From Candidatus Thorarchaeota archaeon (GTDB lineage: Archaea > Asgardarchaeota > Thorarchaeia > Thorarchaeales > Thorarchaeaceae): DNA of 64,000 nt. The notes under the pieces were generated by a model that worked only from the letters and a program-made list of their open reading frames with translations, ran no database searches and was not told where the DNA came from. Each line of letters begins with the position of its first letter. Within the stretch, counting starts at the first letter, position 1. Made by a program: the position numbers and the translations under genes. Below are positions 1 through 64,000 of this stretch, piece by piece. The DNA is taken from the NCBI GenBank assembly GCA_048882325.1, contig JBHLRS010000008.1, positions 51,530 to 115,529 on the forward strand, written 5' to 3'.

Positions 1-1
1 C

Positions 2-214
2 GGAGAAGGACTACGAGCATCATGGAAGCCAACATCAAAGGAAGAGAACGACTGGTACCCCAGATATCGAGGTGCAGCACTGGCTGAACGGATACAAGAT
101 CTTGCAACATTCATTGATGCTTTGCCAGACCGTGATAGACCTGCAACTAAGGAGTCTCTGGATCAACTGGTTAAGCGAATAGAGAAAGAGCAAGCAGAGG
201 AGGTAGCCAAATGA
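2..214 (+). CDS. 3' end of an upstream gene, unknown product (partial)
   Basis: Frame 2 is open from the window edge (GEGLRASWKP...EEVAK*); its TGA overlaps the next ATG (ATGA, 211-214). Confidence 0.75.
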   Translation, partial: GEGLRASWKPTSKEENDWYPRYRGAALAERIQDLATFIDALPDRDRPATKESLDQLVKRIEKEQAEEVAK

Positions 215-1086
215 TCGGCAGAATCCTAGTGAACGAAGAGGTCGTTCCCAATACACACAAACTTGTCCTAGAGGCACCTGCAATTTCTGAACGTGCCAAA
301 CCGGGACAGTTCATCATGGTCATTCCGGATGAGGTTGGAGAAAGAGTACCATTCACTCTATCTGACTGGGATGCAGAAGCGGGGACCATTACAGTGTTCT
401 ATCTTGAAGCCGGAGTTTCAACTATGAAACTCAGTCGAATGAAGCCTGGTGAAACTGTGCATACAGTCGTAGGTCCACTTGGCAGACCTACGAAGGTTGA
501 GAAGTGGGGCACGGTCCTACTAGGCGGTGGTTGTTATGGCCTTGGTGCCATCTACCCACTAGCCAAGGCGTTCAAAGAGGCAGGCAACAGAGTAATTGGT
601 CTCATGGAAGCTCGAACCTCCTACATCGTCTACAACGAGGAAACCCTTAGGGAGGTTGTTGATGACCTTTACATCGTGACAGGTGATGGCTCAGTAGGAA
701 TCAAGGGACATATGAAAGAAGCACTCCCCCACATCCTAGAGAAGGAAGGCAAGATTGACCACGCGCACTTTGTGGGTTGTACCTATATGATGATGGTGTC
801 AAGTCGAGGAACTGAGCCTCATAACATTCCAACAATAGTTGCTTTGAATACATTGATGGTCGATGGGACAGGTATGTGCGGCGTCTGTCGTGTGGAAGTG
901 GACGGACAAACAAGATTCGCGTGCGTAGATGGACCTGATTTTGATGGGCACAAGGTGAACTGGGATATGGTGTTCTCAAGGAAGCGAGCATATGTAACGG
1001 AGGAGAACCTCGCGTTTCAGCTTCATAGTTGTAGACAAGACGGCGCGATATTAGGTAAGGACACAGCCCAGAAGGAGGTTGCATAA
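211..1086 (+). CDS. nfnA: NfnA/SudB-type FAD/[2Fe-2S] small subunit of NADH-dependent ferredoxin:NADP+ oxidoreductase
   Basis: KPGQF and GERVPFT FAD motifs, GPLG, DGTGMCGVCRV...FACVDGP [2Fe-2S] motif; GGAGGT upstream; adjacent to SudA-like gene. Confidence 0.9.
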   Translation: MIGRILVNEEVVPNTHKLVLEAPAISERAKPGQFIMVIPDEVGERVPFTLSDWDAEAGTITVFYLEAGVSTMKLSRMKPGETVHTVVGPLGRPTKVEKWGTVLLGGGCYGLGAIYPLAKAFKEAGNRVIGLMEARTSYIVYNEETLREVVDDLYIVTGDGSVGIKGHMKEALPHILEKEGKIDHAHFVGCTYMMMVSSRGTEPHNIPTIVALNTLMVDGTGMCGVCRVEVDGQTRFACVDGPDFDGHKVNWDMVFSRKRAYVTEENLAFQLHSCRQDGAILGKDTAQKEVA

Positions 1087-2529
1087 GTGACTGAAAAACT
1101 ATCTCCTAAGGAAAGGATGGCAATCCCGCGAGCTAAAATGCCAGAGCAGAATCCAACTGCCCGTGCAGCAAACTTCGAAGAAGTACCGTTAGGACTGACT
1201 CCCGAAATGGCTATGCGAGAAGCTGTCAGATGTCTGGACTGTAGAAAAAAGCCCTGTGTGGGTGGCTGTCCTGTGGGTGTACAGATTCCGGAGTTTCTCG
1301 ATTTGGTGGTGGAAGGAAAATTCGTTGAAGCTGCACGGTTGATCAAAGAAACCAATGTTCTTCCCGCTGTCACTGGTCGTGTCTGTCCTCAAGAAACTCA
1401 ATGCGAAGGATCTTGTACATTGTTCAAGCGATACGGCGGTGTGTCCATTGGTGCTCTTGAACGATTTGTGGCTGACTATGAGAGAAATAATGACCTGGTG
1501 GAAATTCCAGAAAACCCTGCACCCACTGGTAAGAAAGTAGCAATAATTGGCTCAGGACCATCAGGACTCACGGTTGCAGGGGACCTTATCCGCCTTGGTC
1601 ATGGAGTCACAGTCTTCGAGGCGCTCCATGAGGCCGGAGGGGTTCTTGTCTATGGGATCCCTGAGTTCAGACTTCCAAAAGAGATAGTCCGTGCTGAAGT
1701 CGACTACCTAGTCAAGCAGGGTGTCAAGTTCGAGATGAACATGGTCGCAGGAATGACGGTGTCGATGGAAGAGCTGCTTGAAACATATGATGCTGTATAC
1801 ATTGGTGTGGGAGCTGGTCTTCCATCTTTCATGAGAATAGAGGGAGAGGAGCTGAATGGTGTGTTCTCTGCAAACGAGTATCTGACAAGGTCAAACCTCA
1901 TGAAGGGCTACCTCTTCCCAGAATACGATTCGCCTCTGCCACCCGGCAAGCACACATGTGTTGTCGGAGGCGGTAATGTTGCGATGGATTCAGCCCGTAC
2001 AGCAAGGCGACTTGGTGCTGAAGTGACCATAGTCTATAGAAGGGCAAGAGAGCAACTACCAGCCCGTGGAGAAGAGGTACATCATGCTGAAGAAGAAGGC
2101 ATTGACTTCCAGCTGTTGACCAATCCTGTGAGAATATTCGGTGAGGAAGGAAAGGTGACTGGAATGGAGTGCATTAGAATGGAGCTTGGTGAACCTGATG
2201 ACAGTGGACGTAGACGACCATTGCCAATCGACGGTTCGAACTTTGAGATCGCGTGTGACCAAGTGATTATCTCAATTGGAGCTGGAGCTAACCCATTACT
2301 GATTAACACAATGCCTGATCTTGAACTCAATCGATGGGGCTACATCGTTGTTGATAAGAACAACAGAACAAGTGTTGACAGGGTCTGGGCAGGCGGCGAT
2401 ATCGTAACAGGATCAGCAACAGTCATAGAAGCCATGGGAGCAGGCAGGATCGCCGCGAGATCAATTCAAGCTTACCTGACTGGGCAACCTCAACCAGGAA
2501 CTGAAGAGCAAGAAGAAACGTCTGAATAA
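1087..2529 (+). CDS. nfnB: NfnB/SudA (GltD-like) large subunit, 2x[4Fe-4S], FAD, NADPH
   Basis: RCLDCRKKPCVGGCP and GRVCPQETQCEGSC clusters, IGSGPSG, YGIPEFRLP, VGGGNVAMD, YRR and AGGD motifs. Confidence 0.9.
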   Translation: MTEKLSPKERMAIPRAKMPEQNPTARAANFEEVPLGLTPEMAMREAVRCLDCRKKPCVGGCPVGVQIPEFLDLVVEGKFVEAARLIKETNVLPAVTGRVCPQETQCEGSCTLFKRYGGVSIGALERFVADYERNNDLVEIPENPAPTGKKVAIIGSGPSGLTVAGDLIRLGHGVTVFEALHEAGGVLVYGIPEFRLPKEIVRAEVDYLVKQGVKFEMNMVAGMTVSMEELLETYDAVYIGVGAGLPSFMRIEGEELNGVFSANEYLTRSNLMKGYLFPEYDSPLPPGKHTCVVGGGNVAMDSARTARRLGAEVTIVYRRAREQLPARGEEVHHAEEEGIDFQLLTNPVRIFGEEGKVTGMECIRMELGEPDDSGRRRPLPIDGSNFEIACDQVIISIGAGANPLLINTMPDLELNRWGYIVVDKNNRTSVDRVWAGGDIVTGSATVIEAMGAGRIAARSIQAYLTGQPQPGTEEQEETSE

Positions 2530-2535
2530 GCTAGA

Positions 2536-4272
2536 CTACTCTACGTAGACTTGTCGGACCTCCCTGATAACAAGACCAGGTAGGTCCTTTGCGGACTTTA
2601 TAGGATACACGTTGGCTCCAACATCCTCAAGCGCTCTTTGTGTCTTCGTCTTCCGCTTTGAACTTCCTCCTATATGGAACAAGAACAGTTTGTGACCTCT
2701 ATTGGTCAATAAACGGATGGACTCGACAAACTTATCCCAATTTGCTATCTCCGCGTCGGTCATCATAAGAACCATGACTTTTGATTCCGCGTTCTCGCAA
2801 GCACTTTCTATCTTCTTGATTGGAGCGACCGTACCACCACCCTGATAGGCAAGTAGAATATGTTCAACCTCAAACTTAGATTTCGACCATTTACTTGACC
2901 GACTTCCACTTGAGAAGTTAATCGCAGCTACTCTAGAACCTCGTCGCAGAGCTACTTCCATAGCAGCAAAAGCAGCCACCAATGCAGTATGATATGGACC
3001 CCTCATCGTCTTGGATGTCATCCCCCATGTCATCGACCCACTTGAATCAATCACTAATAGCATGTCAGGTAGTGACTTGGAATGCTCAAGTCCCTCTGAA
3101 CTCATCTTCAGCCACTTGCGAGTTGAAAGATTGGGTATGAGAACCGGGAATGCTTGAAGTGATTGAACAATGTCCAACTCTTCGATGGGGTCGCCCATTC
3201 TCCAGACCAGTGGAGTGAGAGGAGCCAAGCCTGCGAACGTTCGCGCCTGCACCTCAATCCGAAGCATATCTTTTGCCTTTGCGCGATACCAGAAGCGTAT
3301 CCATGATTCTCGAGGATCACCATATCCTGCGGTGAGATACACTCCCTCTAGATCTTGGAGATCTCCACCACGTTGCTCGACCTCAGCGGCCAATTCCTCC
3401 ATTTCAGCTTCTAGATCAGAATGCGAGTCTTTCTTTAGACATCTTCGGGCCATGTCACCGTTTCTAACCTCAATTGGACTACCTATGACCGTATCGACAT
3501 CTAGAGGAACCATAATCGTGGTTACCTCGCCACCAGCTTCACTCCCAGCTTCCTTTCCTTTTGTCTGTCTGCCAATTCCAGGTAACTGTTCATCTTCATC
3601 TTGGGGAAACCAATCTGCTATTATCTCAGCGATCTTCTCACAGGCCCTAGGCCATCGTTTCTCAACATCAATGGATTTCCGTGCCACGTCAGCTATAGAA
3701 GCCGCAGCTTCAGATGTTCGTTGGTCTATTTTCACTCTTGCTGGAAGGGGAAATCCCCACATCGCCCGATATATAGCAACAATAAGGTTCCAAAGCGGGC
3801 TATGGTTACGAACTCTCATCGCTGAGTCATGGATGGAATCATTGATTCTGCTATGTGTTAGTGTAGGATATCGTTTCAAGAGCTTCGAGTCGACCACCAA
3901 ATCAGCGTAAAGATTGCATACAAACATTGCCGTTGCATCATTCACCTTCTTTCGTGCTGCAGCAAACATCATCCCATTTGTGACCCCATCATAAGGACAA
4001 AGAAGATAGTGCTGAATCTCATGATGACATACTGAGCGAAGATATGGCTCAGCCTCATTCGCATCCATGTGCAGTGGTACACCCGCAGTGTTGAGGTGGA
4101 CCGTCCAGTTGCTGGAATCAATGTAGAAAAAGCTCGCTGCCTCAGCAACATTCTCTATCTCCGGCTCTGGAAGCGGAGGGTGATAAAAATCGATGAGCGC
4201 CTGACCCCATGCGCGCAGAGCAACCTCGATGAGGCTCTGTCCATGGGATGTTCCAGAAGTCGCTCGTGACAC
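2536..4272 (-). CDS. VWA-domain protein with N-terminal HExxH metallopeptidase-like domain (MoxR partner)
   Basis: HHEIQH; MIDAS DSSGS...GGT...MTDAE; 6 nt downstream of the MoxR gene. Confidence 0.85.
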   Translation of the reverse strand: MSRATSGTSHGQSLIEVALRAWGQALIDFYHPPLPEPEIENVAEAASFFYIDSSNWTVHLNTAGVPLHMDANEAEPYLRSVCHHEIQHYLLCPYDGVTNGMMFAAARKKVNDATAMFVCNLYADLVVDSKLLKRYPTLTHSRINDSIHDSAMRVRNHSPLWNLIVAIYRAMWGFPLPARVKIDQRTSEAAASIADVARKSIDVEKRWPRACEKIAEIIADWFPQDEDEQLPGIGRQTKGKEAGSEAGGEVTTIMVPLDVDTVIGSPIEVRNGDMARRCLKKDSHSDLEAEMEELAAEVEQRGGDLQDLEGVYLTAGYGDPRESWIRFWYRAKAKDMLRIEVQARTFAGLAPLTPLVWRMGDPIEELDIVQSLQAFPVLIPNLSTRKWLKMSSEGLEHSKSLPDMLLVIDSSGSMTWGMTSKTMRGPYHTALVAAFAAMEVALRRGSRVAAINFSSGSRSSKWSKSKFEVEHILLAYQGGGTVAPIKKIESACENAESKVMVLMMTDAEIANWDKFVESIRLLTNRGHKLFLFHIGGSSKRKTKTQRALEDVGANVYPIKSAKDLPGLVIREVRQVYVE

Positions 4273-4278
4273 AGCATA

Positions 4279-5997
4279 TCAGTCTCCTATATGTTGTTCA
4301 ATTTCTTTCTTCAAGTTGAGTGCATCAGTACCTCCAGATATCTCTAAGAATACAGAGGAGTCAGGGGAGTCACCTGTTGTATAAATGACCACCGTGAGAC
4401 CGTCAGTTCTCACAATCTTTCTTTTCGGAGGTGACAGGGTTTCCTTCAGGATGCTTGTCAACTTAGGATACTGGAGACTAATCACAGTCCAAAGGTCTTG
4501 CCACTGCTCAAAGGTAATAGAAAATTGTGTCAGTGTTAGTCTATGCAGAGCATCTGAAACTTGCTTCAACAGCATACTCCTATTTGGAAATTCTGTGTTC
4601 ACCAACAGTTCATCATAAATATCTGTGAGCTGTTCGACATTTCTATCCTTGATGCCTTTCTCGATGTTCTTCACAGTCTTTGTGTAGCCTGATTTTCTCA
4701 GTTCCTTAGCAAAGGATGTGTAATCAAGACGAACCAACAAATCACTCTTAGCCATCTCCTTGAGTTCATCCATTCCATCCTTTGACTCCTGGCCTAACTT
4801 CAACTTCTCTAGAATGGCTATTGCAGGAGTGCGTTGGGCGAATCTGGATGAGGCCAGCTCAACAAGATGTTTCGTATAGGCATAGATATCACCAAAAAAT
4901 GGCGAACGTTCAAGCTCATCACGGGTCAGTCTAGTTCGGTGCCAGAAAACAAGCGGTGCTAAGGACTTGACAATCTCAACACTAACCTCCTGAGCACCCA
5001 CTAGCCATGCAGCAGCTTTGGAGTATCTATTGAGGTCCTTCGCAGCTCGGACGCTCAGGGGAATTATCACCTTGTTACATACACTCTTGCCCGTATTGAA
5101 ATGACAGCCATCGCACAGACCAGTTTCTACTGTCAGACCGGAAGACTGGCTCTTATCGGCACGGATACACGCTCCAAACTCTCGAACCAATGATCGCATG
5201 AACTCTGATGCCTCTGTTGAAACATGAACCTTGTCCGCCAAATTCCAGATTGTCAATAAGTTCTCTTCTGTGAGCATTGCAGGAACCTGCCAGAGCTCGT
5301 CAAAACCAAAGAGTCGTTCATCGCGAGCTGCAAGAATAAGTTCCAAGTCATTTACAGTAGGCATTGTGATAGGTACAGCAAGTCCAAACCGGTCAAGGAA
5401 TGGAGGTCCCATATCAAAGGTGCCTGCATCAGCAGGGTTCAGTGTTGCATAGAGACAGTATTCCTCACACCTTTTAATCTCATCGTAGTACTTTACCTCT
5501 CCCTCAGCCAATAATGAGAGCAGGATGTTTTGAGCATGCGGAGTGAGTCGGTTAACCTCGTCAATTATCTTCCAGAAGTCGGTGACGAAACGACGCCAGA
5601 CAACAACCTCAATCCCATCTTTCATGAGTGGACCAGGTTTTAATGTTGCCACCATTTTCTCTTCTGTAAGTTGCGGATGTCCTCGTAGAATGCCGTCCTC
5701 GATATCATCAAGTTTCTTTCCTGTCATCATTCTTCCTAACAACTTCACAAGTGTAGTTTTCCCACCACCATGACCCCCTACTAAGAGCATAGCTGATCTC
5801 GGAACAAGAGCATTCAACACGCATGAACCTACAATCAAAGGGAATCTAGTTGTTTTGATGGACCTCTTCTTTGAGCTTGGATCGTTATACTTGACCTCAA
5901 GATCTGACGAGTGGACAAAGAGACCCCTACTTTCAACCGTGGACATCACACTCAATACTAGCTCTCGAAGCTTCTCACTCTGACTCATAAGAACCAC
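4279..5997 (-). CDS. MoxR-family AAA+ ATPase with Cys-rich insertion
   Basis: Walker A GGHGGGKTT, Walker B IIDEVNR, QNILL, ATLNP, FLDRF, SVRAA; CIR...CDGC...SVC insertion. Confidence 0.88.
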   Translation of the reverse strand: MVLMSQSEKLRELVLSVMSTVESRGLFVHSSDLEVKYNDPSSKKRSIKTTRFPLIVGSCVLNALVPRSAMLLVGGHGGGKTTLVKLLGRMMTGKKLDDIEDGILRGHPQLTEEKMVATLKPGPLMKDGIEVVVWRRFVTDFWKIIDEVNRLTPHAQNILLSLLAEGEVKYYDEIKRCEEYCLYATLNPADAGTFDMGPPFLDRFGLAVPITMPTVNDLELILAARDERLFGFDELWQVPAMLTEENLLTIWNLADKVHVSTEASEFMRSLVREFGACIRADKSQSSGLTVETGLCDGCHFNTGKSVCNKVIIPLSVRAAKDLNRYSKAAAWLVGAQEVSVEIVKSLAPLVFWHRTRLTRDELERSPFFGDIYAYTKHLVELASSRFAQRTPAIAILEKLKLGQESKDGMDELKEMAKSDLLVRLDYTSFAKELRKSGYTKTVKNIEKGIKDRNVEQLTDIYDELLVNTEFPNRSMLLKQVSDALHRLTLTQFSITFEQWQDLWTVISLQYPKLTSILKETLSPPKRKIVRTDGLTVVIYTTGDSPDSSVFLEISGGTDALNLKKEIEQHIGD

Positions 5998-6166
5998 CTA
6001 CCACGATGTATTGTCAGTCTTAACCGTTATGAACTTAGCACAGAACGGCGCGAATGTGCGGAAAAGTTGCGAAGAAAGCGTGTAGCAAGGTACAAAAGGA
6101 AGACAATAGGCCTATTGGAGCCTCGTGAAGTGGACATTTGAGGCAAAATAGTTAGGATGGATTTTC

Positions 6167-7153
6167 GTGCAACCACTGATTTTTGAGTTCTCTACAATTG
6201 TCTTAATCGCAGTTGGAGTGGGAACTCTCTCAGCTATGACAGGCATCAGTGGTGGAGCTTTTAAAACACCAATCCTTATCATTTTCTTCTCGGTCACTGC
6301 TGAAATTGCAGCTGCGGCATCTTTGTTGTCTGCTCTGTTCGTATCAATTGTTACAGCACCGGGATATTATCGACAGAATCCTGAACTTATCGAGTTACGA
6401 ATTGGTTCTCTAGCAGTAATAGCTACAATTCCAGGAAGTTATCTGGGTGTTGCATTGCGAACCATCGCGGCTCACGCAAACCTCTTGCATCTGGTCTTTG
6501 GGATTATTCTATTTCCGGTTGCTGTGAAGCTTTTGTTTGCTATGCCAGAAGACAAGGAACATGCTAACGGAAGGAAGAAGTTACGATCTTTTTCTGAACT
6601 AAGTCCTGTGCGTCGCGTCGTTTCAATCCTAGCTATTTTCCTAGCTGGAGTTTCAGCCGGATTGCTTGGGTTAGGTGGGGGAATTATTATCGTTCCGGTA
6701 TTTTGCATCATCCTCGAATTCCCAATACTCAAGGCTGCAGCAACATCATTGTATATTATGATTTTTACAACAACTGCAGGTTCGATTATCAATTACTATG
6801 TACTGGCCCCAACTGACGGGCTCAGTACATTCTTGTATTACGGACTTGCAATGGGACTGGGGATGGTTATTGGAGGTCTTATTGGTACAAAGTATGCTTC
6901 TAGGTTAGATGCTGCATGGCTACAAAGACTCTTTGGATTTCTGCTAATTTTCCCTCTAGTCAAAATGATGCGACTGGGACATATGTGGTTAGATCCCGGT
7001 GGTTCAGATTACATTCTTGCTACAATTGGAGATGCAATAATCTGGCTATTGCTTGCCATTCCACTCTGGTTATTATCAGACCTTCAGAGAATGTATATTC
7101 GAAGGAAGGCTAAAGCCAAAGCAAATAGTGATATGACAAGCCCATGTGCATAA
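6167..7153 (+). CDS. TauE/SafE (TSUP) family membrane exporter
   Basis: Duplicated Gly motifs GISGGAFKTP and GLLGLGGGIIIVP, AAATS, many TM segments. Confidence 0.85.
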   Translation: MQPLIFEFSTIVLIAVGVGTLSAMTGISGGAFKTPILIIFFSVTAEIAAAASLLSALFVSIVTAPGYYRQNPELIELRIGSLAVIATIPGSYLGVALRTIAAHANLLHLVFGIILFPVAVKLLFAMPEDKEHANGRKKLRSFSELSPVRRVVSILAIFLAGVSAGLLGLGGGIIIVPVFCIILEFPILKAAATSLYIMIFTTTAGSIINYYVLAPTDGLSTFLYYGLAMGLGMVIGGLIGTKYASRLDAAWLQRLFGFLLIFPLVKMMRLGHMWLDPGGSDYILATIGDAIIWLLLAIPLWLLSDLQRMYIRRKAKAKANSDMTSPCA

Positions 7154-7177
7154 TACCGAACGGCGCGGAATTATACC

Positions 7178-8317
7178 TTGTCCGAAGACGTAATATGCCT
7201 TCAGACGAACGACCGAAAAGCCAGCAGTCAGTGGGGAAGAAAGTTGGGTGATAATAAGGAATTCATAGAAACAGTAACCCTCACCACTCCGGAACAGGTT
7301 CCAACAGAGAGAGTAAGCCAGTACTCTGTGGTGACTTTTGCAACTGAATTTCTTCAACGTCTCAGAAGATATGATGTCCTGAAAGTGCAGATGAATGAAC
7401 GCGGGTTAGAATTTGGAGGAAGAGTTTTACTGATAGGACCTTCGGGTACTGACTTTGGAGCCTTTCCACACTTTCTTGCGCGGGAGGTACCAGTCAAAAT
7501 CATCCGTTTCAAAATGGAGGGTTTTTTTGACGAGAACAAAAGGAGTAATGCTGCACTAAGAGAAGGGTTTGAGTTCGCAAGACGAAACTCACCCGCTTTG
7601 CTCTATATAGAGAAACTCGAGGCACTTGCACCAAGAGATTCAGTGCAGTCAATTGTGTTTCAAGATGAACTCAAGACCACAGGATGGAGTGGGGAAGAAG
7701 TGGTGGTGGTCACTGCTACAACACGACCTGAAAAGGTTGACAGGGAACTCCTTGCACTGTATGATAGAACCTACATTGTAGAAGGTACAACCATAGACGA
7801 CCGGATTAGGATTCTTGAACAAGTCCTGAAAGACCGTGATGACATTGATGTGACGACTATAGCAGAGCTTACTGAGGGATGGGGCTTTTCCGATATAACC
7901 CATCTCGCAACAAGTCTCTACATGCAAGAACCATCAGAGGGTGGTGAGATGCCGCGAGATATGATCGAGGAATTGATTGAACACAGTCGTGTAGGAGCTT
8001 TCGGTGATTCCAAGTTCCTTGATTCAGTCGTAAGAAAGACTAGGGGTACTAAGCAACCTGAAATTAGTAAGTTGAGTGAAGAATATCCGGATGACTTTCT
8101 TGATCAGCTGTACTTGATGGCGGTCGGGGATGATTATTCAGAAACTCAACGTGTGATTGAGGTCCTTAATGAAGGACTACCTCTATCAGCAAAAGACAGG
8201 GAGTTTCTTAGTAGGCATCCATTCCTCTTAACTGGAACCGCAGAGGACAGACTGACGAGGCTCCTTAGAGCAAAGAAAAGCAGCGATAGACTTCATAGGA
8301 TAATGGGAAGACAGTAG
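7178..8317 (+). CDS. Classic-clade AAA+ fold protein with degenerate catalytic motifs (pseudo-ATPase); start uncertain
   Basis: VLLIGPSGTDFG (Walker A without GKT), FEFARRNSPALLYIEK (Walker B without DE), ATTRP, RIRIL, AELTEGWGFSDI lid; stop directly abuts the SMC ATG. Confidence 0.8.
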   Translation: MSEDVICLQTNDRKASSQWGRKLGDNKEFIETVTLTTPEQVPTERVSQYSVVTFATEFLQRLRRYDVLKVQMNERGLEFGGRVLLIGPSGTDFGAFPHFLAREVPVKIIRFKMEGFFDENKRSNAALREGFEFARRNSPALLYIEKLEALAPRDSVQSIVFQDELKTTGWSGEEVVVVTATTRPEKVDRELLALYDRTYIVEGTTIDDRIRILEQVLKDRDDIDVTTIAELTEGWGFSDITHLATSLYMQEPSEGGEMPRDMIEELIEHSRVGAFGDSKFLDSVVRKTRGTKQPEISKLSEEYPDDFLDQLYLMAVGDDYSETQRVIEVLNEGLPLSAKDREFLSRHPFLLTGTAEDRLTRLLRAKKSSDRLHRIMGRQ

Positions 8318-11300
8318 ATGAGTGAAACGAAGGTAAATATCGAATCAGTGAGGTTGGGAAATTTCCTGTCCTTCTACGAAGGAACCGTTGAGTTTGACAA
8401 AGGGCTCACTGTATTAGCTGGTCCTAACGGATCCGGAAAAACCTCAATCTTCCATGCAATGAAATTTGCCCTTGGATCAAACCAGAGAGAGAATCGATAC
8501 AGCAAATGGAGTGACTTTATCAGACATGGAGCGAGCACAGCCGAAGTGGAAATAAGAGTCAGGGTGAACGGTCAGAGTCGCAAATTCCTTAGACGAATTG
8601 ATAGAGATGGCATCCCACGAGCATATACAGATGGACGCCGTGTCAAGGCTGCAGAACACAAGCAGATGATTAGTGCACTTGGTCTTGAAACTGACAATCC
8701 TTTGGTCTTTATGCCTCAAGAAAGAATTAATGCTGTTCGAGATATGGACCCATTTGAGGTCAGACGCTTGGTGGAAGAGGGAACGGGCCTTGATATTCTC
8801 AGAGATAGAATTGGATTACAAGAAACTGAGGTGACCCAGAGTCGACTCAAACTGGAAGCAGCATTGACAGAGTCTAGAACAGTTGAACGAGAACTCGAAC
8901 TTCTACAACACGATCTCTCTCGGTTAGAAAAGAAGAGAGCTTTACAAGAACAAGAAAGGGAGCTGGAACAGGAGCTAAAGTGGGCCAGCTTTGATGACCT
9001 ATCAGAGAGAATTCGGCAGACAAAGGAGGAGATAGAAACAAAGGAGTCAGGACTTGTTGGCGTTCTTGAAGAGCAAACGACCATTGAAGGACAAATCTCA
9101 GAGCAGGAAGAAGTGAGTTCTGAGCTGGAAAGTAATCTCTCGGGCTTACAGACAGAGATTGGTAGAATTGATGCGAAAATAGAGGAAGAAGAGAAGAATC
9201 TCGCGAAACTCAAAGGTGACTCCAGACAGCAAGTGGCTGAGCTAAAGCAACTTGAAACTAGTATCAAGTCTGAAAAGAGTAAAGAGGAGAAACTCAAAGA
9301 AGATCTGGAACGTGTTTCAGCAGCTAGGGAGCAGTATATGGACCAGCAGAAGATGCTCCGCGAGGAAATAGCAGAGCTAGAGGACGAGCGAGCGAGAATA
9401 CGTGATGAACTCGCTGCATTCGCAGAGTGGAACACAAAAAGAGCAGAGGCACATGGGCACTATAAGGCACTTCAAGTAGAGATTGAGGGCAAAGACCTAC
9501 TGACGAGAAGCCTTCGTGAAAGACTCCAGGTTGAGGAGGCTGAACTTCAAGCAATAGAAAGCAAGTGGTCACACGTATGGGATAAGATAGAGGCTACAGA
9601 TGCCAAAGAGTTGGAGCGAAAGAAATCACAACTGGAAAGAGAAATCGCATCTCTCAATGAAGAACGATTCAGAAAGACGAGTCTTGTTGCACAACTACAG
9701 AAAGACATTGATGATATTAAGGTCAGACTGTCTGAAACTTCAAAGCGCATCCCAGAGTCTGTGAGAAGTCTTAAGGAAGCAGTTTCCGAACACAATCTAG
9801 AAACTGTTAGGGGTCCACTGATTAGTCTCTTCACAGCAAATGATGATATTTCAGCGGCCGTGGAAGGAGTCCTCTCAGGTAATCTTCCACTCGCCTTTGT
9901 CACCACAGAGTACTCTGACTACCAGCTTCTCCTCAAACTTCGCAACAAAGAAGAAGCTCCCGCGCCAGTAATCCTACTGAGAGAAGAGGTGAGCAAAGAG
10001 AGACCGGATATACCTCAAGGGGCAGGTGTTGAGGACTGGTTGTGGGACAGACTCAACGCAGACCCTGATGTTCAGAAGCTTCTAGCAAGGGTGTTTGGAG
10101 ATTTCATACTAGTCAAGAATTCTCAGACAGCATCAAGACTTGCGACAAAACATAATCTTAGAGTTGTTACTCTCGATGGAGCAGTCACAATTCCAGATGA
10201 TACCCAGGTTGTCAGTCACCCTAAAAGTGAGCCATCAGGAATGGTTTCAACCGCACCACTTCAAACCAGATTGGCAAAGATGGAGAAGGATCTTACGTTT
10301 GAACGAAAGAAAGTCACTGAGATAATGACGAAACTTGAAACTCTTTCAAATGAACGTGAGGAAACAATGGACCTGATTAGTCAGATGACACGGTGGGGGT
10401 CAACATGGGAGCGACGTCGAAAGCTCAACGAGAGTATTCCGGAGCTTGAGGAACGAATTGTTTCCATCGATGATGAGCTGAAGACTCTGCAACGCGACTA
10501 TGGCAAAGCGGAAAGAAACCTAAGAAAACTCGACAGCACACAACCTCCTGAACGGAGTAGATTGGTGGGACAAGAGGCTGCTATCAGGACAAAACACAGA
10601 CGTCTTCAGAGTGACCTCAATAAAGTTGACACAAAGGCCCATGCATCGGAAAAGGACGAGGAACTCAAGCGACAAGAATTGAGGAGAGTCAAAGAGAATA
10701 TCACTGTCCTGTCAGACAGCCTGACGGATCTACGTCAGGAGATTAAGGATTCAAAGGATGCAACATCATCAATCCTAGAAAGAATCGAGGTGATGCGTGA
10801 GGGTAGAGAAGAAACACACAATAGACAGATTCAGATTAAGGAAGAGCTGACCCAGATACGATCAACAACTCGAACATTGAGTGAGCGATTAGTCGAACTG
10901 AATCTTCTCATTAAGAACCGTAGACTCGAAGTACTACAATCGAAAAGGCAACTTTCAAACCTAGAATATGACCTTGAATTGATAGAGCAAGAGCTTCAGG
11001 GTAAAAATCGACCAGAGAGTGTTCGAGCTATTGATCTCGTCAGGAGTGAACTCGTAAAGCTTAGACATATCTTGGATGACTATCAGGATGTTTCTGAAAC
11101 AGTGGCTCACACAGAGAACCAATTGAAGGACAGACTAAAGGAACTTGTCGAGCGTGTTGCAGAGCTGGGTGAGGAACTAGATGAGGCTGAGTCTGCTGTA
11201 CGTAACATCAAGGAGCAGTACCACAATGGAATGAATGAAACACTTCGGAAAGTAGAGAAGGGAGTGAATGAGGTTTTAGGACGAGTCCAGTTTCCAGGGA

Positions 11301-11686
11301 GTGTTAGATTCGAACTCGCACTGAGAGATGGCAGGTATGGGGTTGAGTTCAAGTCGAGAATCAAGACTGAGGGTTTTGGTTCAATCAGTGCAGGTTCAGG
11401 CGGCGAAAGGTCTCTCATCGCAATCGGATTAATTTTAGCTCTCCAGGGTTTTAATCCTGCACCAGTGTACGTAATGGATGAGGTTGATACATTTCTAGAT
11501 GCAACAAACACCGAGCTGGTCAGTCGATTATTTCATGATGCGTCACGTCGCAGTCAATTTATCATTCTCACACCTGCAAAGAGTACCCACTTGTTGAAAC
11601 ATGCTGACAAAATCCTTGGGGTTGTTTCACCTAATGGAGTGGATCCTTCTGTGATTATTGAGAGTCCTAAGTTCAAAGCGCAATAG
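8318..11686 (+). CDS. smc: SMC protein, Smc5/6-like
   Basis: NFLSF, GPNGSGKT, Q-loop NPLVFMPQERI, two long coiled coils, hinge (GPLISL...VTLDG), SGGERS, MDEVD, QFIILTP. Confidence 0.92.
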   Translation: MSETKVNIESVRLGNFLSFYEGTVEFDKGLTVLAGPNGSGKTSIFHAMKFALGSNQRENRYSKWSDFIRHGASTAEVEIRVRVNGQSRKFLRRIDRDGIPRAYTDGRRVKAAEHKQMISALGLETDNPLVFMPQERINAVRDMDPFEVRRLVEEGTGLDILRDRIGLQETEVTQSRLKLEAALTESRTVERELELLQHDLSRLEKKRALQEQERELEQELKWASFDDLSERIRQTKEEIETKESGLVGVLEEQTTIEGQISEQEEVSSELESNLSGLQTEIGRIDAKIEEEEKNLAKLKGDSRQQVAELKQLETSIKSEKSKEEKLKEDLERVSAAREQYMDQQKMLREEIAELEDERARIRDELAAFAEWNTKRAEAHGHYKALQVEIEGKDLLTRSLRERLQVEEAELQAIESKWSHVWDKIEATDAKELERKKSQLEREIASLNEERFRKTSLVAQLQKDIDDIKVRLSETSKRIPESVRSLKEAVSEHNLETVRGPLISLFTANDDISAAVEGVLSGNLPLAFVTTEYSDYQLLLKLRNKEEAPAPVILLREEVSKERPDIPQGAGVEDWLWDRLNADPDVQKLLARVFGDFILVKNSQTASRLATKHNLRVVTLDGAVTIPDDTQVVSHPKSEPSGMVSTAPLQTRLAKMEKDLTFERKKVTEIMTKLETLSNEREETMDLISQMTRWGSTWERRRKLNESIPELEERIVSIDDELKTLQRDYGKAERNLRKLDSTQPPERSRLVGQEAAIRTKHRRLQSDLNKVDTKAHASEKDEELKRQELRRVKENITVLSDSLTDLRQEIKDSKDATSSILERIEVMREGREETHNRQIQIKEELTQIRSTTRTLSERLVELNLLIKNRRLEVLQSKRQLSNLEYDLELIEQELQGKNRPESVRAIDLVRSELVKLRHILDDYQDVSETVAHTENQLKDRLKELVERVAELGEELDEAESAVRNIKEQYHNGMNETLRKVEKGVNEVLGRVQFPGSVRFELALRDGRYGVEFKSRIKTEGFGSISAGSGGERSLIAIGLILALQGFNPAPVYVMDEVDTFLDATNTELVSRLFHDASRRSQFIILTPAKSTHLLKHADKILGVVSPNGVDPSVIIESPKFKAQ

Positions 11687-11699
11687 GAGGCGAGGAATC

Positions 11700-12359
11700 A
11701 TGAATGAAACTATGAGCCTTGCTGAAAGCGTGTTCAATATGGTGCAAGCAGTTCGCGCAGGTGAGATTGATCCGCTGGAAATGCGATTGACTCAGGCATA
11801 CAAGAACCTCCAGGAACTGGTTGCCAAGATTGACAGGCGGATTGACATAGACGAGATGTTAAACGAGATTCTTAGTACAAAGGTGGATCGAGTGCAGGAG
11901 CTTGCACGTATTCTTGCTGCACCTGAACTATATGTCAGCCGACTCAAGGATATCTCAATGAGAAACCTCGCAAAACTCGTGACACCGAAGCAACCTGTCG
12001 TTATCGGACATCTTGATCACGAATCACTTGATGATGCCCTCAACCGAGTGGTGACATTAATCGATGCAATGCAGAGAGAGCCTCCTGAAGACGAGGTCCC
12101 GAAGATAGCAGAACTTCCCAATGGTTTTACACTCGATACAGAAGACTCCGTGTTTTTAGAGGACCTAGACAGTTTTCTTGCTACAATCCCAAATGGCGAC
12201 AGAACAGAGTTTGATGACCTTGTGATGAATGAAGAGCTCGATCTTTTTCTGAAACATTTCCTTTACGTGGTCATCCTAGTTTCAAAGGGAAGACTGAACT
12301 ATGACCCAGAAACTCGCGAAGTCTGGAGACCCTCAGTCTCCGAGATTGATATGACATAA
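11700..12359 (+). CDS. Kleisin (ScpA/Nse4-like)
   Basis: N-terminal GEIDPLEMRL and C-terminal winged-helix FDDLV...FLKHFLYVVILVSKGRL resemble ScpA; ATG at 11700 after GGAGG, 13 nt past the smc stop (track start 11658 probably too early). Confidence 0.72.
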   Translation: MNETMSLAESVFNMVQAVRAGEIDPLEMRLTQAYKNLQELVAKIDRRIDIDEMLNEILSTKVDRVQELARILAAPELYVSRLKDISMRNLAKLVTPKQPVVIGHLDHESLDDALNRVVTLIDAMQREPPEDEVPKIAELPNGFTLDTEDSVFLEDLDSFLATIPNGDRTEFDDLVMNEELDLFLKHFLYVVILVSKGRLNYDPETREVWRPSVSEIDMT

Positions 12360-12382
12360 AAAAAGGAGGTCTGCTTGATTTC

Positions 12383-13723
12383 TCAAGCAGGAACCTCGAC
12401 TAGGAACTCTTGTGAAATATCTGACTCTTCATCAACTGGTTTTGATAAACCTGCGTGAAGATTCAGTTTGGAAACAACTATGAAACCTAGGAGTGAAACT
12501 AGTACAAGTACGAGAGCTGCGCTTGTCATAGGGGGTCCTGTTGCTGCGACAGTCTCCGCCCAGACTCCGCCAATAGTCATTCCAACAACTTGCAGAGCAG
12601 TAAAGACTAAACTTAGGAGTGAGAAGACACGTCCTCGAAGTTCATCCTCAACAAGCTCTTGCATGAGTACGTTAAGGGGAATAATCAGAACTACATCCAC
12701 TGCACCAATAATTGCCCAAGGTAGCATAACTGTCACAAAGTCAAATGCAAGGACAAGTCCCAAGATCGCAATACCAGCCAAAAATTCTGCAAATACTACC
12801 AGATAGAGAGGTCTATCGATCTCTCTCTTGCGACTGAAGTAGACTGCCGCAGTGGCTCCTGAAGCAGCTCCTGCACTCAACACAAGACCGACCTGGACTG
12901 AACCCAAACCAAGCTCACCCTCTAGGTATGGCATGAGCAGAGCGTTCAAAATACCCGATGACACTGCAAGGAGCATTGCAAAGACAAAGAGGAATGACAG
13001 AATCGAATTTCCAATGACGTAGCGACCGCCTTGCTTTATCTGTGCCATCAAGGACTCCTTGTCATCTAGATCTCTATTCGGGATGAGATTAGTCCTGATT
13101 CCACGAAGTGCAAGTGCAGAGAAAAGGAAAGTTGCAGAGTTAATGGCGAACGCGAGGAAATAATCTGGGGCAAGGAGTGCAACGAGAATTCCACCGATTG
13201 GAGGGACTACCAACTGAACAACTTGGAATGTCATCTGAGAGAGAGAGTTCGCTGCTACTAACTCATCACCTTCTACGAGATTGGGGATTGCTGCACTCCT
13301 TGCAGGAAAGAACCATGCATTTGCAGTAGCATAGAGAAATGTGAGTAAGTAAACCCAATAGATTGTTGGCATAGATGTGGGGAAATAAATTGTGAGAGGA
13401 ATGAGTAGAATTGTGATTGCTCGTACTACATCTGATGCAACCATGATCTTCTTGCGGTTCCATTGATCAATATAGACACCAATGGGACCAGCAAAAACAA
13501 CAACAGGTAATGTCTGAGCAATGGCAAGAAGCGCCATGGATATGGCAGAGCCTGTTAGGTCGTAGGCATAAAACATGAGAGCAAGATATGCAATCGCTGT
13601 TCCAATGTTAGATACTAGTTGACCAGACCAGAGCAATGAGAAGTCACGATGAGCTAGAACTGCTCTGAATCCTTTCGGATCATCGTGACTTTCACTTTGA
13701 AGTTCTGTGACGACTTCGGTCAT
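12383..13723 (-). CDS. MFS transporter (MefA/EntS-like H+ antiporter)
   Basis: FSLLWSGQLVSNIG, motif A GVYIDQWNRKKIM, PARSAAIPNLV, ELRGRVFS; about 12 TM segments. Confidence 0.9.
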   Translation of the reverse strand: MTEVVTELQSESHDDPKGFRAVLAHRDFSLLWSGQLVSNIGTAIAYLALMFYAYDLTGSAISMALLAIAQTLPVVVFAGPIGVYIDQWNRKKIMVASDVVRAITILLIPLTIYFPTSMPTIYWVYLLTFLYATANAWFFPARSAAIPNLVEGDELVAANSLSQMTFQVVQLVVPPIGGILVALLAPDYFLAFAINSATFLFSALALRGIRTNLIPNRDLDDKESLMAQIKQGGRYVIGNSILSFLFVFAMLLAVSSGILNALLMPYLEGELGLGSVQVGLVLSAGAASGATAAVYFSRKREIDRPLYLVVFAEFLAGIAILGLVLAFDFVTVMLPWAIIGAVDVVLIIPLNVLMQELVEDELRGRVFSLLSLVFTALQVVGMTIGGVWAETVAATGPPMTSAALVLVLVSLLGFIVVSKLNLHAGLSKPVDEESDISQEFLVEVPA

Positions 13724-13728
13724 TCAGT

Positions 13729-13827
13729 TTATCTCCGGAAGTAAGCACGGGCCACTGCATCAGTGGAAACGACATTCCTTGTCTTCTTCCAAACTCGAGG
13801 AGTTCCATTGATCTTTGCAAGTGCCAT
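13729..13827 (-). CDS. 32-aa basic small ORF upstream of the MFS gene (MALAKINGTPRVWKKTRNVVSTDAVARAYFRR)
   Basis: GGAGGT 7 nt before the ATG; TAA ends 5 nt before the MFS ATG; below the ORF-track cutoff. Confidence 0.6.
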   Translation of the reverse strand: MALAKINGTPRVWKKTRNVVSTDAVARAYFRR

Positions 13828-14050
13828 TCGATTTACCTCCGATAGGTGTACGCATGAGTAATGGCATCGGTGGAGACCATTGCCTTGTTGTTCTTCAGCA
13901 CAGATTTAGTTCCTGAGTTAGTTGTTAAAGCCATGATATTTCACAAAAATCACTGCTCAGATTTAGTATATATAGCGGAGCCACTTCATAGGGTCACAGA
14001 AAGAAGTCACATATTGTTACTACTCATAGGAAGCAGGTGGTAGAAAAATC

Positions 14051-14833
14051 ATGACGAAGTCGATACTAATTGATGAGAAGACCTTGCAAGTATTTGCTCA
14101 CTTTGAAGAGTTCTACTTCAATGCGTTTGGTCAACAGAAAGTACCAAACCCTGCTTACAAGAATAGACTCTCCAAGTTCTTCGAGATTATCAAAGAGAAT
14201 CACAGCGAAGAGGAACTGGTTGTTGGACCAATAACAAGGGAAAACCTGGGAGATGCTTTATGTTTAGTTATATTGACAAGAATTCACGCTTTTTCAGAGG
14301 ATGAACTGAGGGCGACAGTCGATTTCCTGCAAAACCCAGAACACAGTCTCCTGTTAATGTCTAATCATAATCCGTTTGAGATGCACGATAACGAACTTAC
14401 AAGCAAGTTGGGAATATCACTGACAGGAGGATACTACAGTGGTGAAAGAGGAGTGTATACAGAGATCAGTGAAGATTGCATGACACATCATCCGATAATC
14501 GAAGGAGAAGAGTCTGAGAAACCAATCTCTAAAATTCTAACAAACACAACCTGCCGTATTGAATCAAAACTTGGCACTCCATTCATCTACTTGCCAGATA
14601 CAATGGTTGGTCGGTGGTCTTCTGAAGGTGAGTCGCCACTACGAAATAGAATCTTCGGACTTGCTATTGACGGTCAAAAGGAGCCTAATGAGATTATCAA
14701 GGGAAAAGTAATTGTCCTCGGTGATTCTGGATTTTTAGGAGACAAGGATTCAACATTTCCTGGATTTGGAATGATTGATAGGGGTGACAATGAGATATTC
14801 ATACAGAGGATGTTCCGATACCTCTTGGACTGA
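14051..14833 (+). CDS. GIFT/DUF4350-like (GldG/IFT52-type, GATase-like fold) protein
   Basis: FSEDEL..F, N.LTSKLGI, HPIIEG, GKVIVLGDS..DNEIFIQRMFRYL pattern. Confidence 0.55.
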   Translation: MTKSILIDEKTLQVFAHFEEFYFNAFGQQKVPNPAYKNRLSKFFEIIKENHSEEELVVGPITRENLGDALCLVILTRIHAFSEDELRATVDFLQNPEHSLLLMSNHNPFEMHDNELTSKLGISLTGGYYSGERGVYTEISEDCMTHHPIIEGEESEKPISKILTNTTCRIESKLGTPFIYLPDTMVGRWSSEGESPLRNRIFGLAIDGQKEPNEIIKGKVIVLGDSGFLGDKDSTFPGFGMIDRGDNEIFIQRMFRYLLD

Positions 14834-14922
14834 TTGCAAAATCGTGGCGCTCTTCTGCAATTCTTCTAACAGAAACCCTCATACTTTAAACAACAACTAG
14901 TTTTGAAAGACTGTTGGACATA

Positions 14923-15084
14923 ATGAATGAGTATGCTATCCTCATGAAGGTCCTAAGGAGATCTGGAGACCCCATTGGTGAAGGAGTAGAGGACATGCTT
15001 GATGCTCTAGGTCTACCAGATGACATAGGAAGAGAAACCCTATTCAGGAGAATGAGAGTGCTATACAAACGATTTGATGCCTAA
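14923..15084 (+). pseudogene. Truncated duplicate (53 aa) of the N-terminus of the KITE-like gene at 15722
   Basis: MNEYAILMKVLRRSGDPIGEGVEDMLDALGLPDDIGRETLFRR aligns with MNEYAILMKLLTRAGDPIGAGVDDMLDALGLPEDIGRDVLFKR; upstream DNA is also similar. Confidence 0.8.
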
Positions 15085-15156
15085 CAGATATTTTCCAGCA
15101 AATTCATCACTATGAAAACTTCAATATGAAGCCAGATTCGAGATGTCGATTGAAGA

Positions 15157-15624
15157 TTAATTCTCCTTCTGTTCTCTCGATGTTTCTTTCCTACCTGAAG
15201 TTGGTTTGGCAATGTAGATTTGACGTGAAATAGCCATTCCTAAACACCAACCTGCAAAGAGTGTCAGAAGAATCAACCACCAGATAGGATCTACCAACCC
15301 CGAAACTTCATCGATTCCTGCGAGAGTATCAGCTAACTCACTTGTGATTAGAAGACACATGATGAAAGCAATCAATCCATAACTTGGACTGAACTTGCAA
15401 TCCTGTTGCGAAACAGCGTCATCCCGGAAAGTGAAGTATTCGACTAAACCACCAAAACCGACGAAAATCAGTTGCAAGGCTATAAACATCATAAAGAGAG
15501 ATGAATCTATCAATAGAAGAAGCAAGACTCCTGTACAAAATATTGCACAAAAAACGACTGCTTTGACTCTTTCATGTTTGATATCAAATTGCCTACTGGT
15601 CATGATCCCACTCAGGAAACACAA
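15157..15624 (-). CDS. Hypothetical membrane protein (~4 TM)
   Basis: 155-aa ORF with four hydrophobic segments. Confidence 0.65.
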   Translation of the reverse strand: MCFLSGIMTSRQFDIKHERVKAVVFCAIFCTGVLLLLLIDSSLFMMFIALQLIFVGFGGLVEYFTFRDDAVSQQDCKFSPSYGLIAFIMCLLITSELADTLAGIDEVSGLVDPIWWLILLTLFAGWCLGMAISRQIYIAKPTSGRKETSREQKEN

Positions 15625-15721
15625 TCTGTGATTGGCCTCTATTTTACCTTTACGCGGCGCGCTTCACACAAAGGGACCTCACACTTTATACAGGCTCAGA
15701 TGATGATGAACAGTGTTTCAG

Positions 15722-16225
15722 ATGAACGAGTATGCCATTCTGATGAAGCTCCTCACAAGAGCAGGAGACCCAATCGGCGCAGGTGTCGATGACATGCTTG
15801 ATGCTCTTGGGCTACCTGAAGACATAGGACGAGATGTGTTATTCAAGCGACTTGGTGAACTCCACTCAAGACTTGAACCAGTTGGCCTCACCATAAAACA
15901 CAATCCCGTGAGTGGTGTGTTCTATGTTGACACTTCAATCCAGTCTAAGATGCAAAAGGACGATTCTGTACTCCCAGACAAATTGGCGGCAACTCTTCTT
16001 ATTGTCATCACTCTGGCCTATCAAGAGGGTGGATGGATTTCCTTTGACAGAGTAAGAGAGTTTCGTAAAAAGAGCTTGAGAGGAGTCATGGAGGACCTAA
16101 GAGATCTTCAGAAGCTAAACTATGTTGAGCTAGACCAGCCTAGTAAGCGGGTTCGACTAGGTCTTCGTGTTCCATTTGAGATTGACTATGAGGCATTCTT
16201 TAGAGACCTTGTATCTGAGAGTTAG
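15722..16225 (+). CDS. Tandem winged-helix protein, KITE (ScpB/Nse1/Nse3/MksE)-like
   Basis: LHSRLEPVGLTI...GVFYV then LPDKLAATLLIVITLAYQ...ISF...LRDLQKLNYVE resembles ScpB/MAGE WH-A/WH-B; 3.4 kb from the kleisin; ATG supported by the duplicate. Confidence 0.6.
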   Translation: MNEYAILMKLLTRAGDPIGAGVDDMLDALGLPEDIGRDVLFKRLGELHSRLEPVGLTIKHNPVSGVFYVDTSIQSKMQKDDSVLPDKLAATLLIVITLAYQEGGWISFDRVREFRKKSLRGVMEDLRDLQKLNYVELDQPSKRVRLGLRVPFEIDYEAFFRDLVSES

Positions 16226-16291
16226 CTCCAATTGTTCGGCCCCTTCGTTAGTTTTATCAAGGCACCATCTGTGAAAAACTCGGTCGGAATC

Positions 16292-16651
16292 ATGTCACAC
16301 AGACGTTCACTAAGATTCGCAAAAACGACCTGCCCTATCTGTGGCAGCAAGGAAGTCGCCCGTGACGATCACAAGGGAGACCTCCTCTGCACAAACTGTG
16401 GACATATCATTGTCCGAACAGAAACCAGATCTGTAGGTAAGTTTGACATTGCTCAACATATCAAGAGGAATGGAAAGATGACTTTCCCGATGCTCAAGTC
16501 AGCCACAGGGGCCTCAGACGACAAGCTCTTCGGTGTTTTACGAAACATGGTTGAGATGGGACTGCTCTCTGAGATTCAAGGACAGTACTCACTCACCAAG
16601 AAGGGAAATAGATGGTACCGTCAGAGGCAGGGACAGGAGTGGGGTTACTAG
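16292..16651 (+). CDS. TFIIB-type Zn-ribbon fused to a winged HTH
   Basis: CPICGS...DDHKGDLLCTNCG then L..MVEMGLL...YSLTKKG; no cyclin folds, so not TFB itself. Confidence 0.75.
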   Translation: MSHRRSLRFAKTTCPICGSKEVARDDHKGDLLCTNCGHIIVRTETRSVGKFDIAQHIKRNGKMTFPMLKSATGASDDKLFGVLRNMVEMGLLSEIQGQYSLTKKGNRWYRQRQGQEWGY

Positions 16652-16786
16652 CCCCTGTTGGGGCAACACCCAAGCATTAGTGGACACTATTTTTCACGAA
16701 ACAATCAGAATTCAGACTTAACCATAATTTAATTTTTTTAATGTCACTAAGAAATATTTAAAAATCCCAATATTCCAAGCGGAATC

Positions 16787-16897
16787 AGGATTCGATTCGT
16801 TGATTTCTAAAATCTTCAATCTCCCTCCTACCACGCGATTATCATGCTGGCTAAATATACCGGTATGATTCACACATACCGAATCGAATCCTATCTT
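16787..16897 (+). ncRNA. Candidate structured small RNA, copy 1 (strand inferred)
   Basis: Perfect 13-bp terminal inverted repeat AGGATTCGATTCG/CGAATCGAATCCT; loop motif shared with copy 2; TTTAAAAA about 25 nt upstream. Confidence 0.5.
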
Positions 16898-17000
16898 CTT
16901 CTTACTATTCCTCCACTAGGATTCGAACATCATTCTTGGTGATGCGACGGACTTTGGGTAGACCTCTTCGCATCCACATATGATTCAACGTAGAGTGTTA

Positions 17001-17831
17001 TTATGCTAAATCTTGGAACGCCTTTACGATCATCTCGCGCGAAGAATCAATATCCCCAATAACTCTTATCTCATCGAGGTTGATTTCACCTAGTCCTCTC
17101 CTGTGAGCCTCTTGGAGGACAGGCATTTCAGTTGATTCAAGTCCTACAAGATAGCCCCCAACTGCTTCGACTGCGAACGCGTCAGTCCCTATGATTAGAA
17201 GATTGAGCGAAACAGTGACTCTCCTCTTCCCTATCCCCAAGTAGCAGTTGGTGGCATCGAGTACAGCAAGATCAATCCCACCGATGGCCTCATAGATGTC
17301 AAGCAATGCTTTGGGGAGCTGTTTGTGGAATCTATGCTTCTTTACATCAGGAATCATACCAAGTAAATTCTTGATGGTAAAACCAAGATTCATGAGGTCC
17401 TCGAGTCCTGCATCCTCATATCTTCGCGGAACGTGTGTGCTAATGAATGTGTTTGGCTGTGAGAATATCTTGGGAAATGGTACACTTTCTCCAGCTATTT
17501 CAACATCCAACGTATCTTTGTCATCAGAGAGATTGAATGGAACCACCCGTTCATTGTAGCAGTCTTTCCAGATTTCTAGTCGTTTCAGTCCAGGACCTGC
17601 TCCGCTATCAGATTCTGTAATTCGAATCTCTGGCGCGTGATTAAACTTGTCAGCAATTTGTTGAACTGTCTTCACTGTCGAACAAATTCCAGTTTTAGGA
17701 TTGTAAATTCCAACTTTGATGTAGACAGGTCTCTCTTTGGTGTTGAGATCAATCAAATCCTCAATCTGTTCACAAGCGTGAGAGAATGAAGCACTGTCAA
17801 CCACGACCACGGTAGAATTCATAGAAATCAC
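17001..17831 (-). CDS. DUF362-family protein
   Basis: VYIKVG, ITESDS, FTIKNLLGMIP..KHRFH, AVLDA, DAFAVEAVG..LVG, AHRRGLGE. Confidence 0.75.
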   Translation of the reverse strand: MISMNSTVVVVDSASFSHACEQIEDLIDLNTKERPVYIKVGIYNPKTGICSTVKTVQQIADKFNHAPEIRITESDSGAGPGLKRLEIWKDCYNERVVPFNLSDDKDTLDVEIAGESVPFPKIFSQPNTFISTHVPRRYEDAGLEDLMNLGFTIKNLLGMIPDVKKHRFHKQLPKALLDIYEAIGGIDLAVLDATNCYLGIGKRRVTVSLNLLIIGTDAFAVEAVGGYLVGLESTEMPVLQEAHRRGLGEINLDEIRVIGDIDSSREMIVKAFQDLA

Positions 17832-17954
17832 TGCTTGAATTCAAATCGAGCGTCTCTATTAAACCATAAAGGACTAAGCAAAGTGAGCGCTTACACACTT
17901 AATTTTTCTAATTTCCTCTAAAGTAATCCTTAATATACTATAGACCAATTTACC

Positions 17955-18059
17955 GATAGGGTCTGGTACAGAGGGCTTCAAACTCCCCTCCTAACCACGC
18001 GAATACCTACAAAGTAGGATACCTACTTTCCCTTTTTACCTCTGCACCGGACCTATCTT
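17955..18059 (+). ncRNA. Candidate structured small RNA, copy 2 (strand inferred)
   Basis: ~19-bp terminal stem GATAGGGTCTGGTACAGAGG/CCTCTGCACCGGACCTATC; shared loop motif; inner hairpin AAAGTAGG-ATA-CCTACTTT; CTTAATATA upstream. Confidence 0.5.
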
Positions 18060-18124
18060 ATTCTAATGCCTAGATGTCGCCAAGGGAATGGATTCTGATT
18101 CTAAGTTTCCTTTTTTGAAATCTT

Positions 18125-18670
18125 GTGAAAGAGTTAATGTGCCTTCAGATGATTGTAGACATGAGTTTTGGGACTCGTGAGAGGATGTTCAAAGTGAGTC
18201 TAGGAACTATGCGAACATCTTGTATGGCAGTCGCATTAGGATTAATAGTGCTGATTGTAGGATTCATTGTTGCGTGGCTGAGTGGACATGGGTATCTCCC
18301 TTTCTTACCACAAACAGTGGTCATGCTGACAATGATTTTTTTTTGCCTCACCATGTTACTTTCCACAACATCAGCAATGGCAGGTACTGATTACATTGTA
18401 AGGCAAGATCTCTCATCAATTCCGGATACCCCACCTGATGATGTGTTCAGTCGCGTCATTCGTGATTCCGTGAGTGGAGAAGAGAGGATAATTCAAGCGC
18501 ACCCCAACTCATCAATCCATGAAGTATTGAGAGATGATTGGCCTTTCAGGAAGAAGATATCAGATGATTGGTACCTGATTGATGAGGATGGGAATGATAT
18601 CACCAACTGGCCTATTTCAAACTGGGATGGTGTCGCCATTCTGAGATACAGAGATCAGGATATCTATTGA
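18125..18670 (+). CDS. Hypothetical 2-TM protein with a small soluble C-terminal domain (possibly beta-grasp); start uncertain
   Basis: Two hydrophobic helices followed by a ~70-aa domain. Confidence 0.65.
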   Translation: MKELMCLQMIVDMSFGTRERMFKVSLGTMRTSCMAVALGLIVLIVGFIVAWLSGHGYLPFLPQTVVMLTMIFFCLTMLLSTTSAMAGTDYIVRQDLSSIPDTPPDDVFSRVIRDSVSGEERIIQAHPNSSIHEVLRDDWPFRKKISDDWYLIDEDGNDITNWPISNWDGVAILRYRDQDIY

Positions 18671-18745
18671 TCATAGAAGAAACGTTCGTTTCATTCATTC
18701 TCCTCAGAAACATTGAAACCCACAGAGTGCGGTGGATAAAAGAGA

Positions 18746-19078
18746 TTGGAAATGAGCGGCGGTAGACGAAGATATCCAGATAGTCGACGACGAAGAAAAC
18801 TCCGGGTTGTGAAAGAACTTTTGCGAGTTGGGGTAGGTTCATCTATGTTGTACCTTGTTGCAGGATCTGAGAGAGCGGTCAAACTTCGGAGAGAGGATAT
18901 GCAGAGATTGGAATATGATACTGGAAAGCATATCGAGGAGATGTATGAAGAGGAGCTTCAAGAGGGGATACAACGTTTGGAGATAGAAACAATCCCTCTG
19001 ACAGAAGATGAGAAACAGATAGTCCGATTAGCCTCAAAGTATGTGCTTGCAGGTTATTTCATTCTTAGCGATTCTTGA
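18746..19078 (+). CDS. Hypothetical protein (Arg-rich N-terminus, acidic helical C-terminus)
   Basis: 110-aa ORF co-oriented with its neighbours; likely start ATG 18752. Confidence 0.65.
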   Translation: MEMSGGRRRYPDSRRRRKLRVVKELLRVGVGSSMLYLVAGSERAVKLRREDMQRLEYDTGKHIEEMYEEELQEGIQRLEIETIPLTEDEKQIVRLASKYVLAGYFILSDS

Positions 19079-19099
19079 GGTTTAGATTCAGGTAATCAA

Positions 19100-19765
19100 T
19101 TGTTTTTTAGGGTAATGTATCGAACACTGTTCGGAGGACTGTGTTTGACTTCTGGAGAAATGGAAGGAGAGCCCGTTATTGATTGGACAGGTCTTAGACC
19201 ATCTAAACGGGACGATTTCCAGATGTATGTGTTCGCTGTCCATGTTGCAGTGGGAATCTCAATATCTATCTTGAGTTTTCCCGGTGATTTACTTTCCTGG
19301 GATCAGGGAATAGGAATACTATTACCAACTCTTATCGGGCTAACTGGTCTTGCATATTTACTCCCGACAGGAATCAATTGGTATCGGGAAGATTTCTTAC
19401 CCTTCGTAAATAAAGTCATTGAGATACCTAAACCTGAGAGTGATCGATTTCTGAGGTATCAAAGAGTATTCCGATTCATGGTCCTTATTTCAGGATATCT
19501 CGATATAGTGGTTTGTCAGTTTGTATATACATGGCTTTTTGCGATTTTCAGTCCAAACTGGGTGGACCTTAGTCCGACACTGGACCCAGAAACTGGTCTC
19601 ATTTCCGGTGCTGTTATACTCTTCTTTGTCCTTTGGTTTATCTTCATGGCTTTCTTTGAATTCATTCTGAAATCGGTGTATCCTGATGCTAGGCGGCTCT
19701 CACAATTGGAAATGAGCATGACAAGAGCTACTAGGAAGACTGACGAGGACCAAGAAAACATGTAG
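19100..19765 (+). CDS. Hypothetical membrane protein (~4 TM)
   Basis: Four hydrophobic segments. Confidence 0.7.
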   Translation: MFFRVMYRTLFGGLCLTSGEMEGEPVIDWTGLRPSKRDDFQMYVFAVHVAVGISISILSFPGDLLSWDQGIGILLPTLIGLTGLAYLLPTGINWYREDFLPFVNKVIEIPKPESDRFLRYQRVFRFMVLISGYLDIVVCQFVYTWLFAIFSPNWVDLSPTLDPETGLISGAVILFFVLWFIFMAFFEFILKSVYPDARRLSQLEMSMTRATRKTDEDQENM

Positions 19766-19827
19766 GTGAAGAGGACTATCATGGTTGCTTACCTTGATAG
19801 GATGTGAGTGATGTTAAAGTAATAGTA

Positions 19828-20994
19828 TCACTTTTTTATGACAAGCAGAGGTCCATCTATCTTAACAGGGGTCTCAGGTGGCAGGTCCAACAACCAGTCC
19901 TCAAGCTCCTCCATCTTCTCAAATCTCATTAGTACTGCTAATCGTTCTAATGGGAGAGTATCATATCGAGTGATTATTTTCTTCAATTGGAACATTCGGA
20001 AAGCTTCTAGCTCTGCTGCCTGCTCAGCTTCTTGGTCTTTAGAACGGTCAATCCATGGACTGTCCTTTTCAAAGTCCCAGAGTTCGACATTACCATCCAT
20101 TGACCCTGTGATGACATGTCGACCATCGGGAGTCACCACCATTGAGTGGACATTCTCAGTCGATGATAGATTCTGAAGCAGAACACCGCCCCGCAGTAAC
20201 CATACTCTTACAGTGCCATCAGACGACCCCGTAATAACATGTTGACCATCATTTGTAATATGAATCATGATAATGGACGTATTATGACCTGTCATCGACT
20301 TGATCAGAGTGCCGGTTTCCAAGTCCCACAAATGAACTACTCCATCCTGACCGCCTGAAAGAACATATCGAGAGTCAGCTGTCATAGCAAGAGCAGTCAC
20401 ATGACCTGTATGGCCTTCTAGAGTCTTCAACTCAATCCCCAATTCAAAATCCCAGATCCAAATCACTCCAGGTGAATCTGAGGTTGGAGCTTTCTTGCTT
20501 CCGCAGAGCATGTGCCGCCCATCTGGGCTAATCATTATGGTGTAGATACCTTGAGAATGTTCTAAATATCTAAGCATGATTCCTCGATCTATATCCCAGA
20601 AGCGAGCAATCCCATCATCTCCGCCTGTCACGATATATCTCTGGTCAGGACTCACGGCAACGGTATTGATGTGTGCTGAATTTGGCGCAAGGGATGTCTT
20701 GAGTGATTTTGTTTCAAAATCCCATATCTTCACAGCGAGGTCCTTGTCTGCAATAGAAACGAGCTGTCTGTCATCTGGCATCACGATTAGTCCATAGACG
20801 GGTCCACTATGTCCAACAAATTTGTGAAGCTCTTTTCCTGTTGTGACATCCCAGAGGCGTATTGTAGCATCTTGCCCTCCAGAAGCAATAGTCAGTCCAT
20901 CACTTGTGATTGCTAGTGACCAGACTGTGAACTCGTGACCTTCTAATTGCAGATTCGGGACTAATTCCCCGTCCATGTGCTCAGCTCCTCTCAC
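19828..20994 (-). CDS. WD40 beta-propeller with C-terminal PCI-like winged helix
   Basis: Seven GH...WD-type repeats; tail LKKIITRYDTLPLERLAVLMRF...LEDWL...KIDG; likely start ATG 20976. Confidence 0.9.
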   Translation of the reverse strand: MRGAEHMDGELVPNLQLEGHEFTVWSLAITSDGLTIASGGQDATIRLWDVTTGKELHKFVGHSGPVYGLIVMPDDRQLVSIADKDLAVKIWDFETKSLKTSLAPNSAHINTVAVSPDQRYIVTGGDDGIARFWDIDRGIMLRYLEHSQGIYTIMISPDGRHMLCGSKKAPTSDSPGVIWIWDFELGIELKTLEGHTGHVTALAMTADSRYVLSGGQDGVVHLWDLETGTLIKSMTGHNTSIIMIHITNDGQHVITGSSDGTVRVWLLRGGVLLQNLSSTENVHSMVVTPDGRHVITGSMDGNVELWDFEKDSPWIDRSKDQEAEQAAELEAFRMFQLKKIITRYDTLPLERLAVLMRFEKMEELEDWLLDLPPETPVKIDGPLLVIKK

Positions 20995-21066
20995 ATTGTG
21001 ATGCAGCTAGTACAATTACACTTCATCGAACAAAAGGTTGTCGATTTTCTGAAAAATAGGGTAGCG

Positions 21067-21085
21067 GGTGGCACTAAGTGCCACC
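21067..21085 (-). terminator. Perfect inverted repeat just after the hppA stop, followed by a T-tract
   Basis: GGTGGCACT-A-AGTGCCACC; TATTTTT follows on the minus strand. Confidence 0.5.
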
Positions 21086-21093
21086 ACATTTGA

Positions 21094-23550
21094 TTATATA
21101 CCTACTACTTCGACCTCGTGACCCATTCCAAAGTCAGCAGGTTTCATACTCTTTCGAACCGACCAGATGGTCATAATGAAGAGTATGACAAGAGCTAGCA
21201 CTGCCGCGTAGAATAGCTCAACAGATCCACCGTTCTGTATCATGACGAGAACGGGAGCGAGAATCAGGGCTAGAAGGTTTACAACCTTAATCATAGGGTT
21301 AAGGGCGGGACCAGCTGTGTCTTTCAGTGGATCACCGATTGTGTCACCGACAACTCCACATTTGTGGCGCTCTGAACCTTTGCCAGTGTTGTGTTCCGGA
21401 TCACTGGGTTCATCCTCGATGGCTTTCTTCGCGTTATCCCAAGCTCCACCAGCGTTAGACATGTACACAGCAAGTAGCTGTCCAGAAACGATGATTCCTC
21501 CAAGAAATCCTCCAAGAGCTTCAACTCCAAACAGGACACCCACAATGATTGGTATTGATACCGTCATTGCAGCTAGGGAGATGAGTTCTTTCTGAGCAGC
21601 TGTTGTAGAGATATCGACTGCTCTATCATAATCAGGTGGCGTAGTGCCTTCAAGGATTCCGGGAATTCTGAACTGACGCCTGACTTCTTGCACCATTTCA
21701 CCAGCAGCTCTTGTCACAGCTTTGATGTTTACTGCAGAAAAGAGCCATGGGAGTGAAGCACCGAGTAGAAGGCCAGCAAAGACTCTTGGATCATCTAGAA
21801 AGATGTGGTCTACTGGAGGTACTAAGTTATGAAGTGCCACAACTACGAAGCTGTCGAACAGGCTTACTGCTGCAATGACAGCGGATGCAATTGCAACACC
21901 TTTAGTGATAGCTTTGGTAGTGTTGCCAACTGCATCGAGCTCGGCCATAGTCTTCATCGCAGTTTGATCGAAGTCACCAGGTGATAGTTCACCGATACCC
22001 GCAGCATTGTCGCTAATAGGACCATAGGAGTCCATTGCTACATTGTTACCAGTGTGACTAAGCATACCGATACCAATCAATGCAATACCATAGAGCGTCC
22101 AAAGGTTACCTACGACAAGATCGGACACTACTAAAGGTGCAGGGAGGATTGCTGTATTGATTACAAATGGAGCTATAGCCAGTGCAATAGGTCCAAAGAA
22201 CAATGCCCAGGCGATGCCAAAGGTTGCAACAATAACGACCAATGCTGCAACTGTCGACTCGTAACCTGCAACAATTCCTGATAGGATGAATGTTGCATGT
22301 CCAGTATCAGCAGACTTTACAATTTCAATTACTGGAGGTTTCTTCAATGAGGTGAAGTAACTAGTAATCGGATTGAACGAGACAGCTAGAAGAACACCAA
22401 CTGCTATGAGAATTCCAAAACGTAAGTCTCCAACATAAAACCAGGAAAGAATCATTGTAATAGTTATAGTGAAGATGCTTGATGCTTCATATGAAAGGAA
22501 CATAGCTTTCTCTGCGTACACTGCTCTCTTTCTCAAGAGCCTTGGCCACACAGGGACCATAACGGTTCCTATCATTGACGAAATCACGCCAATTGCTCTG
22601 ACAAATAGTGGAAACACTACAACTGCCAAAGGTGAAAAGAATGGAATTACAGTTCCAATTCCTTCGAATGCCTCGAGCATGTTAAGATATAGTACTATTG
22701 CTAGAATCAGAGCTGAAACAATAGTAACTTCATATGACTCGAAGATATCGGCAGCCATTCCTGCACAATCTCCGACATTATCACCAACCAGGTCTGCAAC
22801 AACTGCTGCATTTCGTGGATCGTCTTCTGGAAGACCCTGCTCAACCTTACCAACAAGGTCTGCGCCTACATCTGCTGCCTTTGTATAAATACCACCACCG
22901 ACTCGCATGAAGAGAGCCAATAATGTACCTCCAAGACCAAATCCTAGAAGTGCATCTGGTGCGGCAATTCCGAATATTATGAAGACGATGGTTCCACCAA
23001 GTAGACCGAGTCCATCAGTCAGCATTCCTGTGAAGGTTCCACCTCTGTATGAGATTGTCAATGCACGATTGTATCTATCTTCGCCAGAACGTGTAGCCTG
23101 CGCAACCCTAATGTTCGATTCCACAGCAATTCGCATGCCAAGCTGCCCCACAGTCAGTGAGAAACTTGCACCTACAACAAAAGCTATTGATCGACCAATT
23201 CCAACGAGAACCTTCCCCAACTCTAGATTATCTTGAAAGAGTCGTTCGGTACCTCTCTCAGGAACAGTAATGTAAACGGTAAAGAAGAGAAGGACTGCTA
23301 AAACTACAATAATGGGACGGATTGTCTTCAACTGTCTATTCAGATAAGACAACGCACCTTCCCTAATTCCGTTCCAGACCTTCTGCATCTGCTCAGTTCC
23401 CTTGTCCTGTTCAAGGACACCTTTCCTGAGCCACCAAGCATACACGAGACTGACAATTGCGGCTGCAATGACTGTGAGAATCATTGCTCGCTCAACAGGC
23501 GACATTTCTAACAAGAATGTGTCGAATAATTGCATATTGTCATTCACCAC
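21094..23550 (-). CDS. hppA: Membrane-bound H+-translocating pyrophosphatase, K+-independent type
   Basis: GGGIYTKAADVGADLVGKVE, EDDPRN, DNVGD, DNAGG-like, GDPLKDTAGP; GNTTKA (Lys = K+-independent). Confidence 0.95.
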   Translation of the reverse strand: MVNDNMQLFDTFLLEMSPVERAMILTVIAAAIVSLVYAWWLRKGVLEQDKGTEQMQKVWNGIREGALSYLNRQLKTIRPIIVVLAVLLFFTVYITVPERGTERLFQDNLELGKVLVGIGRSIAFVVGASFSLTVGQLGMRIAVESNIRVAQATRSGEDRYNRALTISYRGGTFTGMLTDGLGLLGGTIVFIIFGIAAPDALLGFGLGGTLLALFMRVGGGIYTKAADVGADLVGKVEQGLPEDDPRNAAVVADLVGDNVGDCAGMAADIFESYEVTIVSALILAIVLYLNMLEAFEGIGTVIPFFSPLAVVVFPLFVRAIGVISSMIGTVMVPVWPRLLRKRAVYAEKAMFLSYEASSIFTITITMILSWFYVGDLRFGILIAVGVLLAVSFNPITSYFTSLKKPPVIEIVKSADTGHATFILSGIVAGYESTVAALVVIVATFGIAWALFFGPIALAIAPFVINTAILPAPLVVSDLVVGNLWTLYGIALIGIGMLSHTGNNVAMDSYGPISDNAAGIGELSPGDFDQTAMKTMAELDAVGNTTKAITKGVAIASAVIAAVSLFDSFVVVALHNLVPPVDHIFLDDPRVFAGLLLGASLPWLFSAVNIKAVTRAAGEMVQEVRRQFRIPGILEGTTPPDYDRAVDISTTAAQKELISLAAMTVSIPIIVGVLFGVEALGGFLGGIIVSGQLLAVYMSNAGGAWDNAKKAIEDEPSDPEHNTGKGSERHKCGVVGDTIGDPLKDTAGPALNPMIKVVNLLALILAPVLVMIQNGGSVELFYAAVLALVILFIMTIWSVRKSMKPADFGMGHEVEVVGI

Positions 23551-23763
23551 TTCAGGGGGATTCGAACAACTCTCTACAAGAGAGAAGTGAGTGTTGGCAC
23601 ACTACATAGCCCCTGTCGTTTCGATTTCCGCGAAGATGGCTCCCTTTAAGGGTTACTTTACGACGCTGTTTATGCAAATACATAATTCAGGATAAAGATT
23701 CATATTGAAATACCAGAAAATTGGCATAGTCGAATTTAACATTCGCCGTTCTTTCTATGAGGT

Positions 23764-24801
23764 ATGGTCGATTCAAAGGAAATAGAGAAGGAATTGAAGA
23801 CGCCAGTCTATTTTGATGAAGACACGAATCTTGAGATATTGGATGGACCAATTGCAATTATTGGATATGGGAACCAAGGAAGAGCTCAGGCGCTCAATCT
23901 CAAGGATAGTGGATTGGATGTCATAATCGGAAATATCAAGGATGAGTATCGTGAACAAGCTGAAGTAGACGGGTTTCACGTTTCCGAGATTAAGGAGGCG
24001 GCTGAGAAAGCCAGAATTCTTCTTTTTCTCATTCCGGATGAGCTTCAACCAGTCATTTTTGAGGAACAGATTAAACCAGCCCTCACGAAAGGCAAAGTAC
24101 TTTGTTTCGCATCAGGATACAACATCACCTTTGAGACAATCTCAGTTCCTCATGACATCGATACTGTACTCGTAGCTCCGAGAATGATTGGAAAAGGTGT
24201 CAGAGAGTCATATGTCAAAGGCAGAGGATTCTACTCCTTCATTGGAGTGCACAACGATGCATCAGGAAACGCGATGGATATTGCGTTAGCTATAGCGAAG
24301 GGTATTGGGTCGACAAAACCTGGTGGTGCAGTCCTAGAGGTCACATTCAAGCAAGAAACAGAACTTGATCTTTTTAATGAGCAATGCTTTGGTCCAGCTT
24401 TTGGACAAGTCTTGACACTCGCTGTGGATGTTGCGATAGAAGCAGGTTATCCTCCAGAAGCTGTACTTCTTGAACTCTATATGTCAGGGGAGTTCGCATT
24501 CACAGCAGAAATGATTGCTAAAATGGGGACTCTGAAACAGCTTGAACTTCACTCGCCAACCAGCCAATATGGGAGTATGTCAAGAGGTATGCGATACGCG
24601 AGTCCAGAGATGCGTGAAGCAATGGAAACATCACTCAAGGAAATTCAAGACGGATCTTTCGCAAAAGAGTTTGCTACCGAGTACGAGTTAGATTTGGAGA
24701 TTCTCAATGACATGAAGGAGATGGCACAAGACATTCCCATTGTCTATTTCGATAATGCAGTAAGAAAGAAACTAAGATTCGTAGATACTCAAAAGAAATA
24801 A
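23764..24801 (+). CDS. ilvC: Ketol-acid reductoisomerase family (short class), divergent
   Basis: IIGYGNQGRAQALNLKDSG, LIPDE, VAPR, TFKQETELDLFNEQ, IQDGSFAKE. Confidence 0.85.
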   Translation: MVDSKEIEKELKTPVYFDEDTNLEILDGPIAIIGYGNQGRAQALNLKDSGLDVIIGNIKDEYREQAEVDGFHVSEIKEAAEKARILLFLIPDELQPVIFEEQIKPALTKGKVLCFASGYNITFETISVPHDIDTVLVAPRMIGKGVRESYVKGRGFYSFIGVHNDASGNAMDIALAIAKGIGSTKPGGAVLEVTFKQETELDLFNEQCFGPAFGQVLTLAVDVAIEAGYPPEAVLLELYMSGEFAFTAEMIAKMGTLKQLELHSPTSQYGSMSRGMRYASPEMREAMETSLKEIQDGSFAKEFATEYELDLEILNDMKEMAQDIPIVYFDNAVRKKLRFVDTQKK

Positions 24802-24944
24802 CGAATTGCTATAAGAAGAGATGGTTGGCAGAGAGAAATTAGAACTCGCCATTGAGGGAAATATGATTCTTTCCAAATTTCGAAAGACAATTTAGCATGT
24901 GGGAATACATGATAATCAATCGTCGTGGAAGTTGAGGTGAAGTA

Positions 24945-26780
24945 ATGGTAAGTCTTCGATCATCGAGTTTTGCAGTTATTTTTATCATTATCATGTTGCA
25001 GGTCAGCAGTACTTCACCAGAGGTCAGAAGAGTTTCCCCGGATATAGCTTCACTCAGTGAAATTGGAAGTACGATTGTCATAGGAACAACAAGCGGTGTT
25101 GAGTCAACGCTGGATATTGCTCAGTCCTTTGATATCTTTGGATGGACAATGATATCTTGTCTTTCATCAGGGCTGGTGGAAATTCGACCTAACTCTACAG
25201 CAGCGGGTGATGACATAATTCCAGCACTTGCAGAGAGCTGGAGTGTTTCTACAGATGCGACTATTTGGGACTTCAATCTGAGAGAGGGAGTTGTTTTCGA
25301 AGATGGAGAACCATTCAGTGCAACCCATGTAAAATATACATTTGATAGGAATTGTAATTTGACTGGTGTGGGACTACTCACGCTAGATGGCCCGCAATTC
25401 AACATCGGGTACAATACCATAATCGAGAATGTGACACTCCTCAGCGAGTTTGCCGTAAGGTTCTACCTCAAAATACCATTTGCTCCATTTCTCAACCTTC
25501 TAGCTATTCCTCCATCCTTTATTGTTGATCCTACTTATGCACCAATAGATGAACTAGTCACCTACATTGGAGGAAATCCAAGGGGAAGTCACCCCTGCGG
25601 TCTTGGGCCTTTTCTTCTTGAGAGCTGGTCACGAGTCGGTGGAGTAGATAATGAGATTAGGTTGATTGCTAATCCAGATTATTGGGATGGTAGTTCTGGA
25701 GAACCAAAGTCTGATGAGGTTATTGTGAAGTTCTATAGCAGTGAAACAGCACTGGCAGCTGCAATGATGGCTGGCGAAATTGACATTGCTCACAGAGATC
25801 TAACACCTGTCCAGCTAGGCGCATTCAGAGAATTGGAAGACACAGAAGTCTATAGAGAACCAAATGCCCAAATTCAATATCTTTGCTTCAACCAGAATTT
25901 CTACCCCTTAAATGAAACCTTGATTCGACAGGGAATTGGCGCAGCTTTAAACCGAAGTCATGTATGTGAGGTTGTCTTCCAGAACGAAATGATACCGCTT
26001 GAGAGTATAGTACCTAGCAATCTAGAATATCATTATCCTTCATTTGCGGTTTATGGAGAGAACAACTACTCATTCACAAGAGCTGCTCTTCAGTTATTTG
26101 GATATAATGAAAGCAATAAGTTGAATCTCGATCTCTATTATGAAAGCTCTGGCCATTATCCACAGAGTGTTGAACAAGCTTTGGTATATGAGAGTCACTT
26201 GGAAAGTACAGGTGTCATCAATGTAGCACTTCACGGGCTTGAATGGCCTTCATATAGATTGGCAAGAAATGCGGGTACTATGCCTATCTTCACCTATGGT
26301 TATTATTACTTTTACAGCGATGCGGATAATTATGCATTCTTACCTTTTGCAAATTGGTTAAACATCGGCTATAATGAAAGCTATCCACAGGGGGGAGTTG
26401 ATCAATACAACCTCTGGCTTGAGGGTCGGTCAACAATTACAGATTCGGAAAGAAGAGCAGCTTACTACAGTTTACAGGAGTTGCAAGCTGCTGAGTGTTC
26501 AGTCATCCCAATTTGGCAAGGTCATGATGCAGTTGTTGCAGGTTCTGACGTATCTGGAGTCTATCCCGATTTTTCTGGTCTTCTGAGATACTGGCTCTTA
26601 GAAACTGTAGATGCAACACCAACAATTTCGACATCATCATCATCCACAACGACAACAACCACCACTAATACCACAAACAATGGGCTCCCATTTGATATGA
26701 TCACTCTGTTTGTTTCACTAACGTCCGCTGGCGTGATTATTATCATAGTAATTGTGATCATTAACTCAAGGAAAAAGTAA
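24945..26780 (+). CDS. ABC substrate-binding protein family 5 (OppA/DppA-like) with Ser/Thr linker and C-terminal TM anchor
   Basis: PALAESWSVS, FNLREGVVFEDGEPF, GLGPF, NPDYW, GEIDI; no permease genes adjacent. Confidence 0.9.
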   Translation: MVSLRSSSFAVIFIIIMLQVSSTSPEVRRVSPDIASLSEIGSTIVIGTTSGVESTLDIAQSFDIFGWTMISCLSSGLVEIRPNSTAAGDDIIPALAESWSVSTDATIWDFNLREGVVFEDGEPFSATHVKYTFDRNCNLTGVGLLTLDGPQFNIGYNTIIENVTLLSEFAVRFYLKIPFAPFLNLLAIPPSFIVDPTYAPIDELVTYIGGNPRGSHPCGLGPFLLESWSRVGGVDNEIRLIANPDYWDGSSGEPKSDEVIVKFYSSETALAAAMMAGEIDIAHRDLTPVQLGAFRELEDTEVYREPNAQIQYLCFNQNFYPLNETLIRQGIGAALNRSHVCEVVFQNEMIPLESIVPSNLEYHYPSFAVYGENNYSFTRAALQLFGYNESNKLNLDLYYESSGHYPQSVEQALVYESHLESTGVINVALHGLEWPSYRLARNAGTMPIFTYGYYYFYSDADNYAFLPFANWLNIGYNESYPQGGVDQYNLWLEGRSTITDSERRAAYYSLQELQAAECSVIPIWQGHDAVVAGSDVSGVYPDFSGLLRYWLLETVDATPTISTSSSSTTTTTTTNTTNNGLPFDMITLFVSLTSAGVIIIIVIVIINSRKK

Positions 26781-26808
26781 CTGTATCGAAACTTCAGTAT
26801 GAAAAGAA

Positions 26809-26916
26809 TGGTGGACCGAGCGAGATTTGAATTCGCGCTTCGTGTGACTAACACAGCGAAGTCTCGCGACCTTCTGGATGCAAACCAGACGATCTGCCAG
26901 GCTGATCTATCGGCCC
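26809..26916 (-). tRNA. tRNA-Ala(UGC) with a 31-nt intron at 53/54 (26832-26862); CCA encoded
   Basis: Acceptor GGGCCGA/TCGGTCC with G3:U70 and A73-CCA; D stem GATC/GATC; anticodon arm TCTGG-TTTGCAT-CCAGA; T arm GCGAG-[intron]-TTCAAAT-CTCGC. Confidence 0.93.
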
Positions 26917-26967
26917 ACGTCTACCGAGAGGATTTTCGGCTGAGTGTTTTAACCCTTACGCTCACAA

Positions 26968-27585
26968 CTATTTTTCAGACACAAAATCCTCACGAATCGT
27001 ATCAAGCCAGAACGGGGCTCCCTTTAGTTGGGAGGCTTCTTCAATCGAGAGTTCCTCGATCGTGACTTTAGACATGTCATCAGGGATGATGCCACTGACA
27101 CCTGCAGGGTCTTCAATCACAAGTGTAAAAGAAAACTCACCCTCAATAGCTCGATTCATGTCAGCCAAAATCTTTGCACCCCTCGATTTCTCATCCGGCT
27201 TTTCTGCAAATCTAATTGCTGTTTCAACAACAGACATGGCTCGATGAAGCACGCCCTCAACATTAGTGATGAATGATTCAGCAGCAGGTCCAGGTTCTAT
27301 ATCAATCCCAAACTCTGGGAGTCTTAATGTTCCAGATCCGGAGCGGACAACTCTGGAACGAAGGAGTGCTGGAGCATCAACATGAAGGGTGAAACGTGCA
27401 GGTTTTCTCTGTTCAGCTGAAAACACATCATTATGACTGAAGTTGCATACTGGACAGTCCATGGAGAACATGGCTAGCTCGTTAAAGTAAGGAATACTAT
27501 AGAGCATGGAACGGACTATGAGATTCGCCTTATTACACGAGGGGCAAACGATACCATGCTCTTCTTTGTTGGACATGTCAACCAA
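26968..27585 (-). CDS. ZPR1-related zinc finger protein
   Basis: CPSC...IPYF...CPVC, RVVRS, IEPGP, ITNVEG, FTLVIEDPAGVS. Confidence 0.92.
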   Translation of the reverse strand: MVDMSNKEEHGIVCPSCNKANLIVRSMLYSIPYFNELAMFSMDCPVCNFSHNDVFSAEQRKPARFTLHVDAPALLRSRVVRSGSGTLRLPEFGIDIEPGPAAESFITNVEGVLHRAMSVVETAIRFAEKPDEKSRGAKILADMNRAIEGEFSFTLVIEDPAGVSGIIPDDMSKVTIEELSIEEASQLKGAPFWLDTIREDFVSEK

Positions 27586-27760
27586 CTTTGCTGGTGTTTG
27601 TCATCCTATAAGGATGACCGTGCAGACCCATAGTGTTTCGCTAAGTACATCACTAGAAGGCTCAAAAGCCTCTAAGTTCTTATTGAGTACAGACACGCCG
27701 AGACTTTGGTCTAGGACTAAGAGGATTCAGGAGCAGCGTACGCCATCAATAATCTGAGGT

Positions 27761-28963
27761 TTGCACACCATGGAGATAAACAGTCTGTATATCATAAAAC
27801 GAGATACAGGGGTGTGCATATATCACAAAGACTTCACAGAATCTGCATTTGACCCACAGCTCCTTTCCTCATTCCTAGTAGCGATGACCTCGTTCTTCGA
27901 TGAAGCAACACGCTCAGTGACCTCCCAAGCCCGCGCATTTGAGGGTGCAAACTACAAGATTGTGGTTGAATTCGGTGAATGGACACTCGGTGCAATATCA
28001 ACTAAAGAGGATACGGCGAATGTTCGTACCAAGCTAAGGAGAATGATTAATCGGTTTGAGGATCAGTTCAATGTTTTGAGATGGGTAGACATTGATCTTG
28101 CAATCCATACTCGTTTTGAACAGAGTGTGATTGATGAGTTCATCAGAGACCGGATAAAACCAGATTCTGTCATAACTGTACGTGCAGAATGGGAACACTA
28201 CACAAGACGACCTGATGTGATGTCGTTTCTTAGGTTAATTCCAGCAATATGCTCAGTCACAGATGCTGCTGATTTCTTAGAAGTTCCTGTTGAGGTTGCG
28301 ATGAACTTAGCGGCGGAGGCACTCTGGGAGAAAGCAATCACCATACAGAATCCAGTAAAACCAGATGACATCTACCAAGCAACATCACTGACTGGTCAGA
28401 ACTCTGAAGAAGAGGAACTCTCACCTGAAACTGCTAAGGCGTTGACTGAGCTAGATGGAGAAACTCCTGTTTCTATTGCAGCTGAAAGAGTGAGGACATC
28501 GGATATGGAGAGGTTTCTCAGAGATGTGGCTATCCTTGAAAGACGGAAAATGATCGAGCTAGTCACACCAGCTCATGCTGTCGCTGTTCGATACACTTCA
28601 GCTTTGCAGTCTCTTCTCAAGGCCTGCTCGAAAATTGTTGGAATAAATGCAATGAGAAAGGTCTTCTTTGTTTCGAGGGATGATTTGGTTGGTAATTATC
28701 CTTGGCTTGCATACGTCACTCTTGAAGAGGGCATTGACATTGAGATGCGAAGCTCTCTCACTGCTGCAACCATTAGAGGATCCATAGGACCTGATGTCCT
28801 GAATGATGGTTTCCGCGCAATAATGCAGTTCATAACTAGGAAGGTAAAAGATTTGACTGGAGCTCATCCGATGAACAGGATTATAGCTAACACGAGAGTG
28901 GAAATCCAGCAACAGTTTCCAAGCACAGTTTATGAGATTGAATGGGAAAACTTCGTAGTATGA
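27761..28963 (+). CDS. Longin-like domain + tandem winged-helix protein (NPRL2-like architecture)
   Basis: LYII..GVCIY...DPQLLSSFLVAMTSFF...LRRMINRFEDQF longin pattern; two WH-like repeats (SVTDAADFL; LDGETPVSIAAE); likely ATG 27770. Confidence 0.7.
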   Translation: MHTMEINSLYIIKRDTGVCIYHKDFTESAFDPQLLSSFLVAMTSFFDEATRSVTSQARAFEGANYKIVVEFGEWTLGAISTKEDTANVRTKLRRMINRFEDQFNVLRWVDIDLAIHTRFEQSVIDEFIRDRIKPDSVITVRAEWEHYTRRPDVMSFLRLIPAICSVTDAADFLEVPVEVAMNLAAEALWEKAITIQNPVKPDDIYQATSLTGQNSEEEELSPETAKALTELDGETPVSIAAERVRTSDMERFLRDVAILERRKMIELVTPAHAVAVRYTSALQSLLKACSKIVGINAMRKVFFVSRDDLVGNYPWLAYVTLEEGIDIEMRSSLTAATIRGSIGPDVLNDGFRAIMQFITRKVKDLTGAHPMNRIIANTRVEIQQQFPSTVYEIEWENFVV

Positions 28964-29040
28964 CGCGAATCACATCAACACAACATACAAATCTGGATTT
29001 CGAGCCCTAAAGAAGCTGAGCGTTAGGAGCAGGAAGCATA

Positions 29041-29862
29041 GTGTCGCAATCATCGGGTTGGAAATATGCAGCAATCATTATTTTCACTGGATTTGCTATT
29101 CTATTTGTTGCGGAGGTTCTTTATTTCTCAGGACTTCATTCATTCCTGAATATCTATGCAACAACTCTTAGTCCAATTATGGCATTCTTTCTTGGAATAG
29201 TCGGTCTGAATTTCTTTGGTAGGGAGTCACTGGTTAAAGAGGACAGATTCCATGCAATGAATGTATGGATGGCTTTGGGTCTGATTGTGTTTAGTCTTGC
29301 AGAAGTAACTGGGATTCTCATCAGAGTGACTGGGAATAGTAGTGATATCTACTTCACCATTGGTCTGGTCCAGATGCCTGCGCTACTACTCTGGTGCTTA
29401 GGAGTTGTTGGATATCTACGGTCATCAAACTCCGCTCTCGGTGTGTTTAATGGGGAGAGAATGAGTTCAATTCTGGTTATCTTGAGTTCTCTGGTAGGTC
29501 TTGCTTTAGTTGTAATCATGACTCTGATTCGTCCGGAGCAGACCATTCTCATAATATTCGTTTCAGTTCCAGTGATAATCGGACTCGGAGTACTCCTGCT
29601 CATACTTGGAGGTATAGTCTGGGTGTTGAGAGAAGGATTAATCGCCAGACCGCTCATACTTATGTTCCTTGGGATACTGCTGCTTCTAATCAGGAGTCTT
29701 TTCTGGGGAATTATCAACTACTCTCCAGGCTCATCCTTTGATTACATCACAGCCATTGAGGGATTTGTTCTCGTTGGAGCAGCCCTTGCGGTAGCTAGTA
29801 GAATAGATGATGTCTACTTTGAGGAAAGTGCGGGAAGCCCAGAGGAAGAAACAGCTGAGTAG
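29041..29862 (+). CDS. Hypothetical polytopic membrane protein (7-8 TM)
   Basis: Hydrophobic throughout with an acidic tail. Confidence 0.75.
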   Translation: MSQSSGWKYAAIIIFTGFAILFVAEVLYFSGLHSFLNIYATTLSPIMAFFLGIVGLNFFGRESLVKEDRFHAMNVWMALGLIVFSLAEVTGILIRVTGNSSDIYFTIGLVQMPALLLWCLGVVGYLRSSNSALGVFNGERMSSILVILSSLVGLALVVIMTLIRPEQTILIIFVSVPVIIGLGVLLLILGGIVWVLREGLIARPLILMFLGILLLLIRSLFWGIINYSPGSSFDYITAIEGFVLVGAALAVASRIDDVYFEESAGSPEEETAE

Positions 29863-29867
29863 TGGTT

Positions 29868-32315
29868 TTACTTCTCAGAAGCTTCATCTGCTGCTATTCT
29901 TCTTTCTATCATCGCTCGGACATTTGGCGGCAATGATTCCGGATCAGTCTTGTACTGCTCTTTCAACTTCTCAATCATCTCTGGACTAGGTCTCCCGGAG
30001 CCAATTGGTCCACCATGACCGATTGTTTCTTTCTTTCCAACATCTTCTTTCTTGTCTTTGCTCACTTTCTCAGCCTCAACCATTTTTTCTATCCATTCTC
30101 GTATATGAAGCGGGATCGAGTCAGGGTCACTCTTGTACCGTTCCTTCATCATATTGATCATCTCTGGTGATGGCCTACCAGAGCCTGCAGGACCAGCATG
30201 ACCCACCATTTCTTTTCTGAGTCTGTCCTGTTCAGCTCCTTCGGATTTTCCATCAGAGTCGATCATTTTCTCTATCATGTCGCGCATCGGGGCAGGTATC
30301 GAATCAGGGTCCGACTTGTACCGTTCTTTGATTTTTTCAATCATTTCTGGAGATGGTTTCATTCCACCCATGTGTCCACCCATACCATGATGACTCATCC
30401 CACCACCCATTCCCATCATCATTCCTGGACCAGATGGAGAGAAGGTTTCTTTCACACCATGTTTCTCAACCTCAGACTTAGCGATTTCAGCAACTTCCTC
30501 TGTTAATTCTTCCACACCCTGGTGTGCATAGTAAGTGTCGTACAACGACTTGAAGACACCATTCAACGCAAGTAGTTCCTCATGTGTCCCTTGTTCGACC
30601 AAGTTTCCATGATCAAACACAAAGACCCTTGAAGCATTAGCAATTGTTGTCAAGCGGTGTGCAATTACGATGGTTGTTCTGTTTGAGAATAATCGTTCTT
30701 GAGCATCCTGAACTAGCGACTCACTATATGCATCCAGTCGGCTTGTCGCTTCATCAAGTATGAGTATTTTTGGATCAGCTAGCATTGTTCGTGCGATTGT
30801 TATCATTTGACGCTGACCAGCACTCAGGTTCTTCCCACCCTCAATGATAATAGTATCATACCCATCAGCAAGAACCTCAATGAACTCATTAGCTCCAATC
30901 TCCTTGCAGATTGCGTAAATCTCCTCGTCGGTTGCATCTGGACGACCATATCGGATGTTCTCGAATATAGTATCATCGAAGAGATAGGGTTCCTGGGGAA
31001 TTAGAGACATTGAATTATGCAGAGATTCTTGAGTGACCATTCGAAGGTCTTGACCTCCAATGAAGATTCCACCTTCAGTAGGATCATAGAAGCGATTAAC
31101 CAGTGAAGCGATAGTAGTCTTCCCAGCTCCTGTGTGACCAACGATGGCAACCATTTCACCGGGCTCGATGGAGAAGTTCACATTGTTCAATACTGGCGTA
31201 TCTTTCACATATTCAAAACTTACATCCTGGAAATATATCCCATCACTCTCTTCAGCAAGCGGTTCAGCACCAATAGCATCAGAAATGGCAGGTTTGGATT
31301 CTAGTACATCCATAACACGATCCATTGCAGCCATCGAGGTCTGCACCTGAGTAAACATCATGCTGAGGGCTAATAGAGGCCAGAGGAATCTACTGATGAG
31401 AGAAATTCCAAGAAATACCTCACCAATTGTCAAGAAGGGCAATGATCCAACAGCCAGGCCCCCTGCAACAAACAACATTGCTGCGAGGGCAAATTGCCCA
31501 ATTGATCGAACAAGAGGTTGCATCGCACTCATTAGAATCATAAATCTGAAACCATGCTGATATGATGTCTGGTTCAGTTCCATCATATTCTCGGCAAGTT
31601 CTTTCTCACGATTGAATGCTTTCGCCACATGAATCCCACTGAGGTTTTCAGCTATCTGTCCTGAAACAGCTCCAGAAGCTCTTCGAGAAGCTAACATGAT
31701 TCTCTGACCTACTGTTCCAAATAATAATGTGATAAAGCCAATACCAGGGGCAACAACAAGAGTTGTCAGAGCTATGTAGGGATTCACCCACCACAAAAGT
31801 ATGAATGATGAAACTAACATTAAAGCTTGACTTGAGAAATCAATTAAAACCTGAACTCCAGTACCAAGTTCAACGGTGTCTGAGGTCACTCTGGCTGTGA
31901 CATTTCCACTCTGTTGGCTTTTGTGATATGATAGATCAGACCGTAGAAGATTTGAATAGAGATCCTCCTGAATATTCTGAACAAATCCAGCTTGTGCACC
32001 AGCAAGAATCCAAGTATTGACACTTCCCATAATCCAAGATGTAACCTTTAGCACGATATACAGTAAAGTCAGGAACATAGTTGTTTCAAACACTGGATTG
32101 TTGACAAGTATGGAATCAATTCCAAACGCTAGAATCAATGGATCAAAGACTGAAACTATAGTAGCCGCAAGTGACAGAACTGCACCAATTGCCACAATAC
32201 GTTTGAATCGTCCAAGATATTGAACCATTCTGCCAAGCAGTACTCGAATTGGTCGACTTCTTTTCGCTTTTTCTCCTGCTAAAGCAGTCGGACCACGTCT
32301 TCCATGCATTGCCAT
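29868..32315 (-). CDS. ABC exporter half-transporter (TM288-like) with Met/His-rich and triple-repeat C-terminal extension
   Basis: GHTGAGKTT, LSAGQRQ, ILDEATS, IAHRL; ~190-aa tail. Confidence 0.92.
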   Translation of the reverse strand: MAMHGRRGPTALAGEKAKRSRPIRVLLGRMVQYLGRFKRIVAIGAVLSLAATIVSVFDPLILAFGIDSILVNNPVFETTMFLTLLYIVLKVTSWIMGSVNTWILAGAQAGFVQNIQEDLYSNLLRSDLSYHKSQQSGNVTARVTSDTVELGTGVQVLIDFSSQALMLVSSFILLWWVNPYIALTTLVVAPGIGFITLLFGTVGQRIMLASRRASGAVSGQIAENLSGIHVAKAFNREKELAENMMELNQTSYQHGFRFMILMSAMQPLVRSIGQFALAAMLFVAGGLAVGSLPFLTIGEVFLGISLISRFLWPLLALSMMFTQVQTSMAAMDRVMDVLESKPAISDAIGAEPLAEESDGIYFQDVSFEYVKDTPVLNNVNFSIEPGEMVAIVGHTGAGKTTIASLVNRFYDPTEGGIFIGGQDLRMVTQESLHNSMSLIPQEPYLFDDTIFENIRYGRPDATDEEIYAICKEIGANEFIEVLADGYDTIIIEGGKNLSAGQRQMITIARTMLADPKILILDEATSRLDAYSESLVQDAQERLFSNRTTIVIAHRLTTIANASRVFVFDHGNLVEQGTHEELLALNGVFKSLYDTYYAHQGVEELTEEVAEIAKSEVEKHGVKETFSPSGPGMMMGMGGGMSHHGMGGHMGGMKPSPEMIEKIKERYKSDPDSIPAPMRDMIEKMIDSDGKSEGAEQDRLRKEMVGHAGPAGSGRPSPEMINMMKERYKSDPDSIPLHIREWIEKMVEAEKVSKDKKEDVGKKETIGHGGPIGSGRPSPEMIEKLKEQYKTDPESLPPNVRAMIERRIAADEASEK

Positions 32316-34201
32316 TACAGACTGCCTCCTCTAGTTGTTGCAGTTGCGAGAAGCGTTTGAGCTCCCGGAAGTCGTTCAAAGATTCTCCTATAGTGCCCAG
32401 AGTCACGGAGGAGGGCCTCATGACTTCCTGAAGCAATAATCTCTCCTTTGTCCACAATTATAACTAAATCCGATTCCATCAACGTTCTCAGACGTTGAGT
32501 CACGGTGATACTTGTGCGATTAACCATCACTTCTTCCAAAGCCTTTCTCATCAGAAACTCAGTCTGAGCGTCCACTGCGCTTACTGAATCGTCTAGCAGG
32601 AGAATTTTGGGGTCTTGAATAATGGCTCGTGCGATAGCTAGGCGTTGACGTTGTCCACCTGAGAGTGTCATCCCGCGCTCTCCAATCATTGCATTATATT
32701 TTTCAGGCAGTTCAACAATGAACTCGTGGGCTTGTGCGCGTCTGGCAGCTTCTTCAATCTCTTCATCACTTGCCTCATGTCTCCCAAATGCAATATTATC
32801 ACGAACACTCATTCGAAAGAGAAAGATGTCTTGCTCGACAAGACCAACAACATCTCGTACGTCCTTGGTCGTAACATCTTGAAGGCTGACACCTCCAACT
32901 GTGATTGATCCCTCGGTGGGATCATATAATCGTAGAAGAAGTTTCAGAATTGTACTTTTTCCACCACCAGGACCACCAATGAGTGCGACTCTAGAACCTC
33001 CAGGTATTGTGATGTTGAAATTCTTCAGAGCATAGTGGTCGTTTTCGCTATTATTATCACCATATTTGAAACTCACATTGTCAAAAACGATATCCCCGAG
33101 CCAATCGATTTCCTGGACTGGATCAGCTGGTTCGATGAGAATTTCTTTCCAATTCAAAATATCTACGATTCTCTGTGCATTCACATAGCCACCTCTCAGG
33201 ATGAGCAACATTCGAGGGAGATGGAAGTTCATTCCTTCTAGAGCCCCAAGCAGAGCTAGAATTGTGACTAGTTCACCAATTGTGAGTGCACCATTGATAA
33301 CTGCCAATGCCGCGTATAGAAAAGCAATGGAGGTCATCGCAACAAGTACCAAGGCGGGAATATAGAAGGAAGCGAGTCTACCTTCTCTTGTAATCGATGT
33401 TTCGTATGTCTTACTCACGTCATGGAACTTGGTCTGTTCATAATCCTCTTTTCCGAAAGCTCGAACAACCTCAATGCCTGTGAACACTCCTTGGGTTATT
33501 GCAGTGAGGTTTTCCATGTCTTCAGCTCGTTTGCGCCGAACTGGTTCAACAGCATTCGCATAGCGATAGGAAAACACAAGGTACAATGGTGTGCCAATAA
33601 GCATGATCAATGTAAAACCATAGATGGGGATAGTTATTCCGCTAATGGAGATGACAGAGATACTTTGGAGTGCAGGTGAGAAGTCAATCTGGATTAGGAT
33701 GATTGCAGTTATTCCAAATGAGATGAAACTCCCTGCAAGGTTGCGTAAGGCTGGATTAAGTGAGAAACGTACCCATGAGATATCTTGCATTGCGACTGAA
33801 AGAAGCCGCTTACTGTCAACCTCGTCATGAAAAGTCATGCTATAGTCTTGAAGTGCTTCAAAGAAATCTTGACGCGCATCTCGTTCCCAGCGAAGAGTAA
33901 CAATTGCCCAAACATATCCCACGATGAAATAGAGACCCATGTAAAGTAAGCCAAGTCCGATGATTAACCAGACATAGAAAATGAATTGTGGGGTTAGAGA
34001 AAGGACAGGTGTTATGCCATCCGGTTGAAGCAGTTCATTCACAGCCATACCCACAATTATCGAGGGTATTGTTACCAGTAAGGTCGATATGACTGTGAGA
34101 AGCAATGCAAAGAAGGTGATTCCCTTGTTTCTCATCAATCCACTAAGCATATAGCGAGCAGGGCTCTTTCTGATGGTGTGCCCACCATTGTTTCTAGCCA
34201 A
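32315..34201 (-). CDS. ABC exporter half-transporter (TM287-like, degenerate catalytic residues)
   Basis: GPGGGKST, LSGGQRQR, LLDDSVSAVD (E to D), TQRL (H to Q). Confidence 0.92.
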   Translation of the reverse strand: MARNNGGHTIRKSPARYMLSGLMRNKGITFFALLLTVISTLLVTIPSIIVGMAVNELLQPDGITPVLSLTPQFIFYVWLIIGLGLLYMGLYFIVGYVWAIVTLRWERDARQDFFEALQDYSMTFHDEVDSKRLLSVAMQDISWVRFSLNPALRNLAGSFISFGITAIILIQIDFSPALQSISVISISGITIPIYGFTLIMLIGTPLYLVFSYRYANAVEPVRRKRAEDMENLTAITQGVFTGIEVVRAFGKEDYEQTKFHDVSKTYETSITREGRLASFYIPALVLVAMTSIAFLYAALAVINGALTIGELVTILALLGALEGMNFHLPRMLLILRGGYVNAQRIVDILNWKEILIEPADPVQEIDWLGDIVFDNVSFKYGDNNSENDHYALKNFNITIPGGSRVALIGGPGGGKSTILKLLLRLYDPTEGSITVGGVSLQDVTTKDVRDVVGLVEQDIFLFRMSVRDNIAFGRHEASDEEIEEAARRAQAHEFIVELPEKYNAMIGERGMTLSGGQRQRLAIARAIIQDPKILLLDDSVSAVDAQTEFLMRKALEEVMVNRTSITVTQRLRTLMESDLVIIVDKGEIIASGSHEALLRDSGHYRRIFERLPGAQTLLATATTRGGSL

Positions 34202-34202
34202 T

Positions 34203-34748
34203 CTATGTTCCTCCTGATTTTAGCATTTCAATGAGGGATGAGATCCGATTTTTCATCTCCTCGAGATGTTTCAGTAGTTTTTGACGATCTTTTGTTTTGA
34301 GAGACTTCACTGTATTTTCTAAGGATTCCAATGCAAGGTCAGTGCCATGAATATGGAAATGGATACGTTCAGAGGGGTCAAGTAGCTTCTCCCATATTCT
34401 TGGTCCAAGCCGAGCTTTGTGCCCTACTGCTCCTCTTCTCTTTTTAATAACCATCACCATATGTTCTCGACCCTGTTCGGTGAGACTGTAGGTCTTACTG
34501 CGGCCCTCTTGTTTTACGGTCACGATAAGACCTGATTCTTCTAGAGATGCCAATAGTGGGTATATAGTACCAGGACTTGGATTCCACTCGCCATCTGTCA
34601 ACTCATACAATTCTTGCATGATTTCTGTTCCTGACATATCTCTCCGCCTGAGCAGTCTCGGAATAATATGACGGAGCAGACCTCTCGGTACAGACTGAGG
34701 CATCTCCAAATGATCACATTCCTTCTGTTGAACATCCTCGTTCGTCAT
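34203..34748 (-). CDS. PadR-family transcriptional regulator
   Basis: PRGLLR, SGTEIM, WNPSPGTIYPLLASLEESGLI, KTYSLTEQG; ATG start at 34748 preferred. Confidence 0.92.
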   Translation of the reverse strand: MTNEDVQQKECDHLEMPQSVPRGLLRHIIPRLLRRRDMSGTEIMQELYELTDGEWNPSPGTIYPLLASLEESGLIVTVKQEGRSKTYSLTEQGREHMVMVIKKRRGAVGHKARLGPRIWEKLLDPSERIHFHIHGTDLALESLENTVKSLKTKDRQKLLKHLEEMKNRISSLIEMLKSGGT

Positions 34749-34762
34749 GATCACTCTCAATA

Positions 34763-34816
34763 ATATCGGATACGATTATCGAATGCGATATTTCTCAATA
34801 TCGAATGCGATATAAA
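34763..34816. promoter_or_regulatory. Three tandem palindromic operators (ATATCG-N4-CGATAT) overlapping a TATA box; probable PadR sites
   Basis: ATATCG-GATA-CGATTA (34763), TTATCG-AATG-CGATAT (34776), ATATCG-AATG-CGATAT (34798); TTTATA on the minus strand at 34811-34816. Confidence 0.75.
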
Positions 34817-34901
34817 TGCATCGGATAGGACATTCTGAGTCTTAGGGGAAGTTTGATAAGACCTCTACTGCGGTTGTAGCAAAATAGCGAGTGATGTAAC
34901 C

Positions 34902-36728
34902 TTGGGAGAGAAGGCGAAAGTCAAGGAAACAGTTCGGTTGTACTCCAGAGTCTGGCAGTTACCAACTTATCGCCAGATAGTTTTCCAGATGATTCTACTC
35001 GTCTCCATTGGTTCTTTTGTTCTGAGTCTTGTGAAAGGTCTTCTGCTTGATGTATTTCTGTACTACCTAGTGATTCTGGGTGTACCAGTATTTGTCGGGT
35101 CAGGTTTGCTTTACCTTATTGCCACAGAAGAGAACTCCCCCTTAGATGGAAGAAGAACAGCAGGTCTTGTCCAGTTTGGATTGATATTTTGGATTGCATT
35201 GAGTATGATAGGAGGGATAGTGGATGCTGTCTCTTCTTCAGCGTCATTTGAGATCAGGTTCTCGATACTAGGAGTTTCGATAGCTTATCTCGCATTTGCT
35301 TTCTTGGTGAACGGACTTAGTGACCATCATCCAATAAGAAACACGTTTGCTGCGTTGATGCCACCTGTCCTTTGGATTGGAGTCGAGCTGGCTATTGCAC
35401 CAATGAGCCCTATGATTCCTGAATTTCCATCCACTTGGTATATTCCAGTTGTCAGCTCGTTGATCATCGCATCACTTGTTGTGCACTACATCTATAGAGC
35501 TGTCAGTGTGCCCTTCGAGAGAGACCTGGGGATTAATGGTCCACAGCTCCTCAGAGCATTTGGTCATGACTATTTGGCGAATAATCCAGACCCTTTTGAG
35601 AAGATTTTAACGGACATTGCCACTATCCAAGAGATTCCTGTTGAAATCCTGATGTTTCGAGATGATGATGGGCCAGTAGCTTGTGGAGTCATTCAATATG
35701 TCCACCCAGGACCTTTCCGCGATATAGGTAGCAGCGATTTTCCTTCTGTCATAATAGACCACATTCAGGAGAAACACGGTATCCCTGCATTCATCATGCA
35801 TGGTAGCTGTACTCACCAGCAGAATCTGACGACGAAGGATGATTATCCTATTGTACTCGCAGAAATAGACCGTCTCATAGAAGAAACTGAAGTCCATGAT
35901 CTAGTATCAGGACCACACTGGTCTGATGGTGGGAAGTTCAAGGTGTGGAGTCTGTTTGTAGGAAACGATGTTCTCACAATAAGTACAAGTGCCCCAGAGT
36001 TCACTGATGACATTTCACTCGATGTGGGATACGACTTAGCAAATATGATTCGTGAACGACTTCCTCAAATCGGAGGGATTGCTGTCGTTGATGCACACAA
36101 CTGCATTGATGATAAAGCTGTTTCCGTGACACAGGGAGATCCAGAAGCAAGTGAGTATGTTGGCACTGTGTCGGGAGCGGTGTTCTCCACAATTAACAAT
36201 GAGCGGTCCAAGGTGCGACTTGGGATGCATCAGGTAATTCCTGATGACATCAGCCAATCTGAGGGCATGGGTTCCGGTGGTGTAATAGCAGTGGTCCTTG
36301 ATTTTGGAGACCGTGAGATGATATTGATTTCTATTGATGGGAATAATATGGAACCAGGTTTCAGAGAGAAAGCTCAAAGTCTCCTCAAGGCACAAGGGTT
36401 CGATGATGCAGAACTCATAACAACGGACACTCATGTTGTTAACGCAATTTCTCTATCAAGTAGAGGATACCCACCAGTGGGACGGAACAAACCTGATACC
36501 ACACTTGAACATATTATGACAGCTTCAGTAAAAGCAAGGGAACGTGTTCAACCGGTCAAGGTCGGTCTTGGTTTTGGAAAAGCAACTAATCTCCGAACTT
36601 TCGGTGAGAAAGGTTTTGACACTCTAACTCAAGATGTTGCGGAAGCGGCAGGTATAGCAAAAAAAGTCGGAATCAGAGCTGGCGGCGGATCAATCCTTCT
36701 CAACATCCTTTTAGCATTCCTATTTTGA
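34902..36728 (+). CDS. DUF2070-family membrane protein (neutral ceramidase-like fold)
   Basis: N-terminal TM bundle; VHPGPFRDIGSS, HGSCTH, VDAHN, DGNNM, TTDTH. Confidence 0.88.
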   Translation: MGEKAKVKETVRLYSRVWQLPTYRQIVFQMILLVSIGSFVLSLVKGLLLDVFLYYLVILGVPVFVGSGLLYLIATEENSPLDGRRTAGLVQFGLIFWIALSMIGGIVDAVSSSASFEIRFSILGVSIAYLAFAFLVNGLSDHHPIRNTFAALMPPVLWIGVELAIAPMSPMIPEFPSTWYIPVVSSLIIASLVVHYIYRAVSVPFERDLGINGPQLLRAFGHDYLANNPDPFEKILTDIATIQEIPVEILMFRDDDGPVACGVIQYVHPGPFRDIGSSDFPSVIIDHIQEKHGIPAFIMHGSCTHQQNLTTKDDYPIVLAEIDRLIEETEVHDLVSGPHWSDGGKFKVWSLFVGNDVLTISTSAPEFTDDISLDVGYDLANMIRERLPQIGGIAVVDAHNCIDDKAVSVTQGDPEASEYVGTVSGAVFSTINNERSKVRLGMHQVIPDDISQSEGMGSGGVIAVVLDFGDREMILISIDGNNMEPGFREKAQSLLKAQGFDDAELITTDTHVVNAISLSSRGYPPVGRNKPDTTLEHIMTASVKARERVQPVKVGLGFGKATNLRTFGEKGFDTLTQDVAEAAGIAKKVGIRAGGGSILLNILLAFLF

Positions 36729-36790
36729 GAATTCCACCCTTTCGATACAGGTATATGGCAAAATCTGATTCAGAAAATTAAGTTCACCTG

Positions 36791-37363
36791 GTGACAATGA
36801 TGAAGAAACATGTCCTTGTCTGTATGACTGGAGCAAGTGGAGCGATATATGGGATAAGACTACTTAGAGCTCTCAAATCATTAGGCCATGAGGTCCATTT
36901 AATTATCAGTAAGTGGGGCGAAGAAACCCTCAAGTATGAAACAGGGATTGATACAGACACCCTCAAGAAAGAGGTGGACTTTTTCTACGATGAACATGAC
37001 TTAGCTGCAGGTCCAGCAAGTGGAACCTTTCCAATAGATTCCATGGTCGTAATTCCTTGTTCGATGAAGACACTAGCTGGTATTGCTCATGGATATGCAG
37101 ACAATCTAATTGGGAGGGCAGCGGACTGTAGTCTCAAAGAGCGACGGAAACTTATCATAGTCCCTCGAGAGTCACCAATGAATCTGATTCAAATTAGGAA
37201 TATGGCTGCTGTGACCGAAGCAGGGGCTATTGTGATTCCAGCGAGTCCAGCCTTCTGGTCTAAGCCCACGACCATCGAGGAACTTGTGGACTCAGTCATT
37301 GAGAGAGTGCTCGCACATCTTGGGATTGAAAAAGAATCCGCAGCAAAATGGACCGGAGAATGA
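36791..37363 (+). CDS. ubiX: Flavin prenyltransferase UbiX
   Basis: TGASGAIYG, ASG, PCSMKTLA, RAAD..LKERR, PRESP, PASPAF. Confidence 0.95.
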   Translation: MTMMKKHVLVCMTGASGAIYGIRLLRALKSLGHEVHLIISKWGEETLKYETGIDTDTLKKEVDFFYDEHDLAAGPASGTFPIDSMVVIPCSMKTLAGIAHGYADNLIGRAADCSLKERRKLIIVPRESPMNLIQIRNMAAVTEAGAIVIPASPAFWSKPTTIEELVDSVIERVLAHLGIEKESAAKWTGE

Positions 37364-37415
37364 AGATCTAGTCTCCTTTTCAAGATTCAGTCTTTCTGAT
37401 TTCAGTCCATATGGA

Positions 37416-39278
37416 CTAACCCCAATGTAGTGGTGTACCACAATGCTCACAGATTACTGTTTCACCTGGAAGAGCCCGTTTTGGTAATGCTGCGCCACAT
37501 TGAACACACTCGATCTTCTTTGGTGCAGTATCCCCGGTCTTAGCTTGATGCTTGAGAAGAACCTCCCTTAGATTCTCCTTCATCTCCGAAAGAAGCATTT
37601 CCATCTTGCTTTCATCATCGCTTGCCACAGAAACCTTCATGGTCAGATTCTCTTTTGATGCGGAACCAATCACAACAAATTCAGTTCCAGCTAGAGCCTT
37701 GCCATAATACCATGACTCCTCTCCATTCTTAGTACCGCTTTTTTCTCCAACAAACTTCACGCTTTGCTGTTCAATCACATCATTTACAAGATCCAACATC
37801 TCTTGAACATCTGCATCCGGTTCCATCTGATACTCAGCAGCTCTCTCTGTCTGTAACCGAGTTTCAAGCAAGTGCTCAAGGTCAGGCATGTTCATTGTTG
37901 AGAGATATGCATCTCGGGCTATTGAAGCATGTGCGGTTGGTATCTCCACCTTGCTGTCACCATGATTGTCACAATACAAGTATGCTTCGGACTTATCTCC
38001 ATTTGTTTCAATATTTGTAAGATTCACAGCATTATGGCATTTGTGACATTCGAATAGTTGACGATAGAACCTCTCAATTACAGGCTCACTGGCGCCAACA
38101 TGTAAGTGTCGATTGTCACCATGACCATTACGACATTCCATCTTTAAGTCAACAATATCATCATGAACCTTTGTTCCACGGATTGTCATCAGTGATGTAC
38201 ATTTTTCGCATTTAAGGCTCTCCTCAGTAGAAGGCATTCTATCTATTTGCTTGTCCCGTTCCTCAACATGCTTGTAAATACCGACAGCTACCCCCTTCTT
38301 GAAATCCCCATGAACAGGACAGACTAGCTTGAGTTCGACGTTATTTCCGCTGACTTTCGTTTCGACAATGTCAGTCACCATGTCACAATCATTGCACTTT
38401 ATCACTCCACCAACTATGGCATCAATCGCCTCCTCATCCAAATCGGAAGGCTGAGAGAGTTCTACACTATGACCATTCATACAGGTACATTTGAGTTTGT
38501 ACTTCATCTTGTCTAGTTCAACAGATCGGATAGACATCGAGTTACCGCAATCTCGGCAATTCAGCATTGACCTGACAATACTCCCCTCAGACATTGCTTC
38601 AACTATAGATTCAATCATCCAAGTATACTCAGCTGGGAGTTCCTTCTTCATTTTGCCATGTGCGGGACATGTCATCTCTATCTGAGCCTTGTTGCCTTTT
38701 GGCTGAGTTTGTAGAACTTGACATGGTAGTCCACACTCATCACAATGAATCAATCGTTTTACTGCTGTTTTAAGCACAGAGTCATCAGCTACTTTGGGAA
38801 TGAACCGCATCTCCTTGTGACCATTTGGGCATCGTGATTTGACCTCAAGGATTCCCTTCTTATCTGAGATCTCTGCAGCTACAAAGACTTCTCCACACCG
38901 AGAACAGCTCAAAGAGTCAAGAATCGACTTAGATGTATTCAGACTACCCTGAAGTCCTGTAATTGCAGTGTGGTAGAACGCAGGTATTTCCCTCTTCTGA
39001 GGTCCATGAATTGGACAAATGAAAACATATTCCGCTTTATGTCGTCCTACATCTGTATTCATCAAGGTCATGGTTGAGCCACACTCAAGACAGGTGAAAA
39101 TTCCTTGAAAGACTTCATGAGCCATACTATCAGCTTGATATCGTGAAATGTCTCTTTTACCCTTGTGACCATTCAGACATTGGCAATAGACGCGGAGTGT
39201 ATGTCCTCTCAGTTCTCCAGCGAGAACATAGAAAGGTTCCTTACATTTCTTGCACGTGAAAATCGTTCTCTCCTCCAC
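37416..39278 (-). CDS. Multi-metal-finger protein: 8 CxxC...CxxGH/CPxHG repeats, platform-like domain, C-terminal CxxC-CxxC ribbon
   Basis: Repeats counted in the translation; paralogue of the adjacent gene. Confidence 0.8.
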   Translation of the reverse strand: MEERTIFTCKKCKEPFYVLAGELRGHTLRVYCQCLNGHKGKRDISRYQADSMAHEVFQGIFTCLECGSTMTLMNTDVGRHKAEYVFICPIHGPQKREIPAFYHTAITGLQGSLNTSKSILDSLSCSRCGEVFVAAEISDKKGILEVKSRCPNGHKEMRFIPKVADDSVLKTAVKRLIHCDECGLPCQVLQTQPKGNKAQIEMTCPAHGKMKKELPAEYTWMIESIVEAMSEGSIVRSMLNCRDCGNSMSIRSVELDKMKYKLKCTCMNGHSVELSQPSDLDEEAIDAIVGGVIKCNDCDMVTDIVETKVSGNNVELKLVCPVHGDFKKGVAVGIYKHVEERDKQIDRMPSTEESLKCEKCTSLMTIRGTKVHDDIVDLKMECRNGHGDNRHLHVGASEPVIERFYRQLFECHKCHNAVNLTNIETNGDKSEAYLYCDNHGDSKVEIPTAHASIARDAYLSTMNMPDLEHLLETRLQTERAAEYQMEPDADVQEMLDLVNDVIEQQSVKFVGEKSGTKNGEESWYYGKALAGTEFVVIGSASKENLTMKVSVASDDESKMEMLLSEMKENLREVLLKHQAKTGDTAPKKIECVQCGAALPKRALPGETVICEHCGTPLHWG

Positions 39279-39353
39279 AAGGTGCGCGGTTGTTAATCCA
39301 TACCAGATTTGCCTAGCTTCCTAAAAGGTATTACGTAGACGCCATCTGAGCTC

Positions 39354-41630
39354 CTATTGCAGATATAGAGCGATTGTGAGGGTGTGTGTACAGTATTTGC
39401 ATCTGATGGGGAGTCGTCGTCCCATCTCTTCAACCTGCTCGATTTCAAGAGGCGCTCCACAACGAAGACAGACCCATGAGTCCATGGTATCAGCAAGTTC
39501 ATCAATGGTTGTAGGGAGCATTGCTACATCTTCACCAAGTGCCTCAACCTTTACACAGGAATGTCGACCATTTTCAGGACCACTGATTAGGATGATGACA
39601 GCGACCTTCTTCTGGGTATATTTGCCTTCTGCATAACCCCTAATGGTTCCAACAAATTCGCCGCCGACAATTCGTTCTTCAGTGTCAACAAGGTGGAAAT
39701 TCTTAGCAGGCAGTATCTTCTCTGCCTTTGTAAAGAGCACCTGTGCGTTCCAATCTAGAGTTTGTTCTTGTTTCGTCTTTTGGAGACTGCTTAGAACGAG
39801 ATCGAACGCTTCGGATGTCTTCTTCGAAGGCAATAACAGATCGCAGACAGAGCGAATGAGATATGGCTCAACACTTACAGTGTGAAGCTGGTCCATGAAG
39901 TCGATATAGGAAACAGTTGCGATGACCTTACCCTGAACACAATCCTTTGTTGGGTAGAAGGTAAATTGTGGGCTTCTGTATCCGCCCACCTCAATTCTCG
40001 AGATTGTTTTGACACTTTCTCCAGCTAACTCCATGCAGTCCTGAGGGTATGCCACAATTGAAACGGTAACATTCGTTATCACATAACCGCTATCATTTTT
40101 TATCTTGACCTTGAAGTCAAACTTGCCACCAACAATCTCACACCCTCGTAATACTGCTATATCCGATTCCCTCGCTGCGGGTGCTGTTGATGAAACATCA
40201 AGAACATCAGGATGTGTAGGCTCTGGGGCTTCAACAGGTGGCTTAATTTTATCAGCCTGCAACTCGTTGTAAGCGTTTTGCATGGCTTCTGCGTGGTCTG
40301 GTGGGATATCGAGAACAGTCTTTCCATGTAAGGAGCAAAGCAAAACAACACGGTCTTCACGTTCGTGAGGCTCAATATAGACCAGCTCAAGAGACTCGTA
40401 ACATTCTGGACACTGATACAATCGTTTGTACAAACCAGTTAGAGTTTCTTGATCTAGACCAGGGACAAACAATCTCTTGCTTCTGTGTCCGTTTCGGCAC
40501 TCAACATCGAACTCAATCAGACCTCTACGTTCCTCAACATCACGAACATTTAGGGGCATACTGCACTTATCACAACTCAGGTTCCGTACGATTGAGGGCA
40601 TTCGATCAATTTTGGATTGATGCGCACTAATGTGCTTGAAAACGTGTGGAGGTGTTTCTCGAGTCATGACACCATGTGTGGGACAGACTATTCTAAAACC
40701 AACTTTCTTCTTGGTCTTCTTTGTGTCAAGAATGTGAGTGAGCCCGCCACACTCTTCACAGGTCAATAGTGCTGCAGCTATCCGATTAACAACTGACTCA
40801 TTCCAAATTAGGGGCAAGATTCTGTCTGAGGTGTGTTTTGTCTCAGGACAGATGCATTTCAATTTGTATCCTTGTTTGTTGTCTTCAATACTTCTGATAG
40901 CGAGAGGGTGACGACAGTCATGAGCGGTGAGAGAGGACTTCACAACCGCATCTTCAGGTATCTCGGAAACAGCTTCTTCGAGAAGACCCACCTGAGTTGC
41001 AAGGATCTCCTTCTTAGCAATACCATGAATGGGACAGGTAGTTGTTAGTCTTGCGGTATTTCCCCTTTTTTCAATCTCCGTGATATGACCTGGGAGACCG
41101 CATCTGTCGCAGTGTACAATGCGTTGAAGGATGTTCTTTAGCAAATTTATATCAAGGCTACTAGGTAGATACCGTGTAGCTTTGTGCCCATTGGCACATC
41201 TGGTTTCTACCTCAAGGATACCCCTACGCTGATCAATCTCATTGACAGCATAGACAAGTCCACACTGATCACATCGAAAAGAATCAATAATCGAGCGTGG
41301 GCTGTCAATATCAGCTCCAGCTATTTCTACATGAGCATGGAAAGCACGTGGAAACTCTCGCTTCTGAGGGCCATGTATTGGACAGAGGAAGATACTCTCA
41401 ATATTATTCCCTTGACCTCTTTCTTCGATATGGGTCATGTTTGAGCCACATTCTGTACAGGTATACAGTTTCTTGAAAACCTCAGTTGCCATGTCTTGCG
41501 CTTGATTCTCAGAGAGTCTACGTACACTCTTATGGCCTCGTAAGCACTGGACATCCATAGTCAGAATCTTGTCCTTCATCTCAGCGCTAAGGAGATATAG
41601 AGGATCACCGCACCTTTTACATGAAAACAC
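39354..41630 (-). CDS. Multi-metal-finger protein: 8 repeats, Ig-like + platform (adaptin-appendage-like) domains, C-terminal ribbon
   Basis: Same repeat order (repeat 5 degenerate, AHDC); FKVKIKN...NVTV beta-sandwich; LLLPSKKTSEAF; CLRC/CKYC. Confidence 0.8.
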   Translation of the reverse strand: MFSCKRCGDPLYLLSAEMKDKILTMDVQCLRGHKSVRRLSENQAQDMATEVFKKLYTCTECGSNMTHIEERGQGNNIESIFLCPIHGPQKREFPRAFHAHVEIAGADIDSPRSIIDSFRCDQCGLVYAVNEIDQRRGILEVETRCANGHKATRYLPSSLDINLLKNILQRIVHCDRCGLPGHITEIEKRGNTARLTTTCPIHGIAKKEILATQVGLLEEAVSEIPEDAVVKSSLTAHDCRHPLAIRSIEDNKQGYKLKCICPETKHTSDRILPLIWNESVVNRIAAALLTCEECGGLTHILDTKKTKKKVGFRIVCPTHGVMTRETPPHVFKHISAHQSKIDRMPSIVRNLSCDKCSMPLNVRDVEERRGLIEFDVECRNGHRSKRLFVPGLDQETLTGLYKRLYQCPECYESLELVYIEPHEREDRVVLLCSLHGKTVLDIPPDHAEAMQNAYNELQADKIKPPVEAPEPTHPDVLDVSSTAPAARESDIAVLRGCEIVGGKFDFKVKIKNDSGYVITNVTVSIVAYPQDCMELAGESVKTISRIEVGGYRSPQFTFYPTKDCVQGKVIATVSYIDFMDQLHTVSVEPYLIRSVCDLLLPSKKTSEAFDLVLSSLQKTKQEQTLDWNAQVLFTKAEKILPAKNFHLVDTEERIVGGEFVGTIRGYAEGKYTQKKVAVIILISGPENGRHSCVKVEALGEDVAMLPTTIDELADTMDSWVCLRCGAPLEIEQVEEMGRRLPIRCKYCTHTLTIALYLQ

Positions 41631-41741
41631 AGCAATGCACCACTGAAAGAGCGAAAGTTATCAGTGACACTTGATTTTCATGATACACTATTAAGGGAAT
41701 TTCTGCTGAGTCCAGTGTGGATGTCCGGATAAAACAATGGT

Positions 41742-42218
41742 TTACTGATCGGATGCGTCTTCTTCCTCTACCTCGGTCTTTTCTTCCTTTGGTTTCTCTT
41801 TCTTCTTCTTCGAATCAATGAAACCTTCAATGTCCTTCACTATGGGAATATCAGCCCTTTGAAGTGCAAGGGAGGACCCATAGAAAATAATCAACACACC
41901 ACCAGCCACAATAAAGAAGGGACGAAGTATCCCAACCAATGGTATCCAAATTATGTAATATCCTATGACTTGGATTAGTCCGCCCAATAGCAGACCTGGA
42001 AACGCAGATGTCACAGGCTTTGTCATTGCAGCTTGAACTGTTGTAATAAGTGTCAATCCGAAACCGCACACGACAATCAGGGGGCCTATGATTAAGAGAA
42101 CTGGTGTATATAGACCCACTAGCCAGATGACGGCTCCAATTACAATCATTAGGAAGTTAGGTGCTGATGTTACCTGCTCAATCATGTCAATTGGCCTGTC
42201 ACTCATTATCCTCACCAA
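41742..42218 (-). CDS. Hypothetical membrane protein (~4 TM) with charged tail
   Basis: Hydrophobic segments and a K/E-rich C-terminus. Confidence 0.75.
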   Translation of the reverse strand: MVRIMSDRPIDMIEQVTSAPNFLMIVIGAVIWLVGLYTPVLLIIGPLIVVCGFGLTLITTVQAAMTKPVTSAFPGLLLGGLIQVIGYYIIWIPLVGILRPFFIVAGGVLIIFYGSSLALQRADIPIVKDIEGFIDSKKKKEKPKEEKTEVEEEDASDQ

Positions 42219-42265
42219 TACCGCACTGTACGCGAATGATATTATGTATTTTGTGTCAATGACAC

Positions 42266-43540
42266 CTATTGACTTCCAGCCGCGTCAACACTTTCAAGGA
42301 CTCGATCTGCAGACTTTTTCACCTTGGGTCGGTACCCCCTGGTTGTGTAGACACGGACAGGTTTCAGAATCCTTGAGAAACTCCTTGCCATTGGGCTGAG
42401 ATCCATTGCATGCCAAAACTCGTAGCCACTGGACCCACGCTCGAACAGCACAAGGTCTTCAAATCCGAATCTTCCGGGATAGAACGTGACTGAAACTCGG
42501 TCTGGAAAGTCAACGTAGACGTTGCCTTGATCAATCCCAGCTTCCTCAGCAATCTCTCGCTCTATTTCATAAAGGCCATCTGCTGTTGCCAGTTTGTTGA
42601 GAAAATTTGGGTCAGAGATGGCTCTTGAGCTGGCCAGTTTAATGAGGTTTCTTCGACTAAAGTCGTCATGAATACTCTGAGCTGTTTGAAGCTCCTCCGT
42701 GTCATCAGGGTTGACGTTTATCAACTTGTGAAGAAATGATAGGTCATCGCACATCAAGAAAGATTCAGAATTCTCAGTCGGAAGTGAGAATAACTGAGAT
42801 CCTGCCTCATCAAGCACCCTAAGAAGCATAAGCTCAGCCGCTCTTACTGTCTTGTGGAAGTAAACAGCTTCAAACATGTTTGCTGCAGCAGATAGGTAAG
42901 ACTCAAGAGTGAACAAAGATCCCCGCTCAACTGCAATCTTGTTCTTGGCAATCCTCGTAGCAGAAAACAATCTCCTAAATTCCAGCTGAGCATATTCTAC
43001 GCCAGCAAAGTACGAGTCACGCTCTAGGTCATCAATGAGTTCAGGATTAATAGGTGTGTGAATAAGGTCGATCCTAAGCCCTTTCATCGGGATTCCTTTA
43101 TGGATGAGATCAATCACCTCGTTCTTTGTGAAACCATGTTTCTCAACCAACTCCCCTACTTCGGATTCCTCTACAATGATCTCTGCAATTCTTGGTCGTC
43201 CGATCCCTCTCACAGAAAGGTATTCTTCAGACACATTAGCCCAAGGTCCGTTGGTCAACATGAGCAGGAGGGCAGCCAGACGGCCATTGAGAACCTCTTC
43301 AACATTGGCACCAAGATATTCAAGGAAAACCTCCGTCATATGCATAAAACCTAAAGTCCGACCCATCAGTGAGATTGCCGCCCCGGGGTACACAAGAGAA
43401 GTACCTGCGGGTCCCTGAATATAGCGAAGTCGTTGACTGAGTCGTAAATCGATGATTTCCTTTTCCAATGCTGTGAGTGAAACGTATCCGTGGATAGGAT
43501 CTTTGATTTTCGCAACTGTGGGAAAATCTGTGAGTGGCAT
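42266..43540 (-). CDS. SAMHD1/COG1078-like HD-domain protein with metal ligands lost
   Basis: IKDPIHG, QRLRYIQ, LVYPGA, RDSYFAG and VYFHKTVRAAE retained; RFEH, HD and H motifs replaced. Confidence 0.85.
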   Translation of the reverse strand: MPLTDFPTVAKIKDPIHGYVSLTALEKEIIDLRLSQRLRYIQGPAGTSLVYPGAAISLMGRTLGFMHMTEVFLEYLGANVEEVLNGRLAALLLMLTNGPWANVSEEYLSVRGIGRPRIAEIIVEESEVGELVEKHGFTKNEVIDLIHKGIPMKGLRIDLIHTPINPELIDDLERDSYFAGVEYAQLEFRRLFSATRIAKNKIAVERGSLFTLESYLSAAANMFEAVYFHKTVRAAELMLLRVLDEAGSQLFSLPTENSESFLMCDDLSFLHKLINVNPDDTEELQTAQSIHDDFSRRNLIKLASSRAISDPNFLNKLATADGLYEIEREIAEEAGIDQGNVYVDFPDRVSVTFYPGRFGFEDLVLFERGSSGYEFWHAMDLSPMARSFSRILKPVRVYTTRGYRPKVKKSADRVLESVDAAGSQ

Positions 43541-43653
43541 TATTTATCCAACCGTTTTTTGGTCACTTAAAGTGTATAAAAAACCCTGAAATACCTACCC
43601 CTCCTTGCTTTTAGGAGAACCTTCATCAAGGGTTTTGCATCGGACTGAATAAC

Positions 43654-45489
43654 ATGAAACGGCTGTGTATTCTGAGTCTTCTGGTCCTTCTTTTACTCAT
43701 ACCATCTATACCTAGTACTAGTATCATTGTAGAGGATAGAATGACAGCCGCTGATGCTCCGACTCTAAATATTCTGACAAGGGTATACGGTCAAGATTAT
43801 TCCAGTGCAGTGTACTGGGATGTTCTCACTGACTCTTACAGGAATTTTGTACAGAAATTCACTGAGAATGGTTCACGTCACATCTTGGACTATACAGCTG
43901 CATCAGAAGGAGTCAATATGTATGCCAGGAACTACATCATTCAGCAACTCAATGAACTCTCATCTGGGAGGATTGAAACTGAAACTATAGGGAATTTGCT
44001 CAATGTTGTGGGAAGACTTCCTGGATATCTTCCTGGTGAGAATCCCGCATTTGCAATTAGTGCCCATTATGATTCTGCAGCAGGTTCGCCGGGAGCAAAT
44101 TGTGATGGTAGTGGTATAGCTGCAGTTTTAGAGCTGGCACGAGTGCTTTCCAAGTATGAATGGCCATTAGACATTTATTTCATTGCATTCAACGGTCTCT
44201 TTACTCAGAGCTTCATGGATGGAAGTCCACAGGTTGCTAATGAGTTCATGCAAAGAGAACTTGAGTTTCTCATGATCTACAATGTTGACACGCTTCTTGT
44301 TCAGGACCCGACGGTTCCCGTGGATGAGCGAATTCAATTTGGCTATGCGGAAGGACCCTATCATAATGGTCAGTACTGGGCTGATCTTGCTCGCCAACTG
44401 AGTAACAACATTGGTATGAATAGAATCGTACCGAAACCTTCCTCTATCTTTTACCTGTGGGAGCTTTCTGATCAATATCCATTCTATCAACGCGGGTTCA
44501 ATGTCATGTGCGCATTTGAGTCCGGATTGGCATATGATGGGTCTTACCAGAACTCAAATGACCGGTGGAACAATAGAGACTATCTCTATAGTCTAGGACG
44601 TGAAACAACAGCTGTCATCGGAGCAAGTATTGCTTATACTATGAGTCGTGGATTGGGGCAGTCAGTCACGTCTAATCATGAGTTCACATTGGCCAGCGGC
44701 AGCATCGAACAGATCTATATCACGGTCACTACTCCAACAGTAGTGAATGTATCAGCTAGGTGGTATGGTGGCATCTCATCCTTCTACTTATTCAATCCAT
44801 CGGGTGCGTTGATCTCAACTAGGGAGTACAACCATACTTCAGCCTGGGAACCTATGGATGTGCTTAACCGCCCTGTCACTGAAATTGGACAGTACACTCT
44901 GATTGTCTATAATAGTGATTTCCGGGTCGTTGGATATGAGGTCAATGTATCGATTGACACAGACATAGAGAACAATGGCGTATTAGATAGTAGGGAGTAC
45001 TGGATAGACAGTGATCTCTTTAACCGAGATCAAGATTCAGATGGGTTGAGTGATGCAGAGGAGCTGCTTCTAGGGACCGATTCCAACCTTGTGGATTCAG
45101 ATAACGATGCGATGCCGGACAAGTATGAAGTTGACAATGGGTTTGATCCTCGTGACCCATCAGACGGAAACGGTGATGAAGACCAAGATGGGCTTACTAA
45201 CGCTCAGGAATACTCTGGAGGTCTGAATCCATTCTCTGATGATTCTGATAATGATATGATGCCGGACCTATGGGAATTGGAAAATGGGTTGAATCCCTTG
45301 GTTAATGATGCTGATTTGGATCTTGACCAAGACGGGGTCTCAAATCTTGATGAGTACTTGAACGATTCGGACCCACAAGAGCCAGAGCCAATGGAAATAC
45401 CCACAGAGCTCTTTGTGCTTCCAGTGATTCTAGTTGCAGTGACCGGTGCATTTGTTTATATTCTCAGGCGAAAAGACCCTTGGACATAG
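43654..45489 (+). CDS. Secreted, C-terminally anchored M28-peptidase-fold protein with Ca-binding DxDxDG repeats; predicted inactive
   Basis: Signal peptide, AHYDS, GANCD, no EE, YQN instead of YHT; Asp-rich repeats; TM + RRK. Confidence 0.85.
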   Translation: MKRLCILSLLVLLLLIPSIPSTSIIVEDRMTAADAPTLNILTRVYGQDYSSAVYWDVLTDSYRNFVQKFTENGSRHILDYTAASEGVNMYARNYIIQQLNELSSGRIETETIGNLLNVVGRLPGYLPGENPAFAISAHYDSAAGSPGANCDGSGIAAVLELARVLSKYEWPLDIYFIAFNGLFTQSFMDGSPQVANEFMQRELEFLMIYNVDTLLVQDPTVPVDERIQFGYAEGPYHNGQYWADLARQLSNNIGMNRIVPKPSSIFYLWELSDQYPFYQRGFNVMCAFESGLAYDGSYQNSNDRWNNRDYLYSLGRETTAVIGASIAYTMSRGLGQSVTSNHEFTLASGSIEQIYITVTTPTVVNVSARWYGGISSFYLFNPSGALISTREYNHTSAWEPMDVLNRPVTEIGQYTLIVYNSDFRVVGYEVNVSIDTDIENNGVLDSREYWIDSDLFNRDQDSDGLSDAEELLLGTDSNLVDSDNDAMPDKYEVDNGFDPRDPSDGNGDEDQDGLTNAQEYSGGLNPFSDDSDNDMMPDLWELENGLNPLVNDADLDLDQDGVSNLDEYLNDSDPQEPEPMEIPTELFVLPVILVAVTGAFVYILRRKDPWT

Positions 45490-45502
45490 AAGAGGTCAAC
45501 AT

Positions 45503-47326
45503 ATGAAACGAGGATTCCCGATCTTCCTCATTTGTGCATTAATACTTGCGAGTCCAGTCCATAGTGGTTTCATTACTCCAGATCCTGCCTCTTCTAATTC
45601 ATCTGTAGCGGAAGTCGAGTTTGAGGTTGAAAGAGTCTATGGTTCTGATTACTCACAACAGGTGTTTAATCTCGTTTCCATGTCCTCGTATCGTGATTTC
45701 ATCATTGAGCTCACAGAAAATGGATCAAGAGCAGCAGGCCTTCCTACAAACCTTGGAGCGACCAATATCGCAGCCAGGGAGTGGATTATTGATCAGCTAG
45801 AAACCGTGTCCAACGGTAGGATCGAGGTGGAGGTTCTTGGTGACTATGCATCCGTCCTCGGCAAGCTTCCTGGCTACCTCCCGGTGAATGCACCAGGATT
45901 CATGGTCGGAGGACACTATGACTCAGTGGCTGGTGCCCCAGGAGCAAATGATGATGCTACAGGTGTCGCCGCAGCACTGGAACTTGCGAGAGTCATGTCA
46001 AAATACAACTGGCCCCTGGACATCTACTTTGGTTTTTGGAATGCAGAAGAAGTCGGTTTGTTGGGTAGTACTGAGGTAGCTCAAATCATGAAAAACAGAG
46101 AGATAGAGCTTCTTGCATATTACAATGTAGATATGCTCTTAGTTCCAGACCCTAATGCTCCAGCTGGCGGACAAGTTCTGATGGCGTATCCAGTTGGATT
46201 CTATCATGAAGGAGCCTATTGGGCAGAAATCACTAGAGCGATGAGCCAGAACTATGGTCGACACACTATCCAGCCAGTGATGTCCAATGCGTTCTCCGGA
46301 TGGAGTAGGTCTGATCATTATCCATTCTGGCAACAAGGATATACAGCTCTTTTTGCACACGAGAGTGGTTTCATCTATGACTCAGCATATCACACACCAC
46401 AGGACACTTGGAACAACCCGCTGTACAACTATCAGACTGCAACTGATGCAGTGAGAGCGATAGGTAGTGCTATGGCATTCACGATGGCCAGGACCTATGG
46501 AGAACCCACATCGCACAACTTGAGCTTCACCCTGATTCCAAGCCACGAAAGAAATCTCACGTTTGCTATAAGTACCCCCACCACGATCAATGTGACTGCA
46601 CGATGGTGGGGAGGCGGGACCGCAATCAGGCTCTATGATTCTGGCGACGTCCGACTTGCTAGTATGATTGACGAGAATGCTTCACCATGGGAACATAGTC
46701 TGATCATAAGTCGTCATGTAGCATCAGAGGGACTCTGCAGACTCAATGTTGCCAATAATGGTGGCACAAGTGTCGGTCTCGAGATTAATGTAACCTATGA
46801 AACAGATATAGATGGGAATGATGTTCTCGACCAGGAAGAATTCTGGTTCGACAATGTCTACTTTTCAATGGACTCGGACCATGATACAATCAATGATGCA
46901 GAAGAGATGCTTCTCGGAACCCTCCGCAACTCAAATGACTCGGACTCTGATTCACTTCCTGATCCATGGGAACTTCAACATGGATTGAATCCGTTAGACC
47001 CGAGCGATGCATCAGAAGATAATGATGGAGATGGAGTCCTGAATCTATACGAATACATCTACAACTGCGATCCAAATTCTCCTGATACTGACCAAGATTC
47101 GATGCCAGACATGTGGGAGATTGAGAATGGTCTAGACCCCTTGTTCAATGATTCATTGGAAGACCCTGACAAAGATCAAGTGACCAATATTCAAGAGTAT
47201 GAGGATGGGACTGATCCACAATTTGCAGAATTTAGACCAGAGCGCTTAGTTGTTCCCTCGTTATCCATTGGATCCGTGGCTGTGGTTGCACTTCTGGGAT
47301 TCAGAATGGTCCGCCGAAGACCATAG
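45503..47326 (+). CDS. M28 family aminopeptidase, membrane anchored, with DxDxDG repeats; catalytic set intact
   Basis: GHYDS, GANDDATG, NAEEVG, NVDM, SDH, YHTPQD; ATG 45503 after GAGG. Confidence 0.9.
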   Translation: MKRGFPIFLICALILASPVHSGFITPDPASSNSSVAEVEFEVERVYGSDYSQQVFNLVSMSSYRDFIIELTENGSRAAGLPTNLGATNIAAREWIIDQLETVSNGRIEVEVLGDYASVLGKLPGYLPVNAPGFMVGGHYDSVAGAPGANDDATGVAAALELARVMSKYNWPLDIYFGFWNAEEVGLLGSTEVAQIMKNREIELLAYYNVDMLLVPDPNAPAGGQVLMAYPVGFYHEGAYWAEITRAMSQNYGRHTIQPVMSNAFSGWSRSDHYPFWQQGYTALFAHESGFIYDSAYHTPQDTWNNPLYNYQTATDAVRAIGSAMAFTMARTYGEPTSHNLSFTLIPSHERNLTFAISTPTTINVTARWWGGGTAIRLYDSGDVRLASMIDENASPWEHSLIISRHVASEGLCRLNVANNGGTSVGLEINVTYETDIDGNDVLDQEEFWFDNVYFSMDSDHDTINDAEEMLLGTLRNSNDSDSDSLPDPWELQHGLNPLDPSDASEDNDGDGVLNLYEYIYNCDPNSPDTDQDSMPDMWEIENGLDPLFNDSLEDPDKDQVTNIQEYEDGTDPQFAEFRPERLVVPSLSIGSVAVVALLGFRMVRRRP

Positions 47327-47405
47327 CGCATCCCTAGATATACAACTGCTAAACATTCAAATTTAGTATCGACAACCGCATTTCACCGGGACCGGTGAGA
47401 AGTTA

Positions 47406-48278
47406 TTGTATATTCCAAGTAGGAGGTCACTTCGGCTAGTCGAAATTCAAGAAAGCGTTCTACCTGAGGATGAGTGGCTAATAGGAGTGTCTGATCTTGG
47501 ATATTTCAAAGGCGTAGGATATTCTATGCCCATAATCAATGGTGAAGCAGAGGATGAATCTTCCAGTCTCTATGCATTTCTCCCTGGCTTGTTCTATTGT
47601 TCTTCACAACAAACGTCCGTTGATGCAGTACTTATCGAAGTAACTCACAAAAGCATCTCCGGAGTGACACTTCCCAGCTTCCGACCTGAAGATGTACGAA
47701 CCTTCGATGTTGGCGGCGGGATTATTCTTGATGAACAAGGGAGTATCAAACCAGTTGAAATCACGATTGATACTCTTGGGAGTTTTGGAGTAGAGGCATT
47801 CCTGAAGGACTCTTTTATTGACCATGACACATTCAGGTTCAGTAGAGAGATTCAAATAGCATCGAATCTGGCTGAACGGATTCCCTTAAGCGACCTCAAA
47901 AGAGCATATGTTTCGTCCTCCTTTTTACAGTCAAGAATAACAAAACTACTTGATGACATCGAATTCTTCGGACTCAAACCTCGAATGAGAGTTTATGTTA
48001 GAAACCATAACCATCCGTATGGCACAGTTGTTGAGGTGAAATATAGAGGGCTTGATGACCAAATCGACTTTGACACCGGAACAAGCCTCAAAGTTCCTGA
48101 TGACGAAATAATTGAGAAAGAGATTAGCAGTCTATCCTTCTCTAAGATGGTTGACTCAGGTGTCGAGATCGATGTAGAGAGAGCTATCCTCGATATGCTG
48201 CTTTACATCAGGTTTGAACTGGAGGGAAGTGTAACTCATCAAGATGTCTTGAACAAGTTGTTTGAGGAGGGTGCTTGA
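47406..48278 (+). CDS. Hypothetical protein
   Basis: 290-aa ORF overlapping the next start; no motif recognised. Confidence 0.7.
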   Translation: MYIPSRRSLRLVEIQESVLPEDEWLIGVSDLGYFKGVGYSMPIINGEAEDESSSLYAFLPGLFYCSSQQTSVDAVLIEVTHKSISGVTLPSFRPEDVRTFDVGGGIILDEQGSIKPVEITIDTLGSFGVEAFLKDSFIDHDTFRFSREIQIASNLAERIPLSDLKRAYVSSSFLQSRITKLLDDIEFFGLKPRMRVYVRNHNHPYGTVVEVKYRGLDDQIDFDTGTSLKVPDDEIIEKEISSLSFSKMVDSGVEIDVERAILDMLLYIRFELEGSVTHQDVLNKLFEEGA

Positions 48279-49807
48279 TGAGTTCTGAACTTCAAGAAAT
48301 TGTTAGAGTGGTCGTAGAGAACCTTCATCAGACTTGGATTTACAAAGCCATCGAGGAATGGAACAGGAAAGACGCACTTGAGATACGAAAAGAGCTCGGA
48401 CTAAGAAGTTTCTCGATCACATCATCTGACCCGTTAGAAATGTATCAAAGAATCAAGAAGCATCTGCTGTCAAAAACGTTTCACGATGATGAAACACTTC
48501 ATTTTTTGATGGACGCACCACGATGGGCTGGTTTCAAACTTAACAAGGATGAGTTTCAATCCGGACAACAGGTCATCGGTGCAGCAAAAGATGAGGCAAT
48601 AGCTCTACTCTGGTTAATGGCAATCCCAAAACTCATCATTAGTCCGAAAATGCAACCCCAGGACTATCCTGTTAATGGCATCATGGCGTTCATCATGAGT
48701 CTGATGGAATCTGATGAATCACGTAAAACTCTGGTGAAATCCATGGCTCAAGCAATGGAAACAAGGGGTATACCTGATATTGTATTTGAGCCCAGTCCGA
48801 TTGGAAGAGGATACTCAATCGATGAAACCATGAGAGTTCCACGACTTAGGTCCCTGTTAGCAATGGTGATAATGCGTTCAACCGGTTGTCCGTTTGATTT
48901 GGACCAAGTGTTCACGCTTGATGAAGAGGAACTTATTGAAGAAACATCAGCATACATAGTCGCAAATCAGGCAAGGGCTATGTTGAAAAATCAGATTACA
49001 GGGATGGGAGCTCGAAAACCTTTCGACTGGCCACTCATTGGAAATCCAAATATCTGTTCCAAATTAGTCACAACATTAGAAGTGTTCAGGCAATATGCAG
49101 CAAACATGAAGACATGCTCATTGTATATGTCAGAAACAGCTGAAGGAAAAGAACCTTGGACTAAGCATCAGTTCGTTTCATACCTACTTGGTGAGTTGAC
49201 AGATCACTACTCTGAAATTCATCGGGTTCTCCACGGAAGAAGTAAGAATATCGAACTCGACCACTTCATTAGACTACTAACAGGGGAAAACATCGAGATT
49301 TCCAAGCGAATTCTAGATTCAAGTGATCCTGGTACTACATTATTCGAAGAGTTGGCAAACTATAAACAAAAGGCAAGGATTGGCGATAAGCCCAAGATAT
49401 CTCCCGAACGCCGCTTTAGAATCATCTTATCATCTCTTGCCCAAAGGGTCTCAGACGACAAAACGGAGAAAATCCCTCAAGATGAGGTCATTGAGCAGAT
49501 TATCGAGGCATTCGATGCCATTATTGAGATGGTTGAGAGCTATAAGACATCGCTTGGCGAGGAGTCCGAAAGATTCGCGCAAGCCCTGTGTTTTGAAACA
49601 GCATATCGGATACTGCAACTTCTTGATGTTGGTGAAGCAATCATGGATGTTCCGTGGGTTTCGAGGTTTATTGCGGAAGAGTCAGCTCGTTCAGACATCG
49701 CAACTGGAGACATTGACCAACTTGATGATGAATATCGAATCAGACGAATTGTCTCAGCCTATGCAGGTGGCCTCACATACCTGTTTCTTCAGAGTTCCAA
49801 GGAGTAG
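48275..49807 (+). CDS. Hypothetical, probably alpha-helical protein
   Basis: 510-aa ORF, GAGGAGG upstream; no motif recognised. Confidence 0.75.
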   Translation: MMSSELQEIVRVVVENLHQTWIYKAIEEWNRKDALEIRKELGLRSFSITSSDPLEMYQRIKKHLLSKTFHDDETLHFLMDAPRWAGFKLNKDEFQSGQQVIGAAKDEAIALLWLMAIPKLIISPKMQPQDYPVNGIMAFIMSLMESDESRKTLVKSMAQAMETRGIPDIVFEPSPIGRGYSIDETMRVPRLRSLLAMVIMRSTGCPFDLDQVFTLDEEELIEETSAYIVANQARAMLKNQITGMGARKPFDWPLIGNPNICSKLVTTLEVFRQYAANMKTCSLYMSETAEGKEPWTKHQFVSYLLGELTDHYSEIHRVLHGRSKNIELDHFIRLLTGENIEISKRILDSSDPGTTLFEELANYKQKARIGDKPKISPERRFRIILSSLAQRVSDDKTEKIPQDEVIEQIIEAFDAIIEMVESYKTSLGEESERFAQALCFETAYRILQLLDVGEAIMDVPWVSRFIAEESARSDIATGDIDQLDDEYRIRRIVSAYAGGLTYLFLQSSKE

Positions 49808-49862
49808 GAGTTCTTACTTGTAAAGGAATCCTCATAACTAGGATAAGCTCAGCAATATTAAC

Positions 49863-51725
49863 ATGAGAACCGGCCTGCTCATCTTTGTATTAGTCTTCTC
49901 TCTTTTTGCTCCTGTTGGGAGTTATGACAGTACTGATTATGAGCGAGCAAGATCTCCAGCACAAGAAACTAGCGAGTCACTAAATCTACCACGTGTGTAC
50001 GGTGAAAATCTCGCTCTCGATATCTATGGAGCAGTGTCATACTCGGGATATCGGGATTATGTGAGAGAGTTCACAGAGAATGGTTCCAGATGGGCACTGG
50101 ACCAGTCAATGGCTGAAACTGGAATAAATCGAGAGGCTCGACAATACATCCTGAACAAGATGATTGAGCTCTCGGATAGACGTATTCAACCGGAGGTTGT
50201 TGGAGACCATCACAATGTGGTTGGAAAACTCCCAGGATATCTCCCAGGAAACAATCCAGCCATTGTTGTCACAGGTCATTATGACTCGTGGTACATTTCA
50301 ATAGGTGCAAATGAAGGTGGTTCAGGCATAGCTACAATACTTGAGCTGATAGAACCACTCTCGGCATATGAATGGCCTTTGGACATCTATTTCATCGCAA
50401 TGAATTCCCGTTATGCTCAATGGGGACCTTTTGGAGGAGCAGAGATCTCTAACTACTTCTTCAATAATCAAGTGGAGATTCTTGCGATGTACTGTGTTGA
50501 GGCTTTGCTTGTCGAAAATCCCTATGCAGAACCTGATGAGCGTGTGTTCATGACTTACCAAGTCCTTGGTTCCAACAACTATCATATGAGTCAATACTGG
50601 GCAGACCTTGGGAGAGTGATGAGCAAGAATTATGGTCAAAACTACATCAAACCATTACCACACACCGATCTCTCTGTCTGGGATTCGTCTTGGTATGAAC
50701 ACAATGATTTCATTGAAAGGGGATATATGAACCTCGTAGTGCCCTTCGAATCTGGATATGACTATGATGATGCGTATAGAACTCCTGATGACACTTGGGT
50801 CAACATAGATTATAGATATCAGCTTGGAACAGAAGTTACAGGAGCCATAGGTGCTAGCATTGCCTACACCATGTCAAGAGAGTTTGGAAGTCCAATGGAA
50901 CATGATCTTTCACTTGAAATCGGGATTTTTCGGTCAAAAACTCTATACATCCCAATATCAACTCCCACTACAATAAACGTGACGTCGAGGTGGTTTGGGA
51001 GCACAACATCATTCACTCTTCTCGACCCAAATCAATCAGTCGTTGGATTCAAGGATTACAACCACACCTCTGCATGGGAAACCACGGATGTCTTCTCCAA
51101 GTCTGTTTCTCAGAAAGGAATCTATAGACTTGTTATTGAGAACACAGGAGATAGTTACCTTGGGTGTGAGCTCGAATACTCCTACGACAGTGACATAGAT
51201 GGAAATGGAGTACTAGACAGCCAAGAGTATTGGCTCGATACAGCCCTCTTTGACCAAGACTCTGATCTTGATACGATCAGCGATGCTCTTGAGATCATCT
51301 ACGGAACTGATCTGAACAGTGTGGATTCGGACTTGGACTCAATGCCAGACAACTATGAGATAGAATACGGATTTGACCCGAGAGACCCCTCTGACGGTCA
51401 AGAGGATGCTGATGCAGATTCGCTTACAAACGCTGAGGAATACGTTTTGGGTCTAAATCCATGGCGAGCGGATTCAGACTATGATAAAATCCCAGATGCT
51501 TGGGAAATTGAGTATGGACTCAATCCGCTAGTTAATGATGCACTGAGTGATCCAGATGCGGACGGGAAAACGAACTTGGACGAGTTCAAGGATGGTACAG
51601 ACCCATTCCTTGCAGAGATTCGAAAGGAGCCATTACCGTGGTTTATCTTGCCTGCTATAGCAGTGGTTTCTTTCATCGTCATCATGGGGATCGTAATGTG
51701 GCGTGAATCAAGAATAATGGGATAG
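49863..51725 (+). CDS. Third M28-fold paralogue with DxDxDG repeats and TM anchor; predicted inactive
   Basis: GHYDS, GANEG, NSRY instead of NAEE, YRTPDD instead of YHT. Confidence 0.85.
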   Translation: MRTGLLIFVLVFSLFAPVGSYDSTDYERARSPAQETSESLNLPRVYGENLALDIYGAVSYSGYRDYVREFTENGSRWALDQSMAETGINREARQYILNKMIELSDRRIQPEVVGDHHNVVGKLPGYLPGNNPAIVVTGHYDSWYISIGANEGGSGIATILELIEPLSAYEWPLDIYFIAMNSRYAQWGPFGGAEISNYFFNNQVEILAMYCVEALLVENPYAEPDERVFMTYQVLGSNNYHMSQYWADLGRVMSKNYGQNYIKPLPHTDLSVWDSSWYEHNDFIERGYMNLVVPFESGYDYDDAYRTPDDTWVNIDYRYQLGTEVTGAIGASIAYTMSREFGSPMEHDLSLEIGIFRSKTLYIPISTPTTINVTSRWFGSTTSFTLLDPNQSVVGFKDYNHTSAWETTDVFSKSVSQKGIYRLVIENTGDSYLGCELEYSYDSDIDGNGVLDSQEYWLDTALFDQDSDLDTISDALEIIYGTDLNSVDSDLDSMPDNYEIEYGFDPRDPSDGQEDADADSLTNAEEYVLGLNPWRADSDYDKIPDAWEIEYGLNPLVNDALSDPDADGKTNLDEFKDGTDPFLAEIRKEPLPWFILPAIAVVSFIVIMGIVMWRESRIMG

Positions 51726-51790
51726 TAGAATACTACCGTTTCTCCTTGGTGTATTCAATGGTGACCACTGTGATCATTTAATCCAGCTTG

Positions 51791-52705
51791 TTATGTAAAT
51801 GTCCTCATGAGCATGTCCCATCTGTGCTGGATGAAGTCCTCAAACTCCTTGATCTTCTTATCATCTCGTTTGGGTCTGAAGAGATGTGAGAATCGTCCTT
51901 GCATCTTTAGGAACTCATCAATGGGCTTTCTCTTCTCTGGATCCTGGAACCTCTTGCTGCGCGGACCCAGAGTGAACTGGTCGCCAACACGCTCCCACTG
52001 TATCCAGTAACCGGTCTCTACAGCGAGTTTCCCAATTTCTACTCCTTTCTCAACCGGATAGTTCCAAGCTTGTGGACATGGGAGAAAGATGTGTCCAAAC
52101 TTCGGACCCTCAAACTCGCGAGCTTTCTTGATTTTGTCAAAGAGGTCTCGAGGATAGGAGGTATTTGCAGTGAACTGATACACAGGTTCGTGGGCCGCCA
52201 CTATAAAATCAAGCATCTTCTCTGGTTCCGGCTTACCAAACCATGTCGTTGTTGTCTGAGCATGGAGAGGAGTTGCTCCTGAACGTTGAGTGCCAGTATT
52301 GCTGTACACCTGATTGTTGTAGCAGATGTATAAGAAATCAGTTCTTCGTTCGAACGCGCCGCTTAGGGCTTGAATACCAATGTCGAAAGTCCCACCGTCA
52401 CCAGCCCAGACCATCACCTGTGTGTGATCATTACCCTTTGCTTTCAATGCGGCTTTCACGCCAGAGGCTGTTGCCGCTGACGCCATGAACGCAGTGTTTA
52501 GGACGGGGACTCCAAGTCCGCTCTTTGGCCAGAGAGACTGAACGACACTCGTACAACAGGCTGGAACAACTTGGATAACATCACCCTCCAGTGCCTTGTG
52601 GGCATGTCTGAGGGCGACCATGTCTTGGCACCCAGCACACGCAGCATTACCCTTCAACACGTATTCTTTGAGTGGCATCTCTTTCGTAGCTACCATGTTT
52701 ATCAC
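51791..52705 (-). CDS. porB: 2-oxoacid (pyruvate/ketoisovalerate):ferredoxin oxidoreductase beta subunit
   Basis: ACAGC, GDGGTFDIG...YNNQVYSNTG TPP motif, PCP. Confidence 0.9.
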   Translation of the reverse strand: MINMVATKEMPLKEYVLKGNAACAGCQDMVALRHAHKALEGDVIQVVPACCTSVVQSLWPKSGLGVPVLNTAFMASAATASGVKAALKAKGNDHTQVMVWAGDGGTFDIGIQALSGAFERRTDFLYICYNNQVYSNTGTQRSGATPLHAQTTTTWFGKPEPEKMLDFIVAAHEPVYQFTANTSYPRDLFDKIKKAREFEGPKFGHIFLPCPQAWNYPVEKGVEIGKLAVETGYWIQWERVGDQFTLGPRSKRFQDPEKRKPIDEFLKMQGRFSHLFRPKRDDKKIKEFEDFIQHRWDMLMRTFT

Positions 52706-53880
52706 TCCTTCAGATCATTCCAGGTCTCTTCAGGACCTATTTCTCCGCTTTCCACAGCTTTGTATGTATCCAAAATCACGGCCTTGATGTCGCCAATTGT
52801 CATGTCACGACCACCGAGACCTCCGATGTAACTCTTGACCATTGGACGGTGGTCGGTGTGATACAGAGTCGATCGGATATCATTCGCAACAGGACCGCCA
52901 AACCCATAAGAAACCCCACGGTCAAAGCTAGCAAATGCTTTGACCTTACCGCCAAGTTCTCGAATCTTGTCGACAGGGAAAGGTCTGATCATCCTGATTC
53001 GTGCGTTCCCAACTTTATATCCTTCTTCTCGAAGCTCGTCGATTGCATCCTTTGCTTCAGCACCCATAGAACCTTGAGAGGTGAAGATGACTTCTGCATC
53101 ATCACATCTGTGACAGTCAATGGGACCGCCAAAATACTTGCCAAACAGCTTCTTGTAGTCCTTCTCTATCTCCTCATACACCACGAGGGCATTCTTGGTT
53201 GCCTCGTGCATCATGTTTCTAAACTCACCATAGTGCTCTGGAAATACAATATTGCCATGACTAACGGGATTCTCAGGATCCATCACCCAGTGTGGTGGTG
53301 TGTATGGAGGAAGGAACTTGTCCACTTCCTCAGGCTCAAGATTGTCGTATGGAGCAACAGTGTGGCTCAGCACAAATCCGTCTGAATTGACCATGACAGG
53401 CATGAGAACTCGTTCATCCTCAGCGAGCTTGAATGCCTGAATGAGTGTGTGATAGAGTTCGTCAACACTAGCTACAAAGAACTGAATCCAGCCAGTGTCA
53501 CGCTTTGAGTAAGCATCATCGTGTGTCACATGTATATTCCAGCTTGGTGAAACCGAGCGGTTGACATTGTTCAGAACAATTGGAAGTCTTGCAGCAGCCG
53601 CCCAATGTAAAGCCTCATCCATTAGGAGAAGACCATTGGATGAAGTAGCTGTGAATGCTCTAGCTCCTGTGGAACTGGCACCAATACAAGCAAACATTGC
53701 AGAGTGCTCAGACTCAACACGAATGAACTGACCCTTGAAGATACCTTGTTCATTCAGGAGCGCGACCTGCTCAGGGACAGTAGTGGCTGGAGTTATCGGA
53801 TATGCTGCAACAACTTCAACACGAGCTGAGACGACCGCTCGAGCCGCAGCATAGTTTGCACTCATGATTTCGGTCTTCAT
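52702..53880 (-). CDS. porA: 2-oxoacid:ferredoxin oxidoreductase alpha subunit
   Basis: AYPITP, VESEHSA, TATSSNG, RDTGWIQ, DGFVLSH, GLGGRD; true start MKTEIM at 53880 (ATGA overlap with porD). Confidence 0.92.
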   Translation of the reverse strand: MKTEIMSANYAAARAVVSARVEVVAAYPITPATTVPEQVALLNEQGIFKGQFIRVESEHSAMFACIGASSTGARAFTATSSNGLLLMDEALHWAAAARLPIVLNNVNRSVSPSWNIHVTHDDAYSKRDTGWIQFFVASVDELYHTLIQAFKLAEDERVLMPVMVNSDGFVLSHTVAPYDNLEPEEVDKFLPPYTPPHWVMDPENPVSHGNIVFPEHYGEFRNMMHEATKNALVVYEEIEKDYKKLFGKYFGGPIDCHRCDDAEVIFTSQGSMGAEAKDAIDELREEGYKVGNARIRMIRPFPVDKIRELGGKVKAFASFDRGVSYGFGGPVANDIRSTLYHTDHRPMVKSYIGGLGGRDMTIGDIKAVILDTYKAVESGEIGPEETWNDLKE

Positions 53881-54152
53881 ATCTTCCCCTCCGCTCTTCG
53901 TTCTGTGGTCAGCACCATCTCGATGCACTTCTTCGGGCACACCTCTGCACAGATTCCACAGCCCTTGCAATAATCGAAATCCCAGACAGGATAGCCTTCA
54001 TCATCTATGCTGATAACCGCCTCAGGGCAGTGCAACCAACATGTACGACACTTGTTACACTCATCATAATTGACCACAGGATCGAAGGTCCTCCAACTAC
54101 CTGTCTTCCCTGTCGCCCCAATCGAGGGTTTGGAATAAGATGTCTTTGGCAT
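53877..54152 (-). CDS. porD: 2-oxoacid:ferredoxin oxidoreductase delta subunit (2x[4Fe-4S])
   Basis: KTGSWRTFDP, CNKCRTCWLHCP, YCKGCGICAEVCP; start MPKTS after AAGGA. Confidence 0.92.
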   Translation of the reverse strand: MPKTSYSKPSIGATGKTGSWRTFDPVVNYDECNKCRTCWLHCPEAVISIDDEGYPVWDFDYCKGCGICAEVCPKKCIEMVLTTERRAEGKI

Positions 54153-54333
54153 GTCCTTCTTACCTGTTGGCTCAGTATTGACCTCGTTCACCAAAGGAAA
54201 CACGTCCAGCGCGAGCTTCACCGTGCTCGTCCTACGGCCAAACAATTAAGCATTTGGATGTGGTTTCATTCTCAATTCGGTTGCCTTATCTAGTGAGAAG
54301 CTAATCTGGTCATGTGACTCATACGTAAGTGAG

Positions 54334-55146
54334 TTGATGTCTATGGAGTTCTCAATGACTCTGGTTCAGATGCCCTGTGTAGAAGGAAATCGAGAACGTA
54401 ACTTTCGAAATGCACAACTCATGCTCGAAACATACAAACCTGGAAAGGGTGTACAGTTCATCCAGTTTCCAGAGCTATTTGCAATTGGTTTTCGCTACGA
54501 GGACTATAAGAAGGAGGGATCGGGAGTTCCTGGACCCACGACAGACTTCTTGTCATCAGTAGCAGAAGAGCATGGAGCATACACAATTGGTACGGGGATT
54601 GAGAAGAGTGGTGACAAGTTCTTCAACACCCTTGTACTTGCAAGACCAAACGGAGAGGTCCTAGGAATTTATAGAAAAATGCACCCATTCCAAGAGGAAC
54701 GAGATGTCTTCAAGGGTGGTGAGAAGATTACTATCTTCGACTGCTCGGGAATAAAGGTGGGAGTCCAGATCTGCTATGACATCAGATTCCCTGAAGTTAC
54801 AAGAAAATTAGCACTTGAGGGAGCTGAGCTGGTGTTAGTACCTGCAGCTTTTCCGGATCCCCGCAGCGAACATTGGAATACACTAGTCCGGGCAAGAGCA
54901 ATCGAAAACCAGCTCTATGTGGCGGCTGTAAACAGGATAGGCTTAGCCTTCGATGGAAAAACATACTTCGGTCACAGTCAGATGGTTGATCCATGGGGCG
55001 TAGTTCTTAGCAGACGAAATTCTGAGGAGCGTTTGATAACAACCGAGGGGAACACGGATATGATCAAATCTGTGCGGTCTCAGATAACCTGCTATGCTGA
55101 TATTGCACCATTGGGTTATGACAGAATTCAACGATTTGAGAAATGA
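54334..55146 (+). CDS. Carbon-nitrogen hydrolase (nitrilase superfamily, Nit/omega-amidase-like)
   Basis: E-K-C triad: FPELF, YRKMH, ICYDIRFPE; RARAIENQ. Confidence 0.92.
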   Translation: MMSMEFSMTLVQMPCVEGNRERNFRNAQLMLETYKPGKGVQFIQFPELFAIGFRYEDYKKEGSGVPGPTTDFLSSVAEEHGAYTIGTGIEKSGDKFFNTLVLARPNGEVLGIYRKMHPFQEERDVFKGGEKITIFDCSGIKVGVQICYDIRFPEVTRKLALEGAELVLVPAAFPDPRSEHWNTLVRARAIENQLYVAAVNRIGLAFDGKTYFGHSQMVDPWGVVLSRRNSEERLITTEGNTDMIKSVRSQITCYADIAPLGYDRIQRFEK

Positions 55147-55204
55147 GTTCAGGAACACAAGCATTAAGTGAGGGGCACATTCTGAGTAGAGGGAGGAGTA
55201 TCAG

Positions 55205-55714
55205 GTGGATCAATCAGACCTAATCAAGGATGCAGTTCGTGACTGGTTCTCACGGGAAGGAACCAAGGTAGAGACCATCTCAAACCCTAGAGCTGAATTT
55301 CTGTTCAAGGTGAAGTTTCATCGGTTCTTTTTCTCAGTGATTCGTCCGAATGATCAGAGATATCTCCAGATAGAGTCACAGGTCATGATCTCACCACAGC
55401 ATCAGAAACTTCTTACAGTCGAGAAGATGCGCTCGTTTCAAATGAGTGCTATGAAGTTTAGTTTTCAGGAGGGTCTCACAATGGGTTTCATTCAACCCAG
55501 ACCCGGCCAACCCGGACCTCAACCTCCCGGACCAGGATTTGTGATTTCTGACAGGATCTATGATGACGCGTTCAGTGAAGATAGACTCTGGAAAACCATG
55601 AGAAAGCTCCATGGTGCAATTGACATGGTGATCACAATACTCAATGAAACAACTGGACAACCTAGTGTCAAGCCAGATGATACTGCTGACGCTGGACCTT
55701 CATACTACACATAA
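55205..55714 (+). CDS. Hypothetical protein, DUF2299/YbjN-like
   Basis: VRDWFSREG, AEFLF, ISPQH, RIYDDAFSED pattern. Confidence 0.65.
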   Translation: MDQSDLIKDAVRDWFSREGTKVETISNPRAEFLFKVKFHRFFFSVIRPNDQRYLQIESQVMISPQHQKLLTVEKMRSFQMSAMKFSFQEGLTMGFIQPRPGQPGPQPPGPGFVISDRIYDDAFSEDRLWKTMRKLHGAIDMVITILNETTGQPSVKPDDTADAGPSYYT

Positions 55715-55842
55715 TAGTGACGAGCTCGACGTTTTTTCGATGCTAGTACATAGTAGCTCTCTTTTTCAAACAAGAGGAAATAAGTTTAGGATAACTGAAA
55801 CAGCCAGTCAGCTGTACCGCCGTTTGCGCGGAGTGAGTTCGC

Positions 55843-58800
55843 ATGAAACGAGTCCCTGTACTTCTGGTAATTATGGTGGCTTTACTTGTAGTCCCACCCA
55901 CCGCCCATAATTCACCTACATCAATAAGTGATGAATCAGCTCCCCTACAGGGACCAGAAAACCCCTTTTCTGTTTCGTCTGCATCAGGTAGTGGTGACGC
56001 AAGGACTGCAGTCAAATTTGCTTCTCGTCAGGTGACAGGTCTAACTCTGCCGATCACAAACTCATACACAAGTACAAACACACATGCTGGAGCAATAGAT
56101 CTCTTAGGTTATCTGATTCCTGGTTGGAGTCTATACAAGGCTGAGATGGAAGTTGATTCTATGACAGCTGTGGCTGAACGTGAAACAATGGGGATCACAC
56201 CTTCGACCTACATCATCGTACAGAATAGTTCTGGTCTTGTCACAGATGCCCTCTACCAAGAGTTTTACAATCAGCCGCATGATGGGAAGTTAGAGAACTA
56301 TACACTCTCTTACATCTGCACATACTATTCAGCGTCTCTTGGTCATGCATATCTTGGTGTGCGAAGTGACTATACTGACCCTCAGACAAACATGACTAGC
56401 TGGCTGACCCCCTTTACTGTCAATTTTATTGATACTGATGTGACGCATGATGTGTCCAGTGATAATGCGATACTTAGTACAGGGACCAGTTACTATGTCG
56501 TGATAGATGGAACTGGTATGCAGGGCGTCTATGCTGGTGGTTGGTGGTTCAATACTATTCATTGGAGTGCAACTAGTTCGAAATTGGGGCTTGAAACAGG
56601 TTATAATCTGAGGAACGATAACTGGTATATCTATGAGGGTATCCAGAGGCGTGAAGCAGAGCTCAATTACACATACACTCCATGGAACCAGACCTCCAAT
56701 TCAGCACTCATGTATTCAACACCAGATCAACTCTCTCTAAAGGGTAATTCGACAGATATGCAGGGAAAATCATGGGTGTTCACAGATCCAGCAAACATCA
56801 CTAGGATCGAGTTCAACACAAACCAGTCCATCAGTCTTGACTATAACATGACACTCTGGTACAAGCAAGCCGCCACTACCACACCAAGCTGGAATATTCC
56901 ATCAAGTGGAGCGAGTGTTGAGTGGAGTGTAGGAACCACCATCGTTTATCCGGGAGTCACACAAGCCAATTACCTAAACTTCTCAATTCCAGCTACGTGG
57001 GACCCAAGTGGTCTGTACAACAGCACACACACAACCACAAATCATACTTCATACTCCTCCACGGGAACTATACTCACATGTTCTCAGATGTACGACGACA
57101 CGTGGACATTGAAGCTGACATCAGAGAATCTGTTGACGACACTGAAGACGTATAGGTCAGACGACGACACCGAGGTCACAACAAAATCTATGATGACCTC
57201 AAATATTGACATCAATTCTACTATTCAGGAGCCAGACACTGACCCAGTCACAACTGGTACCGCTAATCTTGTAGTTTGGTATTCTGGGTCGGAGTTCTGG
57301 TCACCTTCAGATCAATCAGTCACCAACGGACTGGCGCACTATTTCTGGGACATAAGTAATCCAATGACCACCAATGGAGAGTACACAATTGAAACACGTT
57401 GGAGCAATGGCACTGAAGCAGGTTATCTGTCTAAATCACTAATACTCTACTATCCAACTGCATTTACTGCGGAATCCTACAACATAGATGCGTATACTGA
57501 GAGTTCTTTTGACATTAGAGTGAATCTAACTGACACCTTCACACCACAGGGTCTCAATGGAACTTATGCCACCGTTGTGTACTCATTCGATGGTGCAGCA
57601 AATCAGAGTATGACTGACCTGAACAATGGTACATGGACTGCTACAGTATCTACGGCGGGAAAGGCATTTGGACAATATGATGTGTGGGTCTACGCAACTG
57701 GATATGCAATTGAAAATCGCAGTCTTCAGATTAGTACAGTATTAATTCATGATACAGAAACTCTGACGATTCTTTGGTCCAACACCAATGATATCACCTA
57801 CGTGGAGTCCACTGAACTGTCGGTGGCGTATCGAAGAGTAGGGGGTGCACCCATCTCGGGTGCAACGGTGAATGTCACCATCGATACAAACACCTGGGTA
57901 CTTGTATGGGATGGCGTTAGTGAATCCTACAAAATCACCTTCAATGGTTCAGACAGCCCGCCAGATTTCGGAGTACACAGTCTTACCATTCAAGCATGGA
58001 AGGTGGGGCACAAACCTCAGACTGACGCTTCTCAAACTCTCACACTTCAAGAAGAGTCTACAACATTAACGCTTCAATGGTCCAATGGAAACTCGATCAC
58101 TTATGTGGAATCCACAACACTCATCGCAAACTACACAATGAGTGATGGAGCTCCAGTCACTGGAGCACTGGTCAATGTTACTATCGGAACTGACACGTGG
58201 ATAATGACGTGGAACGGTGTGACTGAAACCTACGACTATGTCTTTGATGGTGTTGCTGATCCACCGGGTTTCGGAGTGTATAGCTTGACGATTGAAGCTG
58301 GCAGGTTTGGATATATGTACCAGTCAGACGCAGCGCTGACTTTGACACTCAGTGAGGAACCTACCAGTCTGGTTCTCATATGGTCTGCTGGAAGTGCAAT
58401 TACCTATATTGAATCGACAACACTGGTCGCGAATTATACGCAGAGTGACGGGACACCCGTCACTGGAGCATTGGTCAATGTAACTATTGGAACCGACATA
58501 TGGACTATGACATGGAATGGTGTGACTGAAACCTACGACTATGTCTTTGATGGTGATGTAGACCCACCAGGTTTGGGACTGCATAGTCTAACAGTTGAAG
58601 CAGGGAGATTCGGGTATGTTTATCGGTCTAATTCCACATTGACACTCACGATCAATGAAGAGCCCACTAATCTGATTCTCACATGGTCACCCGATTTCGA
58701 TATCACCTATGTCGAAGAAACATATCTCATTGCAAATTACACAATGAGTAACGGATCAGCAGTTGTTGGTGCCACAGTCAATGTCACAATAGGTACAGAT

Positions 58801-61800
58801 GTCTGGATTCTTTCGTGGTATGCACCGACTGCAGTATATCGGGTCCTCTTCAAAGGTTCAGATATTCTACCAGGTTTTGGCACTCACCCCGTCACAGTAC
58901 AAGCAGACCTTTTCGGTTTCGTCGCAAAGACTGATAGTACTGAGACACTTACCATCAATGAAGAACCGACAACCCTGTTACTCTCATGGTCTGCTGGGAA
59001 TAGTATCACCTACATCGAACAGACCACTCTATCAGCCTCCTATACAATGAGTAATGGGTCAGCTGTCAGAAACGCAGTTGTGAATGTGACTATAGGTTTG
59101 AATACTTGGTTACTTACTTGGCATGAGGGGTCTCAGACTTACAGAGTAACATTCCTGGGCACTGATGACCCACCAGGTTTTGGAACTCATAGTGTCACCG
59201 TTCAAGCTGATTTGTTTGGATTTGTTGCAAAGTCCAATTCATCCGAGCAGCTCATCATTTCTGAAGAGCCAACGTCAATGACCATCAGTTGGTCAAATGG
59301 TTTCTCCATCACATATGTGGAAGAAACCACATTGTCTGTTTGGTACAATATGAGTGATGCAACTCCAATAACAGGCGCGACTGTCACAGCAACCATTGGT
59401 ATCGATGTCTGGATATTAACATGGAATCCATCAACGGAGGCATATGAAACGACATTCAGAGGTACAGATGATCCTCCAGGTATCGGTTCGCACCCTCTGA
59501 CTATAGAAGCCTACAAGTTTGGATATGTCAGTCAGGTTGACAGTACAAAGAATCTAGTGATTAATCTCGAACCAACCTCACTGCAGCTCACATGGTGGCT
59601 CTCAGACACAATCACGTATGTGGAGCAGACTGTTCTCTATGCAAACTATACGATGAGTAATGGCTCTGCAGTGGTGGGTGCATTTGTCACCGTTGCCATT
59701 GGCTCTGCAAACAAAACCTTCGAATGGAACCCATTCTCTGAGGTCTATAGCATCGTACTTAGTGGGAATGACCCAGCCTATCTTCTTGGGGTCCATTCTG
59801 TAACTGTACAAGCCACACTATTTGGATATGAGCAACGGAATGACAACACACAGACGCTTACGGTTCAAGATGAACCCACAACATTGTCACCCTCATGGAG
59901 CCCCAGCAATAGCATCTCATTCATTGGTTCTACAGTCTTGGCAGTCCGCTATGATATGAGTAATGGAACTGCGATCTCTGGTGCAACTGTTAACGCCACA
60001 ATTGGGTTCACTACATGGACACTTGTCTGGAATACTATATCAGAAGCTTATGAGCACTCGTTCCTTGGAAATGATGACCCACCAGGCATTGCGTTGCACA
60101 ATCTAATCATTCTGGCGGACCTATATGGATTCCAGAATAACTCTGACTTGACTCAACAACTCACAATTTCTGAGGAGGTGACAAGTCTTGTCCTTACATG
60201 GTCTCCTGACAATGACATCACTTTCGTTGAGTCGACAACATTGAGTGCGAACTATACGATGAGCGATGGTTCGCCTGTACTTGATGCGATGGTGAACGTG
60301 ACAATCGGGTCAGATACATGGACAATGATTTGGAACGGTGCAACTCAAACCTATGATTATGTATTCGCCGGCAATGATGCACCTCCCGGATTGGCAGTTC
60401 ATAGTATCATAGTTGAAGCGGGTAAGTTTGGGTATGAGTATCGAATTGACTCATCAACTACTTTGACCATGCGTGAAGAACCCACAGGTCATACAACCAT
60501 CTGGAGTCCAGACAACAATATGACCTACTTTGAGTCAGCAACTCTCTCTGTCAATTACACAATGTCCAATGGAACTGCAATACCAGGAGCAGTTGTCAAC
60601 ATCACTATTGGTTTGGATGTCTGGGTGTTGACATGGAACCCAGTATTAGAAATCTATGAGGTCACAATTGATGGTTCAGACAACCCACCAGGTTACGGGA
60701 CTCACAGCGTTGTGCTGAGAGCGTCCAAGTTCGGATACGAATCAGTCATTGATTCATCCCTGCAACTCATAATCCGCTTAGAGGACACCAAAATCTCATT
60801 TGTATGGATACCTAGTGACACAATGACCTACATCGAACAGACCAAGTTGCGAATCTTCTATCGTTTTATCAATGGAACAGCAGTACAAGGAGCGACAGTA
60901 AACATCACAAGAGGACCAACAACATGGGTCGCACTATGGAACGCCACATCTGAGGCATATGAATACACTTGGCTAGGGACAGATGACCCGCCAGGTCTAG
61001 GAACACACCCGCTTGTAATCAAGGCATGGAAAGCGAATCATGTTGGATTCACAGATGTGAGCCAGACACTCACCATAAACGAGGAACCAACTAACATCTA
61101 TGTGAGCTGGTCTAATGGTAATAACATAACCTACGTCCAATCAACTAAGCTCCTTGTAAATTACACTACAAGTGGTGGAATAACGATTCTGGGCGCACTT
61201 GTTGATGTCACCATAGGTGCTGATAATTGGGTTCTTACTTGGAATGTCACTAGTCAGTTGTATGAGAAGACCTTCAGTGGCTCTGACAGTCCTCCTGGGT
61301 TGGGAACTCACAGTCTCTCAGTGAGAGGCTGGCAGTTCGGATATGAAACAACAGTTGACTCGACAGTGACACTCACTTTCAGAGAGGAACCAACAACATT
61401 GACTCCTTCATGGATTCCTGGAAACACAATCACATACATTGAGACTACCACCCTCTCAGTTAGATATGAGATGAGCAACGGAAATCCCATTACCGGTGCT
61501 ATAGTTAATGTGACGATTGGAACTGATGTCTGGACATTGGTTTGGAATTCTTCTTCAGAAGCCTATGAATACACCTTTAGTGGAATCGATGACCCTCCAG
61601 GTTTAGGAGGACACTCACTGTTCATTGAAGCATCGAACTGGGGCTTTGAGTATGCAAATAATACTCTTGAAACACTGATCATAACCGAAGGTGTGACCAG
61701 CCTTGTAATCGCTTGGTCTAATTCTGACAACATCAGCTATGTCAGTCAAACCACCCTTTCAGTTCGCTATCAGATGAGTAATACATCAGCGATTGAAGGT

Positions 61801-64000
61801 GCGATCTTGAATGCTACAATAAATGGGAAGCTATGGAGTCTGACATGGAACGGAGCGACGAAAACATACGATGTGACAATCAGAGGAGATGATGACCCTC
61901 CCGGCTATGGTACTTATTCGGTCGAGATTCGAGCCTCGAAGTTTGGATTTATGTCGATTATCGATACGACGCAGGAATTCACAATCAGACTGGAAGAGAC
62001 CAGTGTGTCATATGTGTGGAGTCCTAGCGACACAATCACCTATACTGGTCAAACAAAAATCAGGATTTCCTATCTCATGAGCAACTCAACACCGATTCCT
62101 GGTGCCACGGTTAACATTACCATAGGACCGACTACATGGGTTGCAGTCTGGAATGACACATCGAAAGCTTACGAGTATACATGGGTAGGGACTGATGACC
62201 CACCAAGACTTGGGACTCATGTACTACAGGTTCAAGCATGGAAGGTACACTATGTCGCCATCGTAGATCTCTCTCAGACCTTCACAATTAATGAGGAACC
62301 CACCAATATCGAAGCGTTCTGGACTGATGGAAACGCTATCACATATGTACAGTTTACAACCCTGCAGGTCAATTACACCGCGAGTGATGGTTCGCAGATT
62401 CTAGGAGCCACACTGAATGTTACAATTGGAGCTGATGTCTGGAGTTTAGTGTGGAACGCAGGTAGTGGATTCTATGAGATCACATTCAATGGCGCGGATG
62501 ACCCACCTGGTCTAGGGTTTCATGGACTCATAATACGGGCATGGAAGTTTGGATATGAACTCACAACCAACTCAACCCTGACACTTTCTATATCAGGAGA
62601 GCTTGGAAGTATTTCAAGCGAGTTGCTTGAAGGGAGTACAATCACATTCATTGGTTTCACAACCCTGTCTGTCAACTATACAATGTCTAACGGTACTGCC
62701 ATTCCTCAGGCAACAGTGAATGTGACTATTGGGGGGACACTATGGAATCTTACATGGCATGCTGCTAGTCAGACGTACCGAATTCAGTTCAACGGAACAG
62801 ACAGCCCACCTGGTTTTGGAACACATAACCTGATAGTCCATGCTTGGCGAGATGGATTTGATGGAGTGTCTGATTCTACCTTATTCCTAACAATCCAGGA
62901 AGAGGGAACAAGTTTGGATATCTATTGGGGATCACCAAACCTCAACAACGTGACCTACTTCGACTATACAATTCTTTATGTAGAGTATAAAATGAGCAAT
63001 GGAACTGTCATTCAAGGCGCAAAGGTCAATGTCACAATTGACGCTACAACATGGACACTTGAATGGAACTCGACTCAGGGAGCATACTCGCTTAGATTCA
63101 ATGGATCAGATTCACCACCAAGTCTTGGCACTCACAGTTTGGTGATTCAGGCATATAAGTACGGTTTTGAGTACCGTGTCGATTCTGCTAATACTCTGAT
63201 TCTATCTAAAGACCCCACGACAATGGTTGTTTCGTGGATTGGTGGCAACACCATTACATATGTGGAACAGACCACACTCTCTGTCAGCTATAAGATGAGT
63301 AATGGTTCGGACATTCTCGGAGCGATTGTTAATGCAACCATCAATGGGACAACATGGAGTCTTGCATGGAATGGAATTGCTGGTGCCTATCAGTTGCAAT
63401 TCACTGGAGACCAAGACCCACCAGGATTGGGAACATTCTCTGTTCTTATTCAGGCTTCGGCAGACATCTATGTTGGTCAGACAGACACTACATCATTGAC
63501 GATGCAGAATGAGGTAACCACTGCTACAGAGTCTTGGTCTTCATTCACAATGGATTGGACCGAGAGTGTTATCCTCTCAATTGATTACAAAGACTCGTAT
63601 GGAACCTTGATTGATCATGCGACGACAAAGTCAATTTACATTAATGGAACAGAATACACACTACAGGGAACAAATGGGACCTATTGGATTCAGTTCAACA
63701 ACACATTCGACCTGGGACTTCACAATGTTTGGGTAAACTTCAGCAAGTTCGGATATGACTCATCCACGGTCCTTTCAATAACCTTCACGATAACAGAAGC
63801 ACCCACAGCATTTACAATCGTGTGGAGCTCAAGCGTGATTGACTATCTAGGTCATGCGAACATGACTGTTGATTACTACTACATGGGTTCAGGGATTAGC
63901 GTACCAACAGAAGGTGTTCTGGCGAATATCACAATTGACGGAATAACCAATATTCGGCTAGAGAATCGAACAAACCTGTGGTATGTGAATCTCACTGGGA
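55843..64000 (+). CDS. Giant secreted/surface glycoprotein (>2700 aa, 3'-truncated by the window) with tandem Ig-like repeats
   Basis: Frame 1 reads open from ATG 55843 (MKRVPVLLVIMVALLVVP signal peptide) to the window end; absent from the track because there is no stop; many NxS/T sequons. Confidence 0.9.
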   Translation, partial: MKRVPVLLVIMVALLVVPPTAHNSPTSISDESAPLQGPENPFSVSSASGSGDARTAVKFASRQVTGLTLPITNSYTSTNTHAGAIDLLGYLIPGWSLYKAEMEVDSMTAVAERETMGITPSTYIIVQNSSGLVTDALYQEFYNQPHDGKLENYTLSYICTYYSASLGHAYLGVRSDYTDPQTNMTSWLTPFTVNFIDTDVTHDVSSDNAILSTGTSYYVVIDGTGMQGVYAGGWWFNTIHWSATSSKLGLETGYNLRNDNWYIYEGIQRREAELNYTYTPWNQTSNSALMYSTPDQLSLKGNSTDMQGKSWVFTDPANITRIEFNTNQSISLDYNMTLWYKQAATTTPSWNIPSSGASVEWSVGTTIVYPGVTQANYLNFSIPATWDPSGLYNSTHTTTNHTSYSSTGTILTCSQMYDDTWTLKLTSENLLTTLKTYRSDDDTEVTTKSMMTSNIDINSTIQEPDTDPVTTGTANLVVWYSGSEFWSPSDQSVTNGLAHYFWDISNPMTTNGEYTIETRWSNGTEAGYLSKSLILYYPTAFTAESYNIDAYTESSFDIRVNLTDTFTPQGLNGTYATVVYSFDGAANQSMTDLNNGTWTATVSTAGKAFGQYDVWVYATGYAIENRSLQISTVLIHDTETLTILWSNTNDITYVESTELSVAYRRVGGAPISGATVNVTIDTNTWVLVWDGVSESYKITFNGSDSPPDFGVHSLTIQAWKVGHKPQTDASQTLTLQEESTTLTLQWSNGNSITYVESTTLIANYTMSDGAPVTGALVNVTIGTDTWIMTWNGVTETYDYVFDGVADPPGFGVYSLTIEAGRFGYMYQSDAALTLTLSEEPTSLVLIWSAGSAITYIESTTLVANYTQSDGTPVTGALVNVTIGTDIWTMTWNGVTETYDYVFDGDVDPPGLGLHSLTVEAGRFGYVYRSNSTLTLTINEEPTNLILTWSPDFDITYVEETYLIANYTMSNGSAVVGATVNVTIGTDVWILSWYAPTAVYRVLFKGSDILPGFGTHPVTVQADLFGFVAKTDSTETLTINEEPTTLLLSWSAGNSITYIEQTTLSASYTMSNGSAVRNAVVNVTIGLNTWLLTWHEGSQTYRVTFLGTDDPPGFGTHSVTVQADLFGFVAKSNSSEQLIISEEPTSMTISWSNGFSITYVEETTLSVWYNMSDATPITGATVTATIGIDVWILTWNPSTEAYETTFRGTDDPPGIGSHPLTIEAYKFGYVSQVDSTKNLVINLEPTSLQLTWWLSDTITYVEQTVLYANYTMSNGSAVVGAFVTVAIGSANKTFEWNPFSEVYSIVLSGNDPAYLLGVHSVTVQATLFGYEQRNDNTQTLTVQDEPTTLSPSWSPSNSISFIGSTVLAVRYDMSNGTAISGATVNATIGFTTWTLVWNTISEAYEHSFLGNDDPPGIALHNLIILADLYGFQNNSDLTQQLTISEEVTSLVLTWSPDNDITFVESTTLSANYTMSDGSPVLDAMVNVTIGSDTWTMIWNGATQTYDYVFAGNDAPPGLAVHSIIVEAGKFGYEYRIDSSTTLTMREEPTGHTTIWSPDNNMTYFESATLSVNYTMSNGTAIPGAVVNITIGLDVWVLTWNPVLEIYEVTIDGSDNPPGYGTHSVVLRASKFGYESVIDSSLQLIIRLEDTKISFVWIPSDTMTYIEQTKLRIFYRFINGTAVQGATVNITRGPTTWVALWNATSEAYEYTWLGTDDPPGLGTHPLVIKAWKANHVGFTDVSQTLTINEEPTNIYVSWSNGNNITYVQSTKLLVNYTTSGGITILGALVDVTIGADNWVLTWNVTSQLYEKTFSGSDSPPGLGTHSLSVRGWQFGYETTVDSTVTLTFREEPTTLTPSWIPGNTITYIETTTLSVRYEMSNGNPITGAIVNVTIGTDVWTLVWNSSSEAYEYTFSGIDDPPGLGGHSLFIEASNWGFEYANNTLETLIITEGVTSLVIAWSNSDNISYVSQTTLSVRYQMSNTSAIEGAILNATINGKLWSLTWNGATKTYDVTIRGDDDPPGYGTYSVEIRASKFGFMSIIDTTQEFTIRLEETSVSYVWSPSDTITYTGQTKIRISYLMSNSTPIPGATVNITIGPTTWVAVWNDTSKAYEYTWVGTDDPPRLGTHVLQVQAWKVHYVAIVDLSQTFTINEEPTNIEAFWTDGNAITYVQFTTLQVNYTASDGSQILGATLNVTIGADVWSLVWNAGSGFYEITFNGADDPPGLGFHGLIIRAWKFGYELTTNSTLTLSISGELGSISSELLEGSTITFIGFTTLSVNYTMSNGTAIPQATVNVTIGGTLWNLTWHAASQTYRIQFNGTDSPPGFGTHNLIVHAWRDGFDGVSDSTLFLTIQEEGTSLDIYWGSPNLNNVTYFDYTILYVEYKMSNGTVIQGAKVNVTIDATTWTLEWNSTQGAYSLRFNGSDSPPSLGTHSLVIQAYKYGFEYRVDSANTLILSKDPTTMVVSWIGGNTITYVEQTTLSVSYKMSNGSDILGAIVNATINGTTWSLAWNGIAGAYQLQFTGDQDPPGLGTFSVLIQASADIYVGQTDTTSLTMQNEVTTATESWSSFTMDWTESVILSIDYKDSYGTLIDHATTKSIYINGTEYTLQGTNGTYWIQFNNTFDLGLHNVWVNFSKFGYDSSTVLSITFTITEAPTAFTIVWSSSVIDYLGHANMTVDYYYMGSGISVPTEGVLANITIDGITNIRLENRTNLWYVNLTG
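57750..63510 (+). repeat. 19 tandem ~303-bp (101-aa) coding repeats
   Basis: Consensus EEPT.L...WS....ITY.E.T.L...Y.MSNG..V.GA.VNVTIG...W.L.WN.....Y...F.G.DDPPG.G.H...I.A.KFGY; DxPPG-like motif counted 19 times at ~303-bp spacing. Confidence 0.92.

What the first reader, a model, noticed from the sequence alone, without database searches (positions are those of the whole stretch)
7178..12359. Smc5/6-like operon led by a catalytically dead AAA+ protein: candidate new SMC-complex subunit
Seen: the AAA gene stop is immediately followed by the smc ATG (TAG|ATG at 8315-8320), and a kleisin-like gene starts 13 nt after smc. The AAA protein keeps the Cdc48/PAN/Vps4-type scaffold but has lost every catalytic element: Walker A GPSGTDFG, Walker B YIEK, sensor-1 ATTRP, no arginine finger (ELLALYDR). 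It adds a ~100-aa C-terminal helical domain. Established: characterised SMC complexes (Smc-ScpAB, MukBEF, Wadjet, Smc5/6, cohesin, condensin) use kleisin, KITE or HAWK partners, not classic AAA+ folds. Inference: an intact ORF with coordinated loss of all motifs and tight coupling suggests a structural adaptor, loader or ring for an archaeal Smc5/6-like machine.
Basis: partly seen in the sequence, partly recalled or inferred. Interest (0 to 1): 0.85.

Follow-up and report, generated by a model that had tools for sequence, protein, structure and literature searches.

The report
Dead AAA+ partner of Asgard SMC

Summary
A 357-aa protein with a classic AAA+ fold has no Walker A Lys/Thr, Walker B acidic pair, sensor-1 Asn, Arg finger or pore loop. 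Its gene abuts a divergent SMC gene (TAG|ATG), and a small kleisin-like gene follows 13 nt later.

This is not local decay. The dead motifs are conserved across Thor-, Loki- and Baldr-type orthologues, and dN/dS is about 0.06-0.09.

Gene order AAA-SMC-kleisin-like held in 48/48 and 39/39 informative Thor loci, and in 18/18 loci from 12 other Asgard families. The AAA-specific C-terminal domain co-occurs with the kite-like subunit family by family. Thor genomes lacking both also lack the SMC paralogue.

Distant orthologues keep parts of the ATPase site (Odin-labelled: all motifs; Hel, Jord/Frey: Walker A only). The family is therefore an ancestrally active AAA+ that became a pseudo-ATPase.

Sampled Thermoproteota SMC-kleisin-kite operons have no such gene, and neither does this genome's canonical Smc-ScpA-ScpB operon.

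Physical binding is untested, and the "Smc5/6" label rests on published phylogenies, not on tests made here.

No paper in the held library mentions the partner. The scan has found the same thing before on other DNA (e1-4839787 and others).

The parts
7244..8317 (+). Pseudo-AAA+ gene (357 aa from TTG 7244; the longest ORF starts at TTG 7178)
   Evidence: Classic-clade AAA+ fold. Orthologues are mostly called as 356-357 aa.
7436..7459 (+). Degenerate Walker A (GPSGTDFG; D70/F71 in place of Gly-Lys)
   Evidence: GTDF is conserved in about 48 of 54 family members.
7604..7615 (+). Degenerate Walker B (YIEK in place of hhDE)
7715..7768 (+). Sensor-1 (ATTRP, Asn to Thr) and the shortened Arg-finger region (DRELLALYDR, 2-residue deletion, no Arg finger)
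8009..8314 (+). Family-specific helical C-terminal domain ending in a basic helix (LTRLLRAKKSSDRL.RIMGR). It is the most conserved part of the protein.
   Evidence: dN/dS 0.034. No Pfam, PDB-sequence or Atlas match.
8318..11686 (+). Divergent SMC paralogue (1122 aa) with intact head motifs and hinge
   Evidence: TIGR02169 scores 300 bits against a cut-off of 729. The canonical SMC lies elsewhere in the genome (862 bits).
11700..12359 (+). Kleisin-like gene (219 aa)
   Evidence: Its position after the SMC is conserved in 39/39 Thor loci and in other Asgard classes. No Pfam or PDB match. A low-confidence model shows N-terminal helices and a C-terminal winged-helix-like unit.
15713..16225 (+). 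Kite-like gene (170 aa), displaced here by an inserted MFS transporter and other genes. In many relatives it directly follows the kleisin-like gene.
16232..16651 (+). Zn-ribbon plus winged-helix gene that follows the kite-like gene in Thor-type operons
   Evidence: L059; L074.

Best explanation
The gene encodes a non-catalytic protein derived from a classic-clade AAA+ ATPase. It is a dedicated accessory component (a stable subunit or an obligate regulator) of the second, non-canonical SMC-kleisin-kite complex of Asgard archaea. Shown: it is co-encoded and probably translationally coupled with the SMC, it co-occurs with and is co-lost with the rest of the cassette, and it is under purifying selection although it has no ATPase site. 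Inferred: it acts through its lid and its conserved helical, basic-tailed C-terminal domain. These are the only parts retained in all lineages. It would dock on the SMC/kleisin/kite module or on DNA and modulate loading or the SMC ATPase cycle. That role resembles Nse5/6 or other SMC loaders and regulators, without any homology to them. The ancestor was probably an ATP-binding or ATP-hydrolysing remodeller. Thor, Loki and Baldr lineages kept only the scaffold.
For: (1) Linkage. AAA-SMC adjacency held in 48/48 Thor-type species loci with downstream sequence, and AAA-SMC-kleisin-like in 39/39, while the flanking genes vary. The most distant full-length relatives (24-29% identity; Odin-labelled, Helarchaeales and one unnamed) are also directly upstream of an SMC gene, with 4-nt overlaps. 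18/18 informative loci from other Asgard families show the same order; these include Baldr, Harpocratesius/Promethearchaeia and Jord/Frey.
(2) Co-occurrence. The C-domain occurs in 213/400 Asgard genomes and the kite-like protein in 224/400, with matching family tallies (f21 14/14 for both, f22 122/135 for both, and 0 for both in f8, f10, f11, f13, f14). In the Thor family, 60 genomes have both, 13 have neither and 12 are discordant. Genomes lacking both (up to 96% complete) also lack the SMC paralogue. So do sampled genomes of the negative families.
(3) Selection. dN/dS is 0.06-0.09 for the AAA gene (0.034 for the C-domain), against 0.04-0.055 for the SMC and 0.06-0.14 for the kleisin-like gene.
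(4) Conserved degeneracy and a motif gradient across lineages.
(5) Specificity. The canonical Smc-ScpA-ScpB operon of the same genome has no AAA gene. The 8 Thermoproteota SMC-kleisin-kite loci examined have none within 11 kb.
Against: There is no direct evidence of binding. No AAA-SMC fusion protein was found (a weak test). The C-domain has no recognisable relative that would suggest a binding mode. Conserved gene order shows a functional link, not membership of the complex. The survey genomes are related MAGs, so the counts are not independent events.
Confidence: 0.6

Rival explanations
1. It is a transient assembly or quality-control factor. An AAA+-derived chaperone helps fold or dimerise the long SMC coiled coil, or load kleisin, but is not part of the working complex.
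For: Classic-clade AAA+ ancestry (p97, FtsH, Vps4-like). The Odin-labelled orthologue keeps Walker A/B, sensor-1 and a YLG pore loop typical of unfoldases. The tight gene junction with the SMC (TAG|ATG here; 4-nt overlaps in relatives) would allow co-translational action.
Against: Most lineages lack nucleotide binding and pore loops, so active remodelling is impossible there. The gene is nevertheless as constrained as the SMC.
Confidence: 0.15
2. It is an operon hitchhiker. The AAA-like gene has an unrelated cellular role and is kept next to the SMC gene only through shared transcription.
For: Nothing specific beyond the absence of direct interaction evidence.
Against: Adjacency survives class-level divergence while all other neighbours change, and the genes are gained and lost together. 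The protein is single-copy and is found only next to this SMC paralogue.
Confidence: 0.12
3. The cassette is a Wadjet- or Lamassu-like defence system against foreign DNA, with the AAA-like protein as a sensor or adaptor, rather than a chromosome-maintenance complex.
For: SMC-kleisin-kite architecture. One kite orthologue has a weak DUF4194 (JetB/MksE-type) hit at E 0.002. Eukaryotic Smc5/6 also restricts extrachromosomal DNA (stated in 10.1101/2024.01.07.573240).
Against: No PADLOC family matches the kleisin-like, kite-like or Zn-ribbon proteins. Only generic P-loop hits appear for the SMC, and a weak IetA hit for the AAA. No nuclease gene was recognised in the cassette. Presence is near-universal, single-copy and syntenic within whole Asgard families, unlike the patchy distribution of defence islands.
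Confidence: 0.08
4. It is a decaying pseudogene of a Cdc48/PAN-type ATPase.
For: All catalytic motifs are lost.
Against: The ORF is intact in more than 200 genomes, dN/dS is about 0.07, the replacement motif (GTDF) is conserved, and there is a highly conserved extra domain.
Confidence: 0.01

Closest known systems
Archaeal 'SMC5/6-related' SMC-kleisin-kite operons of TACK and Asgard archaea (Yoshinaga & Inagaki 2021, PMC8665677; preprint 10.1101/2024.01.07.573240)
   Same: It is a second SMC paralogue beside the canonical Smc-ScpAB, encoded with its own small kleisin-like and kite-like genes.
   Different: Those descriptions list three subunits and never mention an AAA gene (0 occurrences). Here a fourth conserved gene heads the operon throughout the Asgard families that carry it. 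It was not seen in the 8 sampled Thermoproteota operons.
Nse5/Nse6 (and Nse2) accessory subunits of eukaryotic Smc5/6
   Same: The proposed role is the same: a non-SMC, non-kleisin, non-kite accessory that regulates loading or the ATPase. This is inference only.
   Different: No homology. Nse5/6 are alpha-solenoids regarded as eukaryotic additions. This protein has an AAA+ fold plus a novel helical domain.
Classic-clade AAA+ ATPases (p97/Cdc48, FtsH, PAN, Vps4, Msp1)
   Same: It has the alpha/beta core, lid fold and N-linker, and profile and structural matches are strong.
   Different: Walker A, Walker B, sensor-1, Arg finger and pore loop 1 are all missing in the Thor protein, and it carries an extra C-terminal domain.
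Non-catalytic AAA+-fold partners such as clamp-loader delta/delta' and LAP1/LULL1 with Torsin (from general knowledge)
   Same: An AAA+ fold is retained as a structural or regulatory module without nucleotide hydrolysis.
   Different: Those proteins work within AAA+ assemblies. Here the only conserved genomic partner is an ABC-type SMC ATPase, and no Arg finger is available to donate.
Archaeal rad50-mre11-herA-nurA operons (from general knowledge)
   Same: An SMC-like ABC ATPase is encoded in an operon with a second P-loop NTPase of another class.
   Different: HerA is an active FtsK/HerA-type hexameric translocase. This protein belongs to the classic AAA+ clade and is mostly inactive.

Membership tests
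Classic-clade AAA+ (PF00004) fold | alpha/beta P-loop core plus four-helix lid | tested here: met
   Pfam E 1e-9. PDB profile E 3e-52 to p97. Foldseek and VIA Z about 18 over residues 1-262.
Active AAA+ ATPase | Walker A GxxGxGK[ST] | tested here: not met
   GPSGTDFG. D70/F71 are conserved across Thor-type orthologues.
Active AAA+ ATPase | Walker B hhhhDE, sensor-1 Asn, Arg finger, aromatic pore loop 1 | tested here: not met
   LYIEK, ATTRP, a 2-residue deletion that removes the Arg finger, and pore loop 1 absent.
SMC protein family | N- and C-terminal ABC head halves with Walker A, signature motif and Walker B, long coiled coil, hinge | tested here: met
   SMC_N E 4e-38 spanning residues 8-1104 and SMC_hinge E 2e-9. 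Motifs are visible. Full-length matches to SMC2/Smc.
Canonical prokaryotic SMC (TIGR02169 equivalog) | Score above the curated cut-off | tested here: not met
   300 bits against 729. The canonical copy at G000:C42 scores 862 and has ScpA/ScpB next to it.
Archaeal SMC5/6-related clade | Phylogenetic placement with eukaryotic SMC5/SMC6 | not tested
   No eukaryotic sequences could be brought into a tree here.
Archaeal SMC5/6-related clade | Greater similarity to Smc5/Smc6 than to other SMCs | tested here: inconclusive
   The PDB profile ranks SMC2 (1e-46) and Smc (1e-44) above Smc5 (1e-30) and Smc6 (1e-25). An HMM ranking is not a phylogeny.
Kleisin | N-terminal helical domain that binds the SMC neck and C-terminal winged helix that binds the SMC cap | tested here: inconclusive
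   No Pfam or PDB match. The monomer model has pLDDT 53, with N-terminal helices and a C-terminal winged-helix-like unit. The operon position is conserved.
Kite (ScpB / Nse1-3 / MukE type) | Tandem winged-helix protein encoded after the kleisin | tested here: inconclusive
   No Pfam ScpB hit. One orthologue hits DUF4194 weakly. No PDB sequence match. It follows the kleisin-like gene in most lineages.
Wadjet / Lamassu defence systems | JetA/JetB/JetD or LmuA/LmuC partners | tested here: not met
   PADLOC gives only generic head-domain hits for the SMC and none for the kleisin-like, kite-like or Zn-ribbon proteins.

The most novel reading that the evidence does not exclude
The AAA+-derived protein is a stoichiometric fourth subunit of the Asgard second SMC complex. 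It began as an ATP-driven loader or ring-opener and became a nucleotide-free regulator of the SMC ATPase and DNA-entry gate. It would be the Asgard functional counterpart of Nse5/6, and a class of SMC partner (neither kleisin, kite nor hawk) not seen in any characterised SMC complex.
Probability: 0.3. Interest if true: 0.85.

Novelty: new variant of a known kind. Interest (0 to 1): 0.72.

Why it matters
In characterised SMC complexes (Smc-ScpAB, MukBEF, Wadjet, condensin, cohesin, Smc5/6) the core partners are kleisin plus kite or hawk proteins. A conserved AAA+-fold partner would be a new type of SMC accessory. It occurs in Asgard archaea, the lineage from which eukaryotic SMC complexes are thought to derive, and it is attached to the paralogue that published phylogenies relate to Smc5/6. 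The family also offers a natural series, from motif-complete through ATP-binding-only to nucleotide-free forms and forms with a truncated core. That series makes the role of nucleotide binding in such a partner directly testable. Cultured Promethearchaeia appear to carry the operon type, since the Harpocratesius/Promethearchaeaceae relatives do, so experiments are feasible.

Tried and rejected
- Complex prediction, with the AAA protein against SMC head N (1-210), head C (920-1122) and the kleisin-like protein, each with a 25-row alignment: score 0.00, verdict 'no answer'. It is not evidence either way.
- Search for longer or fused proteins carrying the C-domain (Rosetta-stone test): none found, a weak test.
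- ESM Atlas feature search on the C-domain: only sub-threshold hits.
- Pfam on 26 C-domain sequences at E<=1: no consistent family.
- PDB sequence-profile searches for the kleisin-like and kite-like families: nothing meaningful.
- AF2 model of the kleisin-like protein alone: pLDDT 53, too poor for a fold search.
The whole-model searches only test residues 1-262.
- First attempt to reach Thermoproteota through locus L083: that genome is not held. It succeeded through L084/G400.
- Pseudogene or local-decay reading: rejected.
Full report
**What is there**

The window comes from a Thorarchaeota MAG; the homologue names and the genome G000 show this. Three tightly packed plus-strand genes occupy 7178/7244-12359.

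- The first gene's stop (TAG, 8315-8317) is followed at once by the ATG of a 1122-aa SMC gene.
- The SMC stop is followed by a 13-nt spacer containing GGAGG, and then by the ATG of a 219-aa gene at 11700.
- Most database gene calls, and the alignment of orthologues, start the first gene at the TTG at 7244 (357 aa) rather than at the longest-ORF TTG at 7178.

**The first protein: an AAA+ fold without the chemistry**

- Pfam AAA matches at E 1e-9.
- A 54-sequence family profile matches p97/Cdc48 D1 and D2 at E 3e-52 over residues 45-237.
- The AF2 model has mean pLDDT 87.
- It matches FtsH, p97, Msp1, spastin, Vps4 and PAN by Foldseek and by VIA-align, with Z about 18 over residues 1-262.

The residue-by-residue alignment to p97 and the motif table show the following:

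| Element | Canonical | Here |
|---|---|---|
| Walker A | GPPGTGKT | GPSGTDFG |
| Walker B | IFIDELD | LYIEKLE |
| Sensor-1 | ATNRP | ATTRP |
| Arg-finger loop | present | removed by a 2-residue deletion |
| Pore loop 1 (aromatic-x-Gly) | present | absent |
| After Walker B | - | about 8-residue deletion |

Residues about 256-357 form an extra all-helical domain that ends in a basic helix. It has no Pfam, PDB-sequence or Atlas relative. It is the most conserved part of the protein.

**Not local decay**

An exhaustive phmmer search finds a small family (about a dozen 50%-identity clusters with full-length matches) well separated from generic AAA+ proteins. GTDF replaces GTGK in about 48 of 54 aligned members, down to 33% identity.

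Nei-Gojobori dN/dS among eight close Thor orthologues:

| Gene or region | dN/dS |
|---|---|
| AAA gene | 0.06-0.09 |
| AAA core plus lid | 0.075 |
| C-domain | 0.034 |
| SMC | 0.04-0.055 |
| Kleisin-like | 0.06-0.14 |

**Linkage to the SMC**

- A pattern scan of one genome per GTDB species returned 50 loci.
- The SMC follows the AAA gene in all 48 loci with downstream sequence.
- The kleisin-like gene follows in all 39 loci that extend that far.
- The flanking TauE and MFS genes are not conserved.
- The three most distant full-length relatives are labelled Odinarchaeota, Helarchaeales and unnamed, at 24-29% identity. They also sit immediately upstream of an SMC gene, overlapping it by 4 nt. 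Genes of about 205-244 aa and about 173-175 aa follow.

**Survey of the phylum**

A profile of the C-domain alone found the family in 213 of 400 Asgard genomes. I fetched 20 loci from 12 families.

- All 18 informative loci show AAA-SMC, usually followed by kleisin-like and kite-like genes.
- Source names place these in Baldrarchaeia, Harpocratesius (Promethearchaeaceae) and Jord-/Freyarchaeia, in addition to Thor.
- A profile of the kite-like protein gives nearly the same distribution by family. Examples: f21 14/14 for both profiles, f22 122/135 for both, f23 4/4 for both, and zero for both in f8, f10, f11, f13 and f14.
- In f16, f18 and f19 the C-domain profile failed, but the loci still carry an AAA-family gene upstream of the SMC.
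- Within the Thor family, 60 genomes have both, 13 have neither and 12 are discordant.
- One Thor genus lacks both in 6 of 7 genomes, including genomes 92-96% complete.
- Five of the Thor genomes lacking both were checked (two of them 92% and 96% complete genomes of that genus). Only the canonical SMC, or no SMC at all, is detectable; the paralogue is gone too.
- Sampled genomes of the negative families also lack the paralogue.

The cassette is therefore inherited and lost as a unit.

**Ancestral cassette**

In many Thor relatives a roughly 170-aa kite-like gene and a Zn-ribbon/winged-helix gene directly follow the kleisin-like gene. In this window they lie at 15713-16225 and 16232-16651. An oppositely oriented MFS transporter gene and other genes separate them from the kleisin-like gene.

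**Specificity**

- The same genome has a canonical SMC (862 bits to TIGR02169, against 300 for the window's SMC). ScpA and ScpB lie downstream of it, and no AAA gene lies upstream.
- In 401 Thermoproteota genomes the kite profile gave 16 weak hits.
- The 8 loci examined contain kleisin-like and kite-like genes (5 of the 8 also a short SMC of about 590 aa), but no AAA-family ORF within 11 kb.
- A search seeded with the Jord/Frey orthologue found only Asgard family members and then generic Cdc48/FtsH proteins.

On this evidence the AAA partner is Asgard-specific. The TACK sample is small and its hits are weak.

**Motif gradient**

| Lineage | State of the ATPase site |
|---|---|
| Odin-labelled orthologue | Keeps GPPGTGKT, LDEFD, ATNHE and a YLG pore loop |
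| Helarchaeales | Walker A kept; Walker B is D-P |
| Jord/Frey | GTGKT kept; Walker B is D-N, a change expected to allow binding without hydrolysis |
| Two unnamed families (f18, f19) | GNGKT kept; Walker B is [DE]-N |
| Thor, Loki-type, Baldr | Everything lost |
| Baldr-type and f15 proteins (276-315 aa) | Also lack most of the alpha/beta core, but keep the lid and C-domain |

The constant functional core is therefore the lid plus the C-domain. ATP turnover is dispensable in most lineages.

**Interpretation**

The best-supported reading (about 0.6) is a dedicated, non-catalytic accessory component of this SMC complex.

- Shown: co-encoding, tight coupling, co-inheritance and co-loss, purifying selection, and absence of an ATPase site.
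- Inferred: physical docking through the lid and C-domain, and a regulatory or loading role.

Rivals are a transient assembly chaperone (0.15), a functionally unrelated operon passenger (0.12), a defence-type SMC system (0.08; PADLOC gave no specific hits) and a pseudogene (refuted). A homohexameric ring seems unlikely given the loss of nucleotide binding and of the Arg finger.

**What I could not establish**

- The single complex prediction gave no answer.
- No fusion proteins were found.
- The kleisin and kite assignments rest on gene position, size and weak structural hints.
- The 'Smc5/6-like' label was not tested. The SMC profile scores SMC2 and prokaryotic Smc above Smc5/6 among solved structures. 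The published assignment of the second archaeal paralogue is phylogenetic (PMC8665677; 10.1101/2024.01.07.573240).

**Novelty**

The two papers that describe archaeal SMC5/6-related SMC-kleisin-kite operons do not mention an AAA gene. Further full-text searches found no report either.

Earlier notes of this scan describe the same association on other genomes. One is a follow-up that reached the same conclusion.

Noticed in passing
window 12383-16651: The kite-like gene (15713-16225) and a Zn-ribbon/winged-helix gene (16232-16651) directly follow the kleisin-like gene in many Thor relatives. Here they are separated from it by an oppositely oriented MFS transporter gene (12383-13723) and a 260-aa ORF with no family match (14051-14833). 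This is a lineage-specific insertion into the operon.
   Followed up: partly
window 2536-5997 (minus strand); L059 4886-6577: A MoxR-like AAA_5/AAA_lid_2 gene and a VWA-domain gene lie upstream of the cassette. A similar AAA_5 gene also lies upstream in the distant relative L059. No functional link was examined.
   Followed up: no
G000 (own genome), second kite-profile match: The kite-like profile has two matches in the window's genome.
   Followed up: no
L001-L050, cassette genes: Most AAA, SMC and kleisin-like genes of the Thor cassettes appear to start with TTG or GTG rather than ATG.
   Followed up: no
L078 5570-8077; L082 5292-7790; L089-L092: The AAA-linked SMC of Jord/Freyarchaeia is only about 835 aa. 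The Thermoproteota SMC-like genes next to kleisin-like and kite-like genes are about 590 aa, so their coiled-coil arms are much shorter than in the 1122-aa Thor protein.
   Followed up: no
L069 2954-3792: In one f15 genome the AAA-family gene is split over two frames (2966-3268 and 3301-3789), while the SMC downstream is intact. This is either a frameshift or an assembly error.
   Followed up: partly
L051 (G000:C42) 3-1296: Upstream of the canonical Smc-ScpA-ScpB operon lie a Roadblock/LC7 (LAMTOR5-like) gene and a VWA protein with a weak Sec23/Sec24 zinc-finger hit. These are eukaryote-signature-type domains.
   Followed up: no

Follow-up and report, generated by a model that had tools for sequence, protein, structure and literature searches.

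Which elements occupy the two spacers on either side of the DUF362 gene in this Thorarchaeota genome? Both spacers lie in the window, that is, in the whole 64,000-nt stretch of DNA that was analysed, and an earlier note had described a structured element in each of them by six sequence features, all of which were found in place. We estimate at about 0.9 the probability that these elements, hereafter type A and type B, are real small RNA genes of this Thorarchaeota (Asgard) archaeon, a judgement drawn from comparison of sequences. On the same grounds, A and B are members of a family of predicted sibling non-coding RNAs that lies outside Rfam and is confined to the order holding this genome. In this family the closing helix varies in sequence while pairing is kept and the predicted pyrimidine-rich single strand is constant letter for letter.

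The type A RNA is encoded on the forward strand, as are all the parts of both RNAs listed here, at 16786-16901 (about 105-115 nt), and it is delimited as a stem-closed unit by its fold, an inverted repeat and its orthologs. Its 5′ arm (16787-16799) pairs with the 3′ arm (16880-16892) to form a closing helix of 13 perfect bp, which is inverted repeat I4. Between the arms lie a small hairpin (16802-16814), the invariant CU-rich strand CUUCAAUCUCCCUCCUACCACGCGA (16814-16838), a variable hairpin (16841-16869) and a CA-rich stretch (16870-16879), and the tail AUCUUCUUC (16893-16901) follows the helix. Type B spans 17958-18063 (about 105-106 nt) and is likewise stem-closed, as indicated by its fold, by covariation and by its match to covariance model R2 (119 bits, E 4e-29). 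Its 5′ arm (17958-17975) is followed by the invariant CU-rich strand CUUCAAACUCCCCUCCUAACCACGCGAAUA (17976-18005), a variable hairpin region (18006-18029), the conserved CCUACUUUCCCU with a U-tract (18022-18038), the 3′ arm (18039-18054) and the tail AUCUUAUUC (18055-18063). Here the closing helix, 6+6+6 bp long, includes a single bulged G as well as one A/C mismatch and one U-G pair; the long stem that had been said to differ between the copies and to pair in each of them does so. The predicted folds reach -31.3 kcal/mol for type A (z -5.8 on the forward strand versus -3.1 on the reverse strand) and -33.6 kcal/mol for type B (z -4.3 versus -3.4, respectively). Both elements end in the tail CCTATCTT(C/A)TTCT (repeat family D5), which is the shared 3′ end recognised before, and the loop common to A and B ends in ACCACGCGA, whose only matches in the window are those two, at 16830 and 17994, when 0.18 would be expected.

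How many such elements does the genome contain? The earlier note spoke of two copies. Both are real, yet two is an undercount, since contigs C2, C13, C31 and C41 bear four more paralogs that share the core, hereafter type C, bringing the genome total to six members. BLAST of A and B against their own genome matched only themselves. The core of the family is AACUCCCC(C0-4)UCCUACCA, also written AACUCCCC(C)nUCCUA(A)CCA for the displayed RNA strand, and the length of its C-run differs between paralogs. The loop claimed to be conserved is indeed so: its pattern is carried by 26 of 61 relatives, among them 23 of the 27 genomes of the genus, in which it is invariant, and it exceeds chance, the reversed control giving 0 matches. 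At the level of the GTDB family, the core motif occurs in 81 of 85 genomes, with 1-8 copies per genome, and in 0 of 314 other Asgard genomes. Further homologues came from searching Asgard genomes with covariance models. Model R1, built for type C, had matches in 25 of 26 family genomes, in the single sister-family genome (1 of 1) and in 0 of 124 elsewhere. Model R2, built for type B, detected members in 14 of the family's 16 genera, mostly with one copy per genome. Among viruses, six IMG/VR matches lay in unrelated contexts and were rejected as chance. A coding role for type C was discarded too, given that its AUG opens no conserved frame, that subtype ii meets a stop after 3 codons and that the frame shifts with the length of the C-run. 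Antisense to the C41 copy runs a long ORF, an in-frame extension that continues into a gene judged by eye to be OsmC-like.

The suggestion that selection acts on RNA structure is supported by covarying helices in types B and C together with an invariant unpaired strand. In the type B helix (alignment A2), 83% of the cells are paired, compared with 36-56% when slid; 9 pairs have changed on both sides and 0 of 500 shuffles were as good. The type C helix is 97.6% paired; compensatory changes affect 11 of its 14 pairs, and again 0 of 500 shuffles were as good. Many pairs of the B and C helices are G-U or U-G, which become A/C mismatches on the opposite strand. The 13 type A orthologs compared, all from the genus, retain the closing helix; they show wobble changes and a single U-A to C-G swap. 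Orthologs of the C-i subtype occupy a constant locus, flanked by a radical-SAM gene on one side and a PhzF gene on the other, and about 50 nt of their sequence stay unchanged in more than 10 genera. Of the six pairs of their inner hairpin, three never vary, two vary on one side and none has changed on both sides.

Independent transcription of each RNA, also put forward earlier, is predicted from a conserved archaeal-type TATA box of its own. The proposed TATA-like tracts correspond to AAATATTTAAAAAT (16752-16765, forward strand), with its centre about 29 nt upstream of where pairing starts in type A, and to CCTTAATATAC (17928-17938, forward strand), with its centre about 25 nt upstream of that point in type B, the former being read from the sequence. 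Type A orthologs carry TTTATTAA or ATTTAATAA at the matching distance from the helix, and CTTAATATA is nearly invariant at the TATA distance in the type B orthologs of the genus, so that A, B and C orthologs all have TATA-like boxes at a constant distance of about 25-29 nt upstream (around -27). The more distal box TTAATTTTT(T/C)TAAT is present, as described, at 16729 and 17899 (repeat family D2; 17 nt, 88% identical). At the first of these positions lies the T-rich box TTAATTTTTTTAAT (16729-16742, forward strand), 58 nt before the type A helix, and type A orthologs are preceded by comparable A/T-rich boxes. Upstream of the type B promoter, the small hairpin GUGAGCGCUUACAC followed by the TTAATTTTTCTAAT box (17883-17912, forward strand) looks like a terminator; type B orthologs keep this hairpin and T-run, with changes in the stem, and a simple terminator scan did not flag it. 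The TTAATTTTT box, which upstream of type B comes after a small conserved hairpin, may represent a terminator-like T-run of the preceding transcript rather than a promoter element; for the type A box, that transcript would be the one from geneX.

This syntenic upstream gene, geneX (16232-16651, forward strand; 139 aa; Pfam Zn_Ribbon_TF, 8e-8), encodes an N-terminal TFIIB/S27e-type zinc ribbon and a winged-helix-like C-terminal half, with weak zinc-ribbon and wHTH matches in PDB and NCBIfam. It is found directly upstream of type A or B at nearly all loci in several genera, and from its position we take it as a locus marker, making no claim for it in the RNA system. On the other side, the convergent WD40 beta-propeller gene (19828-20994, reverse strand; Pfam WD40, 5.8e-56) is a conserved downstream neighbour that adjoins type B in many genomes, within the genus and beyond, and type B orthologs thus keep a constant locus between geneX and this gene. 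The DUF362 gene between A and B (17001-17831, reverse strand; Pfam DUF362, 7.6e-12) is an insertion outside the RNA system: it exists in part of the genus, and in several genomes only about 210 nt, free of genes, separate A from B.

Could A and B instead be cis elements or mobile DNA, be it the 3′-UTR or terminator of geneX, leaders of the downstream genes, MITEs or attC-like sites flanking a DUF362 cassette? That both elements flank one gene in the window, that T-rich boxes lie close by and that several type C copies sit at contig ends, as repeats do, would agree with this idea. We nevertheless consider it very improbable, because A and B are adjacent without an intervening gene in many genomes, each has a conserved TATA box, and the downstream neighbours of the RNA loci differ while the RNA and its orientation are unchanged. 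In addition, no attC-like GTTRRRY cores were readable at the helix ends. A MITE would be present as near-identical dispersed copies with conserved terminal inverted repeats at variable insertion sites, whereas in this family the inverted arms differ between copies and covary. The view that the elements are not MITEs stands, because their orthologs occupy a single syntenic locus across genera.

Do A and B belong to a known class of RNA? As anticipated, no Rfam family accounts for them: cmscan of 16600-18200 gave no match for A or B at E≤10, nor at the gathering threshold, and type C had none at E≤1. Hallmarks of C/D, H/ACA and tRNA genes had been reported missing, and in agreement with this neither C/D (RUGAUGA/CUGA) nor ACA boxes are readable in A, B or their orthologs, no Rfam snoRNA or sRNA model matches, ARAGORN detects no tRNA or tmRNA in the window, and the Rfam tRNA model matches the window only at 26812-26916. 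The likeness to Y RNA and vault RNA suggested in the earlier note found no support. Like Y RNA (Rfam RF00019) and vault RNA, A and B measure about 100 nt, pair their termini in a long helix and carry a pyrimidine-rich internal loop. This overall shape is all that would favour true homology with the eukaryotic RNAs, bound by Ro60 or packed in vaults, which we judge extremely improbable. No Y_RNA, Vault or other Rfam model matched at E≤10, and the TROVE/Ro60 domain (PF05731) gave 0 matches in the whole genome, which is 93% complete, whereas the same search detected it in the positive controls D. radiodurans and B. thetaiotaomicron (Deinococcus, Bacteroides). The Vault repeat (PF01505) had no match in the genome, a search that was silent in the control genomes as well. 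Neither is there a conserved Ro-binding helix with its bulged C: the helix of B has a bulged G or none and varies in sequence, that of A is perfect, and the order of conservation is reversed with respect to the Y RNA stem, since in A and B the variable part is the helix and the constant part the loop.

Closer parallels are found among bacterial RNAs. The cuckoo family combines variable stems with a constant anti-SD-like motif (PMC4615179), and the cuckoo/CcsR family is defined by the CCUCCUCCC motif in the loops of 2-4 adjacent hairpins (PMC4615179). The cuckoo/CcsR RNAs of Alphaproteobacteria (RSs0680, SmelC397 and others; PMC4615179; PMC8034643) resemble A, B and C in having sibling copies in each genome, stems with compensatory changes and an intergenic neighbourhood that is often conserved, next to a small gene. 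Variable stems, a constant unpaired anti-SD-like motif and 1-8 copies per genome are all present in A, B and C. In contrast, there is no homology between the two groups, which belong to different domains of life, and A, B and C have archaeal TATA promoters. Instead of CCUCCUCCC in hairpin loops, they hold a strand of 20-50 nt, with core CUCCCC..UCCUACCA, open inside one closing helix; the A/B motif, CUCCC(C)UCCUA(A)CCACG, lies within a single closing helix. A DUF1127 partner is lacking (A and B adjoin a gene for a Zn-ribbon/wHTH protein instead), and no Hfq is in play. RsaE/RoxS and 6C RNA (Firmicutes, Actinobacteria) also expose unpaired C-rich motifs on stable stems, and the G-rich ribosome-binding sites of several mRNAs are their known or presumed targets; they differ in giving no sequence or model match and in having short motifs (UCCC or 6 Cs) in hairpin loops, whereas the constant region of A, B and C is far longer and includes parts that are not C-rich, such as ACCACGCGAAUA. 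Qrr1-5 and OmrA/B are sibling sRNAs with an identical long seed, that is, paralogs with an absolutely conserved stretch and paralog-specific parts, each with its own promoter. These RNAs are bacterial, and their Hfq dependence, Rho-independent terminators and experimentally known targets set them apart from A, B and C.

By analogy with cuckoo/CcsR, we tentatively propose, at somewhat under even odds, that A, B and C are sibling regulatory RNAs pairing with purine-rich ribosome-binding sites. The family has the pattern of sibling base-pairing sRNAs: a core common to all members, invariant extensions particular to each paralog, and 1-8 copies per genome. Each member is predicted to be transcribed, with the C-rich strand as the RNA, from its own TATA promoter, and its 5′ and 3′ ends pair into a closing helix of 13-24 bp that keeps its pairing as its sequence drifts. 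This helix leaves the pyrimidine-rich strand unpaired and open and, in the proposed model, would protect the RNA ends. The core of the strand might then act in trans as a seed for purine-rich, Shine-Dalgarno-like stretches of mRNAs, with two potential consequences: competition with the 30S subunit or altered mRNA stability. Paralog-specific constant stretches (ACCACGCGAAUA and CUACUUUCCCU in B, GUAACAUGCCCUCA in C) may give each sibling extra targets of its own, and the U4-5 tract beside the closing helix in B and C could bind an Sm-like protein.

Does the strand have a complement in the cell? The core contains CCUCCUA, which is the 3′ end of the 16S rRNA of the genus, GGAUCACCUCCUA, and GGAGG is enriched five times at positions -18 to -3 of ORF starts. 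Searches of leaders and of the genome found no conserved mRNA target for the shared strand. Over 5751 start regions, duplex energies of the true strand followed the distribution of the reversed control, and enrichment of complementary k-mers in 5′-UTR windows was not significant; spurious ORFs running antisense to type C raised some of the leader k-mer counts. Exact complementary 11-14-mers retrieved genome-wide were self matches, type C paralogs, which share the strand sense and are therefore not targets, and chance-level matches. Three perfect 12-13-mer sites precede start codons (C53, C56 and C14). The best of them, the C53 12-mer before a VOC-family gene, was dismissed when it proved absent from 16 orthologous leaders. 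The following also speak against a seed: the absence of any target in these searches, with GGAGG at only about 7% of crude ORF starts; the unequal C-run length between paralogs; and the roughly 50-nt invariance of C-i, together with its hairpin free of two-sided changes, a stronger constraint than seeds usually require.

Long invariant single strands are also typical of guides, and the constant strand could in principle pair with pre-rRNA or tRNA in processing or modification. A guide or chaperone RNA is, in our opinion, highly unlikely: the best duplexes with 16S and its flanks, with 23S and its flanks, and with 31 tRNAs were no better than those of shuffled queries, C/D or H/ACA boxes are not readable, and Rfam is silent. 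The rRNA sequences were taken from relatives in the genus because the MAG itself and one 'chromosome' record gave no rRNA match.

A different way to explain an invariant strand is that a protein reads it. In a protein-binding RNP or decoy RNA, the C-rich patches (GCCCUC, CUCCCCCC and UCCUACCA) would be the platform for a single-strand RNA-binding protein, possibly a KH-domain factor (Dim2/Pno1, NusA, aCPSF1), or an Sm-like protein would sit on the adjacent U-tract, and the RNA would scaffold or titrate its partner as Y RNA, 7SK or CsrB do. We consider this main rival of the base-pairing model to be possible, if rather doubtful. It would explain why the C-i strand is preserved letter for letter over about 50 nt in more than 10 genera even as the helix changed at 11 of its 14 pairs, and why the C-i inner hairpin lacks two-sided changes, as if read by sequence; a variable C-run would be tolerable between two spaced protein sub-sites, and no RNA target appeared in 16S, 23S, tRNAs, mRNA leaders or the genome. 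The core motif, moreover, equals the 16S 3′ end, which archaeal Dim2 presumably binds. On the other hand, every partner named is a candidate, the dispersed type C copies have no RNA-binding gene as a consistent neighbour, no TROVE/Ro60 gene was found in the genome, and paralog-specific invariant extensions are harder to reconcile with a single shared protein site. More specifically, though we think it unlikely, the RNAs might be subunits of an Asgard-specific RNP whose CU-rich strand mimics the 16S 3′ tail and binds or titrates a tail-reading factor. That factor could be Dim2/Pno1 or Nob1 (small-subunit biogenesis or translation initiation) or a KH-domain termination factor. If true, such a mimic would be a decoy on the translation apparatus in the style of 6S or Y RNA, a kind undescribed in archaea.

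Asgard archaea are the closest prokaryotic relatives of eukaryotes, and their non-coding RNAs are almost unexplored; in the literature we found no description of small RNAs such as these. Here, a multi-copy RNA family of the core genome, confined to one Asgard order, combines textbook covariation with an unusually long invariant single strand, and its genes can be added to genome annotation with covariance models R1 and R2. Should the strand turn out to work as an anti-SD seed, as in the reading that we tentatively prefer, the family would have converged with the cuckoo and RsaE-type RNAs of bacteria; should the strand bind a protein, the family would represent a new archaeal decoy or scaffold RNA. 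The family offers a concrete handle on post-transcriptional control in Thorarchaeota or on a new RNP.

The two small RNA elements of the window, type A (about 16786-16901, + strand) and type B (about 17958-18063, +), are intergenic and lie on either side of a DUF362 gene (17001-17831, −). Every feature that the earlier note had listed for them was found: a TTAATTTTT(T/C)TAAT box on the + strand at 16729 (A) and 17899 (B), forming repeat family D2; TATA-like tracts at 16752-16765 (A) and 17928-17938 (B), also +; a closing helix, of 13 perfect bp in A (inverted repeat I4) and of 6+6+6 bp with one bulge, one U-G and one mismatch in B; a common pyrimidine-rich strand with the 3′ end ACCACGCGA, matched twice in the window against 0.18 expected; and a common tail, CCUAUCUU(C/A)UUC (repeat family D5). 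The + strand of both folds far better than shuffled sequence (z of −5.8 for A and −4.3 for B). The TTAATTTTT box upstream of B is preceded by a small conserved hairpin (17883-17896), and may be the terminator of the preceding transcript instead of part of a promoter. Inside B (18011-18038, +), an 8-bp hairpin, AAAGUAGG-AUA-CCUACUUU, followed by CCCUUUUUA, has an intrinsic-terminator-like score, and therefore a short isoform of B is possible. The GUAGG of this same stretch has two possible partners, both of them CCUAC, which would allow two alternative hairpins.

Is the structure of these elements under selection? Exact matches to a 20-nt type B motif occur in Thorarchaeota MAGs of 29 species, and the loop pattern is present in 23 of the 27 genomes of the genus and in two other genera, with no match for the reversed control. 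Genomes of the genus usually have a single A and a single B, separated by 0.2-8 kb and pointing the same way. When orthologs are set side by side, the loop is constant, the helices change and the TATA box is conserved at a fixed distance. In an alignment of 21 type B sequences, with a partner-slid helix and 500 shuffles as controls, 83% of the cells of the 16-bp closing helix are paired versus 36–56% with the partner slid, nine pairs have changes on both sides, and none of the 500 shuffles reached the observed covariation. The frequent U-G pairs of type B would become C/A mismatches on the opposite strand; the RNA is therefore the + strand. In type A the helix varies less in sequence, and its pairing survives wobble changes and a single replacement of U-A by C-G. 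Between species, the inner hairpins of A and of B are wholly different in sequence and nevertheless persist as hairpins. The covarying type B helix and the unchanging loop bear out the proposal that divergent stems around a constant loop reflect selection on RNA structure. A MITE, of which the elements had been called the opposite, can indeed be rejected, as can an attC site, because the arms covary instead of being conserved and the orthologs are syntenic. We also discarded a coding function (no conserved reading frame) and a viral origin (IMG/VR matches at chance level only).

A covariance model of type B (R2) matches 55 of 86 genomes and 14 of the 16 genera of the host's GTDB family, mostly once per genome. 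Type A was found in the host genus only and is thus probably a tandem duplicate of B. The exact 19-nt type A loop motif also occurs in another genome (L015, G020:C73:175-3193, positions 1501-1519 of the locus), in a GC-rich, unrelated context lacking the closing helix; this copy may represent contamination by a different lineage, or a member of the family that has diverged.

The ancestral gene order of the locus, kept across the genus and in other genera, is a 170-aa gene, geneX, (A), B and a convergent WD40 gene. Only some 210 nt separate A from B in several genomes, indicating that the DUF362 gene is an insertion; its position between the elements stands as first described, and a functional flanking does not. 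geneX (16232-16651, +) encodes 139 aa with a zinc ribbon of TFIIB/S27e type and a winged-helix-like C-terminal half, and always lies directly upstream of the A/B RNA locus across genera; conceivably, its product regulates these RNAs or works together with them. The WD40 beta-propeller neighbour (388 aa, 19828-20994, −) has eukaryote-like top Pfam hits (WDR3, THOC3, CDC20).

When the genome was screened for complements of the loop, three places emerged that carry the same motif on the opposite strand and are in fact additional copies; a motif scan added a fourth. These type C paralogs (C2:147054-147129, +; C13:1-68, −; C31:2054-2142, −; C41:23746-23819, −; loci L062-L065 jointly) mean that A and B are members of a family, as had been proposed, but not of one with two members. 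Type C elements are stem-closed, 85-100 nt long, and preceded at about 30 nt by a TATA-like box; they share with A and B the CU-rich core AACUCCCC(C0-4)UCCUACCA, and have a second constant block, GUAACAUGCCCUCA, and a GCC-ACC-UU 3′ end. Of 41 genomes sampled, 40 carry the type C pattern, which reaches every one of the 16 genera of the family, occurs in 1-7 copies and gave no control matches; the core of the three types is found in 81 of the family's 85 genomes versus none of 314 from other Asgard families. A second covariance model (R1, built from subtype C-i) recovers all four type C copies of the genome and matches 25 of 26 family genomes, the only genome of the sister family in the same order, and none of 124 others. 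When 15 sequences of C-i, drawn from a dozen genera, are compared, the closing helix of 14 bp proves to be 97.6% paired and 11 of its pairs show compensatory changes, while the roughly 50 nt that the arms enclose hardly vary. C-i has kept its neighbours from genus to genus, a radical-SAM gene on one side and a PhzF-like gene on the other. In relatives, many of the type C copies are found where a contig ends; type C thus seems to break assemblies.

Do these elements belong to a known class? Even at E≤10, nothing in Rfam 15 matched 16600-18200, and type C is likewise without an Rfam match, which agrees with the suggested novelty; ARAGORN found nothing. The sole gathering-level Rfam hit in the whole window is a tRNA gene missed by ARAGORN (26812-26916, −; 48.6 bits with the tRNA model), presumably containing an intron as it is 105 nt long. 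The idea of a Y- or vault-like RNA found no support: no Y or Vault model matched, and the Ro60/TROVE gene was not found in the genome while control genomes gave matches; the Vault search of the genome, which had no positive control, was empty. A role as an rRNA or tRNA guide was rejected, since duplexes with 16S, 23S and 31 tRNAs were no better than those of shuffled queries, the rRNAs being taken from genus relatives because the MAG has no rRNA genes. CP070761.1 (‘Thorarchaeota bin27 chromosome’, L037, 3.2 Mb), labelled a chromosome, likewise has no match to the archaeal SSU or LSU rRNA models. About 90-120 nt past the 16S 3′ end of genus relatives (L066/L067), the trailer forms a hairpin, CAGG-(G)AACUUUCCCU(UUA)-CCUG, with a loop similar to CUACUUUCCCU, the conserved block of type B; the likeness could be accidental or could mark a protein site common to both.

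How might these RNAs act? The 16S rRNA of the genus, GGAUCACCUCCUA, ends in the seven letters CCUCCUA, and exactly these letters are part of the shared core; in comparisons with the 16S 3′ end and with CU-rich tails, no likeness but this one stood up. GGAGG is five-fold enriched just upstream of ORF starts. The CU-rich strand would pair in trans with purine-rich ribosome-binding regions, and the U4-5 tract beside the closing helix of B and C would offer a possible Sm-like protein site. We prefer this mechanism, to which we give a probability of about 40%, because of traits like those of the cuckoo/CcsR RNAs of Alphaproteobacteria (stems that vary, an unpaired anti-SD-like motif that stays constant, more than one copy in a genome, and conservation of the neighbourhood) and because the siblings combine the shared core with paralog-specific invariant extensions, which has the look of sibling base-pairing sRNAs. 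The cuckoo motif is borne on the loops of hairpins, and there is no relationship between the two families. Three results count against trans base-pairing. Duplex energies over 5751 start regions had the same distribution for the true and reversed queries, and complementary k-mers were not significantly enriched in leaders. The most striking candidate, a perfect 12-mer just before a VOC-family gene, is absent from all 16 alignable orthologous leaders. In orthologs of this VOC/glyoxalase-like gene (G000:C53:3576-3980; L109-L125), conservation is strong in a promoter block, TTCACAATAGTTAAAT, that lies about 35 nt before the ATG and is followed by a variable leader of about 22 nt ending in GTGATT. 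The length of the invariant strand, the variable C-run and the C-i inner hairpin, in which no pair is changed on both sides, fit at least as well a protein-binding RNP or decoy RNA, the main rival reading, which we judge somewhat less likely than base-pairing. Trans base-pairing is our tentative reading of the function of what is a real, strongly conserved and apparently undescribed small RNA family, well supported in its structure and distribution, and restricted to one Asgard order.
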